64,000 bases of DNA, taken from Eledone cirrhosa. Lineage: Eukaryota. The position numbers were made by a program, and so were the translations under genes. Positions 1 to 64,000 of this stretch are shown here, in pieces. A model generated the notes under the pieces. That model was given only the letters and a program-made list of their open reading frames with translations. It did no database searches and was not told where the DNA came from. The stretch is taken from assembly GCA_964016885.1 (NCBI GenBank), contig OZ024743.1:147498001-147562000 (forward strand). The letters run 5' to 3'. Within the stretch, counting starts at the first letter, position 1. The number at the start of each line of letters is the position of its first letter.

Positions 1-103
1 AATGATCAAGAATGAGAGACATTTCAAGATGATGTTAAACGATAGTAAATAGACACGCAAAGAGGAAAGGAGACACAAAACGAGACAGAAATGTGGAAGA
101 AAA

Positions 104-220
104 TTACTACTACAACTACTACTACTACTACTACTACTACTATTACTACTACTACTGCTACTACTACTGCTGTTGCTGCTGCTGCTGCTACTACTACTAC
201 TACTACTACTGCTGCTGTTG

Positions 221-280
<60 letters not shown>

Positions 281-328
281 GCAACAACAACAACATTAAC
301 AACAACAAAAATAATAATAATAATAATA
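104..328. repeat. (ACT)n/(GCT)n/(AAC)n/(AAT)n compound trinucleotide microsatellite; representative of dozens of (TA)n, (CA)n, (GA)n, (GAT)n and (TCTA)n tracts across the window
   Basis: Direct reading; explains the poly-T/V/Y ORFs. Confidence 0.98.
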
Positions 329-550
329 GTTATAGTTTGATCAGCTCGTAGCTTAGTTACATGTGGTTAGGGTTGAAGGTTATGTGTGTCTATCATTGAT
401 TAGTCTGATTGGAGCAGTTGCCAGTGAATAATATAAAGGAAAAGACTGACTGTCTAACTAGACGGGCAGATACACGAACACACACACACACACACATACA
501 TACATGCATACATACATATATATATGCATGCATACATACATATATATATG

Positions 551-592
<42 letters not shown>

Positions 593-616
593 TGTATGTA
601 TATATATATATTTATG

Positions 617-680
<64 letters not shown>

Positions 681-1424
681 TCCTCACACACGCAAGCACA
701 CACATATGCGTATACATACATATTTGAGGATGTGTGTGTATGTATGGGTATATGTTTCTGTACATATAATTTCGTTGGTTTCAAGAGTAGCAGCATAATA
801 AATACATTAACCACATGTCCACCCCTTCGTCTTTACTTTTAACAGCTGTAGTGATGATGTTCTGTTAGGGTACATGTTTATGGTTATGGTTTTCTTTTGT
901 ATACAAATATATCAAGAAAATCACCCTGTATGTTTTAACACTTTGCTGATTAAGAGAAAATATCTTGTGAGTCGAGAACCTACACCTGCTATACATGTTG
1001 CCAGCACTCTATCACACTATCTTTACCACTGTAATCAAAACTTATCGGAACTATTATCATCACCACAACCACTACTTTAAGAGACAAAACTACCAACGAA
1101 GATGTCCGTACGTGGCCGTTCGACCTGATAGAAATAACTGATAAATCTCCATTAAATCACACAAAATCATTCTAGAAAAGGACATGTTGGATAAAGTGGC
1201 CCCGAGTTTCCTGGGCATTGGAAAATGTTGGGAAGGTTACAAATGGTATATATTTGATCAGGGTTTGTCTAGAGCTAAACAACAATAACAACAAGAACGT
1301 CAACAAATGAGGAGATTCTATTGCTCCATTCGACGTGCTAGAAATAACATCTAAAAGCTTTCGACACATAAATTTTGTCCCAAATAAGAATATATTTCTC
1401 ACTCTCTCTCTCTCTGTCTCTCTC

Positions 1425-1473
<49 letters not shown>

Positions 1474-3633
1474 AATCGCCTTCACTCAGTGTACACAATT
1501 ACACACATCCTTATCAGCAACATTACCAACACAATCACAACAACGACAGCTGTAAAATATAACGACCTGCTATACGAGAATATTCACTGTTGTCCAATAA
1601 TTATCCTGAAGAAAGTGGTAAATCATAACTGATGACAGAATAAATTCTGGCTTCTTAGCAGATGACTGTTTTATACAAACGACCCTTGCACTATAAACAA
1701 GGCGTTAGTAATAGGTTGGTAAGGTATCTCTGTGTGTGTGTATCTGATTAGGAAAGTAGAATCATATATACATAATATATGAAACACAGCTATATATATA
1801 TATATATATATACACAGTTACACATATACCCACATATACATATATATTTACTCATACATAACACCAAGAATTTTGTGGTATTATGCTTCAGATTAGATCG
1901 GTCGGAATGTGTTACTCTCAAATTTCTTATTAAATATTTCTGGCAATTTTTTCACTGTATAGTTGAGTTCACTGGAAATTATTTAACCTTAATAAAGCGA
2001 TTACTAATCTTAAAGCAGTTTTTGTTTATTTCATACGACTCATATCTAATTTGAAAAGGATACCAAGGTACCAAGGAAAAAATATAGTGGCGCTTGGGTA
2101 ATAGTATCGAGAAATGACTGCTCTTTCATCATTGAATACTACTTACGAGGTAAGTTGTGAGTTCGATTTGCAGAAACGTGACCTCTTTCAGCATTGAATA
2201 AGTATTTTCTCATGTGTTTGACGTGATTCTTCAAAGTTGTTTAGGCCTGTTCATGCTTATGATATAGTCTAATGTCATATCTAAATATCCTAACTATTTA
2301 TCGAGAACATTGTGACGCAATACCTCAAATTATATTGGTTGGAATGATGCATACTCTGGCGGTATTTTCTTACTCACCAAAATGATTAAACAGTAGAAAG
2401 TAAATTTTGCCAATTCCTATTTCCATTTTCCCAATACCGTGGCCAATCGAACATGGTAATGTGCTTGACTAGAAGCACCCTGTCTATATGTATATAAGGA
2501 AAGTACCTTGCCAAATACGTTTATATTCTTTTAAGATTTGGGGGATATTTGGAGGCTATTTCAAGCAGTTTAAGGTCTCTCATCATTTGCACTTTTTTTT
2601 AGCAGTCATATGATGAAAGAAATTCAATCCATGACAATTCGAAGCTGTTTCCAGCAACTCTGCTTATTGCACCAAGAACCATATTATATAATGTGTCATT
2701 TCACTGAATGACGAAATGAAAATTATTGTAATGGTTAACATATGCTTCAATGAGAAAACTGAAAACTTTCTACCTTATAAACCTCTGAATCGTTTGAGAA
2801 CTTTAACACACACATATACACACACGTACCCAGACACATAATAAACGCATATACACACACATATACAGCACAAGGTAGACATAAGAAGAGAGACATACAA
2901 GAACACAAAGTCTTATAACTGTCACACTTGTTGGAATAGGCATATGGATGTTGCAACACATCGGATGATAGTCCTTCACTTCGAAAAGACAAAGTTCGGA
3001 GAGAGAAGAAAATGGTAGGTTGGAGAAAATAGAGATTGGGTAACAAATATGTTTTTTTCAGCATGCTTAAAGTGGACAGCAAGTATTCCGGCGCATCGGG
3101 GTGGGGGTCAAGTCGGAGAGTCCATGTCTATAATTGGCAGTGTTTTGTGTGTTCAGATGTAGTGCATTTGGTGAATGCTTGTCGTTAATCCTATTTTTCC
3201 CGCGCGTGCGTATGTCTATAAATGTGCGTATGTGTATATGTGCATGAGCTTATGAATGAATGAATATAACAACTGTATACAGCTAGGTATTATACATATA
3301 TACGCAGACACACACAGTATATTATAAAATGCACTATACGTACATTCATATATGCATCGCTATTTAAGAGCACCATGTTAATGAGTTTAAACAGCTCATA
3401 AACATAACTGGAATTCTATAAGAATCCTGCTTCTATAACTCGGCAGAAGCGAAGCGGTATGTAGTCTTGACAACAACTTACAAGTGGGAAACAATACTAC
3501 CGTCGTTTATTCCACTTAGCATTATCCGAGACTAAGTATGTGAAGCAGTCACTACTTTAAAATTCATAACGAATGGTCTTCAAAATGTGTTAAAATAAAC
3601 ATACAGTATATTATCAAATATACTATACGTTCA

Positions 3634-3701
<68 letters not shown>

Positions 3702-3956
3702 AAGAAATATCTACATATTCAATGTAAAATAACGTGCCAACGTGTTCTTGGAAAATAGATAGTACTTGCTTACCTTCCCTTTACTGTCACATGACATTGA
3801 ACACGGAGCTTACTACTGTAATGACGATTTCATACCTAGACTCTGATCTGTTTCGAAGAGTCTAATTCTTCGCTGATGAAACTGCTCTTAGCAAATTACG
3901 TAATGCTTAATAGCATTACCTCATTTCTTTCCACGCCATTTCCATTTGGACTGTCG

Positions 3957-3996
3957 CCAGCAGATGAACTAGTCGAAACTAATGTATTAGTCCTGG
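3957..3996 (+). ncRNA. Minimal type I hammerhead-like motif (U4A variant)
   Basis: CCAG-CAGATGA-ACTAGTC-GAAA-CTAAT-gt-ATTAG-TC^CTGG. Stem I CCAG/CTGG, 5-bp stem III and GUC triplet present; stem II vestigial. Confidence 0.65.
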
Positions 3997-4194
3997 GCCA
4001 GGGAACCAAATTCTCTACCCACACGAAATCATTTTTTTAAAATATTTAACAACGTATTAGTGTGCACTCTGTTTTCATTTTAGATGGTATCTTAATGATA
4101 CTGTCTTAAAAGCATTGAGTGAGCGAAGGTATATCGGTCCTATCCAATGACTTCGTTTCAGTGAACCATTATTATTATCATATATATATATATA

Positions 4195-4374
4195 TTGGCA
4201 GTATCGGTAGAGGGTCGGATGCCATGCTTTCCAGCATAGTTACGTCCCTTTACGGTCTGAGTTCAAATCCCGTCGAGGTTAACTTTACCTTTCATCCTTA
4301 CGGGGTCGATAAAATAAAGTACCAGTAATGTACTGGGATAATTGCTGGCCTTGTGCCAAAAGTAGAAACAATTA
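4195..4374 (+). mobile_element. tRNA-derived SINE (dominant family in window)
   Basis: A-box-like TGGCAGTATCGG, B-box GAGTTCAAATCC, body CTTTCATCCTTACGGGGTCGATAAAATAAAGTACCAG, 3' end GTAGAAACAATTA; flanked by duplicated ATTATTATCATATATA. Confidence 0.92.
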
Positions 4375-4667
4375 TTATCATATATATATATACATATATA
4401 CCATGTTTTTGTATGCATCACTGAATGTGATACATTAATTATAAGTATATAAATCGTTTGTGCATCGCATGTGTAAGGCAGCATTGACTAATTTGGGGTT
4501 ATATGTCCGATGTCTTATATTCTGAAACCAACCATACTCAAAGCTTAGATATTTAGAGGTTTTGTTTGATTGAAGCAGTTACTCACATGAGGCATACTGT
4601 AGTGAGACTACTACTAGTAATAACAGGAGTAGTATTTTAAGTAGTAATAGTAATAAGAGTAGTAACA

Positions 4668-7600
4668 GTGGTATGGAGGTCGAACCACCCGACCTTCACA
4701 AGACCCCGGGAGGTAAGTAAACCTTCCCTCTCTCTTTTATCTTGCCAACATGGCCATATTAAGAGTAGGAAGTTTAAATGTTCGCTGCCTGGGGTCTCCC
4801 TGGAAGCAGGGTCGCCTGCTCAACGACCTCAGGTCGCTGGAAATGGATGTGATTGCCGTCAGCGAGACCAGAATTTCCGACACGCGCGCACTAGCCCCCA
4901 TTTTCGACGACTATCAGATCTTCGCATCTATTAGCAGGCCGGGAATGGGAGGTGGGGTGGCAGTGCTGTTTATGAAAGGACTGGATCTCGAGGTAAGGTA
5001 TCTTCCGGGATCCGGACGGTAAGTTAGTGGTCTTGGATGTGAGCAGTAGCGAAGGTGATGTCTTTAGACTTCTGGCCGTCTACGCCCCTACAGGGGCCGG
5101 ACAACAGGACTTCTTTAGGGGCCTGGAGACCTTTCTGGGTACGTCTCGCCCTTTACTGTTAGCGGGGGACTGGAATGGCATCTTAGACGCACGCTGGGAT
5201 TGTGTGGGAGTAGCTGATAGGAGCCGGGGGTGTAAAAGCCAGTTCCAACTGTCTGACAGGTATCGACTAGATTTCCCCAATGTGCCAGTATGGACATGGA
5301 ACAACCGAATGGGGTCATCTAGATCGTATATAGACAGGATCTTCATTAAGAAAATAGATAGAAATAGTGTAGGCTGCCCACTTTTTAAAACGGTCGCCTA
5401 TTCAGATCACAAATTTGTGATCTGTACGGTCGACCTAGATAAAACGCGTAGGTTAGGACCGGGTTACTGAAAGCTGAACATGTCATTTCCGGCACGTAAG
5501 GCTTACAGTGATCGAGTCAACAATTTAGTTAAGCAAAAGTTGACAGGGGGATCATCAACAACAGATGGGGAGGGGCTCTCAAAAGAGAGATTAGAGTAAT
5601 TTCGATAGAGCTCAGCAAAGAACTAGCGTTAGAGAAAAATAGAAAGCAGGGGGAGCTGGTAGATAAGTTAGACGAGGCTATTTGTAGTGGCATTGCAACT
5701 GCCGTGCTAGCGGCGAGAATTGCATTGGACCATTTCTTCAATGCGAAACACGAAGGTTGCAATGTCAGATCTAAGGCGCGTGCGCTGAGAAACGAGGGAA
5801 CCAAAGCTGTTCGATGGGCCCGCGTGGCGGAGGCGCAGTGTGGTAATAAAACCACAATTCGGTCTCTTGCGGACCGAGACGGACACGAGATAAGCGATTC
5901 CAAGCGGATGTGTGAGGCCTTCTGCCAGCACTTTGCTCGGTTGTTCGGGGAGAGTGGCGAGTCAGAGAGAGTAGCGGATTTCAGGCCCTACCTTGACGGC
6001 TTGCCGCGCATCTCGAAAGTCGACACTGAGCGCTGCGAAAGACCAATTACTTCAGCCGAAATTCAGGACGCCCTTGTCGGCTGCATGAGGCGCAAGTCAC
6101 CCGGTTTGGATGGCCTGCCCTACGAGCTTTACGTAAATATGCCAGACTTGTTCTCCAATCTCCTCGAAGCACTCTACTGCAATTGGCTTATGCGGACGAC
6201 ATCACCATGATGGTGTCGAACACCTCAGAAATCGAGGTAGTCGGCACCTTATTCAAGGAATATGAAAGGCTCACAGAAGCCAAACTTAACCCTGAAAAGT
6301 CGGTGGGCTTGCAGCACGGAACCTGGAGAGGCAGGCCCATGCCGTCCAACAGCGTCGTGGGGCGCTGGACGGACTGGTAAAGTTGCTCGGGGTTTGGTTC
6401 GGACCACACCTCCAGGTGGAAAAGAATTGGGATGAGGTAAAGAGCAGAGTAGCCAGTCTCACCCAAAAATGGGCTGGGAGGAAGTTATCACTGAAAGGTC
6501 GTGCGGATGTGGCGAATGCGTACATCGCGTCCGTCATCTACTACCGACTGATCGTCGTGCCTTGCCCCAGTCCGCACCTCGTCAAGTTAGAACGGCTCCT
6601 CTTCAAATTCTTGTGGAGGGGACAAGTTCCGTTGGTGAGGCATTCCATCTGCTGTCAGCACCCTCTACGCGGAGGGCTGGGCATGCCGTGGCTAATGATG
6701 GGCAGACATGCGTTGAGGCTGCGACATCTCCAGATATTCTGCCTAAACGGTGAACAGGTCTGGTCGCCGTTTATCAGACGGGCCTTTCCGCAGCTGATTT
6801 CTTTGACTGAGCTGCAGTCCTGGGTCAAGAAAAGACCGAGACTCGGTGACTGGCACCTGGAATGTTGCCAGGCACTCACTGCTCTCTACCAAGCAGGCAA
6901 TGTGATCAGTGGAATTTCCACTCTCGAGTTCTATAGAGGATTAGTGGTGGGCAAGTGCGATGACGCACTCGGAGAAGCTTTGGACCTCGACGAAATCGAA
7001 CTGGCCAGTCTGTACCGGAGGACTTTCGAGCCGGGGACGATGGACAATTTCCAGAAATCTCTCGCTTGGAAGTGCTACCGGGGGGGGGGGGGGGGCACTG
7101 CCGGTTCGGAATAAACTCTACAGGCACGGAAGTGCTGTCAGACGGACATGTCAAGATGCGCACAGAAGGACGAAACCGTTCTGCACGCACTTGTCCAATG
7201 TCCGTGCATTACTGACTTGTGGAGTTATGTTGAACAGCTACTGTCGCGTGTGGAACGAATCCTGCTATCGGCCAAGTCCATAGTGAAGAGCGACCCGCCG
7301 CCCTCCTTAAGTCAGGAAGAGCAGGACATTTTCCTCTGTCTAGTGGCAGTTGCGAAGGAGGTTATATGGTGGACCAGATTAATAGGACTGAAGACAGACA
7401 CTTTTCTCTTCGGCCAATCCCTCATCAACTTCTTCAAGTTTCACCCGGAAAGGAAGGCGAGGGTGGAGAGAGAAGTGCTGCACCCCAGTACATTTGCTAA
7501 AAGGTGGATGAATGTGGCGAGAATGGCTCGTGTGAATTGGCCTACTCTGACCATGCGCCTATAGGCTAGCTAACTTGGGGAGAGGGGTGCTCTCCCTGGG

Positions 7601-7830
7601 TGCCCTAGAAGCGCAGGGTTGTTTAGAATTGGTGGGGTACCCGAGTCGCCCCAGGGTCGTCCACCCCCTATCGGGGAATTTATTTTGTTATATATATGCA
7701 TAGTTTATTTTATATTTCTATATCTTCATTGTTAAATTGTACACTTTTACTCGACCTTATTGTAAACCCCCACAGTCCCTGTCTTTGTATTGTCCCCTAC
7801 ATGTCCGCCCTTGTGGCTAATAAATGAAAT
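4668..7830 (+). mobile_element. 5'-truncated, internally deleted L1/Tx1-clade LINE (ORF2 pseudogene: APE, RT remnant, C-terminal Cys/His motif)
   Basis: GC-rich block. APE motifs SLNVR, DVIAVSET, LLAGDWN, YIDRI, SDH; pre-RT KSPGLDGLPYELY; YADD; C-terminal RC...DETVLHALVQCP; AATAAA near 7820 then ATT repeats. Frameshifts and stops present. Confidence 0.93.
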
Positions 7831-7920
7831 CATTATTATTAATATTATTATAATTAGTTGTAGTAGTAACAGTAGTAGTAGTGGCAGGAGCAGCAGCATC
7901 AGCAGCAGTAGTAGTAGTAA

Positions 7921-8108
7921 TAATTGTTTCTACTATTGGCACAAGGCCAGCAATTACACAGTACATTACTGGTACTTTATTTTATCGACCCCGTAAGGAT
8001 GAAAGGCAAACTTAACCTCGACGGGATTTGAACTCAGAATGGCAAGGGCCGTAACTCAATGCGTGAAAGCATGGCGTCCGACCCTCTACCGATACTGCCA
8101 ATCCACCG
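7921..8108 (-). mobile_element. tRNA-derived SINE
   Basis: Reverse complement of the family at 4195. Confidence 0.92.
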
Positions 8109-8148
8109 TAGTCGTACAGCAGCAGCAGCAGTGGTAATAGTAGTAATG

Positions 8149-8213
<65 letters not shown>

Positions 8214-8462
8214 TAGTAGAAATATTAATACTGTGGTTGTTAGTAACGGTGATGTTATGGATAGTTCTGGAAGTGGAAAGAGTGGTGGCTGACGGTGGGG
8301 AGGGGTGTCATGATGCTGTTTCTTTGTTGTATGTAAAAGATAGTAAAAATTACATTTATGTTTCATGCCATTTATTATTTCAATTATCACCTCGTCTCAT
8401 CTATTTATACTTGTATCCCATCTCTCCTTCTCTGTATATAAATATATATATACACACACGGA

Positions 8463-8575
<113 letters not shown>

Positions 8576-8806
8576 ACACACACACACACACACCACACAC
8601 ACACACACCACACACACACGCACACAAAACACACACAAATGAATGAAACCATTAAAAGAATATATTTATTTATAAAAACACAGAGAGGACAAGACAACGT
8701 AATATATGTATATATATACACTCACGCGCACACGCAAATACACACACACACACGCACACACACATATACACACACACATACACAACACACATATATATAT
8801 ATATAC

Positions 8807-9031
8807 GAAAAGATTCAGGAGCCCGACGGCTGGATCCAAACAGACGATGGTGATCATGATGATGATTAAATTGATGAAGTATTTGGCGTTCGGATCTAGC
8901 TGTCGAAACGGGCGGAGCCCAGCTGTTGGGGGCCAGAATCTATTCATATTACCCACTACCCACTCTATTACCCCAAGTATCGAGCACTCTGGTGGGTTAT
9001 GTTCCACCTGGTATCTTACCACACCCTCTCT
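8807..9031 (+). mobile_element. Hairpin-headed, (TA)n-inserted short element with HHR 3' half (family H)
   Basis: GAAAAGATTC...GAATCTATTC inverted head, then TTACCCACT...AAGTATCGAGCACTCTGGTGGGTTATGTTCCACCTGG; homologous to 34456, 36189, 51098 and 54414. Confidence 0.75.
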
Positions 9032-9043
9032 GATATATATATA

Positions 9044-9337
9044 TATCACAGAAAAAATCAGAATCAGTGTTGCGACGAATGGAATTTATTGGACATATTA
9101 CAATCTATGTCCTTTTACGTCGATATGCTTCTCGGTGACAAGCGAAGTATATCGATGTAAAAGGACATAGGAAAATCTGCTTCGTAGAATCAAGACTTAT
9201 TTGAGGACCTTGCGATTTTCAGAGTCAGGTTCGATCATCACATCGATCGTGCCTCGAGCTGGTCACCAGAGAAATTATTGTAATATGCCCAATAAATTCC
9301 ATTCGTCGCCACACTGATTCTCTTTTTTTCTGTGATA
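9044..9337. repeat. Inverted repeat (~60 bp arms) enclosing a second ~27 bp-stem hairpin
   Basis: TCACAGAAAAAA...CATATTACAAT pairs with ATTGTAATATG...TTTTCTGTGA; inner CTATGTCCTTTTACGTCGATATGCTTC / GAAGTATATCGATGTAAAAGGACATAG. Confidence 0.9.
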
Positions 9338-9411
9338 CCATACTCTGCTCTATGAGAGCATCGAGTGTTCATACGGCCTACCGCATTCGGACGCTTTAAG
9401 CAACCAACACC

Positions 9412-9457
<46 letters not shown>

Positions 9458-10107
9458 AATTAATCAATCAATAGAATCATCTAATTAAATTAATCAGTTA
9501 ATCGTTAATTCTAGGAGTAAATACACATTTTAGTACATCATTAACGAAGCTTTAGAACACGGCAAAGCTAACGAATGCAGATTCGGTCTGTAGCTTTAGC
9601 TCTCAGATGGGGAAAAGAACCTCAGAGTAATAATAATACGTTCAGACAGCTTAGCAAATCAGATATAGCGGTCGGCAGTCCAGCCGCATCACTAGAGCAA
9701 CGAAAATACAGGACCCAGGAAAAGATTTTATACTACCCCGGACAAAGCGGTGAGGCTGAATGCAAAATATATGTACTAAAATATATATATATATATATAA
9801 GTATGTACACGTACATACGTATATGTATACAGACGTACAGTAGTATGTATATATATATACATACATGCACACATATATATATGTACGTATGGATTCATCG
9901 AACATTTATTACAATGCTCGGTGTGTTTGCAAACAAACATCCCGTATTAAGCCGTAGAGTGGGAAATGAAATTTCGTTTCATTTTTCCCGTTTATCGTTT
10001 CCGGTGCACCTGGCCGATTAACCCACTCGATATGCAAATTGGGCTACTCAGCCGTTAATATGTATTAGGTAAGTATATACGTTCAACAATCTGGCAGGAA
10101 GGTATAC

Positions 10108-10146
10108 GTTGCTGACGATAGCTAATAAGCTTGAAACTAGTACAGC
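10108..10146 (+). ncRNA. Type I hammerhead ribozyme
   Basis: GTTG-CTGACGA-T-AGC-taataa-GCT-T-GAAA-CTAG-TA^CAGC. Confidence 0.85.
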
Positions 10147-10524
10147 TTCCTTTGTCAGTGTTGAACAAACGATCAACGATGGTTGCTGGACACTACGGCT
10201 TAATACGGGATGTTTGTTTACAAACACACCGAGCATTATAATAAATGTTCGGTGAATCCATACGTACATATATATATGTGTGCATGTATGTATATATATA
10301 TACATACTACTGTACGTCTGTATACATATACGTATGTACGTGTACATACTTATATTTAAGTAACAGCCGTACTAAGAGTGGGAAATGAAATTTCGTTTCA
10401 TTTTTTCCGTTTATCGTTTTCGGTGCACCCGGCCGATTAACCCACTCGATATGCAAATTTGGCTACTCAGCCGTTAATATGCATAAGGTAAGTATATACG
10501 TTCAACAATCTGGCAGGAAGGTGT

Positions 10525-10567
10525 ACGTTGCTGACGATAGCTAATAAGCTTGAAACTAGTACAGCGT
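10525..10567 (+). ncRNA. Type I hammerhead ribozyme
   Basis: ACGTTG-CTGACGA-TAGCtaataaGCTT-GAAA-CTAG-TA^CAGCGT; helix I extends via GTTCAAC..CTGGCA / TGTCAG..GTTGAAC. Confidence 0.88.
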
Positions 10568-10836
10568 TCCTTTGTCAGTGTTGAACAAACGAGCAACGAT
10601 GGTTGCTGGACACTACGGCTTAATACGGGATGTTTGTTTACAAACACACCGAGCATTATAATAAATGTTCGGTGAATCCATACGTACATATATATATGTG
10701 TGCATGTATGTATATATATATATATACATACTACTGTCCGTCTGTATACATATACGTATGTACGTGTACATACTTATATTTAAGTAACAGCCGTACTAAG
10801 AGTGGGAAATGAAATTTCGTTTCATTTTTTCCGTTT

Positions 10837-10900
<64 letters not shown>

Positions 10901-11134
10901 CTACTATAGTTCATAGTAACAGTCCGGCTGCTGTCTTCTTAACAAACCACTCTTCACTGATTGACCTCGATGTCACATGATTGATTCTTTTGAATTTGCC
11001 ACCGACGCAGTAGGCAATGATTTTTTCACTGGCTCGGAACTTAGTCCACGCTTTGCTTTTTTCCATCCGGTGAATTATTTTTGTATAAGTTCCCTGTGTC
11101 CACGTATTGCCTGGAAACTTAGCTGAGAATAGAC

Positions 11135-11213
11135 TTCCCTGATGATGAAAGGCTTCTCCGTACGTTTCTTCGGAAACTACGTTTATTCCCTTTCAGAAAC
11201 TAATTAGTTGGAG
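11135..11213 (+). ncRNA. Type I hammerhead ribozyme, long stem II
   Basis: TTCC-CTGATGA-TGAAAGG[36 nt]CCTTTCA-GAAA-CTAATTAG-TT^GGAG. Confidence 0.87.
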
Positions 11214-11266
11214 TGAAATTTTAGTAAGTAAGTTAATTTTTATAATTTTCTAATTTTACGTCTCTC

Positions 11267-11369
<103 letters not shown>

Positions 11370-11610
11370 TAAACTGCTACTATAGTTCATAGTAACAGTC
11401 CGGCTGCTGTCTTCTTAACAAACCACTCTTCACTGATTGACCTCGATGTCACATGATTGATTCTTTTGAATTTGCCACCGACGCAGTAGGCAATGATTTT
11501 TTCACTGGCTCGGAACTTAGTCCACGCTTTGCTTTTTTCCATCCGGTGAATTATTTTTGTATAAGTTCCCTGTGTCCACGTATTGCCTGGAAACTTAGCT
11601 GAGAATAGAC

Positions 11611-11689
11611 TTCCCTGATGATGAAAGGCTTCTCCGTACGTTTCTTCGGAAACTACGTTTATTCCCTTTCAGAAACTAATTAGTTGGAG
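11611..11689 (+). ncRNA. Type I hammerhead ribozyme (duplicate of 11135)
   Basis: Identical motif in the second duplicated unit. Confidence 0.87.
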
Positions 11690-11742
11690 TGAAATTTTAG
11701 TAAGTAAATTAATTTTTATAATTTTCCAATTTTACGTCTCTC

Positions 11743-11913
<171 letters not shown>

Positions 11914-11923
11914 TATACATATA

Positions 11924-12004
<81 letters not shown>

Positions 12005-12057
12005 ATATATATATTGAGTACCTTACTGTGGTTACCTCCGATTCAACCCGGAATAAC

Positions 12058-12156
<99 letters not shown>

Positions 12157-13589
12157 TAAACAAATAATGAACAAACAATTCCTTATATTAAACAAAAAAA
12201 GTTCATTATTTAACGATCGTTTCTAGGATATATATGTGTTATAATTAGATTTAGATTTATCTACATATATATATATATATATATATATATAGCCAAGTTA
12301 TACAAAGATTACTTATATCAACATAGAAATACATATGTCCCCATATTTAAATGAAATATAACACATGTAAAATATGATTCGATCGACCAGTTTATTTATT
12401 CTTAGAATGAGGATTATGATGCTGAAGTCCTTCTGTGATTTTTGTCGTGACGATGACGATGGTGATGATGATGATGTTAATGGTGATGATGATAATGATG
12501 ATAATGATGATGATAAATTTGATGAAGTAGCTGGTGTGGTTTTAACATCCTAGGTGTTAAATTCATTATTTGGACCATGGGGCTATTTCTAGACATTTCC
12601 CTATGTATATTATTAGAATATTCTATCCTGCGAGCACCAAGCAATTCTTGTATTTTCTCTTAAAGATAAAATGATATTTTAGAAAGCTGAAGAAAATTAT
12701 AGCATTTAATTTAATATGATGGAATGAATGGCAGGTAGTTAATATAGTATATTCTGTAACCATCTTCCCACAAGGCATGAATAAAAGATTAGCTAATTTT
12801 AGCGGCTGAGTTTCTCAGTCTCAGTCACAACTACCTTATAATATTACTATGTCTTGAAGACCTAATGTTATATTATCGTTTCGCTTCCAGAAAAGCATAA
12901 AGTCAATACATTTCGTCGTAAGTATTTAGTACAGATTCCGCACCGACGGAGATCATTTATAATCAACAATGTTCTTACTGGAATCATCCAATTCTCTTCT
13001 CACATACGGCAAATCTTGGATTACTTCATACACTCAGTGATATATATAAAAAATATATTGGCTCCTACTTCTAGCATTTAGAATGGCAACATAGAAGCAC
13101 ACGCTAATGCTCAGCATTTACGATATATCCTAGTTAGATTGCTTCAAGGATTGGATTTAAAATAATTCATCCCCGCACACACATATGCATCCAAGCACAC
13201 ACTCATATGCATATAATGTTGGAAAACTGAGCCACCACCGTAGATAGAACTAGACAGAGAGTACATGTTGTTTATCGAAAAAATGCAGCAACATCAAAAT
13301 TATGTTTATTTTGCGTCTATTATGACGACAATAAAGTAAAATTATGATATAAATATTTCTAACTGCATTTATATACAGTATTTGGAAATGAAGCTTAACG
13401 GTTTGGACACTAGTCCTTCATCTGGATGTTTCGGGGAGACAAGGAAAAAAGGAACACAGATGTGAGTAAAAAAGACAGATTAAAGTAAAAAGAAAGTGTT
13501 GTCAATAATTGAAAAAACGAAAAAATTAGAAAGTTGTTGAAGGGGAGATAAGCACATTCTGGAAAAATCTGGGAAAATCTGTGTGCATG

Positions 13590-13637
<48 letters not shown>

Positions 13638-13651
13638 TGTGTGTGTGTGTG

Positions 13652-13736
<85 letters not shown>

Positions 13737-13792
13737 GTGTGTGTGCGTGTGTGTCTCTGTAATTTTAGAGTAAGGAATCCGTTTTAAAGTAT

Positions 13793-13830
<38 letters not shown>

Positions 13831-15090
13831 ATGAAGCCACATGCACCGATTGTGCATTGTTGCATAATAATTGCAGACAGTAGATGCTGTGCGATATATT
13901 GCTGCATTAAGTGTGGCCGAAACTCGAGTACTGGTGTAAATTTATGGTACCCATTTACATATGTTGTATTGAAGCAAATAACTTTGTGTCTACTCAGGGA
14001 TTTTTACATAACCTTACGTATAGAGTACGGTACTAGCAATGAAACTTACGCTAGTCCCGTCAACATATATACATACATATATTTCTCTACTGCTGCAGTT
14101 CGTCAGCACCAACGTATGTACGCCTAGAAGGTCAGTGAATTGCCAGAATGATTAGTAAAAAAGGACAAAATAACTTATGATATTAGTTCTAGTTCTATGT
14201 AGATTAGAGCCAAACCGAAAATCCTCAGGCTGAAACTATCAAATAACGTTTAAAATGTTACTGGATGCGTAAAATATAAGTAGCTTTAAGATGCGTAAAT
14301 CCTTCACTTACAACATTAAATATTAGAGAATCAGTAAGGAACATTTTACATACATGTTTGCACTATCTGATATCACATGGGATCGTTTTTAAAAATGGGA
14401 GGAGATATGAGATTAATTTAGTATTCTATAAAATTTTTAAAAGGGGTGGTAACGACTAAATCACGTTTGGTCACAAGTCATCTTGATTAGGATTAACTAG
14501 GGCTAAACATAAACAACATAATAAACTATCAATGGAACATTAGAATGGGCATAAATATGACTATTTTGTGTGCTAAAAAGCATCATGTCAGCTGCAATAA
14601 ACTGAGATGACGGCCTTCCATAAAAAATACAAGAATAATAATTTGCTGTCTGTAACCAAACATTAACAAGCGTTATGACATTCTGAACTATCAACAGTAT
14701 ATATCATCATTGCAATACTATTTCATACACATTCTTACAATGCAGAGCATCTCACTTCATGTCAAAACGGCCTTGGTGTTGTTTACAATTTACACATGTC
14801 AGATGTTTTCTAAAGTTTAAAACTAGAATTTCTGAAAGCTAGAATAAATTCAATTTTCAAAACATTTGCTCTCTCTCATGCAGTTTTCATTATACTCTTA
14901 TTTCCATAAATTCGCAATAGAATGACATGTAGTCGAACCCAGCAATTTTTTGGATTGTAGGCTTAATCCATCACTCAATTGAACATCACCACATAGGCCT
15001 TGGTGGATTTAAAGGGTTCAATTTCAGTGCAAGCAGCCAACGGCTCGTTTCTCTTAACAATAGGTGATGTGTGTTAAACTTCATTATTTG

Positions 15091-15273
15091 AGGATTGGCA
15101 GTATCGGTAGGGGATCGGACGCCATGCTTTCCAGCACAGTTACATCAATTTACGATCTGAGTTCAAATCTCGCCGAGGTTGACTTTGCCTTTCGTCCTTA
15201 CGGGGTCGATAAAATAAAGTACCAGTAATGCACTGGGTAATTGCTGGCCTTGTGCCTAAAGTAAAAACAATTA
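15091..15273 (+). mobile_element. tRNA-derived SINE
   Basis: Family consensus match. Confidence 0.92.
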
Positions 15274-15286
15274 TTTGATTAATCAA

Positions 15287-15474
15287 CGGTGGATTGGCAG
15301 TATTGGTAGAGTGTCGGATGCCATGCTTTGGCGCATAGAGTTACGGCCCTTGCCATTCTGAGTTCACATCCCGCCGAAGTTAACTTTGCCTTTCATCCTT
15401 ACGGGGTCGATAAAATAAAGTACCAGTAATACACTGGGTAATTGCTGGCTTTGTGCCTAACGTAGAAACAATTA
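15287..15474 (+). mobile_element. tRNA-derived SINE inserted at the tail of the previous copy
   Basis: Family match; ATTATTTGATTAATCAAC duplicated on both sides. Confidence 0.92.
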
Positions 15475-15621
15475 TTTGATTAATCAACTAAACCATATAA
15501 TTGAAAATACACATCACATAATTATTTGAGTGTTGTTAGAGTGTTTAATGTATGCAATACAGTCACCACACAGACACATGCACAAACGTTAACATAGATG
15601 TATGTATACCCAAATACCGAT

Positions 15622-15662
<41 letters not shown>

Positions 15663-15730
15663 CATATATATATACATTACATACACACACACATATATAT
15701 GTATATATATATGTGTGTGTACATATGCAT

Positions 15731-15815
<85 letters not shown>

Positions 15816-15818
15816 GAC

Positions 15819-15855
<37 letters not shown>

Positions 15856-16116
15856 TGTGCTGTGTCAATGAGTATGTATAATATGAGTCTCGCAGGAGGG
15901 AGGGCGTGTTTTCTTTATCCGAGTCTATCCGAGATTTGTGCTCGTCAGTGTACATTATTCATACATACATACACGCACACACACACACGCACTTGCTCGC
16001 ACAGACACACATACACACACAAACACACGCACTCACACACACACACACATTCTCTCTCACACACACACATACATACATCCATACATACGCACATATAATT
16101 ATATATATATATATAT

Positions 16117-16168
<52 letters not shown>

Positions 16169-16190
16169 ATGCATATGTACACATTCATCT

Positions 16191-16231
<41 letters not shown>

Positions 16232-16435
16232 GATGTATGTGTATACTTTTGAATCCCTTGGGACAGAAAATGGGAAATTGTAAAGTTCATGTCTTTCCAA
16301 GGGTGTTAGCAATATGACTGACACTGTCGATTTATTACACATCGGACACCTGTCTGTCACACTGGCATTTAACAAACACATTGAAACAGAAACATCTCAC
16401 TAAATTCTATACATAAGCATATATGTAGTCTGTGA

Positions 16436-16478
<43 letters not shown>

Positions 16479-16662
16479 ATTAGTATATCTACCAACATAT
16501 GTATACAGATGTATACTCATGCTAGCAAATATATATGTTATGTCTTAGTACATTTGTGGTTCTATGCAGGGGGGTGCAGAACAATTATATGAAAGACGTA
16601 AAATAAGAAAATTTTAGTAAGTAAGTTAATTTTTAATTTTTAAAATTTTCTTCTTTTACGTC

Positions 16663-16935
<273 letters not shown>

Positions 16936-17048
16936 ACTACTACTACTACTACTAATAATAATAGTAATAATAATAAATTGGAGACTAAAATCCAAAGAGG
17001 GCTCGATAAGGATAAATATATCTCAAATATATAAGAACCGTAGAGCAA

Positions 17049-17174
17049 ATATTTATTAAAATAACAGATTAAAGTTTAAGCAAAGAATCGCTGCTTTCAC
17101 CCTTAACGGGATCCCGTTAAGGGTGAAAGCAGAGATTCTTTGCTTAAACTTTATTCTGTTATTTTAATAAATAT
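17049..17174. repeat. Near-perfect spacerless palindrome made of two HHR 3' halves (family of 52180/55773)
   Basis: Centre GGGA|TCCC at 17111/17112; each arm reads TCCCgttaaGGGT-GAAA-GCAG...TTGC-TT-AAAC. Confidence 0.92.
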
Positions 17175-17251
17175 ATATATATATATATACATATATATAT
17201 ACATACTTATTTGAGAGGATGTAACGAAAGGCGTTACTCCGTTACAATCAT

Positions 17252-17368
17252 GTAATTCTACGATCGTTTCGATTAAAAGAGACATAATGCCAATCAACTA
17301 AATTAGTTAGTCACTTACTTAATTATTTCTATGAGACAGACATCCCGCAGAATCTCATCACCAAACTG
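17252..17368 (-). ncRNA. Degenerate hammerhead-like motif
   Basis: Minus strand: GTGATGA-GATT[long insert]AATC-GAAA-CGATCG-TA^; C3 altered and stem I poor. Confidence 0.45.
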
Positions 17369-18299
17369 TGTTATTTAGATGAGTCACTTGGCTCCAATTA
17401 TGTTATTATACGTGCATGCGTTCAAGGAGAGAAGGAGAAAATAAGAATAGGATATAGAAAAAGAAACACAAATTAGATAAGTTGTGTGGCGAAAAAAGCA
17501 CCCAAAATTTAAGCATTATGGAGGAAGTATAACATTGTCAGAGAGAGTTAGACAGAAAGATAAGTCACTACGCAAACCGAGACTAAAATATTCAAGTTAT
17601 GAGCGTTGATATTTATTATAATGTTAAACCTTTTTAGTGATATAGTCCATGATTGCATATACTTATATAACATATAATCATGTGATTATACTACCACGTG
17701 TGAAAAATGAACCCCTATATGAGTATTTTCTATTTAAATTCTAACCACGTGCTGATACGTAAAAGCGTATTTACACCGGTGGTAAGTTTATAAAGTATCC
17801 CGTCAATCAGAGATCCGTGGTATAGTCATGCGGTAATACCCCCACAACCTGGCTAGAGTTAGTATCGGCTTGTACAGCGGTTGGGATTTATATATATAAG
17901 CTCACAAATATCACAAAATCAAAGGGTGATTTTCTCAAATATATATATATGCGTATTGTAAGCCCCAAATTATCAATCAATATGAATACTCTCATAATGA
18001 ACGTATGGGAAAGGCTATATAGCATGTTAATTTAAGCTATTTCTTTTAATTTCGTCACCTATTACTAATGTAAAAGTGTTTAAGTCTATTATTACGTAAT
18101 AAGTATATGAGTAGACAGTAGAAACAATAAAATGGTGCAGACTTAAAGAGGTTATAATAGTACATTAAGTGGCCTCGTTTTTACTATAGTAGAATGAGTA
18201 GGAATTCCAGTGCAAACACGGAGAAAGAGTTTCAGATATCTTATTTAAGATTGTTATGAAAGACCTCATAATTACGAGTCCCTCTGTGAGACAAAGATT

Positions 18300-19625
18300 A
18301 CATTCGAGGTTGCCAGGCCTGTATGCTTGGGCAACTTTCAAAATATCTATTTGAGGGACTAATTGATATTAGATTTTTAAAAATTCAATATGAAATGGGC
18401 GAGCGTTTAAATCCCATATGAAATAACAGGTTCTCAGAATCGCGGTAGATAAGTACTGGATGTCTTAATTCACCTATGAACTGCCAGAGAGTAGTGAAAC
18501 AAAATTTCTCATAGATAATCTTTAAAAAAATGATCAGTTCGATGAAACAGCATATCAGCACAGATGTGAAAGAAACATGGGAACAACATGTGAATGAACA
18601 TATTTCTACTTATTCATGCGATACCATTTATCCACAATCTACCAATATTCCTAATAAATTCAAGGGGATTAATTTAGCTCTTATATAAAAGTAAACTGGA
18701 AATGAAAACTGGACGACCGTTATATTTTGTGGAGAGAAAGTATTGATAAACTGAACAGTTTTTAATCTCTCATTAATAATACACCTCATATCTAATTCCC
18801 AATAGATTTTAGCAACATAAAAATCTCCTTCTTAGATATACTAATACCAAAGAGAAGCTCAAATCTAGAAACTGATATATATATATCGGACCTAAGGCCT
18901 TCTGCCAATACTTTCTTTTCAATTTATTTCATCCTAAACTTACACAGACCAACACTCAATTTATTTTCTCTAAGCGAATTTGCACAATAGTCTCAAACCC
19001 AATAACAAGAGACTACAGGTTAGTAAAGATAAAAAAATAGTTATTAAAAGAAAATATCACACCTAAATGTAAACAATAATGGTATACAAAAACAAGTATT
19101 CTTAACAAGGAACTCCATGAAATCAAAGCCATATACGTGTCGTACCATATATGTCAGATTTTAAACTAAAGAATTCCGACATCCCTACGTATCTCCAACT
19201 ATAGATACCGAGTCAATTAAGAGAAAGAATAAACGAAAAACCTCTGGTAGAAATATCCAAATATACATTTAAAATATAAACAGAATTACAAACAATATAG
19301 TGACGAATGTCAAATTACATACAGTATCTAAACACTCACTATCAAAAGATGGAAACTGCACATTTCGGAGTGAGGAGGTACATTTTATGAAATGTATGAT
19401 TTATCTTCAACAATAAAACAACGTTATGCGACACTCCTAAAAATTATACAGAACGCAAGGATATAGACATTTGCGCCCCTTGTCATACACAGAGTATACG
19501 CAGTACATAACGATTCCAGCACAAATTTAATCTTGAAAATTTTACTCTGAACACCTCACGATGTTTGGAATCTTTCGGTACAAAAGATATAAATTAAGTA
19601 TTCTTTCTGCAAATGCCCTTTAAAA
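18300..19625 (+). pseudogene. Decayed Penelope-like reverse transcriptase/thumb (and probable GIY-YIG) remnant
   Basis: Manual translation gives NWK*KLDDRYILW (YxDD region), ISFLDILI, LETDIY, QYFLFNLFHPK and SKRICTIVSNPITRDYRL, matching the PLE RT/thumb pattern FLD..TDIY..HP..ARRICTIVS; many stops. Confidence 0.8.
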
Positions 19626-20099
19626 AATAATGATCATAATTTATTTTTGTTGCGCATTGTAAATTTATATGTATTTATAAACTAAATATTAAGTGCAGCT
19701 TCAACGTTTATTATTGTATTTCCTACACACACACACACACACACCCACCCACACACACACACACATATATATATATATGGTGGCTGCCAACTCGTTTTCG
19801 AGTATGGCCACTACTTTATATCCATGTAGGAGAACCCCTACCAATGCGCTGAACGAGTGTGACTTTTTAGTCCAGCCAGCGACTTGAAAACTCTGGTACA
19901 AACACTACACCTGTGACAATTATTGACACATAGTGCTGGGCCCATGGTACCATGTGATGACAAGTGCAGAGAGATCTCCAGATATAAAGCAATGCCTGTG
20001 CCGTGAAGCTTTTATAGTGAGCAAAGGCACTGCACAAAGCCAGTCCCACTCTCTTAACCAAGATAATATTTACCAAAAAGAAGAACAAGTCAACATCAT

Positions 20100-20390
20100 T
20101 GGATACCATCAGGGTTGCAGATGTTATATCAGAGTTTTCCTTCTCCTAGAATTCTGCCTTGACAAAGGCTAAGGGGTCATCTCTCCCAGTGATTTTGGAT
20201 AGCCATTGACTCTAAAGAGCTCCTTTGCCCTTTGACAGGTTTTGTTTTTAGTCCTGCAGGATGTCCAAAGTCACCCTCCTCACCAAGAAACCTTGGTGGG
20301 GTTGCCAGTTTAGTCGCCAACGACCCGACCATGGAACAGGTTGTACTGGGATACATGTTACCAGTAGCACCAACTGGTGACCTGACATAA
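20100..20390 (-). mobile_element. Probable RTE-type LINE 5' UTR fragment
   Basis: TTTCCTTCTCCTAG...GCCTTGACAAAGGCTA resembles a motif I recall from RTE-clade 5' ends; not verified. Confidence 0.35.
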
Positions 20391-21892
20391 TATATATATA
20401 TATATATACATACATAGTTTACATATTGTCAAACTGGGTATGCAATTGTTCAACTTAAGCTATTTCACACCAAGGGACTATCATTTGTTGAAAATAGTAA
20501 TAACAAAATACGAATAACATTTGATCCCTCATAAGTAAAAAAAGAAAACGACAAATTCCTGACAAACAATATATTCTGCAGCCAAAATAATAAAGATTTT
20601 GGTATGATCATGTAAAACAATTAGTGGTAATGCTGGGAGTTGCCATCACTTCGAAATGTGATATCTTTCGTTTAATTATTTCTTAGAACCCATTCTTTAT
20701 TTAGCTATTGAATCCTATAATTTGTTGCATGTGTAAAAAAATAACAACAGTAATAGTTTACTTAAATTTGCGGTTAATTCTTTTTTATTATTATTTCGAA
20801 AATTGAAAAAAAACAAAACAAAGAAAAACCCCAACAAAAAAACAATATAACGTGAAAAGAAAGGAAAATAAATGTAATTTTCTCTTATTGATGTTGACGT
20901 TGCTCTAGCGCTCCCTATTATTTAGAATTGCTGATACATCTGTTTGTATTCTCCACTTATTTGTTATCGTTGTTATTGTAGACACCTTTATCCTTGTTGT
21001 TGTTATTATTAGTGTTATTATTGCTGCTGATGTTGCTGTTGGTGGTGGTGATGACGGCGTTGTTGTTCCTATTACGGATTGATGTCCTTGTGGATGATGT
21101 CTTTCTGGTTGTTCTCTGAGTAGTATTTAATATGACCTAGAACTGCCAAAATACCAATGCTTTGTTTTTCTTTCTCAGTTATTAACTGATTTAAATCCCA
21201 GGGGCTGTTATTCAAACTTTTAAAGTTTTGTTTTAGTACTTTCTTTTTAATCACCTTTTCAAATTTTTTATTTGTCAGTATATTTCATTAGTTATTTCGT
21301 CTTTACAGTAAAGGGAGAGACAACTGATTTTGATGTAAAACACTTAAGCAAATACTAAGTAATAATCAAAGTGAGGTGTTTTAATGAATGAAATTTGTTG
21401 GACTGTTAAATTTTACACAACAAAATTAATAACATTTTTAAAGTTTTGACCACATGCTCACAGTAGAAAAACAATTTCAGAAAAAAACAAACATATATAT
21501 AAGGTTGATTATGACATGAGCCCTGGTTGAACAAAGTTCAATGCCAAAGAACAGCCAGAAAGGACATCCTATATAAAAAAGTCTGTTTCTGGATTTGTGA
21601 GTTCGTTATAGGAATTCCATTGGTCTACACACCCAGATAGATCATAATTGATTAGTTGCTCATGTCATCTAGTCGACATACAAGTTGTCTGCATGTAACG
21701 GAATAGATAAATTGATATAGTTTTGCCAAGATCTATAGACTGTTTAACATGACAACGTGTGTTGCGTATCTGTCAACAACTTTTGGCAATATTGAGCCAG
21801 AGAAAATCTAGACTATATTTCAGTAGTTAATCAGTAAGCATACATTGAATGCATTTACATGTTACGAACAGATTGAGAGAGAGAGAGAGAGT

Positions 21893-21992
<100 letters not shown>

Positions 21993-22713
21993 TTATTGCG
22001 TCAAACTGTTCAACATTAATATGCTGAATATCAATACAAATAGAATATAAATGTTTTTATTACACATTAGTATATTCGAATTACAGTCTTCATTTAGTTT
22101 ACATTCTTTTCAGGTGCCTATCGCATTCGATAATTTTCCCATTGTGCCTATTCGGATGTCCATACCAAATGCATTCCTGTATTCGTTATTGTCCTATTCC
22201 TGATGATGCTTGCTCATTCCGCTGAGCCCGTAACTGAACTCACCCACACCAGATACATTACATTTAATACTTCAAACTTAACGCAAAAGAATTAGATGAT
22301 GCATATTAACAGATTTAAATCTAACTCTTTTTATGTTAATGATATAATTTTTGTTTCTTAATTAAACACTCTCATACGGGATTCTATGATAGTGTCAACA
22401 AAGAGGATATCGCAATCCAGTATAAGAGCTACTAATCACAGTCGTCTTATATTCCTGTGCTTCTCTCTTTCTATTATGTTGACATAGTTCCACAAGGTTT
22501 GATGAATCAGTTTTGTCACACCATAAATGTTTTGTTTAGGACACTACGGCTTAATGGATTTCTTCTCAATTTCTTTTTTGTAGGCAGCTGGTCACATTTT
22601 TGCATTAATTGCTACAACTCGAAATGATGGAATACATACAGTTATTGTTCATGATCTTTGTTGGTATGCGTATGTTCCCGGAAGGTAAATAGCCATTTGA
22701 ATGCTGTACTAAT

Positions 22714-22900
22714 AATAGTTTCTACGTTTGGTACAAGGCCAGCAATTACCCAGTGCATTACTGGTACTTTATTTTATCGACCCCGTAAGGATGAAAGGCA
22801 AAGTTAACTTCGGCGGGGTTTTGAACTCAGAATGGCAAGGGCCGTAACTCTATCCGTCAAAGCATGGCGTCCGACCATCTACCGAAACTGCCAATCCACC
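22714..22900 (-). mobile_element. tRNA-derived SINE
   Basis: Family match. Confidence 0.92.
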
Positions 22901-23243
22901 TAATGTATGTACTGCAGATCGGACTTTTGTCCGGCATGACTCTAATGAAAGGTGAATTGTGGCAGTTTCTGTTACTACCATTATAAAACTTCATAACACT
23001 GCATGTGGAGGTATAAAACATGCTTTTGTGGCAGTTTCACGTTGAAGGGTGTTTTTTTAAAATCCTATTAGACTGTTGTTGATAGGTATCTGAGTGACAA
23101 CTTATTTGTTTTGCTCAATGTTGTAGGTCACGGATGCTACCATTCTTCCCGCTATATTGGAATCATAATTTAGTTATTATCAGGTAAATGTGGGATTTCA
23201 TATTTCGTGAGGTATCGGTACATCCAGGAAGGTCTGGTTATTG

Positions 23244-23600
23244 TATTAGATTGGAGAGAAAGTTCTCGCTGCTTTTCGAATTTTTATTGACTTTCGAAAT
23301 TTTTAACATTAGGAAAATTGCATATCACAAAATAATCACCTTCATTTGCGATTACCGTCTGCCATCGTCTAGGGAGGCACATGATTCAATCCTTGTGGAA
23401 GGCTTCAGAATTCGAGGCAAAAAATTACGTCAAGCTCTGATTTAACTGGTCTTCATTTTCGAAGGTCTTTGACGGCATTAAATTGCTCAATGAGGAAAAA
23501 AGTTGATAGTCTGTAGGCGCGATGTCGGACGAATATGGCGGGTGGGGTAGAATGTCCCAACATAGCTCTAGCAGCTTCTCATGGATCATCATTCATGTAT
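23244..23600 (-). mobile_element. Mariner transposon 3' remnant (transposase C-terminus and TIR-like end)
   Basis: Minus translation EKLLELCWDILPHPPYSSDIAPTDYQLF...LPRRWQTVIANEGDYF (YSPDLAP motif); TATTAGATTGG end. Confidence 0.92.
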
Positions 23601-24358
23601 TTGGCCGAGCGTTAGTAGCAACCGAATAATTAAATCATAATGACGTATTGAACGCTACTCAGTTTAAGATATACAAAATCTAGGTGATGTTCATGACTGG
23701 AGTGTCTTTGATCAAATATCTGCTCAATCAGTGATAACTTTGAGAGGAGGGGCTGAACAGCACCGCCTGGAACATGAGTGTAACCTCACAACATTTTTTC
23801 TCTTTATTGAAGTCAATAGGGCTAATCATACATTGACAGTTCGAAATGTTTATGAAAAGTCAATAATTGAATGTTTTATAATACTTGCTTGAGAAAAAAA
23901 TATCGATTGCTTGTTTGCTTGCTTCCTGGCTTGATTGATTGATTGATTCATCCAGCACTCAGTATTCTTTTGTATGTTTCTGGAATTCAGAATTCAGTTA
24001 TTCACAACCATATTCTTTGATAGGAAAATTCTAAAGGATGCCTTTCAAAGCTGTTTAAGGCATATACTGCCTCAGTAGTCCATTTATATTATCTTAAAAG
24101 ACATTTTAAGGATATATTCATGTAAGAGACAATAGTTGTGTATGGGTGATTCTTTAGACTGACCAAAACACATTACCAATTCTATAAAATATCCACTTTC
24201 TGAAAATATCACTTATTTCGGTAGGAACGTATGTATATGTGCATCTGTACACTCACACATATGCACACACACACACACGTGTATGTATGTATACATACAC
24301 ATATGTATATATAAGTTTGGAAATACATCTATATATATATGTAGGTATATATATATGT

Positions 24359-24414
<56 letters not shown>

Positions 24415-24436
24415 GTATATATGTATATATATATAA

Positions 24437-24483
<47 letters not shown>

Positions 24484-24554
24484 TAAATACGTACATACAC
24501 ACACACATAAATACGTACATACACACACACATAAATACGTACATACACACACAC

Positions 24555-24622
<68 letters not shown>

Positions 24623-24644
24623 GTATATATGTATATATATATAA

Positions 24645-24693
<49 letters not shown>

Positions 24694-24706
24694 TAAATAC
24701 GTACAT

Positions 24707-24785
<79 letters not shown>

Positions 24786-25329
24786 TATTTGGAAATATAT
24801 ATATATATATATATATATAAGTATATATGTATATATATAATGTATTCCTCTCATTCAAAATTACCAAGTCATGCCATCAGCATCAGCGTCAAAATATATT
24901 ACAACGAGTATCGCACTGAAACAATGCAAAAGAAACTCGTTAAAAATGTGTCGGTTGAGCTCTACCGACTGAAAAACCTCTTTTAATCACAAGAATAACA
25001 TAGAATATTTCTTTAATTCACATAACTTGCAGAAGAAATAACATTCTTCATCACATATAAAAACAGTTAAAAGTACATACAATACAATATCTTTGTAAGA
25101 TCCTAGTCAGCATGGATGCTATGTTTTCTTTGATCAGATGCGTGAAAGCGGAAATGGAACGTCTGTTGTAAGCATGTTCATACGTACATATTTCTGGTAT
25201 GAGCAAAATCACGAATCATCTCTTATTGTTTAGGGAAATAAATAATAATTCTAGTAATAACAGTTATCAGATTTTAATTTCTTTTTTTGGGGGCGATCAC
25301 CGCATACTTTCTCAGCTCGCACATTAATA

Positions 25330-26620
25330 CCTAAATTTCACTCGAGTTACTCCCTGCTATGTTTAATTCAGTTCAATTCAAATTCGGTTTAATGGAAACG
25401 ACGTGTATCAAATTCCGAATCAAAAGTTATAAGAAATCTGCATGACCATAGCTATATCAATAATGAAAATATGTCAGTCAAGCATAGTTGAATTCTCTAT
25501 CTAGTTTTGTTTTATGTTCTGAATTGTATTGTGCTGCATTGGCTTTTTGTCTTTCATGAACGGTCAGCTGCCAAGAAATTGCCACACTTCTGTGTACTCA
25601 TGTATAAGTTGCGCGCTGATTGTCTGGTCTTGTATGCTTATAGTTTCGTGAAAATAACAACTCGTGTATATTTGGTATAATTTATTCGTACTATTAGATT
25701 GCTGTTAGTTGTGATACACGTAATGTATTTCAACATTTGTTAGTGGTTTTTTCGTGTATACAGAAGCAACCTATGTGTTTGCCTTTCTTCTTATATTTAT
25801 TGCTAAATTGTAATTGTTCTATCCTTTTAACTTGAAATACAGTTATATTAAATAATAAAGTTGAAGACATATTTTAGTTTATAAGACTGTTTGTGATATG
25901 GCGTATATGTTATATAGTGACAGTAATGAATAACCATATGGGCTCATGTAGAGAAACCATAAGACATTTTTCTAGTTGTATAGATTGGTTTGAGGACGTG
26001 TGAATGAGCCTTTCTTGGTATATTTGGTGCTATTATATTTAAGAGCTTATATAATATTTATGGTTTTAAATATGGAAGGTATAGTAAAGAAACTTTCTAC
26101 ATATATAATGGAAACATTGCTATATTTTTCAGTATCCAGTTTGATTTTAAATATTTTTTTTTACATAGGCGTGCATGTTGTTTGGTGGTTAGGTCAATTT
26201 GGTTAATAATCTTATATATTGATGTGTTGATTTGGAAGATTATATTCTGTTTGTGTGTTTTATTGTTGAATGTCGGAGAATTTACAGATGTTTGTCGGCG
26301 AAAAAATATCCTTTTATGTATTGGAAAATAATTTGAACGTTTGCAGTATTAAATTAATTAGTTGTGATTACTATTTAATTGTGCAAATTTATCTTTTAAA
26401 TTTTGATGAATTTGCTGTTGTCATGTAACATTATTGATTTTTATAATAAATTCTTCATTATTCATAATAGTATTACTCATATCGCCTTTGCATATCACGA
26501 TTTTATCGTTGCTTCATTTAAATTATGTAGGGCTTGTTTGAGGTTGGTTGTAAGTATATGTTTGCTATTGATGTACGCGTTTATTCATTTCCTTCACAAC
26601 TAAAAGTAAAAGTAAATAAC
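25330..26620 (-). pseudogene. Heavily decayed Penelope-like ORF remnant (thumb, linker, GIY-YIG C-terminus)
   Basis: Minus-strand fragments resembling RxxxWF..PY, GCFC..K.PL..C and QLCLTDI...SEFDTRRFH*TEFEL; same type as the 54895 ORF end. Confidence 0.55.
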
Positions 26621-27036
26621 CAGAATCTGTTGCCGACTGACTATGTATTTACAATACGGAATCATTGTAATCTGTTAAACACAAAATATAAAACAAAACT
26701 AAGTAAAAAACACTATTTGATAACGTAATCGTATATAAAATTACAAACAACACAAATCTGGAAGATTAAAAATTAGAAAATTTCATCAATAGTAATATAC
26801 ACACAAAACCTTAATACCCAGATAAAGCAAACTAACAACGAAATAGAACAGCTACTGGTTGGTGAAATTCATTTAGAATTAACGGTAAAATTTGCGATTC
26901 AATGATGATAGACTTATCCCCATTAAATTTACTGCTTTAAAATAAAGAAAAGAATGGTAATAAAACATTCAAGCCAGAAAATGACAATGTACTTAGAAAC
27001 ATGTTGTTTCAAACTGAACATACACACACACACGCA

Positions 27037-27111
<75 letters not shown>

Positions 27112-27262
27112 ACACAGATACACACAAAAACATACATACATATATATATGTATACCATATTCCCACGCATTACGCTTGTTTTATTGAGGATAAATCTGTT
27201 TGAGTTAAAACTTTTTTTATGATTTTCTGTATTTTCGTTGACCATTGTGCTCAATTTCTTTG

Positions 27263-27362
<100 letters not shown>

Positions 27363-27483
27363 TATATAGATATATATATAAATGGAAAAGAATGAAACGA
27401 AATTTCATTTCTCACTCTTAGTACGGCTGATACTTAAATGGAAAATATACTTTCAGACGTTCAACCATCTGACAGAAAGTTAT

Positions 27484-27526
27484 ACGATGCTGACGATAGC
27501 TAATAAACCTGAAACTAGTACATCGT
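27484..27526 (+). ncRNA. Type I hammerhead ribozyme (stem II damaged)
   Basis: ACGATG-CTGACGA-TAGCtaataaACCT-GAAA-CTAG-TA^CATCGT. Confidence 0.78.
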
Positions 27527-27645
27527 TCCTGTGTCAGTGTTGAACAAAAATGTGACGATGGTTGCTTGAACACTGTACGGCGTAATTCGGGCTGTTTGTT
27601 TACAAACAAACCGAGCATTATAATAAATGTTCAGTAAACCTGTAC

Positions 27646-27686
<41 letters not shown>

Positions 27687-27939
27687 CATGTGTGTATATA
27701 TATACATACTACTGTACGTCTGTATACATATAAGTATGTACGTATACATACATACTTACATTTAAGTACCAGTCGTATTAAGAGTGAGAAAATGAAATTT
27801 CGTGTCATCCTTTTCCATTTATCGTTTTCGGTGCGCCCGGCCGATTAACTCACTCGATATGCAAATTATACTGCTCAGCCGTTAATATGCATAAGGAAAG
27901 TATATACTTTCAGACGTTCACCCATCTGACAGAAAGTAT

Positions 27940-27982
27940 ACGATGCTGACGATAGCTAATAAGCTTGAAACTAGTACATCAT
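27940..27982 (+). ncRNA. Type I hammerhead ribozyme
   Basis: ACGATG-CTGACGA-TAGCtaataaGCTT-GAAA-CTAG-TA^CATCAT. Confidence 0.85.
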
Positions 27983-28170
27983 TCATGTGTCAGTGTTGAA
28001 CAAAAAGATGACGATGGTTGGCTGAACACTACGGCGTCATTCGGGCTGTTTGTTTACAAACAAACCGAGCATTATAATAAATGTTCGGTAAACCCATACG
28101 TACATGTATCTATATATATAGATACTACTGTACGTCTGTATACATATATATATGTACGTATACATACATA

Positions 28171-28244
<74 letters not shown>

Positions 28245-28314
28245 TGTGTGTGTATGTGAGTGTGTGTATGCAAGATTGTTTATGGAAGACCAGAAGTCGT
28301 CCATGTAAACATGT

Positions 28315-28505
28315 CTCCTCTCAACGCGTTACCGATGTCGTCCAAGGGAAAGGCAAAAGCCGATACAGGTTGCTACCAGTGACGTGGCAACTCATTTCTG
28401 CAGCTGAGTAAACTGGAGCAACGTGAAATAACGTATTCGGGACGGGAGTGGGACTCACAATCTCACGATTGCAAGTCCAGCGCATTATCTACTGCGACAT
28501 GTGCC

Positions 28506-28507
<2 letters not shown>
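28315..28507 (-). mobile_element. Different tRNA-derived SINE family
   Basis: Minus-strand tRNA-like head (AGGCACATGTCGCAGTAG...GTGAGTCCC) followed by a conserved-looking body. Confidence 0.6.
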
Positions 28508-28575
<68 letters not shown>

Positions 28576-30046
28576 CACTAATAATAAAAAGGACAATGTG
28601 TTAGGTCTTCTTTACGTTTATTGAATAAGTGTTTCTATTTTTGGCACAATGCCAGCAATTACCCAATGCATTACTGGTACTTTATTCTATGGACCCCGGA
28701 AGGATGAAAGGCTCAAGATTCAATATGTATTGGAATGACCCTACTCTGGAATCAAAAGCTCGTCGGAACTCTGTTATTTTAATGACAAAATGAACCCCTT
28801 AGGGCTTTGAAACACACGCACACACACACACACATATATATATATATACGGTTGTACTTCCGTTCACGAACTAAATTTATTCCTGAAAGCAGTTCGTCAG
28901 CCGAAATTTTCGTATAGCGAAACCATTTTTTTTCACACGAAATGTTGAGAGCGAAATACATTGAGAGACAGACCGTGTGAGGATATATATCAGATAATAC
29001 AGATATATATCACTATTGTTACTAACTACACAACCGTTGCTGCGAGTTTGCGTGTTCGTTACTCGAGATACCGTTTTTCACCCGAGACGTTTGATGTGAT
29101 GAGAGATGACTGTATATACATATATGTGACCTAATCTGAACAAAAAATATTAAAAACATGAGCATTTACAATTTACACGCTGGGTTCCTACAATTATGCA
29201 TAAAAAGGCAGAATTAATGTTCGTATGTATAGATATATGAAATCTATCTTCAGATACTAATGAAATATGAAGTGTCATCAATAATTCCATTAATTTCCTT
29301 TTTTATATAATTTTCAATAATATTTTGTTGTGCGCGTGTGCTTATCTCTGTCTATTTACACATCTGTCTGACTTCTTTGTCTGTTTGTCTATGTGGCTTT
29401 CGTATTAAACTATACTACATTGCAGCACAGCAACTCACACTACACCACATAACATTATCACATATCACATACATACACATCATCATGTGCGAAATTCTGC
29501 ATCTCACCTCTTTAATCAGCTAGACTTAGCTTCCATCAAAATATAATTTCAGATGGTCTTTTCTTAACACAAAATTTGATATTTATGAGAAAACTGAAAA
29601 CTAATGTTTCATCAATTTGCAACACAATATGAAAACCGAAAATACTTCGGGGAATGTAGAAACGCATTTAGTTCTCTCTCTGGATATCTAAATTGGCTAA
29701 CACTCATGATGGAAATGAGAAAATCTACTTATCTTTAAGTATAAATGCAATTGACCAGGCAATCATTTCTTGACAATACTTTTGTAGTTACCTTTGAAGT
29801 ACCTGCTAAATACCTCAGCTTCACTGTTTTTCGCAAAATTACACTCGAGATGTAATAATAATTATTATTTTCTTCACTGATTTTTTTTTCCGTTTTCAGC
29901 TAAACCTTCAGTCTAATTTCCCTTAAATATATGTACACATACATACATATATGTATATGAATATATATATACATATACATATATATATATATGTATAAAA
30001 ATATATTCTCTTTCTCTCTCTCTCTATCTATCTCTCTCTGTATATA

Positions 30047-30121
<75 letters not shown>

Positions 30122-30620
30122 GAACGTGTGTATGTGTGTGTTTCTGTGTGTATATGTAGACATATATGTAAGTGTGTATAAGAGTATACCTCTAAGTATT
30201 TTTTTTTTTACTTCGGAATAATAAAAATGCAAAAGCATTAACAGAATGAAATGATAATATATATATAAATGCCTACACCGGGTTGCCTGTTTTAGACGCA
30301 GTAACAGAGCTAAATATTTAAGAGATAAGTAAATGAATACAGCAATACAAAAAAAGACGAATCGATATACAATGAAATACTATTGCTTTGGTTCCAGACG
30401 AGTAGATGGTAGTAGATTGGTGGCGTAGGAAGTAGTAGAAGAGGTATTCTGCTTAATAGATTATGATGATGATGATGATGATCATGATAATCACGCTAAT
30501 AATAATATTACTTTCTTGCATGACATAGAGTGTATGGAGAGATATTTGTCAGACGAATATATACAGTCTGAGTGCATTTTTAAATGGTGGATTCGCTGTT
30601 AATCGGAGTAATTATAATAT

Positions 30621-30711
<91 letters not shown>

Positions 30712-30877
30712 ATATATATCTATATATGTGTGTATGTGTATGTTTTGAGTATGGGTGTGTCTGTATGTGTCTATATGTACATTTAATTATCTCTCACTCT
30801 ATATATAGTCATATACATAAAAACACGCCTACATACCGCACACACACACACGCATATTTATATATATATATATATAT

Positions 30878-30928
<51 letters not shown>

Positions 30929-31364
30929 TAAGAAATGAGAGAGAGATGCACACAATACAATATATAACATTCAATATCAAATATATACATATTTCTTTCC
31001 TTGTGCTCACTGTTACAATTGCATACAATGTAATTGGAACCAGACTGCTATATAACATTACATATTCCATATCATTCATGTAACACTTTTACTTTTTATT
31101 CTCTTATATAATACATGCCATATTTTTTAAGTAAGACAATTCAAAGGACATTTTTTCTATCTATGGCAGTCGTGTATATAATAATAACATTTTATTTGAT
31201 TATAATAAATAATATAACGTACATGTATAAAATACATCACTTCCTTATAGCATAATTCCCTTAAGTAGGTAGTTGAGGAACAGTTTCATCCTTTCTTTAT
31301 CTACTGCCATTATATAACTTGCTTTCGTTCTCTTTTTATTTCTATCTTCCATTATCTTTTTCCT

Positions 31365-31502
31365 AGAATTACGGCCCTTGCCATTCTGAGTTCAAATCCC
31401 GCCAAGGTTAACTTTGCCTTTCATCCTTACGGGGTCGATAAAATAAAGTACAAGTAATGTACTGGGTAATTGCTGGCCTTGTGCCAATAGTAGAAACAAT
31501 TA
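31365..31502 (+). mobile_element. 5'-truncated tRNA-derived SINE
   Basis: Family match; ATTATCTTTTT(T)CCTA duplicated on both sides. Confidence 0.9.
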
Positions 31503-31522
31503 TCTTTTTCCTATATTTTCTA

Positions 31523-31557
<35 letters not shown>

Positions 31558-31558
31558 A

Positions 31559-31604
<46 letters not shown>

Positions 31605-31821
31605 CCTATCTCACCCCACTCTATCCGTATATATATATATATGAAATTAGGGCCCAGAACCCAACGAAACTTGAGTACCTATACTTATCTATGTCACTGT
31701 AGTAATTATTCATACTAAACTCGTCCTATGGACTGAGTGCTCTTACTCTTGGATATTTCCACTTAACTTTTACTTCAGTGTATATATATATAGTTATGTA
31801 ATAAACAACATAAGGCAAATA

Positions 31822-31883
31822 TTTTATTTACCAGTGGTTTCTTAAAAGCAAAAAAAAATTTGCTTTCAATCATCAGAATGAAA
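31822..31883 (-). ncRNA. Type I hammerhead ribozyme
   Basis: Mirror of 31970-32031. Confidence 0.88.
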
Positions 31884-31969
31884 AAATCCTGGTTTATTTA
31901 TTGACGTTGGATTTAAAAAACCTTTTTTAAGGTTTTTAAAATCCAACATCAATAAATAAACCAGGATTT

Positions 31970-32031
31970 TTTCATTCTGATGATTGAAAGCACATTTTTT
32001 TTTGCTTTTAAGAAACCACTGGTAAATGAAA
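31970..32031 (+). ncRNA. Type I hammerhead ribozyme
   Basis: TTTCATT-CTGATGA-TTGAAAGCA..TGCTTTTAA-GAAA-CCAcTGG-TA^AATGAAA; all three stems pair. Confidence 0.93.
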
Positions 32032-32124
32032 TAATTGCCTTATGTTGTTTATTACATAACTATTAATCTCTGTTACCTACATAGAGCACTCTTTTTTCCT
32101 GGACTTTTCCGACCGACTTACTTC

Positions 32125-32256
<132 letters not shown>

Positions 32257-33081
32257 CGTGAGAGAGAAGCGTCAAAATCACCGATACTTTTCTAATTGGG
32301 AACTAAATTTTAATATCATCAATGGCTATACTTCATCATAAACGTAGCGATACCATTCTTCCATTAGGATAGTATTATTTTTTGTTCTTGAAGAAGGAAA
32401 AGCTGCATTTGGACACGATGAATTGATGCCAGTACTTCGGTGATACATTATTTTACGGAATGATGGAAAAATGAGAAGCAATGTGAAATCGGCGGGATTT
32501 GGGCTAAGAGAACAAGGAGCTGGAACAAATACCATAAATGGACATAGCTGTCTCTCTATGTAACTGTCTATGTATCTATTTATTTATATACATATCTACC
32601 TCTGTATCCATCAATCTACCATCCTATCCGGAACCTGTCTGTTTGTCGAACGGGGTGTAAATCTATTGATAACTATGTATATCTACCAACGTATCTATTT
32701 GGAACACGTACAACAATAAAAACAAGAAAGCGCAAATCCCAATAGCAGTCCGAAAATAGATACATAGGTAAACAGACAGGCAGATAGTTAGACAGATAGG
32801 TAGAATAACTTCAACGTAAATTAGTGCCATCTTGTTTGATAACATTAAAGAAAAGTATCGAAATGAAATGCGGCGATGGCCGTAGAAATAAGATGTTGAT
32901 GGTCAGGGGTAGTGTATATATATATATATGCAAAAGTTCTATTTAAATTGTTGGGATACAACAAGCAAATATTTTTATAACTGATATAAAGCACTCAACA
33001 AGTATTTGGAGTAAACATACTGAAATATGTATAATGAAATAAATATGGTTTTATAAATATAGTTTCCATTTATATATATAT

Positions 33082-33110
<29 letters not shown>

Positions 33111-33112
<2 letters not shown>

Positions 33113-33715
33113 CTACGATTTGTCATATCCACAAAGTACGAGCGAAACTATCGATAGTCGGGACAAGAAGAACTTTGGTAAAATTTATCTACATCTTTTT
33201 TTCAAACTTACATTTTAGACTTAGCTCCGTTTAATTCATTATTTGTCCAGTTAATTCCTACGAACTAAGAGGAAAGACTAGGTAAATTTTATCTGAATGT
33301 TCCTCACAGAGGAAAGTCTGTGACATTTATCTGTTATTTCTTCAAAGTTACATTTTAAACTTAGCTCCGTTTATATGATTATTTAGTCAGACCAAATATA
33401 ACCAATTCCTTTCCTCCTTAGTCCGTAGAAATCAACTAGATAAATAATCATATAAACGGAGCTAAGTTTAAAATGTGACTTTGAAGAAATAACAGATAAA
33501 TGTCACAGACTTTCCTCTGTGAGGAACATTCAGATAAAATTTACCTAGTCTTTCCTCTTAGTTCGTAGGAATTAACTGGACAAATAATGAATTAAACGGA
33601 GCTAAGTCTAAAATGTGAGTTTGAAAAAAAGATGTAGATAAATTTTACCAAAGTTTTTCTTGTCCCGACTATCAATAGTTTCGCTCGTACTTTGTGGATA
33701 TGACTAATCGTAGTA
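33111..33715. repeat. ~270 bp-arm inverted repeat with internal ~140 bp direct repeat
   Basis: TACTACGATT...GATTATTT pairs with AAATAATC...AATCGTAGTA; ACATTTTA(G/A)ACTTAGCTCCGTTTA occurs twice per arm. Confidence 0.95.
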
Positions 33716-33746
33716 TAATCCATGAGGTTTCGAGCGTTTCAAGAGA
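33663..33746 (-). ncRNA. Variant hammerhead-like motif (core UUGAAAC)
   Basis: Minus strand: TCTC-TTGAAAC-GCTCG[long loop]CGAGC-GAAA-CTATtgATAG-TC^GGGA. Confidence 0.55.
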
Positions 33747-33879
33747 GTCCCTCAGTTAGGACCAAAGTTTCTAAAGTCATCGCCGCCACTAATGAATTCA
33801 AAAGGGGTGAAAATCATATCTATATATATTCACACATACATACATCTGTGTGTGTGTGTGTGTGTTAAACAATAAATTA

Positions 33880-34330
33880 GTAATAATGAATAAGGATTTC
33901 GATTTGAATTTCGGATGTAACGCTCTCTTCTTTCAAATATCGCTGTTATTTAGGTCGCCTTTTATATTCGATAAAGAAAATATCAACGAAGAAGGGGTTT
34001 AGTTCACTCTCTTCCTTACTGTAACGTACTTGATGTCCCACAGAGTCCTTGTTATGTCTCAACTGCATGGACACCTAAAACGATTAATGAGTCAATTATA
34101 CCTGCTGCCAAGCCTTCATTGGTGGTAAGCAATACTTTTCATGTAGAACTAGTGTTTACATCAGACAATAAAAAATCTCTCTAAAAAGGACCACCACAAC
34201 AATTATAGAACCAGGCGAAATTGAACAGACGCTACTTTGTTATGCACAATTTTAAACCACAGACCCTCCATCTCAACTCTACTTTTGAAAAGCAGAAGAA
34301 CTGCGAAACCGGTAAAGGAACCAAATAAAT
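33880..34330 (+). mobile_element. Decayed PLE 3' end
   Basis: Weak translation fragments (SFKYR, IIPAAKP..GGK) upstream of an HHR motif. Confidence 0.4.
34282..34317 (+). ncRNA. Minimal hammerhead with compensated U3-A8 core
   Basis: CTT-TTGAAAA-GCAG-aagaa-CTGC-GAAA-CCGG-TA^AAG. Confidence 0.68.
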
Positions 34331-34386
34331 ATATATATAAAAAAAAAAATAAGACTCCAGTTGCATTTTCGATTTCATCCCTTTTT

Positions 34387-34454
<68 letters not shown>

Positions 34455-34455
34455 A

Positions 34456-34595
34456 GAACGAAGGAAATGTGGTAAGGAACCAGGTGGACCATAACGCACC
34501 AAAGTACTCAATACTTAGGGTAGTAGAGTGGGTAATAGGAACAAGTAAGACCCCGACGGCTGAGCTCAAGCCGTTTCGACGGCTAATTCTGGACT
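34456..34595 (-). mobile_element. Family H element (HHR 3' half), (TA)n-flanked
   Basis: Reverse complement of ~51160-51289. Confidence 0.85.
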
Positions 34596-34640
34596 ATATA
34601 TGTATACATGTATATCTGTATATATGTGTACTTGTGTGTG

Positions 34641-34731
<91 letters not shown>

Positions 34732-34800
34732 ATATAGTTATATGTATATATATACATATATATGTGTATGAATGAGTGTCTGTGTGCGTGTGAGTATGTA

Positions 34801-34871
<71 letters not shown>

Positions 34872-35006
34872 GTGTGAATGTGTGTGCATGTGTGTGAGTG
34901 TGCATACATACAAATAGGAATAAGTATGGATAAACAAAATTACTATACTTATGGACAGGTATATGCTTATACATAGATATAGGTAAGAGATAGAGATAGA
35001 TAGATA

Positions 35007-35063
<57 letters not shown>

Positions 35064-36188
35064 GACAGAGAGAAACAGAGAGAGACAGAGAGAGGGGGTG
35101 CAGTGTTTGTAAATATATGCATATACTTACATTGGCTCAAGAGATTTAATGTAGATAGTGGTTTCCCATTTTTTGCCAAAGAATCATTACAAAGAATATC
35201 TGTATTTCCCCTGACACTCAACCAAAAGAGGGTTGTTTCGCGTGATTAGAGTTGGATAATTAACAACCCTAATGGAATAGCCACTAGATAGAATGAACAT
35301 CTTTTAATATCTTTCTCCTCTTTAGTGATAATTTCGTCATTTTTTGTTGTTGTTGATATTTTTACATTCTTTCACAATCTATTTCTTTTTGCTTCTCTCA
35401 ATAATAACAATAAATAAATAAATTAAAATAAAATATATAAGAAAGAATATTCTGTGATCTTTAGAGAACCAAAAATGTGAAGAATTCCTCCTGATTTATT
35501 TTCCATTCTTTCTTCCTCATTCACATAATATTGACATCACTATTTTGAAACAATTCCATTTTATTAACTCCGATTCCACTGAAGACCATATTGGGACATG
35601 TAACTATTTTTGTTATTACTGTTGTTGTCGTTGTTGTTATTGTTGTTACTGTATTAGAAAGCTATCTTTTGGCTAAATAATATAATAGTTTATCCTGAGT
35701 TAACTTAGATCTAATTGTCTTTTCATTTTGTTAATTTTATATATTTATTTGCTCATTTTCCGCATTTTTCAATTTATAACTTATATTGTTATGCTATGTT
35801 ATTCATTGACTTCGCTTTTATGTTTGCTTTAAATTTTCTCTCGCGATTTTAAACAGATTAAATTCTACTTCATAGAAACATTTATTTGATCAGTGGTGGT
35901 GAGTGGCTGGGGCCCAATGAAAACATATTGTTGATTGTAACCAATGGGATTTTGATTGATTAATTAGGCATCCATGTTGATGCAATAATTAGACGTTAAC
36001 TGTACATTTATTCAAGTATGTTGCATAAGAAAATAGAGAGTGACACTCACACACACAATCACACACACACCTACACGTGTATAACAAAAACAGAAATCTA
36101 CCATTAGTATTTGAGGCATTTAGTGAGTGCATGCCTAATGTTTTAAATATACAATCCTATAGAACAAGTATATATATATATATATATA

Positions 36189-36380
36189 TGAAAAGATTCA
36201 GGACCTCGAGGGTTCAGCTTCAGCCGTTTAAACAGATAGATTAGAACTGTTCGGATCTAGTTGTAGAAACAGACGGAGGTCAGCCGTCGGGGTAATGAAT
36301 CTTTTCATATTACCCACTATACTACCGCAAGTATCGAGTACCCTGGTGGGTTATGGTTCACCTGGTATTTTACCATACGG
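36189..36380 (+). mobile_element. Family H element, diverged
   Basis: GAAAAGATTC...GAATCTTTTC head followed by TTACCCACT body. Confidence 0.75.
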
Positions 36381-36409
36381 TTTCATATCTATATATGATT
36401 TCATCATGT

Positions 36410-36745
36410 TCAGGATTTTCGTGTTAAGCATGGGGTTGAGCTGCCAACTAACTGATCATCATGTAGTTATCTGCAATCTAAGACTACCTAAAGACAAGAA
36501 AACCCATAAAACTGGCAGGTACAACTTGACCTACAGTATGCATTGGGAAACGCTGGATGAAAAGGAGGTCAGGACCAACTATCCGAATACTATTTCATTC
36601 AAATTCAGAGAATATCCTGAGAAAACTGAGGACTTTGAAACGGAGTGGAGACTATTCAGCTTGGCAGATTCTACTTCAGGTGTTAAATGCTGCAGACGAA
36701 TGCGGCTTGGTTCAAACAAGAGGTTAAAGATGCCATCCAAGCAAA
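36410..36745 (+). mobile_element. RTE-like LINE fragment (end of AP endonuclease)
   Basis: LTDHHVVICNLRL and ETEWRLF in ORF 36295. Confidence 0.6.
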
Positions 36746-36789
36746 AACACACACACAAACATACACATTCACGTCCCCCCCCCCACACA

Positions 36790-36832
<43 letters not shown>

Positions 36833-37179
36833 CTCATTGTCTCCTCTGGAAGAAATGGGCTGTCTTCAAACCCGAGAGTGTTGGGCTCAGCCATGTTTCA
36901 ATGCCTAATCAGGAGTGTAACAGCTTAGGACACATATCTAAAACGATGTCAATAGCCGAGTCACAAAATGCTATTCAAGTATAATTCGGGTTTATTGAAT
37001 CCTAAGCAAAATGAAACAGAATATAAGGCTAATTTTATATAACAGAATATAAGGTTAATTGAACTTCATAACTGAGATATTAAAGGCTAGTGGATGAACC
37101 TTCTTTTGCTCAGATAGAATGGTTAGAGATTACAGATGCGAGTTGTAACTATAAATCAACTTTTCACTCTATTTCTACA

Positions 37180-38212
37180 CTAGCCGAATTAACCGCGCCC
37201 TGCTGCGTTTCACACAATTTATTTGTAAGAAAATGATGATTGATTTTAAATCAGTGATATAATTTATAGGGAAAAACTCTGCATTTCAATATTACTCAAT
37301 GTAAAATGTAATGCATGAAATATTGGAAAACATTATTTTTTGTAATATATCAAATCAAAATTACATTATTAAATCTTGTTCTTATTTTGTTTCTTCTAAA
37401 TAATTTTTTTCAAAATATCAATTCAAAACTTTTCTGAATAGGCATCATAACTTGTCATTTACCTATGGTTTAAATTTCATATAAATCGAAGGGAAAACAT
37501 TTTCAGTGGGGGGTTTGTGCCCCAGGGGAATCCTAAAAGGGGGTTTAACCCCCATTAGGGTGTCTTAAATTTGCTGAAATTTTGTGAAAAATTGGCTAAA
37601 ATATAGAGATGTTTTGAAGTTCCAGTCCTTGAAACAGCCACATAAGTCAGATCTATACCAATAGTTTTGAAAGTTTGACCTTGACTCTTATTGATGTCGA
37701 TGGTGGCAAATCATGACCTCACTGGGAACTGCAGCCTCTTAAATCTAAAAGGCAACTCGCTAACTCGCTATAACTTGGTATAAGTGGAATCCTCGGAGTG
37801 AGAAGAGCTTGAACTTTGTAACCCCCGAATATAATGGTTGCTTCAATCAAGTTCTCATGAAATGTTGTTACAACAGATCTTGTTCCATTTATTGGCCAAC
37901 ATTTTCACTATAGAAGATTTAACACCCATTAGGGTGCCTTAATATTATTCAAATTTGATGACATTTTGTGAATAGGCATCATATCTTGTCATCTATCTAT
38001 GGTTTAAATTTCATATAAATCGAAGGGAGAAATATTTCAGCGGGGGTTTGTGCCCCCGGGGAACCCTGTGATTAAAATGAAATATACTTATCCAAGTACC
38101 CTGGGCAATTTAGTTTCAGAATATATATGATTATGGGGGTATATCTCCAAAACCATAGGAGGAGTTCGGGAACAAACAAACAAACAGACAGGAACTACAA
38201 CTTTATTATAGA
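37180..38212 (-). mobile_element. Non-autonomous Helitron
   Basis: On the minus strand it begins TC(TATAATAAAG) and ends CTAG after a GC-rich tract; inserted between A and T with no TSD; internal subrepeats; second copy at 51311. Confidence 0.88.
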
Positions 38213-38314
38213 TTTGTTATTTCTTATTGAATTTAGTGAAATAGTTCGTTCACATAAATTTTCTATTGAATATAACAGTAACACTTTTACGATTTTAATA
38301 GACTAGTCAATTAA

Positions 38315-38494
38315 TAATTGTTTCTACATTTGGCACAAGGCCAGTAATTAAATCAGTGCATTACTGGTACTTCATTTTATCGACCATGTAAGGATGAGAG
38401 GCAAAGTTAACCTCGGCGGGATTTGAACTCAGACCGTAAAGGGCCGTAACTCTGTGCTAAAAAGCATGGCGTCCGACCCTCTACCGATACTGCA
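38315..38494 (-). mobile_element. tRNA-derived SINE
   Basis: Family match. Confidence 0.9.
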
Positions 38495-38529
38495 ATGAAC
38501 TGCCCTCAGTTAATAATGTAGTTGGCAAT

Positions 38530-40130
38530 TTGTCAGTTCCCCGTTTTTTAATCTCGATTTTAACATTTAAGTCTGTTGCATTTCATTTGCTTACCGTGGA
38601 AGATTGCTTACATCAAACGAATCCACGAAGACGTCTTCAACACGAAGTTGATTTTCAAGTTTGGTTGAATAAAGAATAATAAAAAATACTAATGAGTTGC
38701 ATATATCAGACAGACGATGCAACATTGAATGTTTTGCATTTTTACGTACGTAAATTTTGTTTGCTATTACAAACCTACTTAGATTTTCAAAAGACGCGAT
38801 ATGACCCTTAGCTATATAGACACCCAGACTTTTAGTTTGTTCATAATTGTAGTCAACGTAATTGAAAGTTTTAAGTTTGGTGTATTAGATAACCAACCGT
38901 GTCCAATTAAGTAAGCTGCAGAAGGTTATACAGGTTTTTTTTCATGCAACTTTGATCAGTTAGTTTGGCTGATAGTTCAAATGATATTCAAATGGAAATA
39001 ACCCAATTTCTACATGTAATTCGAAAGACTGCACCAACAATGTTCCGTATTATAGCTGGCAAATTTCAAGATTCCGTAATAAAGTTGCATGCAGACACCG
39101 TTATTTCTACAAAATATATTGAGGATTAATGCATTTAGTGGTCGTGATTTAATAAAAGTGACCAGCTTTACAGTATCGATTAATAACATTTCAAACCTTG
39201 AGGCATATCTTTTACTGCTAGAACCTTATGTTTTAAACAGCGGATAATTTCAGCATTCAGATTTGTTATGTTTTATTCTCACACCAGAATCAGAATTTTC
39301 CCGGCTACATCTGTGGCTCTATATAATTAAGATAAACGCTTTCACAAAATTTCATGTTTTGCTATATATTACATATCTCTTATCTGTAGCATTTTTTGCC
39401 AAAGGCTGATAGATTCATGTCTTCTTTAATGCTACTTTTTTAAATCATGCATAAAATTACAACAAAAACTGCTAAACCAACAACTTCCATTGATTAATCC
39501 ATTTAAAGAGAGAATGTTGACCTTATTTTAACCAGGTCTTCATCTTCTTCTTCTTCTTCTTCTTCTTCTTCTTCTTCTTCTTCTTCTTCTTCTTCTTCTT
39601 CCCGGGTGATTCGTGGGAACAGAGTCTCCAGACAAGCTTTCCATCGGCTTCTATCCGAAGCAACCATCTTTAATTGATTCAGCTGGATTCCCGAGCATGA
39701 CCAACTGTCTTACTCGTAACTTTCCCTACCATGTAGATAAATATAAATCCTGGGCTATACGCTTCACCTGCTTTGGCTGGTCAATAATCAATGCTATATC
39801 AAATAAAATGAATACCTTTTTTTTTTTTTTTTTTTTTTAAAATAAATTACAAATCTCTTTTCTTTGATTAAATTCCAAATCAGTTTTGTTTAAAATATTT
39901 GTTGGTTGGATTTTATAATTTGAATGTTTCTAAATAGATTTAAGCTGCTGTTAGGTAAATCCTTTCCAATTTCACCACACAGTCCACCGAGTTCAGTGTT
40001 GCCATCAGTACATGCAAATCCACAAACAATATTATTTTCATCTTATTTTCTGTTTTCATTTTTAATTTGTTTACCTTTTTGTTTTGATGTTGAATTTAAA
40101 GATAAACATGTTGACTTCTGAAAGTGAGTA
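38530..40130 (-). mobile_element. Decayed hAT (Buster/Charlie-like) transposase, interrupted by a LINE tail
   Basis: Minus translation fragments RK*DENNIVCGFA (N-terminal), HKVLAVK.DMPQGL and DTVKLVTFIKSRPLNA. Confidence 0.7.
39541..39790 (-). mobile_element. RTE-type LINE 3' end with (GAA)n tail
   Basis: Minus translation ...DRSRWKACLETL followed directly by the (GAA)n tract. Confidence 0.65.
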
Positions 40131-40775
40131 ACACCCCTTTCGTTCACATTGGTTGGGCCGTGCCTATTAGCACGTAATTTAATGATCTTTAATAATGTAT
40201 TCATTGTGGTGGTAAACAAAGTCTAATTTATTAATTATAGAAATTTATAATTACTGAGATATTTATCTTCACTATACTTATATTTTAAAACTCACTAAAC
40301 TATTTAATACTAATACTATGCAAAGGAAAAAGAAAGAAGCGATTTCTTGCGGCTACATATTTTACTTTACAAGCATTGTTTCCTTAACTGAAAGCTATTC
40401 AACGTTATCGCTTAATATTAGCTTGATTGCCATATTTCAGCAGTTTAGTCGTATATATCGGTAATCAATATTCTTATGTCAAACTTAACTACATATTGTT
40501 CAAGCAAAGGTTAATGAGAAGATCCAATAGAAATGTACGTCAAGAAACGCGCTTGTATCCCCAGAATCAATACTGCATGGCCATATTAATTTCATTCATC
40601 TGCATGTAGGGATTTATCTGCATATAAATGTATGTAAGAGTTACAAATAAGTGTCTGGTTGATACATATAAAACACTGGACATTGTGGTAGTAGGAGTAA
40701 GGGAAAAGAAAGTGAGAAAGGCTGGACGAGAGGGAGACAGTTGTTGAGTGTAAACAGACATGTCTGGTGTGTGTC

Positions 40776-40837
<62 letters not shown>

Positions 40838-41139
40838 AAGTATAACATATATGTATATTTATCTGTATATATCTTTGTCTTTATATATGTATGTGTATAT
40901 ATCTCTGTCTTTATATATGTATGTATATATACATAAATATACATAAACCACTGGGAATGAAGCACTCCTAGCCTTTGTCACAGCATTCTTCTAGGAGAAG
41001 GCAACTCAGGAAACTGGGATAACTCCGATATAAAACATATTTACATATCATATATACATAAAGTATAACATATATATGTATATATATCTGTATATATCTC
41101 TGTCTTTATATATGTATGTGTCTTGTGTGCGTAAGTGGG

Positions 41140-41324
41140 TGTGGATTGGCAGCATCGGTAGAGGGTCGGACGCCATGCTTTCCAGCATAGTTACGTCTCT
41201 TTACGATCTGAGTTCAAATCCCGCCGAGGTTGACTTTGCCTTTCATCCTTACGGGGTCGATAAAATAAAGTACCAGTAATGAACTGGGTAATTGCTGGCC
41301 TTGTGCCTAAAGTAGAAGCAATTA
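41140..41324 (+). mobile_element. tRNA-derived SINE
   Basis: Family match. Confidence 0.92.
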
Positions 41325-41566
41325 TTTTAACATGATATTTTACTTTCTTCTTCACTTGTTTCCTTTCTTTTTCTTTATAGTTTCTTTTTTCTTTCTTTAC
41401 ATACTTACTTTTTGCCAGTCTTATGAGACTATCGATGCTATGAAAAGCACAATGCGTTCTCTTATTCGTCATATACAATTCTATGTGCACCTGTTATAGT
41501 TTAATAGCTCTAAATGATTCTCTTGTCTTCTCTTTTACTCCAAGAAGAGCGATTTTGGCTTGTGTC

Positions 41567-41632
41567 AGACGCTGTGACCCCGGATAAATCGGCAGTACCG
41601 TCAGTCGGGGTCGAAACTGCAATAGTCCTTCT
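41567..41632 (+). ncRNA. Degenerate hammerhead-like motif
   Basis: AGACG-CTGT-GACCCCG[..]CGGGGTC-GAAA-CTGcaaTAG-TC^CTTCT; core carries a deletion. Confidence 0.5.
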
Positions 41633-41949
41633 CGACGGCTGAAGATCTTGGTGTTCTGTGTCTTTCGCTTGTCTTTTTAATTTCTTATTTTCGTTAGTTG
41701 GCTTCTCTTTGTCAATTTTGCTACTTTTATTACACACACACTATATTATATTGTTTATATATATAAATATATGTATGTGTGTATGTATGTGTGTGTGTAT
41801 GAGTGCGTGCGTGTGTGTGTGTGAGTGTGTGTGTGTGTTGTTTTAAAATTATTTGTGCTATTTATTTTTAATTCGTCGGATATAATGGCTCAGATCTTTG
41901 AAGCAGTTTTGTTTTCTGCTGAAATTCAAACTGGGCGTCTTCTACTCTC

Positions 41950-42260
41950 TCCTCAGTTTACGTGAGCCTTCAAGTACCACCTCCGCTGTTCATATGCACT
42001 GGTCGGACACATACAGCCGAGCTCCTCCGTAAAGTCGGAGCCCGTCTGACAAAGTAGCCACGCGAGGTGAGGGTGGCTGTTGCAGTGCTTGTCGTTGGCC
42101 ACTGTCTGCGGAAACGCCTTTGCAGTTTTGTCTGCGGGGTGCAGCCGAAACACCTCCATGAGTTAGGCACAGAGTCCATCACTCTCTCCCATACTCCTCT
42201 CTTTCTCCCGTTGCCTAATAGTCCCTGAACTTTCTTTCCTTCTCTTCATATTTACGGCAT
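41950..42260 (+). mobile_element. CRE-type non-LTR retrotransposon 3' fragment
   Basis: WLLQCLSLATVCGNAFAVLSAG, homologous to the 49578 ORF; pyrimidine-rich tail. Confidence 0.7.
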
Positions 42261-43905
42261 TTATAGTCCTTTTTCTACTTTCCTATACAGCCACATCTTT
42301 CCTTCTTTACCATTTACACTTTTATTTTTTCATTATTTAGTTTTGTTTTATATATTTCTATATATTCCTATCATTGTATAACTTCTATTTGTAAACTATA
42401 GTTGACTTAATACGTTTATGTATAACAGATAACATATATAAAAGAAAGGCATAAAAATGAAAGAAAAAAGTTAAACTGTCAATAATATTGTTATCATAAA
42501 CATTAGAGTGTCGGGCAAAATATATTGCGACATTTCTTCCACTATTTTACGTTCGGATTTCAAATTCTGCTGGAGTCAAATATATTTGTCACTTTTAGCT
42601 GGTGTATAAAGTGAAGTGTCAATCAAGTGTTATGCCTATGCATCTAAAGCATCGTGCCTCAAATTGCTTTGAATTCTTATTTGTATTGTAAATGAACTTG
42701 GTGAACTAGATGTATATTATGCTACATAATATCGTTAAGGTACATGGGGGAGGGGATTTCATTGTATAAGGCGTTCACTTTAGAGTCAGGTTCAGTCCCA
42801 TTGCGTGGCACTTTGCATAATGTCTTCTTCTATAACCTCGTGTAGAATATTATATCATGGGAAAGGGGAAGAAAACATTAGGTTATATATTCCTATTTAC
42901 TACTATAGCTTAGTTGACTTAGCGGTGGATGATAATGATAACTATGAAATCTTGGCAGTTCTGTCCTGAGGACGTTAAATGTCTACAGCATGATATGAAC
43001 GTCTTAAACTCACAGCCATTGCTATAATTAATGTGAATCATTTTGTTAGAAATTGAAAATATATTTAATTATTTACCTTTTGCAGTTTTAGTTATATTTT
43101 AGTTATGTTTTCGGTAAAGATATAATGCAACCTATTCAAATAAAATCTGATGATGATCAGATGTGATTTTTCTTGTTGTTTACTTTATTGCTTGCTATCG
43201 TATTTCATCTCATAGACAATTTTCTCATCAATTGGAAATTCAAGAAAATAACTTAAATCTGAAAAAAAAAAAAATCAATAAAAAAACCAACACGCTCAAA
43301 GAAAAAGAAAAAAAAAGAAAGATCAGAGGGGGGGCTGAGAAACGAAAGCAAGAAATAACGAAAAATAGATGGGAAACATAATTTGCTAGCAACAAGTAAG
43401 AGCACAACAATAAGAAGAGTATGAAAGCATAATTGTGAAGATTCCTCAGCATGTTGTTACTTTAGCAAAACAGGTGTCCAAATGTGGTGATAGAGTTTAG
43501 ATTAACAAAGTTATGATCAGTCAATCAAACAGCAAATGTTAGAAATAAACAAGGGATTATATAAACAAATACAGAAAACATAAATATAAATGAATATTAA
43601 ACATGTAAAAGGGAAAAATATACAAAAAAGAAAAGAAAAATAATAATCTTGAGAAAGAAGATGAAAAGAATATAAAATAAATTCGGAAAATGAAAAATAT
43701 TAATTAAACTTTTCGAAATTGTTTACATCTAGATACATTTTTAATTGTAATTATTTTAATGGAATATCTATTATCTGCTTAGTTCGTTTTTCCCTCTTCC
43801 AACTACACTGCGATCCCCTTTATTTAGTTCACTCGTGGTTCTCCTTTCATTTCCTCACTTTCTTCCACTCCTTTCATCGCCCCAACAACTATCACCACCG
43901 CTATT

Positions 43906-43938
<33 letters not shown>

Positions 43939-44585
43939 GCCAACAACATCACCACCATCAACATCATCATCATCATTATCATTGCATATCTCAAAACTAA
44001 AATATTTACAGAGATTATGATGTAGATGGTCATCATCGTCGTCGTTACAATCAACACCACACCGCCACTATTATCCCCCTCATCATCATCATCATAATCA
44101 TCATCATCATCATCATCATCATCGGCATCATCATATTCACAACCAACACAAGCGAAATGAAACTGTATGATGCAAAACATATTCGATATTCCCAAACAGT
44201 TTTGTATTAAAGCTGTAAAGACATCTGGTGTAAGAGCTGCCTCAGGTGAAAAATTATTTAATTAAACAAGTTTGCTACCTAAGTAGATCTAGTGAATTTA
44301 AATACACTAATTATAATACATATGGCATGATTTCTCGTACCTATATATCTACATCACCATATATCACCTATTGCAAAAAAAAAAAGAAAAGAAAAAAAAC
44401 CTAGAAAACTATATCTATCGAATCCCTCAACTTTCAATATAGAATATATACACATTTGCCAACATTTTCTAAATAATACCTAACGTAATGTAATAATTTG
44501 GAGATTTATCCTTTATTAGGAATATCGGAATAAATCTCTCCTCTGGTTCAACTGAAAAGTTTTTTACACGATGTTATTAAACACG

Positions 44586-44642
<57 letters not shown>

Positions 44643-44903
44643 TAAAATAACAGATTAAAGTTTAAGCAAAGAATCGAGCCCTCTTTGGATTTTAGTCTTC
44701 AAATTTATTATTATGACTATATATATATATATATTGGTAAAAGGAAAAGAAAATGCTGACAAATTGTTCCCAGTGAAAAATAGTTTAATTAGGAATAAGC
44801 AAAAATTAGTAATAAGTATTGGTTAGTATTCAGTTTTAGTTTTAAGTTTTTACCGGTTGCGCATTTCTAATGCTTTTCAAAAATAATTTTGAAATAGAGC
44901 GCC

Positions 44904-44943
<40 letters not shown>

Positions 44944-44945
<2 letters not shown>

Positions 44946-45390
44946 TAGACCTGAAAAATGCGCAAGCTCAAAAGAGCCACCTGAATGTTATAATAAACCT
45001 TCAAAAGTGTGGGACTAGAGTTGTTGCTCAAACATATTGTAATCTTTATCTATCATACACTCTGTGGCATCCTTTTTTTAAAAAAAAGAGACTCATAACG
45101 AACTCAAGACGTCACGATAATTATTTAATCTAATGTTCAATATCTCATATGTTTCGTAATGATAAATACGAAATGCAGTTAAACCGAATTCTATATTATA
45201 AATTCACTTAAATAATTATCGTGTCGTCTTGAGTTCGTTATCAGTCACCTTTTTTTATAACAGGATGTCACAGAGTGTACGATAGATAATGATTACAATA
45301 TGTTTGAGCAACAACTCTAGTCCCACGCTTTTGAAGGTTTATTATAACATTCTGTAGCTCTTTTGAGCTTGCGCATTTTTCAGGTCTAGT
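44944..45390. repeat. ~185 bp-arm inverted repeat with ~80 bp spacer, abutting (TA)n
   Basis: ACTAGACCTGAAAAATGCGCAAGCTC... pairs with ...GAGCTTGCGCATTTTTCAGGTCTAGT. Confidence 0.93.
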
Positions 45391-45909
45391 TTAATATTTT
45401 TTTAAAGCAACGCTTGTAATAACTGTAGTTAAACATGATATATATTAATAATAAATAATCGTTGTAATGTAATTAGATTATATAATTGTTATTTTATAAA
45501 TGATCTTATAAATATTATTGTAAGATGTATAAAAATATTTTCAGACTTTTAATAGTTAATATAAATTAAAATAATCATATCTAAATTAACAATATAACCT
45601 ACCAAAACGAGAAAAATATTTTGATGATAAAACGACGAAATACAGGAGGAAGATTAGAAGGCGAAAAGATAAATAAACTTTCAAACAAATTGGCGGATGC
45701 TTTTGACCAGCAATTACTCTCATTGGTTGAGTAGCCAATAAGACGATGAAATTAGCCAATAAGATGATACATTACAAAAGATGTTTGGGAGGTATCACCA
45801 CGGCCAGCGATACCCCTTGAGATTTTTATTCACAAGCTACGCATGTATGTCAGTCAGATCAGATCAGACACGCCAGCTTAAAATATTCTGTTGTTAATCA
45901 CTGCGTCCC

Positions 45910-46002
<93 letters not shown>

Positions 46003-46005
46003 TAT

Positions 46006-46047
<42 letters not shown>

Positions 46048-46239
46048 CTTGAAGGGGACAACAAAAAGAGGTACGAAAGTCTTATGAGTTTCACGCTTTA
46101 CATATATATGTGTATATATATTGTTTATATATTTGCGGAAAAAGTGCAACCCTTTTCTTTCAAACATGTACAAATATGTGAGTTTAGAGTTTAATAGATT
46201 TTAATATGGACTTCTCACTATCCCCAGTTAGACTGTTAA

Positions 46240-46305
<66 letters not shown>

Positions 46306-46309
46306 CCCC

Positions 46310-46359
<50 letters not shown>

Positions 46360-46465
46360 TATACATATGTGTGTGTGTATATATGTGTATGTGTGTGTGT
46401 GTGTGGGGTATTTATTTTTATATACACAGTCGTCATATATATATGTATATATATATATGTATATA

Positions 46466-46534
<69 letters not shown>

Positions 46535-46623
46535 GTATATGTATATATATATGTATATACATATATATATATATACATATATATATGTATATATATGTAT
46601 ATATATGTATATATATATATATG

Positions 46624-46696
<73 letters not shown>

Positions 46697-46821
46697 GTGT
46701 GCATGTGTGCGCGCGCATTTATTTATGTTTGCTCTACGGTTCTTATATATCTGATATATATTTATCCTTATCGAACCTTCTTTAGATTTTAGTCTTCAAA
46801 TTAATTATTATTACTACATAA

Positions 46822-46880
<59 letters not shown>

Positions 46881-47188
46881 CTGAGTTTTTCGAATATTAA
46901 TAATTGTTTCTGCTTTAGGCAAAGGATGAAAGGCAAAGTTAACCTCGGCGGGATTTGAACTCAGATCGAACATTAATAATAACATTCGATTCGTTTGCAA
47001 TCATGCAAACAAGTCGCATTTTTAATATATTTATATATATATATAAATATTAAGTTGTTAAACAATATTCGATGATTATGTCAAAGAATGAGTTTTACAG
47101 TAGATTGGAAGCACTTAACGAAAAATAATTTTCAGGAGTTATTAATATTAAAATATAAGCATTAATAAAATAGATGTTCTTTTGATCA

Positions 47189-47251
47189 ATTACATTTTAT
47201 TATACATATTTCGGATGTACAACAGTACGTCCTCATCAGACAACATATAAT
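47189..47251 (-). ncRNA. Type I hammerhead ribozyme
   Basis: Minus strand: ATTATATGTTGT-CTGATGA-GGACGTAC-tgtt-GTACATCC-GAAA-TATGTA-TA^ATAAAATGTAAT. Confidence 0.88.
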
Positions 47252-47330
47252 GATACGTGACATACCCTGAGATGTTAAATGGTTAAGATTAAATCTTAAC
47301 CATTTAACATCTCAGGGTATGTCACGCATC

Positions 47331-47393
47331 ATTATATGTTGTCTGATGAGGACGTACTGTTGTACATCCGAAACATGTATAATAAAATGTAAT
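47331..47393 (+). ncRNA. Type I hammerhead ribozyme (one stem III mismatch)
   Basis: Mirror copy with GAAA-CATGTA-TA. Confidence 0.82.
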
Positions 47394-47428
47394 TGATCAA
47401 AAGAACATCTATTTTATTAATACTTATA

Positions 47429-47519
<91 letters not shown>

Positions 47520-48059
47520 TACATATATATATATACATGTATGTATGTATTGATAGATGTAAGGATATTCAATGAGTAACAGAGAGAGTGACACTGCCTG
47601 ATAGACAGACATGGATTTAGAACAATGGCAAATGACAACATTTAAATACCAACAGTTATTCCTGCAAATTTATATACCATTGTTAATTTGTATGGAGTGT
47701 ATGTTCCTATGAAGTACAGACATGAATAAACAATAAAAATCTAGATCATTGTAATTTAGATGATGATGGTAATGATACTTTATATTGTTGTTGTTGATGC
47801 TGCTGTCATTATTGTTTTAGTAATTGTGTTAGTAGAGTGATAGAGCAATGTATATTTGTTTTTATGAATTTGGTAACAATGGTTTCATTTAATGGCCACA
47901 AGGGCCGAGATATAGAGGACAATACAAAATATAGAGATAGTGGGAGTTTTGTATAAACACGTGTAAAATATATAAATAGCAATAACAAAAGAACAAGAAA
48001 AATACAACAATGAAAATACCCCAATTGGGGAATAACCACCCAAAGTTGACTCAGGTACC

Positions 48060-48800
48060 TCACCAACTCTGAATCACGTGACGCTTGGAGGAGAGCCGGG
48101 AAGGGTACTCCTCACCTCCTCAAATTAGCCAGCCTACAGGTGCATGGTCAGAATAGGCCCATTCAAAACAGGTCCGAAGCCGGCTACGTGAGGATTGCCT
48201 CAGGTAGGGATGGTTGATCCTATCGAAAGCTTTCGATTGATCTCAATGGTTCCTTAGCCACTCTCCCTATGATGGACCACATGAAATTGAAGTGGTCTTT
48301 AATAGATCTATACGAAATGGTGCATCATTCTGTCTCCCCTAACTGACCACCGACGATAAGCGCACACCACGTCGTAAACACATAGTTCAAAATTTTAAAC
48401 TGCGTTTAGTAGAGTTATAGGCCTGAAATTATCTACCATTTTACTGCCAGTTGGCGAAGTCCTCCGCACATGTCTGGCGTGTTTGTGTAAAGCTCGTAGG
48501 GCGAACCATCAAAACGAGGTAATTTGCCTCTCGTGCAGCTAGCCATTGCGTCCCATATTTCATTGGCTGAAAAACTGCACGCTTCTCTTTGGGATCGAGT
48601 ATCATGTGCCCTTCATTGTTCGTTAAAGACTGGATAGTGGCATTGATGACACGATTCACCTTTGCCACGTGGGCTCATTGAAGGGCTTTCAGTCCCTCAG
48701 AACTAAGAGCACGTGCGCTATCTCTGCCAACGAAGCCGTCGAGTTACGGTTGAAAAATTGGTCCAGGACCATCTCATTGCATGCACGTCGGCTGTCATGC
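48060..48800 (-). mobile_element. L1/Tx1-type LINE ORF2 fragment (linker and N-terminal RT)
   Basis: Minus translation NATIQSLTNNEG, DNFRPITLLNA and DQSKAFDRINHPYL. Confidence 0.85.
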
Positions 48801-48834
48801 ATTTACAACAACAACAACAACAACAACAACAAAA

Positions 48835-48881
<47 letters not shown>

Positions 48882-48928
48882 CACTGATGCTGCTGCTGCT
48901 GCTGCTACTACTACTATACTACTAAAAA

Positions 48929-49320
48929 TAATTGTTTCTACTTTAGGCACAAGGCCACCAATAACCCAGTACATTACTGGTACTTTATTTCATCGACCCC
49001 GTAAGGATGAAAGGCAAAGTTAACCTCGGCGGGATTTGAACGCAGGCTGTAAAGGGACGTAACTATGCTAGAAAACATGGCGTCCAATGCTCTACCGATA
49101 CTACTAAAAATAATATTAATGATTTCTTTTTTAGGCACAAGGCCAGCAATTTTGGGGAGGGGAAATCGATTAAATCGATCCCAGTGCACGAGTGGTATTA
49201 TATTTTATCCATCCCGTAAGGATGAAAGGTAAAGCTAACCTCGGCGCCTCGGTGAGATTTGAACTCAGAACGTAACGGGCGTAGCTCTATGACGTGAAGC
49301 AGAGTGTCCGACTGCTTTGA
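48929..49320 (-). mobile_element. Two adjacent tRNA-derived SINEs (48929-49104, 49120-49320)
   Basis: Family matches; the second is a longer, older variant. Confidence 0.85.
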
Positions 49321-49329
49321 CCTCCCACA

Positions 49330-49910
49330 AATCTCGGAGGGCCAGAAAAATGAGTACGGCTCCGTCCTCCAACTAATCTCGTCAGCCCAGAAAAGTGTCA
49401 TGAACGCTTCCCCATCTTCCCATATGTCTCGGGATTCCAGAAAAATGTCAAGAATACTGCTCCCTCGCTTACTGGGGCGCCACCTACTGCGACACGTTCT
49501 CCGCCTCCAACTCAGACACAAACCCCGGCATCGCAGCTCTCCTCGCAGAAGAACGTAAAATAGACAAATACCATGGTGTGTCCGCCCGCTTCCTCTTCAC
49601 ACCGGTCGCCTTCAAGAGCTCAGGCCTACTTCGACCCCGTACTGCACAGCTCCTCCACAAGATCATCGGAGCGTCGACGGCCCGTCTGAGGAGGGAGCCC
49701 CACGAGGCTAGGTGGTTGTTGCAGCGGGTGTCACTGGCCATCGGTCGGGGGAATGCTTTTGCCGTCTTGTCAGCGGGACGCAGCACTTCCCCCTCCTCTC
49801 TCTTCTACGACACAAGAGCTCTTGCCATCTCCTCCCCCTTCTCGTTTTTTCTTCTTTCTTTCTCTCTTTTTTTTCTTTATGTCCCTATTCTTTCTTTCCT
49901 TTTCTTACTA
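49330..49910 (+). mobile_element. CRE-type non-LTR retrotransposon 3' fragment (restriction-like endonuclease C-terminus)
   Basis: WGATYCDTF, KIDKY..FLFTPVAFKSSG and EARWLLQRVSLAIGRGNAFAVL, typical of RLE-type CRE elements. Confidence 0.8.
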
Positions 49911-49943
49911 GAGTAATATTCTGGTCACAATCTTTGAATAATA

Positions 49944-50337
49944 ATAATTGTTTCTACGTTTGGCACAAGGCCAACAATTACCCAGTGCATTACTGGTACT
50001 TTATTTGATCGACCCCGTAAGGATGAAAGTTAACCTCAGCGGGATTTGAACTCAGATCATAAAGGGAGGTAACTCTATGCTTCAAAGCATGGCGTCCGAC
50101 CCTCTACCGATACTACCAATCCGCCACCCTACGGTGGATTGGCACATAATAATTGTTTCTACGTTAGGCACAAGGCCAGCAAATACCCAGTGTATTACTG
50201 GTACTTTATTTTATCGACTCCGTAAGGATGAAAGGCAAAGTTAACCTTGGCGGGATTTGAACTCAGAATGGCAAGGGCCGTAACTCTATATGTCAAAGCA
50301 TGGCGTCCGACCCTCTACCAATACTGCCAATCCACCG
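49944..50337 (-). mobile_element. Two adjacent tRNA-derived SINEs (49944-50129, 50150-50337)
   Basis: Family matches; CGGTGGATTGGCACATAATAAT duplicated around the second. Confidence 0.9.
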
Positions 50338-50412
50338 GTGGATTGGCACATAATAATGACGGTTGAATAATAATAATGATGATTGCGATGTTAAGTATAA
50401 TGATGATGATGT

Positions 50413-50466
<54 letters not shown>

Positions 50467-51052
50467 CGATGACAATAATTCTATTAGTGAAATCCAGTAG
50501 CTATACAACAAATAACAAAACACACGGACAGCAGAAAAACCTAACACAAACCCTACTAACAAACAACACATCTCCGTCTTTGACAGTATATAGAAAGGGA
50601 AGGATTCTTTCGTGTCTTGAAGAAATCTATGAAACATTTAAATTCTTTTCAAGTGATTATCAGTAATTCTTTTGTATATCGTTCTTGTTTCCTGATTCAG
50701 TACTAACAGGAATATAGAATCAAAATAGTTGACAACCCTATCGCAACATCTTGTTCATTTGTGTGTTTTTTTAAACAAAATTAGATTTAATGTTCTTCAT
50801 GAAATCGTTACCTTTGCTGTTGTTGTTACGTTCGTTATCCTTGTATCTATGTCTGTGTACATAAGCGAGTGCACAATATGACTATGTAGCAGTGTGTATA
50901 TATGCAGGTGTGTGTGAACGTGAATAAAAATATGTGATTCTCATTGTCATTTTTTTCATCTGTATAGTAAAATATCGTGTCGATATCCCATACGCACACA
51001 CAAGCACGCGCGCACACACACACACGCGCACACGCACACACACATATATATA

Positions 51053-51097
<45 letters not shown>

Positions 51098-51101
<4 letters not shown>

Positions 51102-51289
51102 AACCAGTAAGACCCCGACAGCTGAGCTCAAGCCGTTTCGACGGCTAATTCTGGACGCATTAGCCGTCGAAACGGCTTGAGCTCAGCTGTCGGGGTCTTA
51201 CTGGTTCCTATTACCCACTCTACTACCTCAAGTATTGAGTACTTTGGTGCGTTATGGTCCACCTGGTTCCTTACCACATTTCCTTCGTT
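51098..51289 (+). mobile_element. Family H element: near-perfect ~52 bp-stem hairpin head (two HHR 3' halves) plus ~80 bp body, in (TA)n
   Basis: TAGGAACCAGTAAGACCCCGACAGCTGAGCTCAAGCCGTTTCGACGGCTAAT-tctggacgc-ATTAGCCGTCGAAACGGCTTGAGCTCAGCTGTCGGGGTCTTACTGGTTCCTA. Confidence 0.9.
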
Positions 51290-51310
51290 ATATATATATA
51301 TATATATATA

Positions 51311-51969
51311 CTAGCCGAATTACCCGCACCTTGCTGCGCTTCATACATTGCTTTTGTAAGAAAATGATGATTGATTTTAAATCAGTGATATAATTTATGG
51401 AGAAAAACTCTGCATTTCAATATTACTCAATGTAAAATTAAATGCCTGAAAAATTGGAAAACCTTATTTTTTGTAATATATCAAATCAAAATTACATTAT
51501 TAAATCTTATTCTTATTTTGTTTCTTGTAAATAATTTTTTTACAAATTTCAATTCAAAACTTTTGTGAATAGGCATCATATCTTGTCATTTACCTATGTC
51601 TTAAATTTCATATAAATCGAGGGGAAAAAATTTTCAGCAGGGTTTGTACCCCCGGAGGAACCCTACTAGGGGGTTTAACACCCATTAGGGTTTCTCAATA
51701 TTATTGACATTTGCTGGCATTTTGGGTATAGGCTTCATATCTTGTTATTTACCTATGGTTTAAATTTCACATACATCGAAGGGACAACATTTTCAGCGTG
51801 GGGTCTTCGCGGAGGTTTGTGCCCCCGGGAAACCCTTTTTTAAAATGAAATATACTTACCCAAATACTCTGGGCAATGTAGTTTCAGAATATATGTGGTT
51901 ATGGGGGTCGATCTCCAAAACCATAGGAGTTCGTGAACAAACAAACAAACAGACAGGAACTACAACTTA

Positions 51970-51975
<6 letters not shown>
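51311..51975 (-). mobile_element. Non-autonomous Helitron (same family as 37180)
   Basis: CTAGCCGAATTACCCGCACC... start and AACAAACAGACAGGAACTACAAC end match 37180-38212. Confidence 0.88.
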
Positions 51976-52053
<78 letters not shown>

Positions 52054-52179
52054 GTATATATATATATAGTAATAATAATAAATTTGAAGACTAAAATCCA
52101 AAGAAGGATCGATAAGGATAAATATATATCAAATATATAAGAACCCTAAAGCAAATATTTATCAAAATAACAGACTAAA

Positions 52180-52228
52180 GTTTAAGCAAAGAATTGCTGT
52201 TTTCACCCTTATCGGGATCTTCTGAAAC
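52180..52228 (-). ncRNA. Hammerhead-like motif, U4A variant
   Basis: Minus strand: GTTT-CAGAAGA-TCCCgataaGGGT-GAAA-ACAGcaattctTTGC-TT^AAAC. Confidence 0.62.
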
Positions 52229-52917
52229 TAAAAAAATCAATCTGTGAATGCAGAAGTAAATATTTCGAAAAACGTTGTAGCCGAAGGAAAATGTATGTGT
52301 GTTGTGGCTTAGTGTATTAGTGTGTGCCGTTACTTGTATGTGTGTGTGTGTGGATGGTTAGGGTTGGAAATTCGATGGACAAGATAAGAGCGTGTAGTCA
52401 AATCCAAGGTTAAAGGCGAATCATAGGAAGAGGAAGTGAAATAGAAGGATGGCGCGCTCAACCGGAAGGAGTGGTCAGTTGAAAGAGTGGAAGAAGTTAG
52501 TGATAACAGGAGTAGTGTGAGAAAGAGGTGATTGAGGCTTCTATATGTATGTGATGGAGGACGTGTATGTGTGGAGGATTTAGCGGTGGTCTGTACAGGC
52601 AGGTGTGTGTGAGTGGATAAAACTGTGAGTTGCGTGTATATATATATATATGTATGTGTTTACAGAGGTATGTGTTTGTGTGTGTATATAACCCAATGGT
52701 TTTATGGGTAGATATTGTCGGTGTGTGTCGGAAAGACCATCTCTCTCGCTGTTTACATATATACATAAGCGTATGTACGCCTATACTCTGGGTGTATGTG
52801 TGTTTGAGGGTATAAGTGCATATATGCTTTTGTGTAGTGTACGAATAAAATGAACTTAACCAAGTGTGTGGTAGGATACGTGGCGGGTGGGTAAGAGACG
52901 TGGAAATTATTAGGAAG

Positions 52918-52956
52918 CTGATGATTTCTCCCGAATGAAACAGTTCTATTCCTGTA
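52918..52956 (+). ncRNA. Hammerhead core lacking a pairing 5' stem I strand
   Basis: CTGATGA-TTTCtcccGAAT-GAAA-CAGttctattcCTG-TA^; downstream tail shared with short (TA)n-flanked pieces at 12014-12058 and 55386-55447. Confidence 0.65.
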
Positions 52957-53120
52957 GAGGCCATTTCTATATTAAATAGTTATACTCTGCTATGTATTGA
53001 CTACCTTACTGTGGTTACCCCCCGATTGAACCCGAGATAAACACACACATATACACACACACACATATATATATATATATAAATATATATACATATACAT
53101 ATATATATAAATATATATAC

Positions 53121-53157
<37 letters not shown>

Positions 53158-53166
53158 CATATATAA

Positions 53167-53260
<94 letters not shown>

Positions 53261-54055
53261 GGAAAGTTATATTTAAATTGTTGGGTTACAACTAGTAAAT
53301 ATTTATAATTCGTATATAATATCGTATATATATATATATATATATACATACATACATACTTACAAACATAACTGAAAATATTCTATGATCTTTCAAATCT
53401 GTATTCCGGTGGCCGTTACAAATAAAATTAATTGATTTTAATTTTCTTGTTATTTAGAATAATAGATTTATGTAAATCATGCAAACATGACCATCTTGTA
53501 ATTTTTTTTACATTCAGATACCCAGGAGGAATATATTGTCCTTTCCTTTTTAAGCTAGAAGTTGAGGGAGATTTGTCTGCTATTTCTAGGATCTCCTTCA
53601 ACCAAAATCGCCTGATCAAGATTTTATTCTGCGAAGAGAATTTCTAAAGGATTCACCTATTCTTGAAATGGGGCAAATAAAATATAGTATCTTCATTAGA
53701 AATGCAAGAAAATATCCGCAGAATATATGAAGATTAATATATTAAGATTTGCATATCTACGTAGCTATTTCCCCTCAGCATTAATGGTCTAAATATTTCA
53801 TAAATTTACTAATTGTATAGAGAGTTTAAATTACCACGCGAAGAGGTTAAAGTAGGTTAAATACATACTTTAATGTTACCAAGATGGATCATTTAAATTT
53901 GTACTGACATGCTTGAATTACAGAAAAGTCAGAAATCAAATATAAAATGATTTATATTGCAAATTACGAGATGGGAATTTGATACGTTTCAATCACTAAT
54001 AAACACTTGCACATACAAAAACCGCAATCTCTCTCACTCACTCTCTCTCTCTCTC

Positions 54056-54147
<92 letters not shown>

Positions 54148-54413
54148 CACACAAACATAGAGACACATACACTCACACACACATACGCACATGCACACAC
54201 ATATATATATATATGTATCTATAAGATAGAGACAGATATTCTAATAACTGTGAGGTTATTTCACTTACCCGGGGGCCAATGCTCTTTCTGTTTCAATGCG
54301 CTTTCAAATTAACTAAAGGGTAAGATCACAATCGACATGTCATGTTCTACGTGATTCATAAAAGGGGGTAATGCATGTGCCGTCCAAAACAAAATCCGTC
54401 CGGAGTACTTATA

Positions 54414-54572
54414 GTGTTTCGACGGCTATTTCTGTCCAGAAATAGCCGTCGAAACGGCTTCAGCTCTGCCGTCGGGGTCTTGAACATTTTCCTATTACCC
54501 AAACTACTAACCTAAGTATTGAGTACTCTGGTGCCTTATCGTCCATCTGGCTCCTTACAAGACTTCTTCGTT
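54414..54572 (+). mobile_element. Family H element with short hairpin head
   Basis: GTTTCGACGGCTATTTCTG-tc-CAGAAATAGCCGTCGAAAC then GGCTTCAGCTCTGCCGTCGGGGTC. Confidence 0.85.
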
Positions 54573-54692
54573 ATATAAATATATATATATTTATAGTGGT
54601 GGAACACTGAAAGGTAGTATCCGTAGTGGTAGAGCACTCAGTCCATGGGACGAGTTAGGTAGAAGTGGTTACACAACAGTTAGTTTACCATA

Positions 54693-54732
54693 CCGAGAAC
54701 AATTGTTTCACCTTGGCGGATCCTCAGCTGGG
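54693..54732 (-). ncRNA. Type I hammerhead ribozyme, sense to the PLE ORF
   Basis: Mirror of 55296 with one stem I mismatch. Confidence 0.85.
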
Positions 54733-55295
54733 AATGGGTATTGTTATAGGAACAGTAAGGACAACCGTACGAACGCGCATGCGCAGAAACCCGGTCACTT
54801 CACACAGGCAATACTAGATTGCGTGGGAGAGGTGTAAGGGAGATAACTGCGAAAGTCCGAAAAGTTTTCAGGTTGAAAATAAAATTACAAAGAATCAGTC
54901 CGGAGCCTTGTAGTTATCCAATAGGTGTTTGGCGACGTGTGGACAACGTGTGAAAAATTCATTTCTCGTGTTTAGGCAATCACTATTGAGTAATCTCTTT
55001 TGAATAGTTATTCGTTCGCCAATACATAAACCACACGTCAGAATTCCCCTTGTGTATGGCTTGGACCTAGTGATGTCTTTCCATTCCACACATCGCCAAA
55101 CACCTAGTGCATAACTACAAGGCTCCGGACTGATTCTTTGTAATTTTATTTTCAACCTAAAAACTCTTCGGACTTTCGCAGTTATCTCTCTTACACCTCT
55201 CGCACGCAGTCTAGTATTGCCTGTGTGAAGTGACCGGGTTTCTGCGCATGCGCGTTCGTACGGTTGTCCTTCCTGTTCCTATAACCATGCCCATT

Positions 55296-55335
55296 CCGAG
55301 CTGAGGATCCGCTAAGGTGAAACAATTGTTCTCGG
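55296..55335 (+). ncRNA. Type I hammerhead ribozyme
   Basis: CCGAG-CTGAGGA-TCCgctaaGGT-GAAA-CAATTG-TT^CTCGG. Confidence 0.92.
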
Positions 55336-55464
55336 TATGGTGAACTAACTGTTGTGTAACCACTTCTATATATATATATATATAAGTTATTCCGGGTTTA
55401 CTCAGGGGTAACCTCAGTAAGTAAGGTACTCAATACATAGCAGAGTGTATATATATATATATAT

Positions 55465-56470
55465 ATATATTATAAAGCTGACGGTCGTATGTAGGTAACA
55501 CACTTTTCGCCAAACGGCTGGACCAGAAAACACCACATTTGCACAACAGATGTAACTTCTTCAAAGTAAGAAAGTGAGGGTATTTTCGTTTTCTAAATTT
55601 CGTTGAAAAGTTTAAAGATATGTTATCGTTTATTTAAATATTCAATTCTTTAAAATTTTCAAGTGTCAACACTTCCGGTTGTCTTCACGAACCAAAGTAT
55701 TGTGTTCCTGTTTTCCTTCAGTTGCAACGTTTTTCGAAATATTTTCTTCTGCGTTCACATATTTTTTTTTTTGTTTCAGAAGATCCCGCTAAGGGTGAAA
55801 GCAGCGATTATTTGCTTAAACTTTAATCTTTTATTTTGATATATATATATGTATATATAATTATATATTCGCGTACAGATATTTTTGCATACACAAAAAC
55901 AAAATATAAACAAACGTATTTATTTCACGAAAGCACATATGGCTTATCGTCATTGTTACTGCTGATATGCCGCCAATAAATTCCCAGCCTGGCCGCAAGA
56001 TTAGATTTTCCAGAAGAAAAAATGTCACTAGAGCAACAGAGAGTCTAAGCTTTGCGATTACCATCAATAAAGCTCATGGTCAATTGTATGTAGGATGCTC
56101 CAGGGTGAGCTCGCCAAACAATCTCTTCATCTTTGCTCCCGAGGGCCGAACAAAAAATATTGTATACTCTGAGGCTCTGACAATGTAATTTATGTATTTT
56201 CTGTTACTTGGAATTTCCATTATGGTTGTACAAATTATTGTAAAGTTTGTTAAAAATGTATTCTCTGTTCAGCCTTTATTGTTGTAACTATCAATTTTCT
56301 TTAACGTACTGGCTGCTGAACTGGGGAATTATATAAGCCCAACACCAGAACACGTTAACTCCCCCGCCCCCACCCTCACTGACTTGAGAGGGCGTGCGGT
56401 ATCTCTGCACTGGAGTGAAAAGTGAAATGCCGGTATACCTAGCCGGACGCCAGGCCGATGGGCCAGCTAG
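55465..56470 (+). mobile_element. Internally deleted Helitron with Pif1-helicase C-terminal remnant
   Basis: FAITINKA|HGQLYVGCSRV...TKNIVYSEAL; GC-rich 3' tract ending CTAG|T at 56470; Helitron-like 5' TATAAAGCTG...AAACGGCTGGACC. Confidence 0.85.
55773..55821 (+). ncRNA. Hammerhead-like motif, U4A variant, nested in the Helitron
   Basis: GTTT-CAGAAGA-TCCCgctaaGGGT-GAAA-GCAGcgattatTTGC-TT^AAAC; all three stems pair. Confidence 0.72.
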
Positions 56471-56494
56471 TATATATATATATATATATATATG

Positions 56495-56563
<69 letters not shown>

Positions 56564-56853
56564 AGTCCATAGAATCCATTAGATAAAATATATACAGTAT
56601 TTCTTCTCCCAATCTGCATAAATCAGCCACACAAAAAATCATTTAAACGAGGCTATAAGTTTAAAATATACTTATGAAGAAATAATAGGTAAATGATATA
56701 ACTTATTATCCGCGACTCACAGCTACAGAAAATTTATCCAGTCTTTCTGATAGCCTGTAGAAATTGATTAGACATATAGTTAACCATACATAATTAGGTA
56801 CAAAATTAAAGTTAGAAGAAAAAATGTACATAAACATACCAAAATCATCAACA

Positions 56854-56938
56854 TATCTCTACTACCGGCAGTTTCATTCCATCTTTGGTTATATCCGATC
56901 TTGGATAAATCAACGAGATTGGAAATCATCAGGAGATA
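56854..56938 (-). ncRNA. Type I hammerhead ribozyme, long stem II
   Basis: Minus strand: TATCTC-CTGATGA-TTTCC[..]GGAAT-GAAA-CTGCCGGTAG-TA^GAGATA. Confidence 0.93.
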
Positions 56939-57348
56939 AACTCAATTGGACAAAGATTTTTCTTACAAAATCTCCGCCAGAAACGAATTCAAAATGGCTA
57001 AGAATCGTCACGTGGCTAGTGGTCAAGGCAGAAAGTTTGTGATTGGTGCCTGTAGGCGAGTAGGCTGGTTGCTAGAGAGCGCAGCCAAATATGATTTCCA
57101 ATCTCGTTGATTTATCAAAGATCGGATATATCCAAAAATGGAATGAAACTGCCGGTAGTAGAGATATTTTGATGATTTGGGTATGTTTATGTACAATTTT
57201 TCTTCTAACTTTAATTTTGTACCTAATTATGTATGGTTAACTATATGTCTAGTCAATTCCTACAGGCTATCAGAAATACTGGATACATTTTCTGTAGCTG
57301 CGAGTCGCGGATAATAAGCTATATCATTTACCTATTATTTCTTCATAA

Positions 57349-57538
57349 GGGCGGTGAATTGGCAGTATCAGTAGAGGGTTGGACGCCATGCTTTCTATCT
57401 CAGTTACGTCCCTTTACGGTCCGAGTTCAAATCCCGCCGAGGTTAACTTTGCCTTTCATCCTTACGAGGTCGATAAAATAAAGTACCAGTAATGTACTGG
57501 GTAATTGCTGGCCTTGTGCCTAAAGTAGAAACAATTAT
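57349..57538 (+). mobile_element. tRNA-derived SINE with 15 bp TSD
   Basis: ATTATTTCTTCATAA at 57334-57348 and 57534-57548; the empty site is visible in the opposite arm (~56672). Confidence 0.95.
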
Positions 57539-57785
57539 TTCTTCATAAATATGTTTTAAACTTATAGCCACGTTTAAATGATTTTTTTGTGTGGTTTATT
57601 TATGTTGATTGGGAGAAGAAATACTATATATATTTTATCTAATGATTCTATGGACTTATTCTTTATATATTGCTCTGATTGCTAATTATTTATTTAATTA
57701 ATTCGTCATTGAGCTATACCGTCAATGGTTGCCAAAAATATACATATATCTATTGCTCTGTCTAGTTTTGTGTATATACCCTTTA

Positions 57786-57834
<49 letters not shown>

Positions 57835-57976
57835 TATTGAAGTTTCCGTTGAAAATTGAAAAAGTCATAGGAATGAAGAGTACTCTATGTAAGTACCAGT
57901 ACCGTCTTAACGGCATTCCTGTCTTAACGACATCACAACTTTCTCCGCTTGGCCTGTTCCCTCCCTTTTGGAACTG

Positions 57977-58012
57977 TCCCCCGTTGATGGGCGTGAGCCC
58001 GAAATATTGGGA
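57977..58012 (+). ncRNA. Degenerate minimal hammerhead-like motif
   Basis: TCCC-CCGTTGA-T-GGGCgtgaGCCC-GAAA-TA-TT^GGGA; two core substitutions. Confidence 0.45.
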
Positions 58013-58240
58013 TTAAATCTCCACTACGGTAACCCTTCTCCCTTTGTTTTGTTTTCATCTTTGTCTCTCTCAATTTTCACTTTCACCTGTTTTTCCTATC
58101 TATCTTTCACTTCCTACCTCGAGATTTCCCTCTGCATTGTTGTGGCTTTCTTAACTACGTATTTTATATATATATATATATATAGAGAGAGAGGGAGTGA
58201 ATAGATATACAATTTAGCTTCAGTCATATTTGCATACACA

Positions 58241-58678
58241 TATGTATTGGAATTTCGGAATTTCAGAATAAATATGATATGCTTAAAATAAACATTTAGA
58301 GAGCCGTAGCTATGCCAAAACACCAGCGACTAACGTCGTCCGGCGGTGTACACCAGAAGCAAAGGGGACAATCTTGGATGCATATTTCGAACTGAACTGG
58401 TTCTCATATACAAATGAGATTAATCACCTCATTTACACAGACGCGAAAACCATATATTCTCGCCTGTTTTCAAAGTCTAGCTGTTCCAAGAGTAGGAGGG
58501 ACCGTGCTTATGAGAACCAGTTCAGTTCGAAATGCGCATCCACGATCGCCCCCCTTGCTTCTGCTCAACACTGCCAGACGACGTCAGTCACTCGTGTTTT
58601 GGCATAGCCGCTACGGGTCTCTAAATGTTTATTTTAAATATACCGTATTTCTTCTGAAATACGAAATTCTAATGCATA
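58241..58678. repeat. ~165 bp-arm diverged inverted repeat with ~100 bp spacer
   Basis: ...TTTCGAACTGAACTGGTTCTCATA pairs with TATGAGAACCAGTTCAGTTCGAAA... Confidence 0.9.
58503..58544 (+). ncRNA. Type I hammerhead with G5U substitution (probably inactive)
   Basis: CGTG-CTTATGA-GAACcagttcaGTTC-GAAA-TGCGCA-TC^CACG. Confidence 0.75.
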
Positions 58679-58679
58679 C

Positions 58680-58746
<67 letters not shown>

Positions 58747-58747
58747 C

Positions 58748-58787
58748 ATATACATAAACTAGACAGAGCCATATATATATATATATT

Positions 58788-58868
<81 letters not shown>

Positions 58869-59895
58869 TTTTGGCAACCATTCACGGTGTGGCTCAATGA
58901 CGAATTAATTAATTAAATAATCAACAATCAGAGCAATATACAAGAAAGTATGTCCATAGAATCATTTGATAAAATATATACATTATTTCCTCTCCCAATC
59001 AGCATAATCAACCACACAAAAAATCAATTAAACAAGGCTATACGTTTAAAAAGCATCTATGAAGAAACAATAGATAAATAAACGATAGCTATTTTATCCG
59101 CGATCAACAGCCACAGAATATTTACCCAATATTTCTAATAGCCCGTGGAAATCGATTAGATATATAGCCAACCATACACAATTAGGGACAAAATCAAAGT
59201 TGGAAGAAAAAATCTATATAAGCATACCAAAATTATGTCTCTACCTCATCAGGTTTCATTCGCTTTTTGGAAATATCCGAGCAAGGTTAAATTCAGGAGT
59301 TTCGAAATCATCAGGAAACAAACTCAATTGGACAAAGATTTTTCTTCAATGATCCCCGCCAGAAACGTATTCAAAATGGCTAAGAACTGTGACGTGGCTA
59401 GTGGTCAAGTCAGAAAGTTTGTGATTGGTGCCTTACGGCGAGTGGGCTGGCTGCTAGAAAGCGCAGCCGAATATTGCCTAAATTGTTTCTCAACCATATG
59501 GGATATTATAAAATATATAGATTTAGATATACATAAATTAGACAGAGCAATATACATTTGATAAAATATATACAGTCTTTCCTCTCGCAATCAGCACAAT
59601 CAAACAATGCTTATATACATTTTTTCTTCTAACTTTAACTTTGTACCTAATTGTGTATGGTTGTCTATATATCTAATCGATTTCCACGGGCTATTAGAAA
59701 TATTGGGTAAATATTCTGTGGCTGTTGACCGCGGATAAAATAGCTATCGTTTATTTATCTATTGTTTCTTCATAGATGCTTTTTAAACTTATAGCCTTGT
59801 TTAATTGATTTTTTGTGTTGTTGATTATGCTGATTGGGAGAGGAAATACTGTATTTATTTTATCAAATGATTCTATGGACATACTTTCTTGTATA
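58748..59895. mobile_element. Diverged relative of the 56559 element, again with an inverted arm (59606-59895)
   Basis: Colinear similarity to 56559-57090 and 57540-57775; TAGACAGAGC terminus repeated at ~58760 and ~59539. Confidence 0.88.
59236..59320 (-). ncRNA. Type I hammerhead ribozyme
   Basis: Minus strand: TGTTTC-CTGATGA-TTTCG[..]CGAAT-GAAA-CCTgatgAGG-TA^GAGACA. Confidence 0.93.
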
Positions 59896-59950
59896 TATAT
59901 ATATATATATATATATACAAGGGTGTGTATGATTGTGTATAGAAGATTAT

Positions 59951-60468
59951 ATTCATAAAAGGAATTCCAACTTTGTCTGATTTGCCCGTTTTATTTACAA
60001 TCCTTTAAAATATATAATTGTTTCTACGTTTGGCACAAGGCCAGCAATTAACCAGTGCATTACTGGTACTTTATTTTATCGACCCCGTAAGGATGAGAGG
60101 CAAAGTTATCCTCGGCGGGATTTGAACTCAGAATGGCAAGAGCCGAAACTCTATGCGTCAAAGCATGGCGTCGACCCTCTACCGATACTGCCAATCCACC
60201 GCCCTTAAAATATATAATGGTATTAGAATGAAATAGTATGGTAGAATATTAAATGTTAAGTGTTAATTAAACAAGTACTTTCATGTTTTCAATTAACACT
60301 TAACATTTAATATCCTACCATACTATTTCATTCTAATACAATTATGTTCAATTAACACTTAACATTTAATATTCTACCATACTATTTCATTCTAAAACCA
60401 TTATAAATTTTAAAGGATTGTAAATAAAACGAGTAAATCAGACAAAGCTGGAATTCCTTTTATTAATA
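59951..60468. repeat. Inverted repeat with a SINE in the left arm and a ~58 bp duplication in the right arm
   Basis: AAAAGGAATTCCAACTTTGTCTGATTT pairs with AAATCAGACAAAGCTGGAATTCCTTTT; TTCAATTAACACTTAACATTTAATAT occurs twice. Confidence 0.9.
60015..60204 (-). mobile_element. tRNA-derived SINE with 14 bp TSD
   Basis: TTAAAATATATAAT at 60005-60018 and 60205-60218. Confidence 0.95.
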
Positions 60469-60474
60469 TATATA

Positions 60475-60538
<64 letters not shown>

Positions 60539-61472
60539 GTGAGATAATGTTTTTATGGAATGTTACATATGTTTCAGAGATAATTGACTCTGTGTTTTTA
60601 TCGACGTGGGAGGCCTAACTCCAGTATCGATCTGCTCTTCAGGTCTGTGGAGTCAAATCAAAACATTTTCATCTCCAGCGTCCAGAAATCAACAAACGTA
60701 CTGAGCACACACGTGTCTTGGCAAAAGAAGGTTGAGAAAATTTCCCATGTCCTTTTATTTTAAATATATTTGGCTGTTATCTCTTCCGGGTTATGCAATC
60801 ACATGCAATAACCTTCCTTGCAAATGGAACTGATATATTGATGATAAGAACAACAAAAATATTGTCTACGTCCAAAAATGAAAAGTCGGATAATGATGCC
60901 GTTGATGTTGTCATTGATAATGACGATGGTGACCACGAGGACGCTAACGATGACAATGTTGACAACAATGACGGCAATGACAATCGGGTTTAAATCTATT
61001 ACAGTGGCGACGAAGGAGATAATGGTGATGTAGAATATGATGGTTCGAATGAAGGGTGGGACACAGGCGTAGTGGTTAGGATTTCTGTCTGTTCCTACTG
61101 AACTTAAATGTCCTTCAGTTTAATGTTACATAGCGGACACATAGTTATGTCTAGGCTGCAGAAACAAAGACATATAAAACCCCTCTGACACATATATATA
61201 TACGCGCACATACATGCACAGGCATGCGTACTCAGAGACAAATGAGTGCATACACGAACATAAACACTAACACACATACACACGTAAAGAATCTTGAAGA
61301 CACAAATACAAATACACAACCAAACAGATTTACTCACACACATACCCACAACTAAACAAAATATGCACAAACACAGTCATACAAGAAAGCACTCACACAA
61401 ATACTCGTACTGGCAAATTTGTGTAATCACAATCTCTTTCCTCCGTATGATAAAAGTGCTTGCTTATATAAG

Positions 61473-61940
61473 GGTTTCTACTATAGGCACAAGGCTAACA
61501 ATATGAAGGGGAGGGGAAAGTCGATTAAATCAACCCCAGTGCATTTTTGATGCTTTATTTATCAACTCCACAAGGATGAAAAGAAAAGCTAACCTCGGCA
61601 AGATTTGAACTCAGAATGTAATGGGCTGTAACTCAAAGCTACAAAGCAGGGTGTCCGGTGCTCTATCGATACTGTCAATCCACGTCGATTTCTAAAGAAT
61701 GCGTGCAACAAAATATAGCAATAATAACACTAATAATTTCTAAATTTGATACGAGGCCAGTAGTTTATGCGAGGGAAAGATCATTTAAATTGACTCAAGT
61801 ATTTGACTATGAATTTATTTTATCGGCCTCTGGAATTTGAAAAGCCAAGTTGACCTCAACGGGATTTGAAAACAGAACGTCAAGCACCGTAATTTAATAC
61901 TGCAAGCCATTTTGTAGGATGCTATAACGATTCTGTCACA
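61473..61940 (-). mobile_element. Two older, diverged SINE copies (61473-61684, 61733-61940)
   Basis: Recognisable GATTTGAACTCAGAA / GGATGAAA motifs with many substitutions. Confidence 0.7.
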
Positions 61941-62189
61941 AATGAATATATAATTGTTTCGGCTACTCAGTGCAGGTCTCTTGTAGTTGGTGTATTGGAA
62001 ACTTCATCCCAGTAATGTTCTTATCTGGTCATAACTCGCGTTGGACGTTTTGTCAGTAATTCTTTTCTGTGTAAGAGCTACCAGCAATCGTTGATATTTT
62101 GCACGAATATACTGTCCAATTCAATCATAAAACGAAAGTCATGTTACATATACTGAAGAATTCTCCAGTGTCAATGCCTACCATCTTTA

Positions 62190-62780
62190 TAGATGGATAT
62201 ACAGTTGAATGCGTCTAAAACTGTATGTACCTCTGTACCAAAACACCTCACTGCAATTGCATCAATAAAGAAGTCGTGCGTCCAATACACAAGGTGAGAG
62301 GAAGGGTCAAGAAGCTCAAGAATTCTAATCAAATTGCAGTCATTTCCCTTAAAAACACTTCGTCAGATACTCAAGATTGATTGTCAAGACGGATATCGAA
62401 CCTGGACGTTTTGGAATGCAGCGGAATCATGATCATAACAATAATACACCAAGTTATTTTGCTTTGAGTTGGAGATGTCAGACCAAATAGCAATAGACTG
62501 GCAAAAGCCATCCTCTATGGTGAGCATAAATGTGGAACAAAAAGGTTCAAGACTAGTTTCAATAGACCATGGCTCTGCAAAATTCCCTTTTCAACTGGAA
62601 AAATGCAGCACAGGACAGCCAATGCTGGTGATCTCTTACAAAACACCTTTCAGAGCTGTCTAAACTTTACACTGACTAAAGAGGAGAGAAAGCCTCGTTG
62701 TTGTGTGCCCCGTATTGAAATATCATCCATGTATGTTCCCATGACCGGCTGCCATGATGAGAAACATCATTCTCGACATC
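62190..62780 (+). mobile_element. RTE-clade LINE C-terminal fragment
   Basis: LRQILKI..QD..SNLDV and AKAILYGE..CG, typical of RTE post-RT regions; frameshifted. Confidence 0.65.
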
Positions 62781-62995
62781 GACAATCTGTAAATAAAAGA
62801 AGAAAATAGATGTGTAACCCGTCCCACATGCTCAAGAAAAATACTAAACATATATTACAGAAATAGTGATATAAAATATGACTAGTTTCTAGAATGCTTG
62901 AATCAAGAGACACTTGGCCTCGCATTACAGGTTTAATTATTAATGTAAAACAATCATAACTAAAAAAACATTCTCATCATATATATATGTAAATA

Positions 62996-63026
<31 letters not shown>

Positions 63027-63033
63027 CATATAC

Positions 63034-63131
<98 letters not shown>

Positions 63132-64000
63132 TATATATATATTATTTTATTATTATATGGCGATAAAAATGGTACAAACGAATTCTGAGCTTCAGCTATC
63201 CGCTCTAGATTGGCTATTGAAGATATTACAAATATTATCGGAAATTCTATTTTTCGGTATTTTTAGGATACCAACTGAGAACGTTCAGAATATAAGTTCA
63301 CCTACTGGGAACATTATCTAACTGGACAAGAGGCGAGTGACAAGCCAAAATATATTAGTTCCTGTCAAGGGACGAATAACAAAACAGAGCATAATTACAT
63401 AAAACAATTAGCAGGAGTGAGACAAGAAAATAGAACGTTAACACAAACGAATAAGCTGAAAGGGGAGCATTGAAACTGCCATAGACAAATTAAAGGAGCC
63501 AGTCAGGGAACTGAAAACAGAGGTGACATGAAGGAATACGGCACCAAAGCAAATGAAATTTGGCCTTGATGCCAGAGAGAGAAGAGGGAGTTATGGTTGG
63601 ATAATGAAGGGTCGAGAATTCGTGAGAAAAGTATGGAAGGTCAGAAAGTTAGAAATGGTCACGGTGGTTAATATGAAAGCAAGTTTAGTATGAATGCGGT
63701 GTAGGACTGGAACATTCTGTAAATCAAATATTAGACGATACAAACTGAATTAATAAACCATTTCCAAGGATATCACATATAGCAAAGGAAATCCTAGTTT
63801 TCAGCACCTTAAGGATGGTAACAACAACGGTAAAAATATGTGCCGGCTACGAGGAGAAATATCATAGCAGCTGTTCGAAATCAGACAGGTCAAAGAATGA
63901 CTAATAAAATCGAGTGTAAACTTTCGATTACATAACATAATTAACACGAGAGAGAGAGATAAGAAAATACAACGTTACCTAGACGAATAAGCATGCCTGC

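Follow-up and report, generated by a model that had tools for sequence, protein, structure and literature searches.

Short hairpin insertions in (TA)n of Eledone cirrhosa as terminal-repeat products of a Penelope-like element with a putative U3-A8 hammerhead

The closest described systems to the repeats analysed here are Penelope-like elements (PLEs). Hydra-clade PLEs are marked by RWK, DKT, CxCX5C, and CxxC + CxH motifs and by having no GxKF/Y (PMC8557442). For Penelope, a start site and an internal promoter have been placed within the pLTR (PMC2377424, PMC8557442). In an anole element, two internal reverse transcriptase (RT) start sites set the tail, and both target strands are cut and extended; cleavage was dispensable in vitro, and no RNA reads at the cut site were reported (PMC11167929). 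A U3-A8 pair is a described core covariant of PLE hammerheads (PMC4209133), the sole work on that core that we found, and our literature search returned nothing on the activity of such a core. In L1 elements, copying of the cap is marked by an extra G on the sense strand (PMC11702581). A search of titles and abstracts, by which subscription papers are little covered, found no earlier report of a cap or cut-site footprint in PLE copies. The questions touched by our analysis are the inverted ends and tails of PLEs, their preference for microsatellites, and hammerhead cutting in vivo, the first two of which have been named as the next task (PMC8557442).

The window, a 64,000-nt stretch of the 3.0-Gb, microsatellite-rich genome of Eledone cirrhosa, contains five copies of a short repeat, here called family H. 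The preliminary description, made from the letters of the window, had read them as carrying half a hammerhead, and this holds for all five (8807, 34457, 36190, 51100 and 54416): each has the 3' strand of stem II, GAAA, stem III, UC and GGGG. The reported lack of CUGANGA was also borne out, with an in-register hammerhead core in 0 of the 5 copies; the sole TTGATGA of the 8807 copy sits inside (TGA)n filler. A mirror copy of the same half was said to stand, as a rule, where the core should be. It does so in the copies at 8807, 36190 and 51100, where the mirror ends beside TATTACCC as described; the 34457 copy is mirrorless and the mirror of the 54416 copy is just 19 nt long. The copy said to start at 51098 is real, with its true start at 51100 (Table 1). 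Positions in the parent element described below are numbered with +1 as the A of AGTCCAG in the parent unit. Against this unit, 51097-51156 is 100% identical to +61..+2 and 51159-51294 is 99.3% identical to +9..+144. The segment 51100-51208 is predicted to form a 50-bp hairpin (z = -16.5), and 0 of 200 shuffles were equally stable. We infer that its inverted arm is a cDNA primed at the inner of two start sites.

Table 1. Coordinates of the 51100 copy, its parts and the other family H copies in the window
Feature	Position	Strand	Remarks
(TA)n target, left	51044..51099		Terminal ATA pairs with UAU, element +59..+61
Inverted arm without tail	51100..51156	-	Parent unit +58..+2
Junction bases GC	51157..51158		Absent from parent; the C would fit a copied cap
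Sense arm, 3' half of hammerhead	51159..51208	+	Parent unit +9..+58
Stem II 3' strand	51159-51168	+
GAAA	51169-51172	+
Stem III	to 51190	+
Predicted cut	51191/51192	+
Stem I 3' strand	51192-51196	+
One-sided 80-nt extension (PLE 'tail')	51209..51291	+	Unit +59..+141; TAT at both ends
(TA)n target, right	51289..51310
Solo arm	34457..34595	-	Unit +1..+139, 97% identity; halts exactly at +1, abuts TA-rich DNA
Older copy	54416..54572	+	19-nt mirror remnant; arm from +2 with tail; 83% identity
Old-subfamily copy	8807..9033	+	Mirror with internal deletion, (TGA)n filler, GC, arm from +2 with tail
Old-subfamily copy	36190..~36385	+	Mirror 36190-36248 ending at +1; arm from +2 with tail

Family H is almost certainly the terminal repeat of an autonomous Penelope-like retroelement, and also its shortest class of insertion. 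The 5' extension of some arms gave 2,241 matches and led to two inverted insertions (L091 and L158) with RT (YRDD) and GIY-YIG frames, both terminating in H sequence. The parent unit is 3,543 bp long, with RT and GIY-YIG in a single ORF and H sequence at its end. Four such units of 3,542-3,543 bp, at least 99.8% alike, form a tandem array at G000:C1:91.47-91.49 Mb; the ORF is open in the translated unit, and the array is a candidate for the source locus. A second tandem array of ~3.5-kb full units lies at G000:C1:437.20-437.21 Mb, and at G000:C1632:29080-29778 a 54-bp unit of the element (+1..+54) is arrayed in tandem, with at least 10 matches. Tandem or partial tandem pLTRs and an inverted 5'-truncated copy are present (L158, L091, L155 and the 3,543-bp array), and the 30 nearest copies all (30/30) lie in TA runs.

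The parent protein has 719 aa from the ATG at +232, with YRDD at 348 and VIY..YIG at 591. By its motifs (RWR37, DKT117, CNCPDRSIC572, CNLC670 and CKH698, with no GxKF/Y), this predicted protein appears to carry the marks of the Hydra clade; an identification as 'Neptune' was dropped for Hydra on the motif check. In L158 (3079-5436), the frame runs without a stop from +31 across the tail to the ATG at +232, and counts 786 codons from stop to stop. A Pfam search with the whole parent protein gave zero matches, and one on L091 gave GIY-YIG at E=0.069. Homologues of the parent protein at E<=1e-20 numbered 2,054, and the 120 listed ones were unnamed or 'hypothetical'. At 18210-18419 on the minus strand, the window holds part of the C-terminus of a related endonuclease (34% identity, E=8e-4).

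The preliminary description had also foreseen a parent, with the motif CCCC-CTGANGA; the parent exists, and this motif does not occur in it. A search for a CTGANGA-bearing parent gave 48 matches, and the 30 viewed turned out to be filler at junctions, degraded copies of the mirror arm or chimeric partners. What the parent has 5' of +1 is the ACCCC of stem I, then the core, UUGANAA, and after it the 5' strand of stem II. Its minimum-energy fold is a three-way hammerhead junction (z -2.9), and the three helices, G10.1-C11.1, GAAA and UH are present in the parent folds. As modelled, the hammerhead of the parent would be a complete one of type I, its core U3-A8 and its loop II long, in keeping with the idea that family H is hammerhead-derived. 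The core positions (U3, A8, G10.1-C11.1) are named by what we take to be the hammerhead numbering. CUGANGA searches miss this ribozyme because of its UUGANAA core and its long loop II.

Complete arms number 4,825. Of 47 distinct complete copies, 35 have UUGANAA as their core, 9 have CUGAGAA, 3 another sequence and 0 CUGANGA; position 7 is free. Nine of the 47 have C3 opposite A8, which counts against the hammerhead reading, and 0 of the 47 have C3-G8. The subfamily with C3 opposite A8 and an older copy with U3 opposite G8 are represented by L126, L225, L284 and others. Across 16 aligned copies, 91% of cells are paired, compared with 27-53% when slid; covariation in these 16 was not above that of shuffles, 39 of 500 attaining its score. 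Rfam gave no hammerhead match for the parent element and none among the best 150 of 291 matches for the window, and those 150 were microsatellite- or hairpin-driven, mostly to miRNA models and all under gathering scores.

Exact arm matches of one subfamily number 32,349 genome-wide, and its short hairpins 10,497; the reversed-pattern control gave 0 for both. Our samples are first matches on C1-C3 (C1-C9 for the five-G listing) with intact anchors, and the unselected set is the first 100 exact arms on C1; since the arm anchor requires an intact +8..+36, shorter and older arms are missed. In this set 81 arms are short, 2 halt between the core and +1, and 17 retain the core, and of the 81 short arms 77 have a mirror, joined head to head, and 4 are joined to TA. 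Thus most arms are coreless (81/100), and their head length is non-random, the opposite of the mostly full cores and random heads by which the preliminary description could have been overturned. Given the parent's fold and the complete arms, the 'half' is a truncation, within loop II, of a whole ribozyme.

The outer ends are fixed at +58 and +138: among 100 arms, 53 end at +52..62 and 43 at +134..144, so that 96 of the 100 fall at the two sites. In the parent a TAT lies directly 3' of each (+59 and +139); TAT also occurs at +83, +103 and +189, and by itself is not sufficient for the choice of outer end. The 80 nt between the two outer ends form a tail, on one arm only. PLE tails are usually 30-40 nt long, and this one is longer. 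Past the tail, the parent sequence continues into the 5' UTR and the ORF. Tail-to-ORF junctions number 386, and of 30 such copies viewed, 17 pass +1 upstream, 5 halt at the wall near +1 that is described below, and 8 begin further down. Both outer ends are also seen, as loose ends into TA, in the contigs of four runs, which cannot show RNA starts.

The mirror is remade at every insertion. In an unselected sample, 32 hairpins had 26 distinct junctions, and the commonest junction (4 copies) was found on four different haplotypes. A variant common to both arms was present in 19 of the 23 variant-bearing hairpins, and the four main haplotypes were also found among long copies; the haplotype counts are not de-duplicated, and monophyly was judged from junctions and haplotypes together. 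One arm pair, L173, is of mixed haplotype, and in L033 and L034 the arm is paired with the end of another element (30-35% amino-acid identity to the endonuclease). It had been proposed that the family is a self-propagating MITE-like derivative of a single fold-back event, and fixed outer ends and a very high copy number are what such a family could display. A founder of this kind is refuted because the junctions are particular to each copy, the arms share variants and occur on long-copy haplotypes, and mixed or chimeric arm pairs exist; the one-sided tail and the want of paired terminal repeats also speak against it, and we regard this origin as improbable in the extreme. The same junctions and shared haplotypes refute, in the sample, the monophyly of hairpin-headed copies.

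Two other candidates were discarded. A fixed GC-start master copy had its basis in a query-like selected set, and 3 of 100 unselected rows have GC. An origin of the wall in a tRNA-derived SINE or a 3' splice site was judged by eye, and the junctions showed no common upstream exon or box. Head-to-head pairs of H arms with other elements were seen at L033, L034, L031, L040, L050, L053, L058 and L055. Two of these eight chimeric loci encode a distant endonuclease relative and five share one CTGAAGA-bearing end; such loci suggest mixed RNAs within one integration.

The main class of inner ends forms a 5' wall at about +1, with a spread of ~-4..+7, at a TYAGTY site that we take to be initiator-like. 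Of 1,062 hairpins whose two arms both extend to +1, the first 50 were counted by hand: at 24 wall junctions an untemplated C directly follows the copied +1, in 9 it does so on either arm alike, and 7 junctions are blunt. The template base there is A (G in a minor subfamily), and single-base centres at +1 are C/G in 12 cases and A/T in 3. The added C is likely to be what a copied cap would leave. The TTCAGTCC subfamily (7 of 100 listed long arms) could partly account, as template, for some single C/G centres; the 9 two-arm cases cannot be so templated.

Another possible source of the mirror is fold-back self-priming of one cDNA, or an antisense template, as for rotifer Penelope elements (PMC3846280). 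This would agree with the variants that arms usually share (19/23) and with the many palindromic junctions, but it fits poorly with the 9 of 50 junctions in which both arms bear the extra base and 0-2 bases intervene, with the chimeric and mixed-haplotype pairs, and with both outer ends lying on a TAT that matches the target. Fold-back is further disfavoured because CG or C-N-G centres leave no loop, and we consider self-priming very unlikely.

The wall behaves as a template end, because cDNAs jump from +1..+2 to downstream sites (+203, +211, +232, +243, +254 and +959, at six loci). In L227-L230, L233 and L235 most of the wall jumps come down close to the start codon, at +203..+254, a zone which may be the edge of a protein-protected RNA. 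A stall of RT at the upper hairpin of loop II, on a longer RNA of the same parent primed in the 3' repeat, could also produce a wall. This hairpin is predicted over -3..+4 in most of the 16 aligned copies, with +1 on its 3' strand. A stall would accommodate this, and also the breadth of the wall (several bases) and the absence, from 9 mapped loci, of a full-length ORF copy that ends at +1. It would not readily explain why the untemplated base is C at +1 but A/T at +42, why the old subfamily (8807 and 36190) halts at the same bases despite a different loop fold (L234, L081), or why 17 of 30 long cDNAs pass a site at which ~80% of short ones stop. A stall is therefore unlikely, although it is the best placed of the alternatives, and we prefer a capped RNA start at the wall.

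A minor class of inner ends lies at the predicted cut site. Very short hairpins gave 373 matches, and 60 arm ends were scored in the first 30 loci: 24 at +42, 10 at +41 (ambiguous through CG microhomology), 4 at +43, 0 at +40 and 22 at other positions. Position +42 is the first base 3' of the predicted scissile bond (C41/G42, UC^GGGG). Single-base centres at +42 are A/T in 8 cases and C/G in 1 among 100 listed rows, different from those at +1 (Fisher p=0.002), and blunt +42 junctions could form via CG microhomology. Like the wall, +42 behaves as a template end, because cDNAs jump from it to +107, +121 and +338 (L300 and L301 among them), and in L286 and L287 untemplated A-rich inserts lie precisely between C41 and G42; these four loci come from 18 picked as interesting. 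RNA 3' ends at +41 joined to +1 showed no peak (33 matches, mixed). From this footprint in genomic copies, the hammerhead very probably cleaves in vivo at +42. The patterns for the main and minor classes span different subfamily sets, so no ratio is given; the minor class is small.

Cleavage at this site also bears on the proposal that the half ribozyme is a functional substrate, cut in trans by the core half at the 3' end of its own RNA or by another RNA. The two halves are predicted to co-fold into a hammerhead (-29.3 kcal/mol, compared with -14.8 and -4.3 for the separate halves), both arms of L287, a short copy, have the cut-site insert, and five G are found at the site in 19 of 100 rows counted by hand. 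Yet the five G are possibly slippage, and L287 possibly descends from an insert-bearing source copy. The main class was copied through an intact site, and cis cleavage by the ribozyme of the 3' repeat explains the cut-ended class, so a substrate role is not needed and seems, if anything, a shade less credible than self-priming; trans cleavage may at most occur as a side reaction.

Taken together, the junctions probably reflect a capped RNA start in loop II, twin priming on (TA)n and head-to-head joining of the two cDNAs, a model built from patterns in genomic copies. A capped RNA would begin inside loop II of the hammerhead, and the element endonuclease would cut both strands of the (TA)n target. 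Each target 3' end could then pair with a UAU in the RNA; the two UAU sites are 80 nt apart, and the interval between them would become the tail. Each RT would cover 58 or 138 nt to the cap, often copying the cap as C, and the two cDNAs would be end-joined head to head, often with trimming or microhomology. In the copy first placed at 51098, one arm would have ended at +2 plus GC and the other been trimmed to +9. Holding only the back half of the ribozyme, the RNA 5' end would stay uncut, and the priming sites would be kept on the mRNA. In the 3' repeat, or in read-through RNA, the ribozyme is complete and would cut at UC^GGGG, and the uncapped 3' product would give rise to the minor class. 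Long copies might come from priming in the 3' repeat, from transfer of short cDNA to the 3' repeat, or from read-through or circular RNA, which are not told apart here. Because 17 of the 30 long copies pass +1, read-through, multimeric or circular RNA, or strand transfer, would also have to be in use.

A broader picture can be offered tentatively, and we lean slightly away from it as a whole. The element would split its own ribozyme by the transcription start, with a disarmed capped half at the 5' end and a live U3-A8 hammerhead at the 3' end. The stubs, more than 10,000 in number, would be pairs of strong-stop cDNAs and a record of cap copying, of twin priming on (TA)n through 3-nt pairing and of in vivo cleavage. 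Long copies would arise by retrovirus-style cDNA transfer, and the RNA ends might close the split hammerhead.

Other inverted or ribozyme-bearing repeats were seen in the window. At 47150-47436, a head-to-head pair in TA-rich DNA has a canonical CTGATGA hammerhead in both arms (47239 -, 47343 +). It is probably a stub from a different Penelope-like family, one with the entire ribozyme inside its arms. A head-to-head pair at 31790-32064 has CTGATGA..GAAA in both arms (31876 -, 31977 +) and a one-sided extension. At 54660-55368, adjoining the 54416 copy, lie inverted arms of 284 bp with a minimal CTGAGGA..GAAA in each (54727 -, 55301 +). Inverted repeats with arms of 259-290 bp, 95-98% complementary, lie at 33109-33717, 56671-57349 and 58936-59896, and two of them adjoin TA runs on at least one side. 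A 476-bp tandem duplication at 10847-11847 has CTGATGA..GAAA in each unit (11139, 11615), resembling a retrozyme dimer.

A single young family, its arms counted in tens of thousands, provides read-outs at single-base level and a copy with an open ORF. If our reading is true, it is rare living-cell evidence on how Penelope-like elements copy themselves. For annotators, hairpins of this kind are not MITEs, and searches based on CUGANGA overlook this U3-A8 ribozyme.

Among known systems, the parent is most directly compared with the Hydra-clade PLEs (Craig et al. 2021, PMC8557442, Files S1 and S2), which it resembles in RWR (RWK-type), DKT, the CxCX5C linker, CxxC + CxH and no GxKF/Y, and also in the (TA)n target and a hammerhead near the 3' end. 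It is longer, 3.5 kb compared with generally <3 kb, its core is UUGANAA with a loop II of ~33 nt, whereas the Hydra rows viewed in File S2 all have CUGA and short loops, and it is set apart by the 80-nt tail and by the putative start site within the ribozyme. The Poseidon element PAc of Anolis carolinensis (Frangieh et al. 2024, PMC11167929) likewise has two RT start sites 3' of the hammerhead that delimit the tail; its target is cut on both strands, and each is extended on a main template of uncut RNA, as we would infer here. The PAc start site is without homology to the cut DNA, whereas here both sites match the target by 3 nt. For PAc, no RNA reads starting or ending at the cut site were reported; in our family, genomic copies pile up there.

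The U3-A8 core in a PLE repeat, the type I form and the short helix I are shared with the Schistosoma Cercyon PLEs (Cervera and de la Pena 2014, PMC4209133), which are described from ~1,300 bioinformatic matches with a minimal helix III, whereas here helix III has 5-6 bp in the monomer fold and there is a genomic footprint of cutting. Non-LTR retrozymes (bioRxiv 10.64898/2026.07.22.740005) are similarly short, non-coding, PLE-related and of high copy number. Family H differs from them in having no tandem arrays of complete ribozymes (81/100 arms coreless, 77 head-to-head) and no sign of spread as a lineage of its own. MITEs share the hairpin look, and differ in their paired terminal inverted repeats and single founder structure, both absent here.

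Finally, the inverted 5'-truncated pLTR with a one-sided tail known from Penelope and from Adineta vaga (PMC3846280) has the same head-to-head arms, palindromic junction and tail on one arm. The ORF-less two-arm stub is the main product here, compared with those pLTRs, and, in contrast to the antisense self-priming considered in that source, the junction bases favour two sense-templated cDNAs. The layout is thus the standard inverted PLE pLTR with a tail, and is known (PMC8557442, PMC3846280); what is of interest is the mechanistic read-out.

Follow-up and report, generated by a model that had tools for sequence, protein, structure and literature searches.

The minus strand of a 64,000-nucleotide stretch of Eledone cirrhosa DNA (the window; assembly GCA_964016885.1, contig OZ024743.1, forward-strand positions 147,498,001 to 147,562,000) carries two related motifs that resemble hammerhead ribozymes, differ in the letters of all three helices and keep their base pairs. 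This raises the question of whether the motifs are hammerheads and, if so, where selection for their pairing acted. The reading we favor, and regard as fairly probable taken as a whole, is that motifs A and B are hammerhead folds in two subfamilies of a ~700-nt non-coding repeat, likely a non-autonomous Penelope-like element (PLE) of the non-LTR retrozyme type, with compensatory changes that likely record selection on source elements and with the mechanism proposed below. The motifs are as follows.

56854..56938, minus strand: hammerhead motif A, type I, recognized from the sequence; 95 bits against the family model, by construction
Within motif A: helix I of 6 bp; CUGAUGA, with C3 at 56932; U10.1.U11.1; helix IIa UUCC/GGAA; a 40-nt extension; GAAA; helix III
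59236..59320, minus strand: hammerhead motif B, type I, recognized from the sequence; layout as in A
Within motif B, minus strand: helix IIa UUCG/CGAA; C3 at 59314
56860 in A and 59242 in B, minus strand: predicted cut after A17

In both motifs, the core elements CUGANGA, GAAA and NUH are ordered around three helices with helix I open, the arrangement of a type I hammerhead. The order is helix I (6 bp), CUGAUGA, U, helix IIa (4 bp), 40 nt, the 3' strand of helix IIa, U, GAAA, helix III, GUA and helix I. A and B differ at 24 of 85 positions. The stem sequences are as the initial annotation gave them: stem I reads TATCTC/GAGATA in A and TGTTTC/GAGACA in B, stem II TTCC/GGAA and TTCG/CGAA, and stem III with its loop CTGCCGGTAG and CCTGATGAGG, while CTGATGA, GAAA and GTA are invariant between the two. 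Nine of the 26 stem bases differ and all 13 pairs hold, with four double changes and one C-G to U.G change. That annotation also held that the motifs are not chance matches, which is supported both by simulation, where nine random substitutions left every stem pair intact in only 768 of 2,000,000 trials, and by the genome, where the pattern CTGATGATTT-N42-46-AATGAAAC has 576 matches against 0 for a reversed control. Its two paralogous hammerheads are both real but not unique, since they are members of two subfamilies of an abundant repeat.

Stem II of both motifs begins one base after the start in the standard consensus, and positions 10.1 and 11.1 hold U.U. The R10.1-Y11.1 closing pair of helix II is thus absent, which marks a variant and does not exclude type I membership; in the available parts of two reports, U.U at these positions is a tolerated variant (PMC3088659, PMC7229834), with a natural U10.1-U11.1 example in the former. 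A strict hammerhead descriptor missed A and B because of this U.U. Rfam searches at the gathering score gave 0 hammerhead matches across the whole window, and at E<=10 none of the 39 hits between 56000 and 60500 came from any hammerhead family. Neither motif is the minimum-energy fold of its sequence, with a predicted stability no better than that of shuffles (z 0.35 and -0.12). The constrained hammerhead fold of A is near-isoenergetic with the optimum (-16.2 vs -16.5), and in B and three other natural copies the hammerhead fold lies 4.6-9.7 kcal/mol above the ensemble in a calculation free of pseudoknot and dimer terms. B carries private changes in distal hairpin IIb, loop III and the end of the predicted pseudoknot, and its stem III is partly private or rare: the subfamily majority is ACCUCAUGGGGU, and the window copy has the loop GAUG and a U-A replacing U.G. 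A is predicted to be still able to fold and B less so, and both window copies are likely decaying products. A short alternative hammerhead in B (CUGAUGA-UUUC-GAAAC) was ruled out by eye, as it has neither helix I nor a cleavable triplet.

A and B sit in one repeat, with 82% identity over ~545 nt, and belong to different subfamilies with fixed differences between them. The following copies and motifs lie around them.

56548..57092, minus strand: 5'-truncated monomer copy of subfamily A, ending in (TA)n at 56529-56558
57091..57800, plus strand: inverted partial copy, head to head with A, covering 57091-57349 and 57534 to ~57800; 95% identical to A; ends in (TA)n
58740..59557, minus strand: about one full monomer of subfamily B, 82% identical to A; limits approximate
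59607..59896, plus strand: inverted partial copy of B, 96% identical, downstream half only, with a (TA)n end at 59892-59917
56991..57046, minus strand: putative internal Pol II promoter motifs CCAATCA, CACGTG and GCCATTTT, upstream of hammerhead A

The inverted copy next to A begins within the hammerhead core, leaving out the helix I 5' arm and CUG, and is split by a SINE-like repeat at ~57354-57540. In the B monomer, the internal (TA)n is expanded, and more (TA)n follows its 3' end. We take CCAATCA, CACGTG and GCCATTTT to be a CCAAT box, an E-box and a YY1 motif; CACGTG likewise stands upstream in families D, E and J. Downstream of the 3' end of the 545-nt piece, the sequence re-enters its own 5' start; the unit is therefore a monomer of ~680-720 nt. 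Hammerheads on the same strand are spaced 680, 683, 698, 707 and 715 nt apart in five loci and 1084 nt apart, with an inversion in between, in one further locus, and landmarks are spaced 716-718 nt apart in the tandem array L181. The genome measures 3.0 Gb and is microsatellite-rich. First-look candidates in it numbered 2679 for A and 3069 for B, which are not copy numbers, and a further pattern search gave 304 matches against 8 in its reversed control.

Two known systems resemble this repeat in anatomy: animal retrozymes (PMC7229834, bioRxiv 10.64898/2026.07.22.740005) and Penelope-like elements (PMC8557442), each as described in the accessible parts of these sources. The unit has the properties of a retrozyme, being non-coding, with one type I hammerhead and head-to-tail repeats of 680-718 nt. 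It shares with the non-LTR retrozymes of animals an AT-rich non-coding unit, a single type I hammerhead, an occurrence as monomers, dimers and short arrays, and, in the proposal made for retrozymes, a PLE origin. Its length falls inside the 51-972 bp reported in those parts but exceeds the usual 150-450 bp. Unlike non-LTR retrozymes, the repeat is mostly dispersed, 5'-truncated and accompanied by inverted partners, and has a helix II of ~50 nt with an internal loop and a distal hairpin, and a predicted pseudoknot instead of the usual contact between loops 1 and 2. Many of 60 loci selected by BLAST have an inverted or tandem partial copy on the 5' side and (TA)n at the end, as do both insertions in the window. 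The 5' ends of copies are scattered. Their 3' ends, taken as BLAST ends, with some loci overlapping and some ends possibly being breaks at TA runs, lie 300-319 nt past the cut in 141 of 249 cases, 440-459 nt past it in 41 and within the first 60 nt in none. Truncation at the 5' end, partial tandems, the inverted 5' copy, fixed internal 3' ends and microsatellite targets are the features of a non-autonomous PLE. A search for PLE ORF motifs found none within the unit, and no ORF with reverse transcriptase (RT) and GIY-YIG parts, as in an autonomous PLE, was found in the unit or the window region.

Taken together, these features are compatible with the following mechanism. The internal promoter would drive transcription of a tandem source copy, and the RNA would fold with an extended helix II (IIa, internal loop and hairpin IIb) in which the first bases of the loop bind the flank that directly precedes helix I. 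The resulting pseudoknot would keep helices I and II parallel and compensate for the U.U that replaces the closing pair of helix II. Neighboring monomers may then pair through their palindromic helix III strands to form a double hammerhead, cut after GUA. Cleavage would release unit-length RNA, probably then circularized, and a Penelope RT/GIY-YIG protein acting in trans would start to copy it at TA-rich internal sites, 300-460 nt past the cut, with genomic (TA)n as the target. For an anole PLE, the available text of PMC11167929 shows that reverse transcription starts internally. Intact-looking PLE ORFs with long frames occur in the E. cirrhosa genome, one of them with 784 codons; in Pfam, the L045 ORF gave only a sub-threshold RVT_1 match. 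A scan of 66 loci with the family model and BLAST comparisons, which sampled a few of the genome's PLE families, found no autonomous PLE whose pLTR shares sequence with the monomer. A Neptune-like family, a second RT family and a third GIY-YIG family were rejected as parents, as they share no monomer sequence and carry other hammerhead variants or none. As no PLE examined shares monomer sequence, we infer the mobilizing protein. PLE ORFs adjoining some copies are read as separate elements, brought into contact by common (TA)n targeting and not by parentage.

The strongest competing account accepts that the hammerhead cuts, and holds that copying of the repeat proceeds on multimeric or read-through RNA that has stayed uncleaved, so that the ribozyme trims, tunes or merely rides along and a circle is unnecessary. 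Copies do span the cut site and none end there, and the young 784-codon PLE of this genome showed no hammerhead in scans. In the available parts of the respective reports, hammerhead cleavage was not needed for insertion of the anole PLE in vitro, with no RNA ends at the cut (PMC11167929), and Naiad PLEs spread without canonical hammerheads (PMC8557442). Copying from uncleaved RNA, however, hardly explains a fold, a pseudoknot and a palindrome maintained by compensatory change in at least seven families, and circular RNAs are demonstrated for other animal retrozymes in the accessible text of PMC7229834. We consider this account rather unlikely. Three contig sets from one sample, compared with a paralogous copy of the repeat, gave no usable splice or circle joint and carry no weight as evidence.

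Related families extend the comparison beyond A and B. Family E is 66% identical to A, with G-C or A.C at 10.1-11.1 and the core CUGAAGA, and family J is 62% identical to A, with the core UUGAAAA (U3-A8), G10.1-C11.1 and a predicted GUC cut. The window itself contains a J copy.

33658-33751: family J copy

Families D, F, H and I have the same layout and U.U without BLAST similarity to A, and F and H are related to each other. U.U thus occupies 10.1-11.1 in A, B, D, F, H and I, and G-C in J and part of E. E and J, which are homologous to A, retain the fold with different letters; core invariance is built into the 93 pattern-selected copies, whereas E and J were fetched by DNA similarity, so that it is not built in there. 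The U3-A8 swap of the J core is also reported in schistosome PLEs, in the accessible part of PMC4209133.

As far as sequence comparison goes, covariation in the family set is strongest in the insert of helix II. In A, D, E, F and I, the prevailing sequence of the helix II region, folded in isolation, gives IIa, an internal loop and the distal hairpin IIb; in the free folds of B/G, C, H and J, IIb is kept and IIa is not. The insert had first been described as long and divergent. It does differ at 12 of 40 positions between A and B, but at only 7 of 40 between the subfamily consensuses (45 of 466 in the flanks), and it is structured. The insert thus turns over, yet its pairings are kept; private change in it amounts to 3.7 per site, similar to the flanks at 4.1. 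The elements of the insert in the two window copies are given below.

56892..56907, minus strand: distal hairpin IIb of A, UAUCC/GGAUA
59274-59289, minus strand: hairpin IIb of B, with one private mismatch
56939..56944, minus strand: predicted pseudoknot 5' strand of A, UGAGUU with 56914-56919 (AUCUCG); 4 bp, a U.U mismatch and a U-A
59321..59326, minus strand: predicted pseudoknot 5' strand of B, UGAGUU with 59296-59301 (AACUCC); 5 bp, against 6 bp in the subfamily majority

In each of the seven families tested, the internal loop begins with bases that can pair with the flank directly 5' of helix I. The flank and insert strands are UGAGUU/AACUCG in B/G, GUGAGUU/AGCUCGU in C, GAGC(U)/(A)GCUC in E, UGAGG/CCUCA in J, UGAGAA/UUCUCG in D, GAGAA/UUCUC in I, GGAAAA/UUUUCC in F and H, and only UGAG/CUCG in A, where the pseudoknot is weak (3-4 bp, with 4 in 27 of 36 copies). 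Once helices I and IIa are in place, flank and insert are predicted to form a pseudoknot. Cognate Watson-Crick helices sum to 36 bp over seven families, a score that 6 of 5040 permutations match (20 of 5040 with A substituted for B/G, and 1 of 120 for five families), and random windows reach at least 5 bp with a probability of 0.026; these statistics flatter the case, as the windows were set after several families had been seen and the families are related (F with H; A, E and J with one another; D and I with identical strands). Family I served as a held-out case: a single copy failed, and 19 of 24 copies then had at least 5 bp.

The same base pairs can be drawn as a nested alternative hairpin that encloses CUGAUGA, sequesters the 5' half of the core and keeps the ribozyme off until a dimer or a protein refolds it. 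Such a hairpin would form first during transcription, and the hammerhead is often absent from free folds, but the pairing uses no core base. Its position is 5-6 bp outward along helix I and 4-6 bp outward along helix II, and it shifts further out with the longer IIa of family D, which is the geometry of an activating contact: contacts between helices I and II at this place activate hammerheads according to the accessible text of PMC3088659. An inhibitory hairpin is accordingly quite improbable, and the pairing is read here as a predicted pseudoknot that may be activating. The available parts of the same report (Perreault et al. 2011, PMC3088659) describe like pseudoknots, in which 4-6 bp connect the sides of helix I and helix II; they are predicted for ~40% of hammerheads, among all three types, and were shown to increase activity. 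The pseudoknots predicted here differ in that an internal loop within a long helix II supplies the partner strand, and in that they belong to an animal type I family that is repetitive; parts of that analysis omitted type I motifs that are highly repetitive.

Helix III is an 8-12-nt palindrome or near-palindrome, and the centers CCGG, CAUG, UGCA, GUAC, GAUC, CGCG and UCGA are all palindromic.

56861..56872, minus strand: helix III of A, a 12-nt near-palindrome ACUGCCGGUAGU; predicted 12-bp self-duplex of -19.5 kcal/mol
59243..59254, minus strand: helix III of B, ACCUGAUGAGGU; predicted self-duplex of -12.6 kcal/mol, against -18.4 kcal/mol for the subfamily majority

Self-duplexes across the families are predicted at -18 to -24 kcal/mol and the A by B cross-duplex at -4.0 kcal/mol; helix III of A by itself has no stable predicted hairpin. 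A CG-to-AU double change was mapped to the palindrome center on the tree described below, and, as central bases are unable to pair in a hairpin, it fits the pairing of two monomers. The palindromes therefore point to cleavage as a dimer, judged by their letters. Non-palindromic centers also exist, namely AA in a 17-leaf clade and GUUC in four of eight H copies. A dimer model is published for PLE hammerheads (PMC4209133), and for axolotl HHR_Amex2, whose helix II starts with U.U like that of A and B, the dimer is the better cutter (PMC7229834), each according to the available portion of the source. Helix III (10 nt) of the A/B clade shows 14.5 terminal-branch changes per site against 4.1 in the flanks, a value inflated by the exclusion of helix III from tree building. 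Between two copies of one insertion (20 pairs), it shows 30 differences against 13.2 expected with base composition matched; this excess was not seen in D and E. A tentative extension of these observations, less likely than not, is a distinct, Rfam-invisible class of animal type I hammerheads with at least seven families in this genome, a bipartite helix II of ~50 nt, a pseudoknot from loop to 5' flank and a family-specific palindromic helix III as a self-recognition code, by which only like monomers would pair and cut. If so, like-only pairing could drive fast helix III turnover between source lineages.

Hammerheads in Penelope-type repeats and retrozymes are already known; what this repeat adds is the long helix II with a covarying predicted pseudoknot and the family-specific palindromes. 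As far as the available texts describe them, PLE hammerheads share with this repeat the type I topology, a palindromic helix III region, the dimer model, many families with compensatory changes, the U3-A8 variant and opposite-strand pairs 100-700 bp apart. They differ in that helix III is absent or minimal, against 8-12 nt here, in their attached ORF, which is lacking here, and in an extra unpaired base before G10.1-C11.1, where A and B have U.U. The accessible text of PMC7761336 describes them as devoid of helix III or of tertiary loop-loop contacts. In the literature covered, no account was found of this repeat, nor of animal type I repeats in which a long bipartite helix II joins the flank in a pseudoknot, although a prior description is possible. 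The architecture occurs in hundreds to thousands of copies, and Rfam missed it in this window. Existing descriptions present PLE hammerheads as slow and minimal, and a natural series of at least seven families that differ in core, closing pair, pseudoknot and palindrome bears on speed, the need for a dimer and the family specificity of dimers.

Two data sets bear on where selection acted. One is an alignment of 40 copies from six groups, in which 85% of cells pair and double changes occur in 70 cells; the corresponding figure was 23 for shuffles and 4-31 for slid controls. The numbers of pairs with double changes and of pair types are no higher in this alignment than in shuffles (285 and 328 of 500), and the IIb counts in this test are too low, as the IIb hairpins of D and E are out of register in alignment A2. 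The second data set is a tree of 135 copies, those of 151 aligned that had a full downstream part, on which changes were mapped by parsimony. In helices I, IIa, IIb and III of the 135 copies, 14 changes on branches with at least four leaves keep or restore pairing and two break it, whereas on terminal branches 73 keep or restore it and 96 break it (Fisher p=0.001 for the contrast). Branches with two or three leaves (two kept, two broken), five changes at already unpaired sites and the palindrome center stand outside this count. One of the two broken shared changes is a double change split over nested nodes, and the other is a G.G at 15.4-16.4 that is common in subfamily A. Changes on shared branches keep pairing and private ones mostly break it; we therefore conclude that pairing was filtered in source elements and that single copies decay. 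Private changes of the two window copies break pairs as often as neutral decay predicts. On this sequence comparison, the compensatory changes likely reflect selection that kept the ribozyme working in source elements of the two repeat subfamilies.

This places the functional ribozymes under selection of the initial annotation one step back: pairing was selected, as the 14:2 ratio on the tree indicates, but in the source elements and not in these two copies. Nor is the comparison of A with B the best internal evidence, as had been claimed; the change from C3-G8 to U3-A8, the changes at 10.1-11.1, the seven palindromic centers and the pseudoknot across families are stronger. That A and B are themselves domesticated ribozymes, selected by the host, is very improbable: the 13 stem pairs and the core are intact in both, but the two are ordinary tips of the family tree, private changes in IIb, loop III and the pseudoknot of B disrupt pairs, and private changes across copies mostly do so. 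Equally improbable is a compensatory appearance without selection, through template switching in quasi-palindromes, CpG decay or chance, which would suit helix III as a short hypervariable quasi-palindrome and the C-G to U-A change of subfamily A as two transitions, but not the arms of helices I, IIa and the pseudoknot, which lie 20-70 nt apart, nor the U3-A8 core swap and the contrast between shared and private changes, which mutational bias does not predict.

The helix III segments of the A/B clade, to which the two type I hammerhead motifs of the window belong (for example, window 56861-56872 and 59243-59254), carry differences in roughly twofold excess, even when two copies of one insertion are compared. 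This excess is absent from families D and E, two further repeat families of the same genome with a comparable hammerhead layout. Most families also place a splice-donor-like GT (GTATGT, GTGAGT, GTAAGT or GTAAAT) ~10-20 nt past the predicted cut, as seen in A/B (window ~56830-56845 and ~59215-59230, minus strand) and in families D, F, I and J. Judged from sequence, this placement suggests a putative intron of the Penelope-like element (PLE) type.

Four sampled loci (L125, L127, L129 and L130) contain a young Neptune-like PLE whose reading frame spans 784 codons, with a further ORF upstream. Inspection of two of these copies revealed no canonical hammerhead in the 3' region; an older relative (L121, L131) carries a minimal hammerhead with the U3-A8 core variant. 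At L045, L123, L128, L134 and L097, 5'-truncated PLE ORFs directly adjoin pieces of the monomer, the ~680-720-nt non-coding unit that bears the A/B hammerheads; these junctions may reflect common targeting of (TA)n, or else template jumps between the monomer and PLE RNAs.

Other hammerhead or hammerhead-like families are present within the window:

31968-32033 (+) and 31820-31885 (-), inverted pair of a separate family
33658-33751 (-), family J hammerhead, a distant homologue of A (62% to A), with its partner at ~33110-33170 (+)
~47335-47390 (+) and ~47190-47250 (-), hammerhead-like inverted pair
~52909-52956 (+), decayed minimal family
~58498-58555 (+), partner ~58350-58408 (-), another decayed minimal family, located between A and B

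The separate family, which also occurs at L120, has U-A at 10.1-11.1, the pair closing helix II, and ACCACUGGU as helix III. The family J hammerhead combines the U3-A8 core variant with G10.1-C11.1, a 12-nt palindrome as helix III and a predicted GUC cut; its A9 change is private to the window copy. The hammerhead-like pair, enclosed by a 293-nt palindrome, has G10.1-C11.1, a minimal helix III (ACAUGU) and an imperfect helix I. Relatives of the two decayed families, that between A and B and that at ~52909-52956, appear intact in L212 and in L102/L129.

The window additionally contains the following:

4717-7564 (+), decayed remains of a non-LTR retrotransposon, including ORF fragments of endonuclease and RT-like character
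10847-11847, 476-bp tandem duplication, 99% identity
~55970-56470, broken helicase C-terminal fragment (FAITINKAHGQ...NIVYSEAL)
~57354-57540, abundant SINE-like repeat inserted within an inverted copy of A

The SINE-like repeat has about 15 copies across the window and A/B-box-like motifs; ARAGORN detected no tRNA in it. After the helicase fragment come a GC hairpin and then CTAG, an arrangement that we take to resemble a Helitron 3' end. The tandem duplication is possibly an assembly duplicate.
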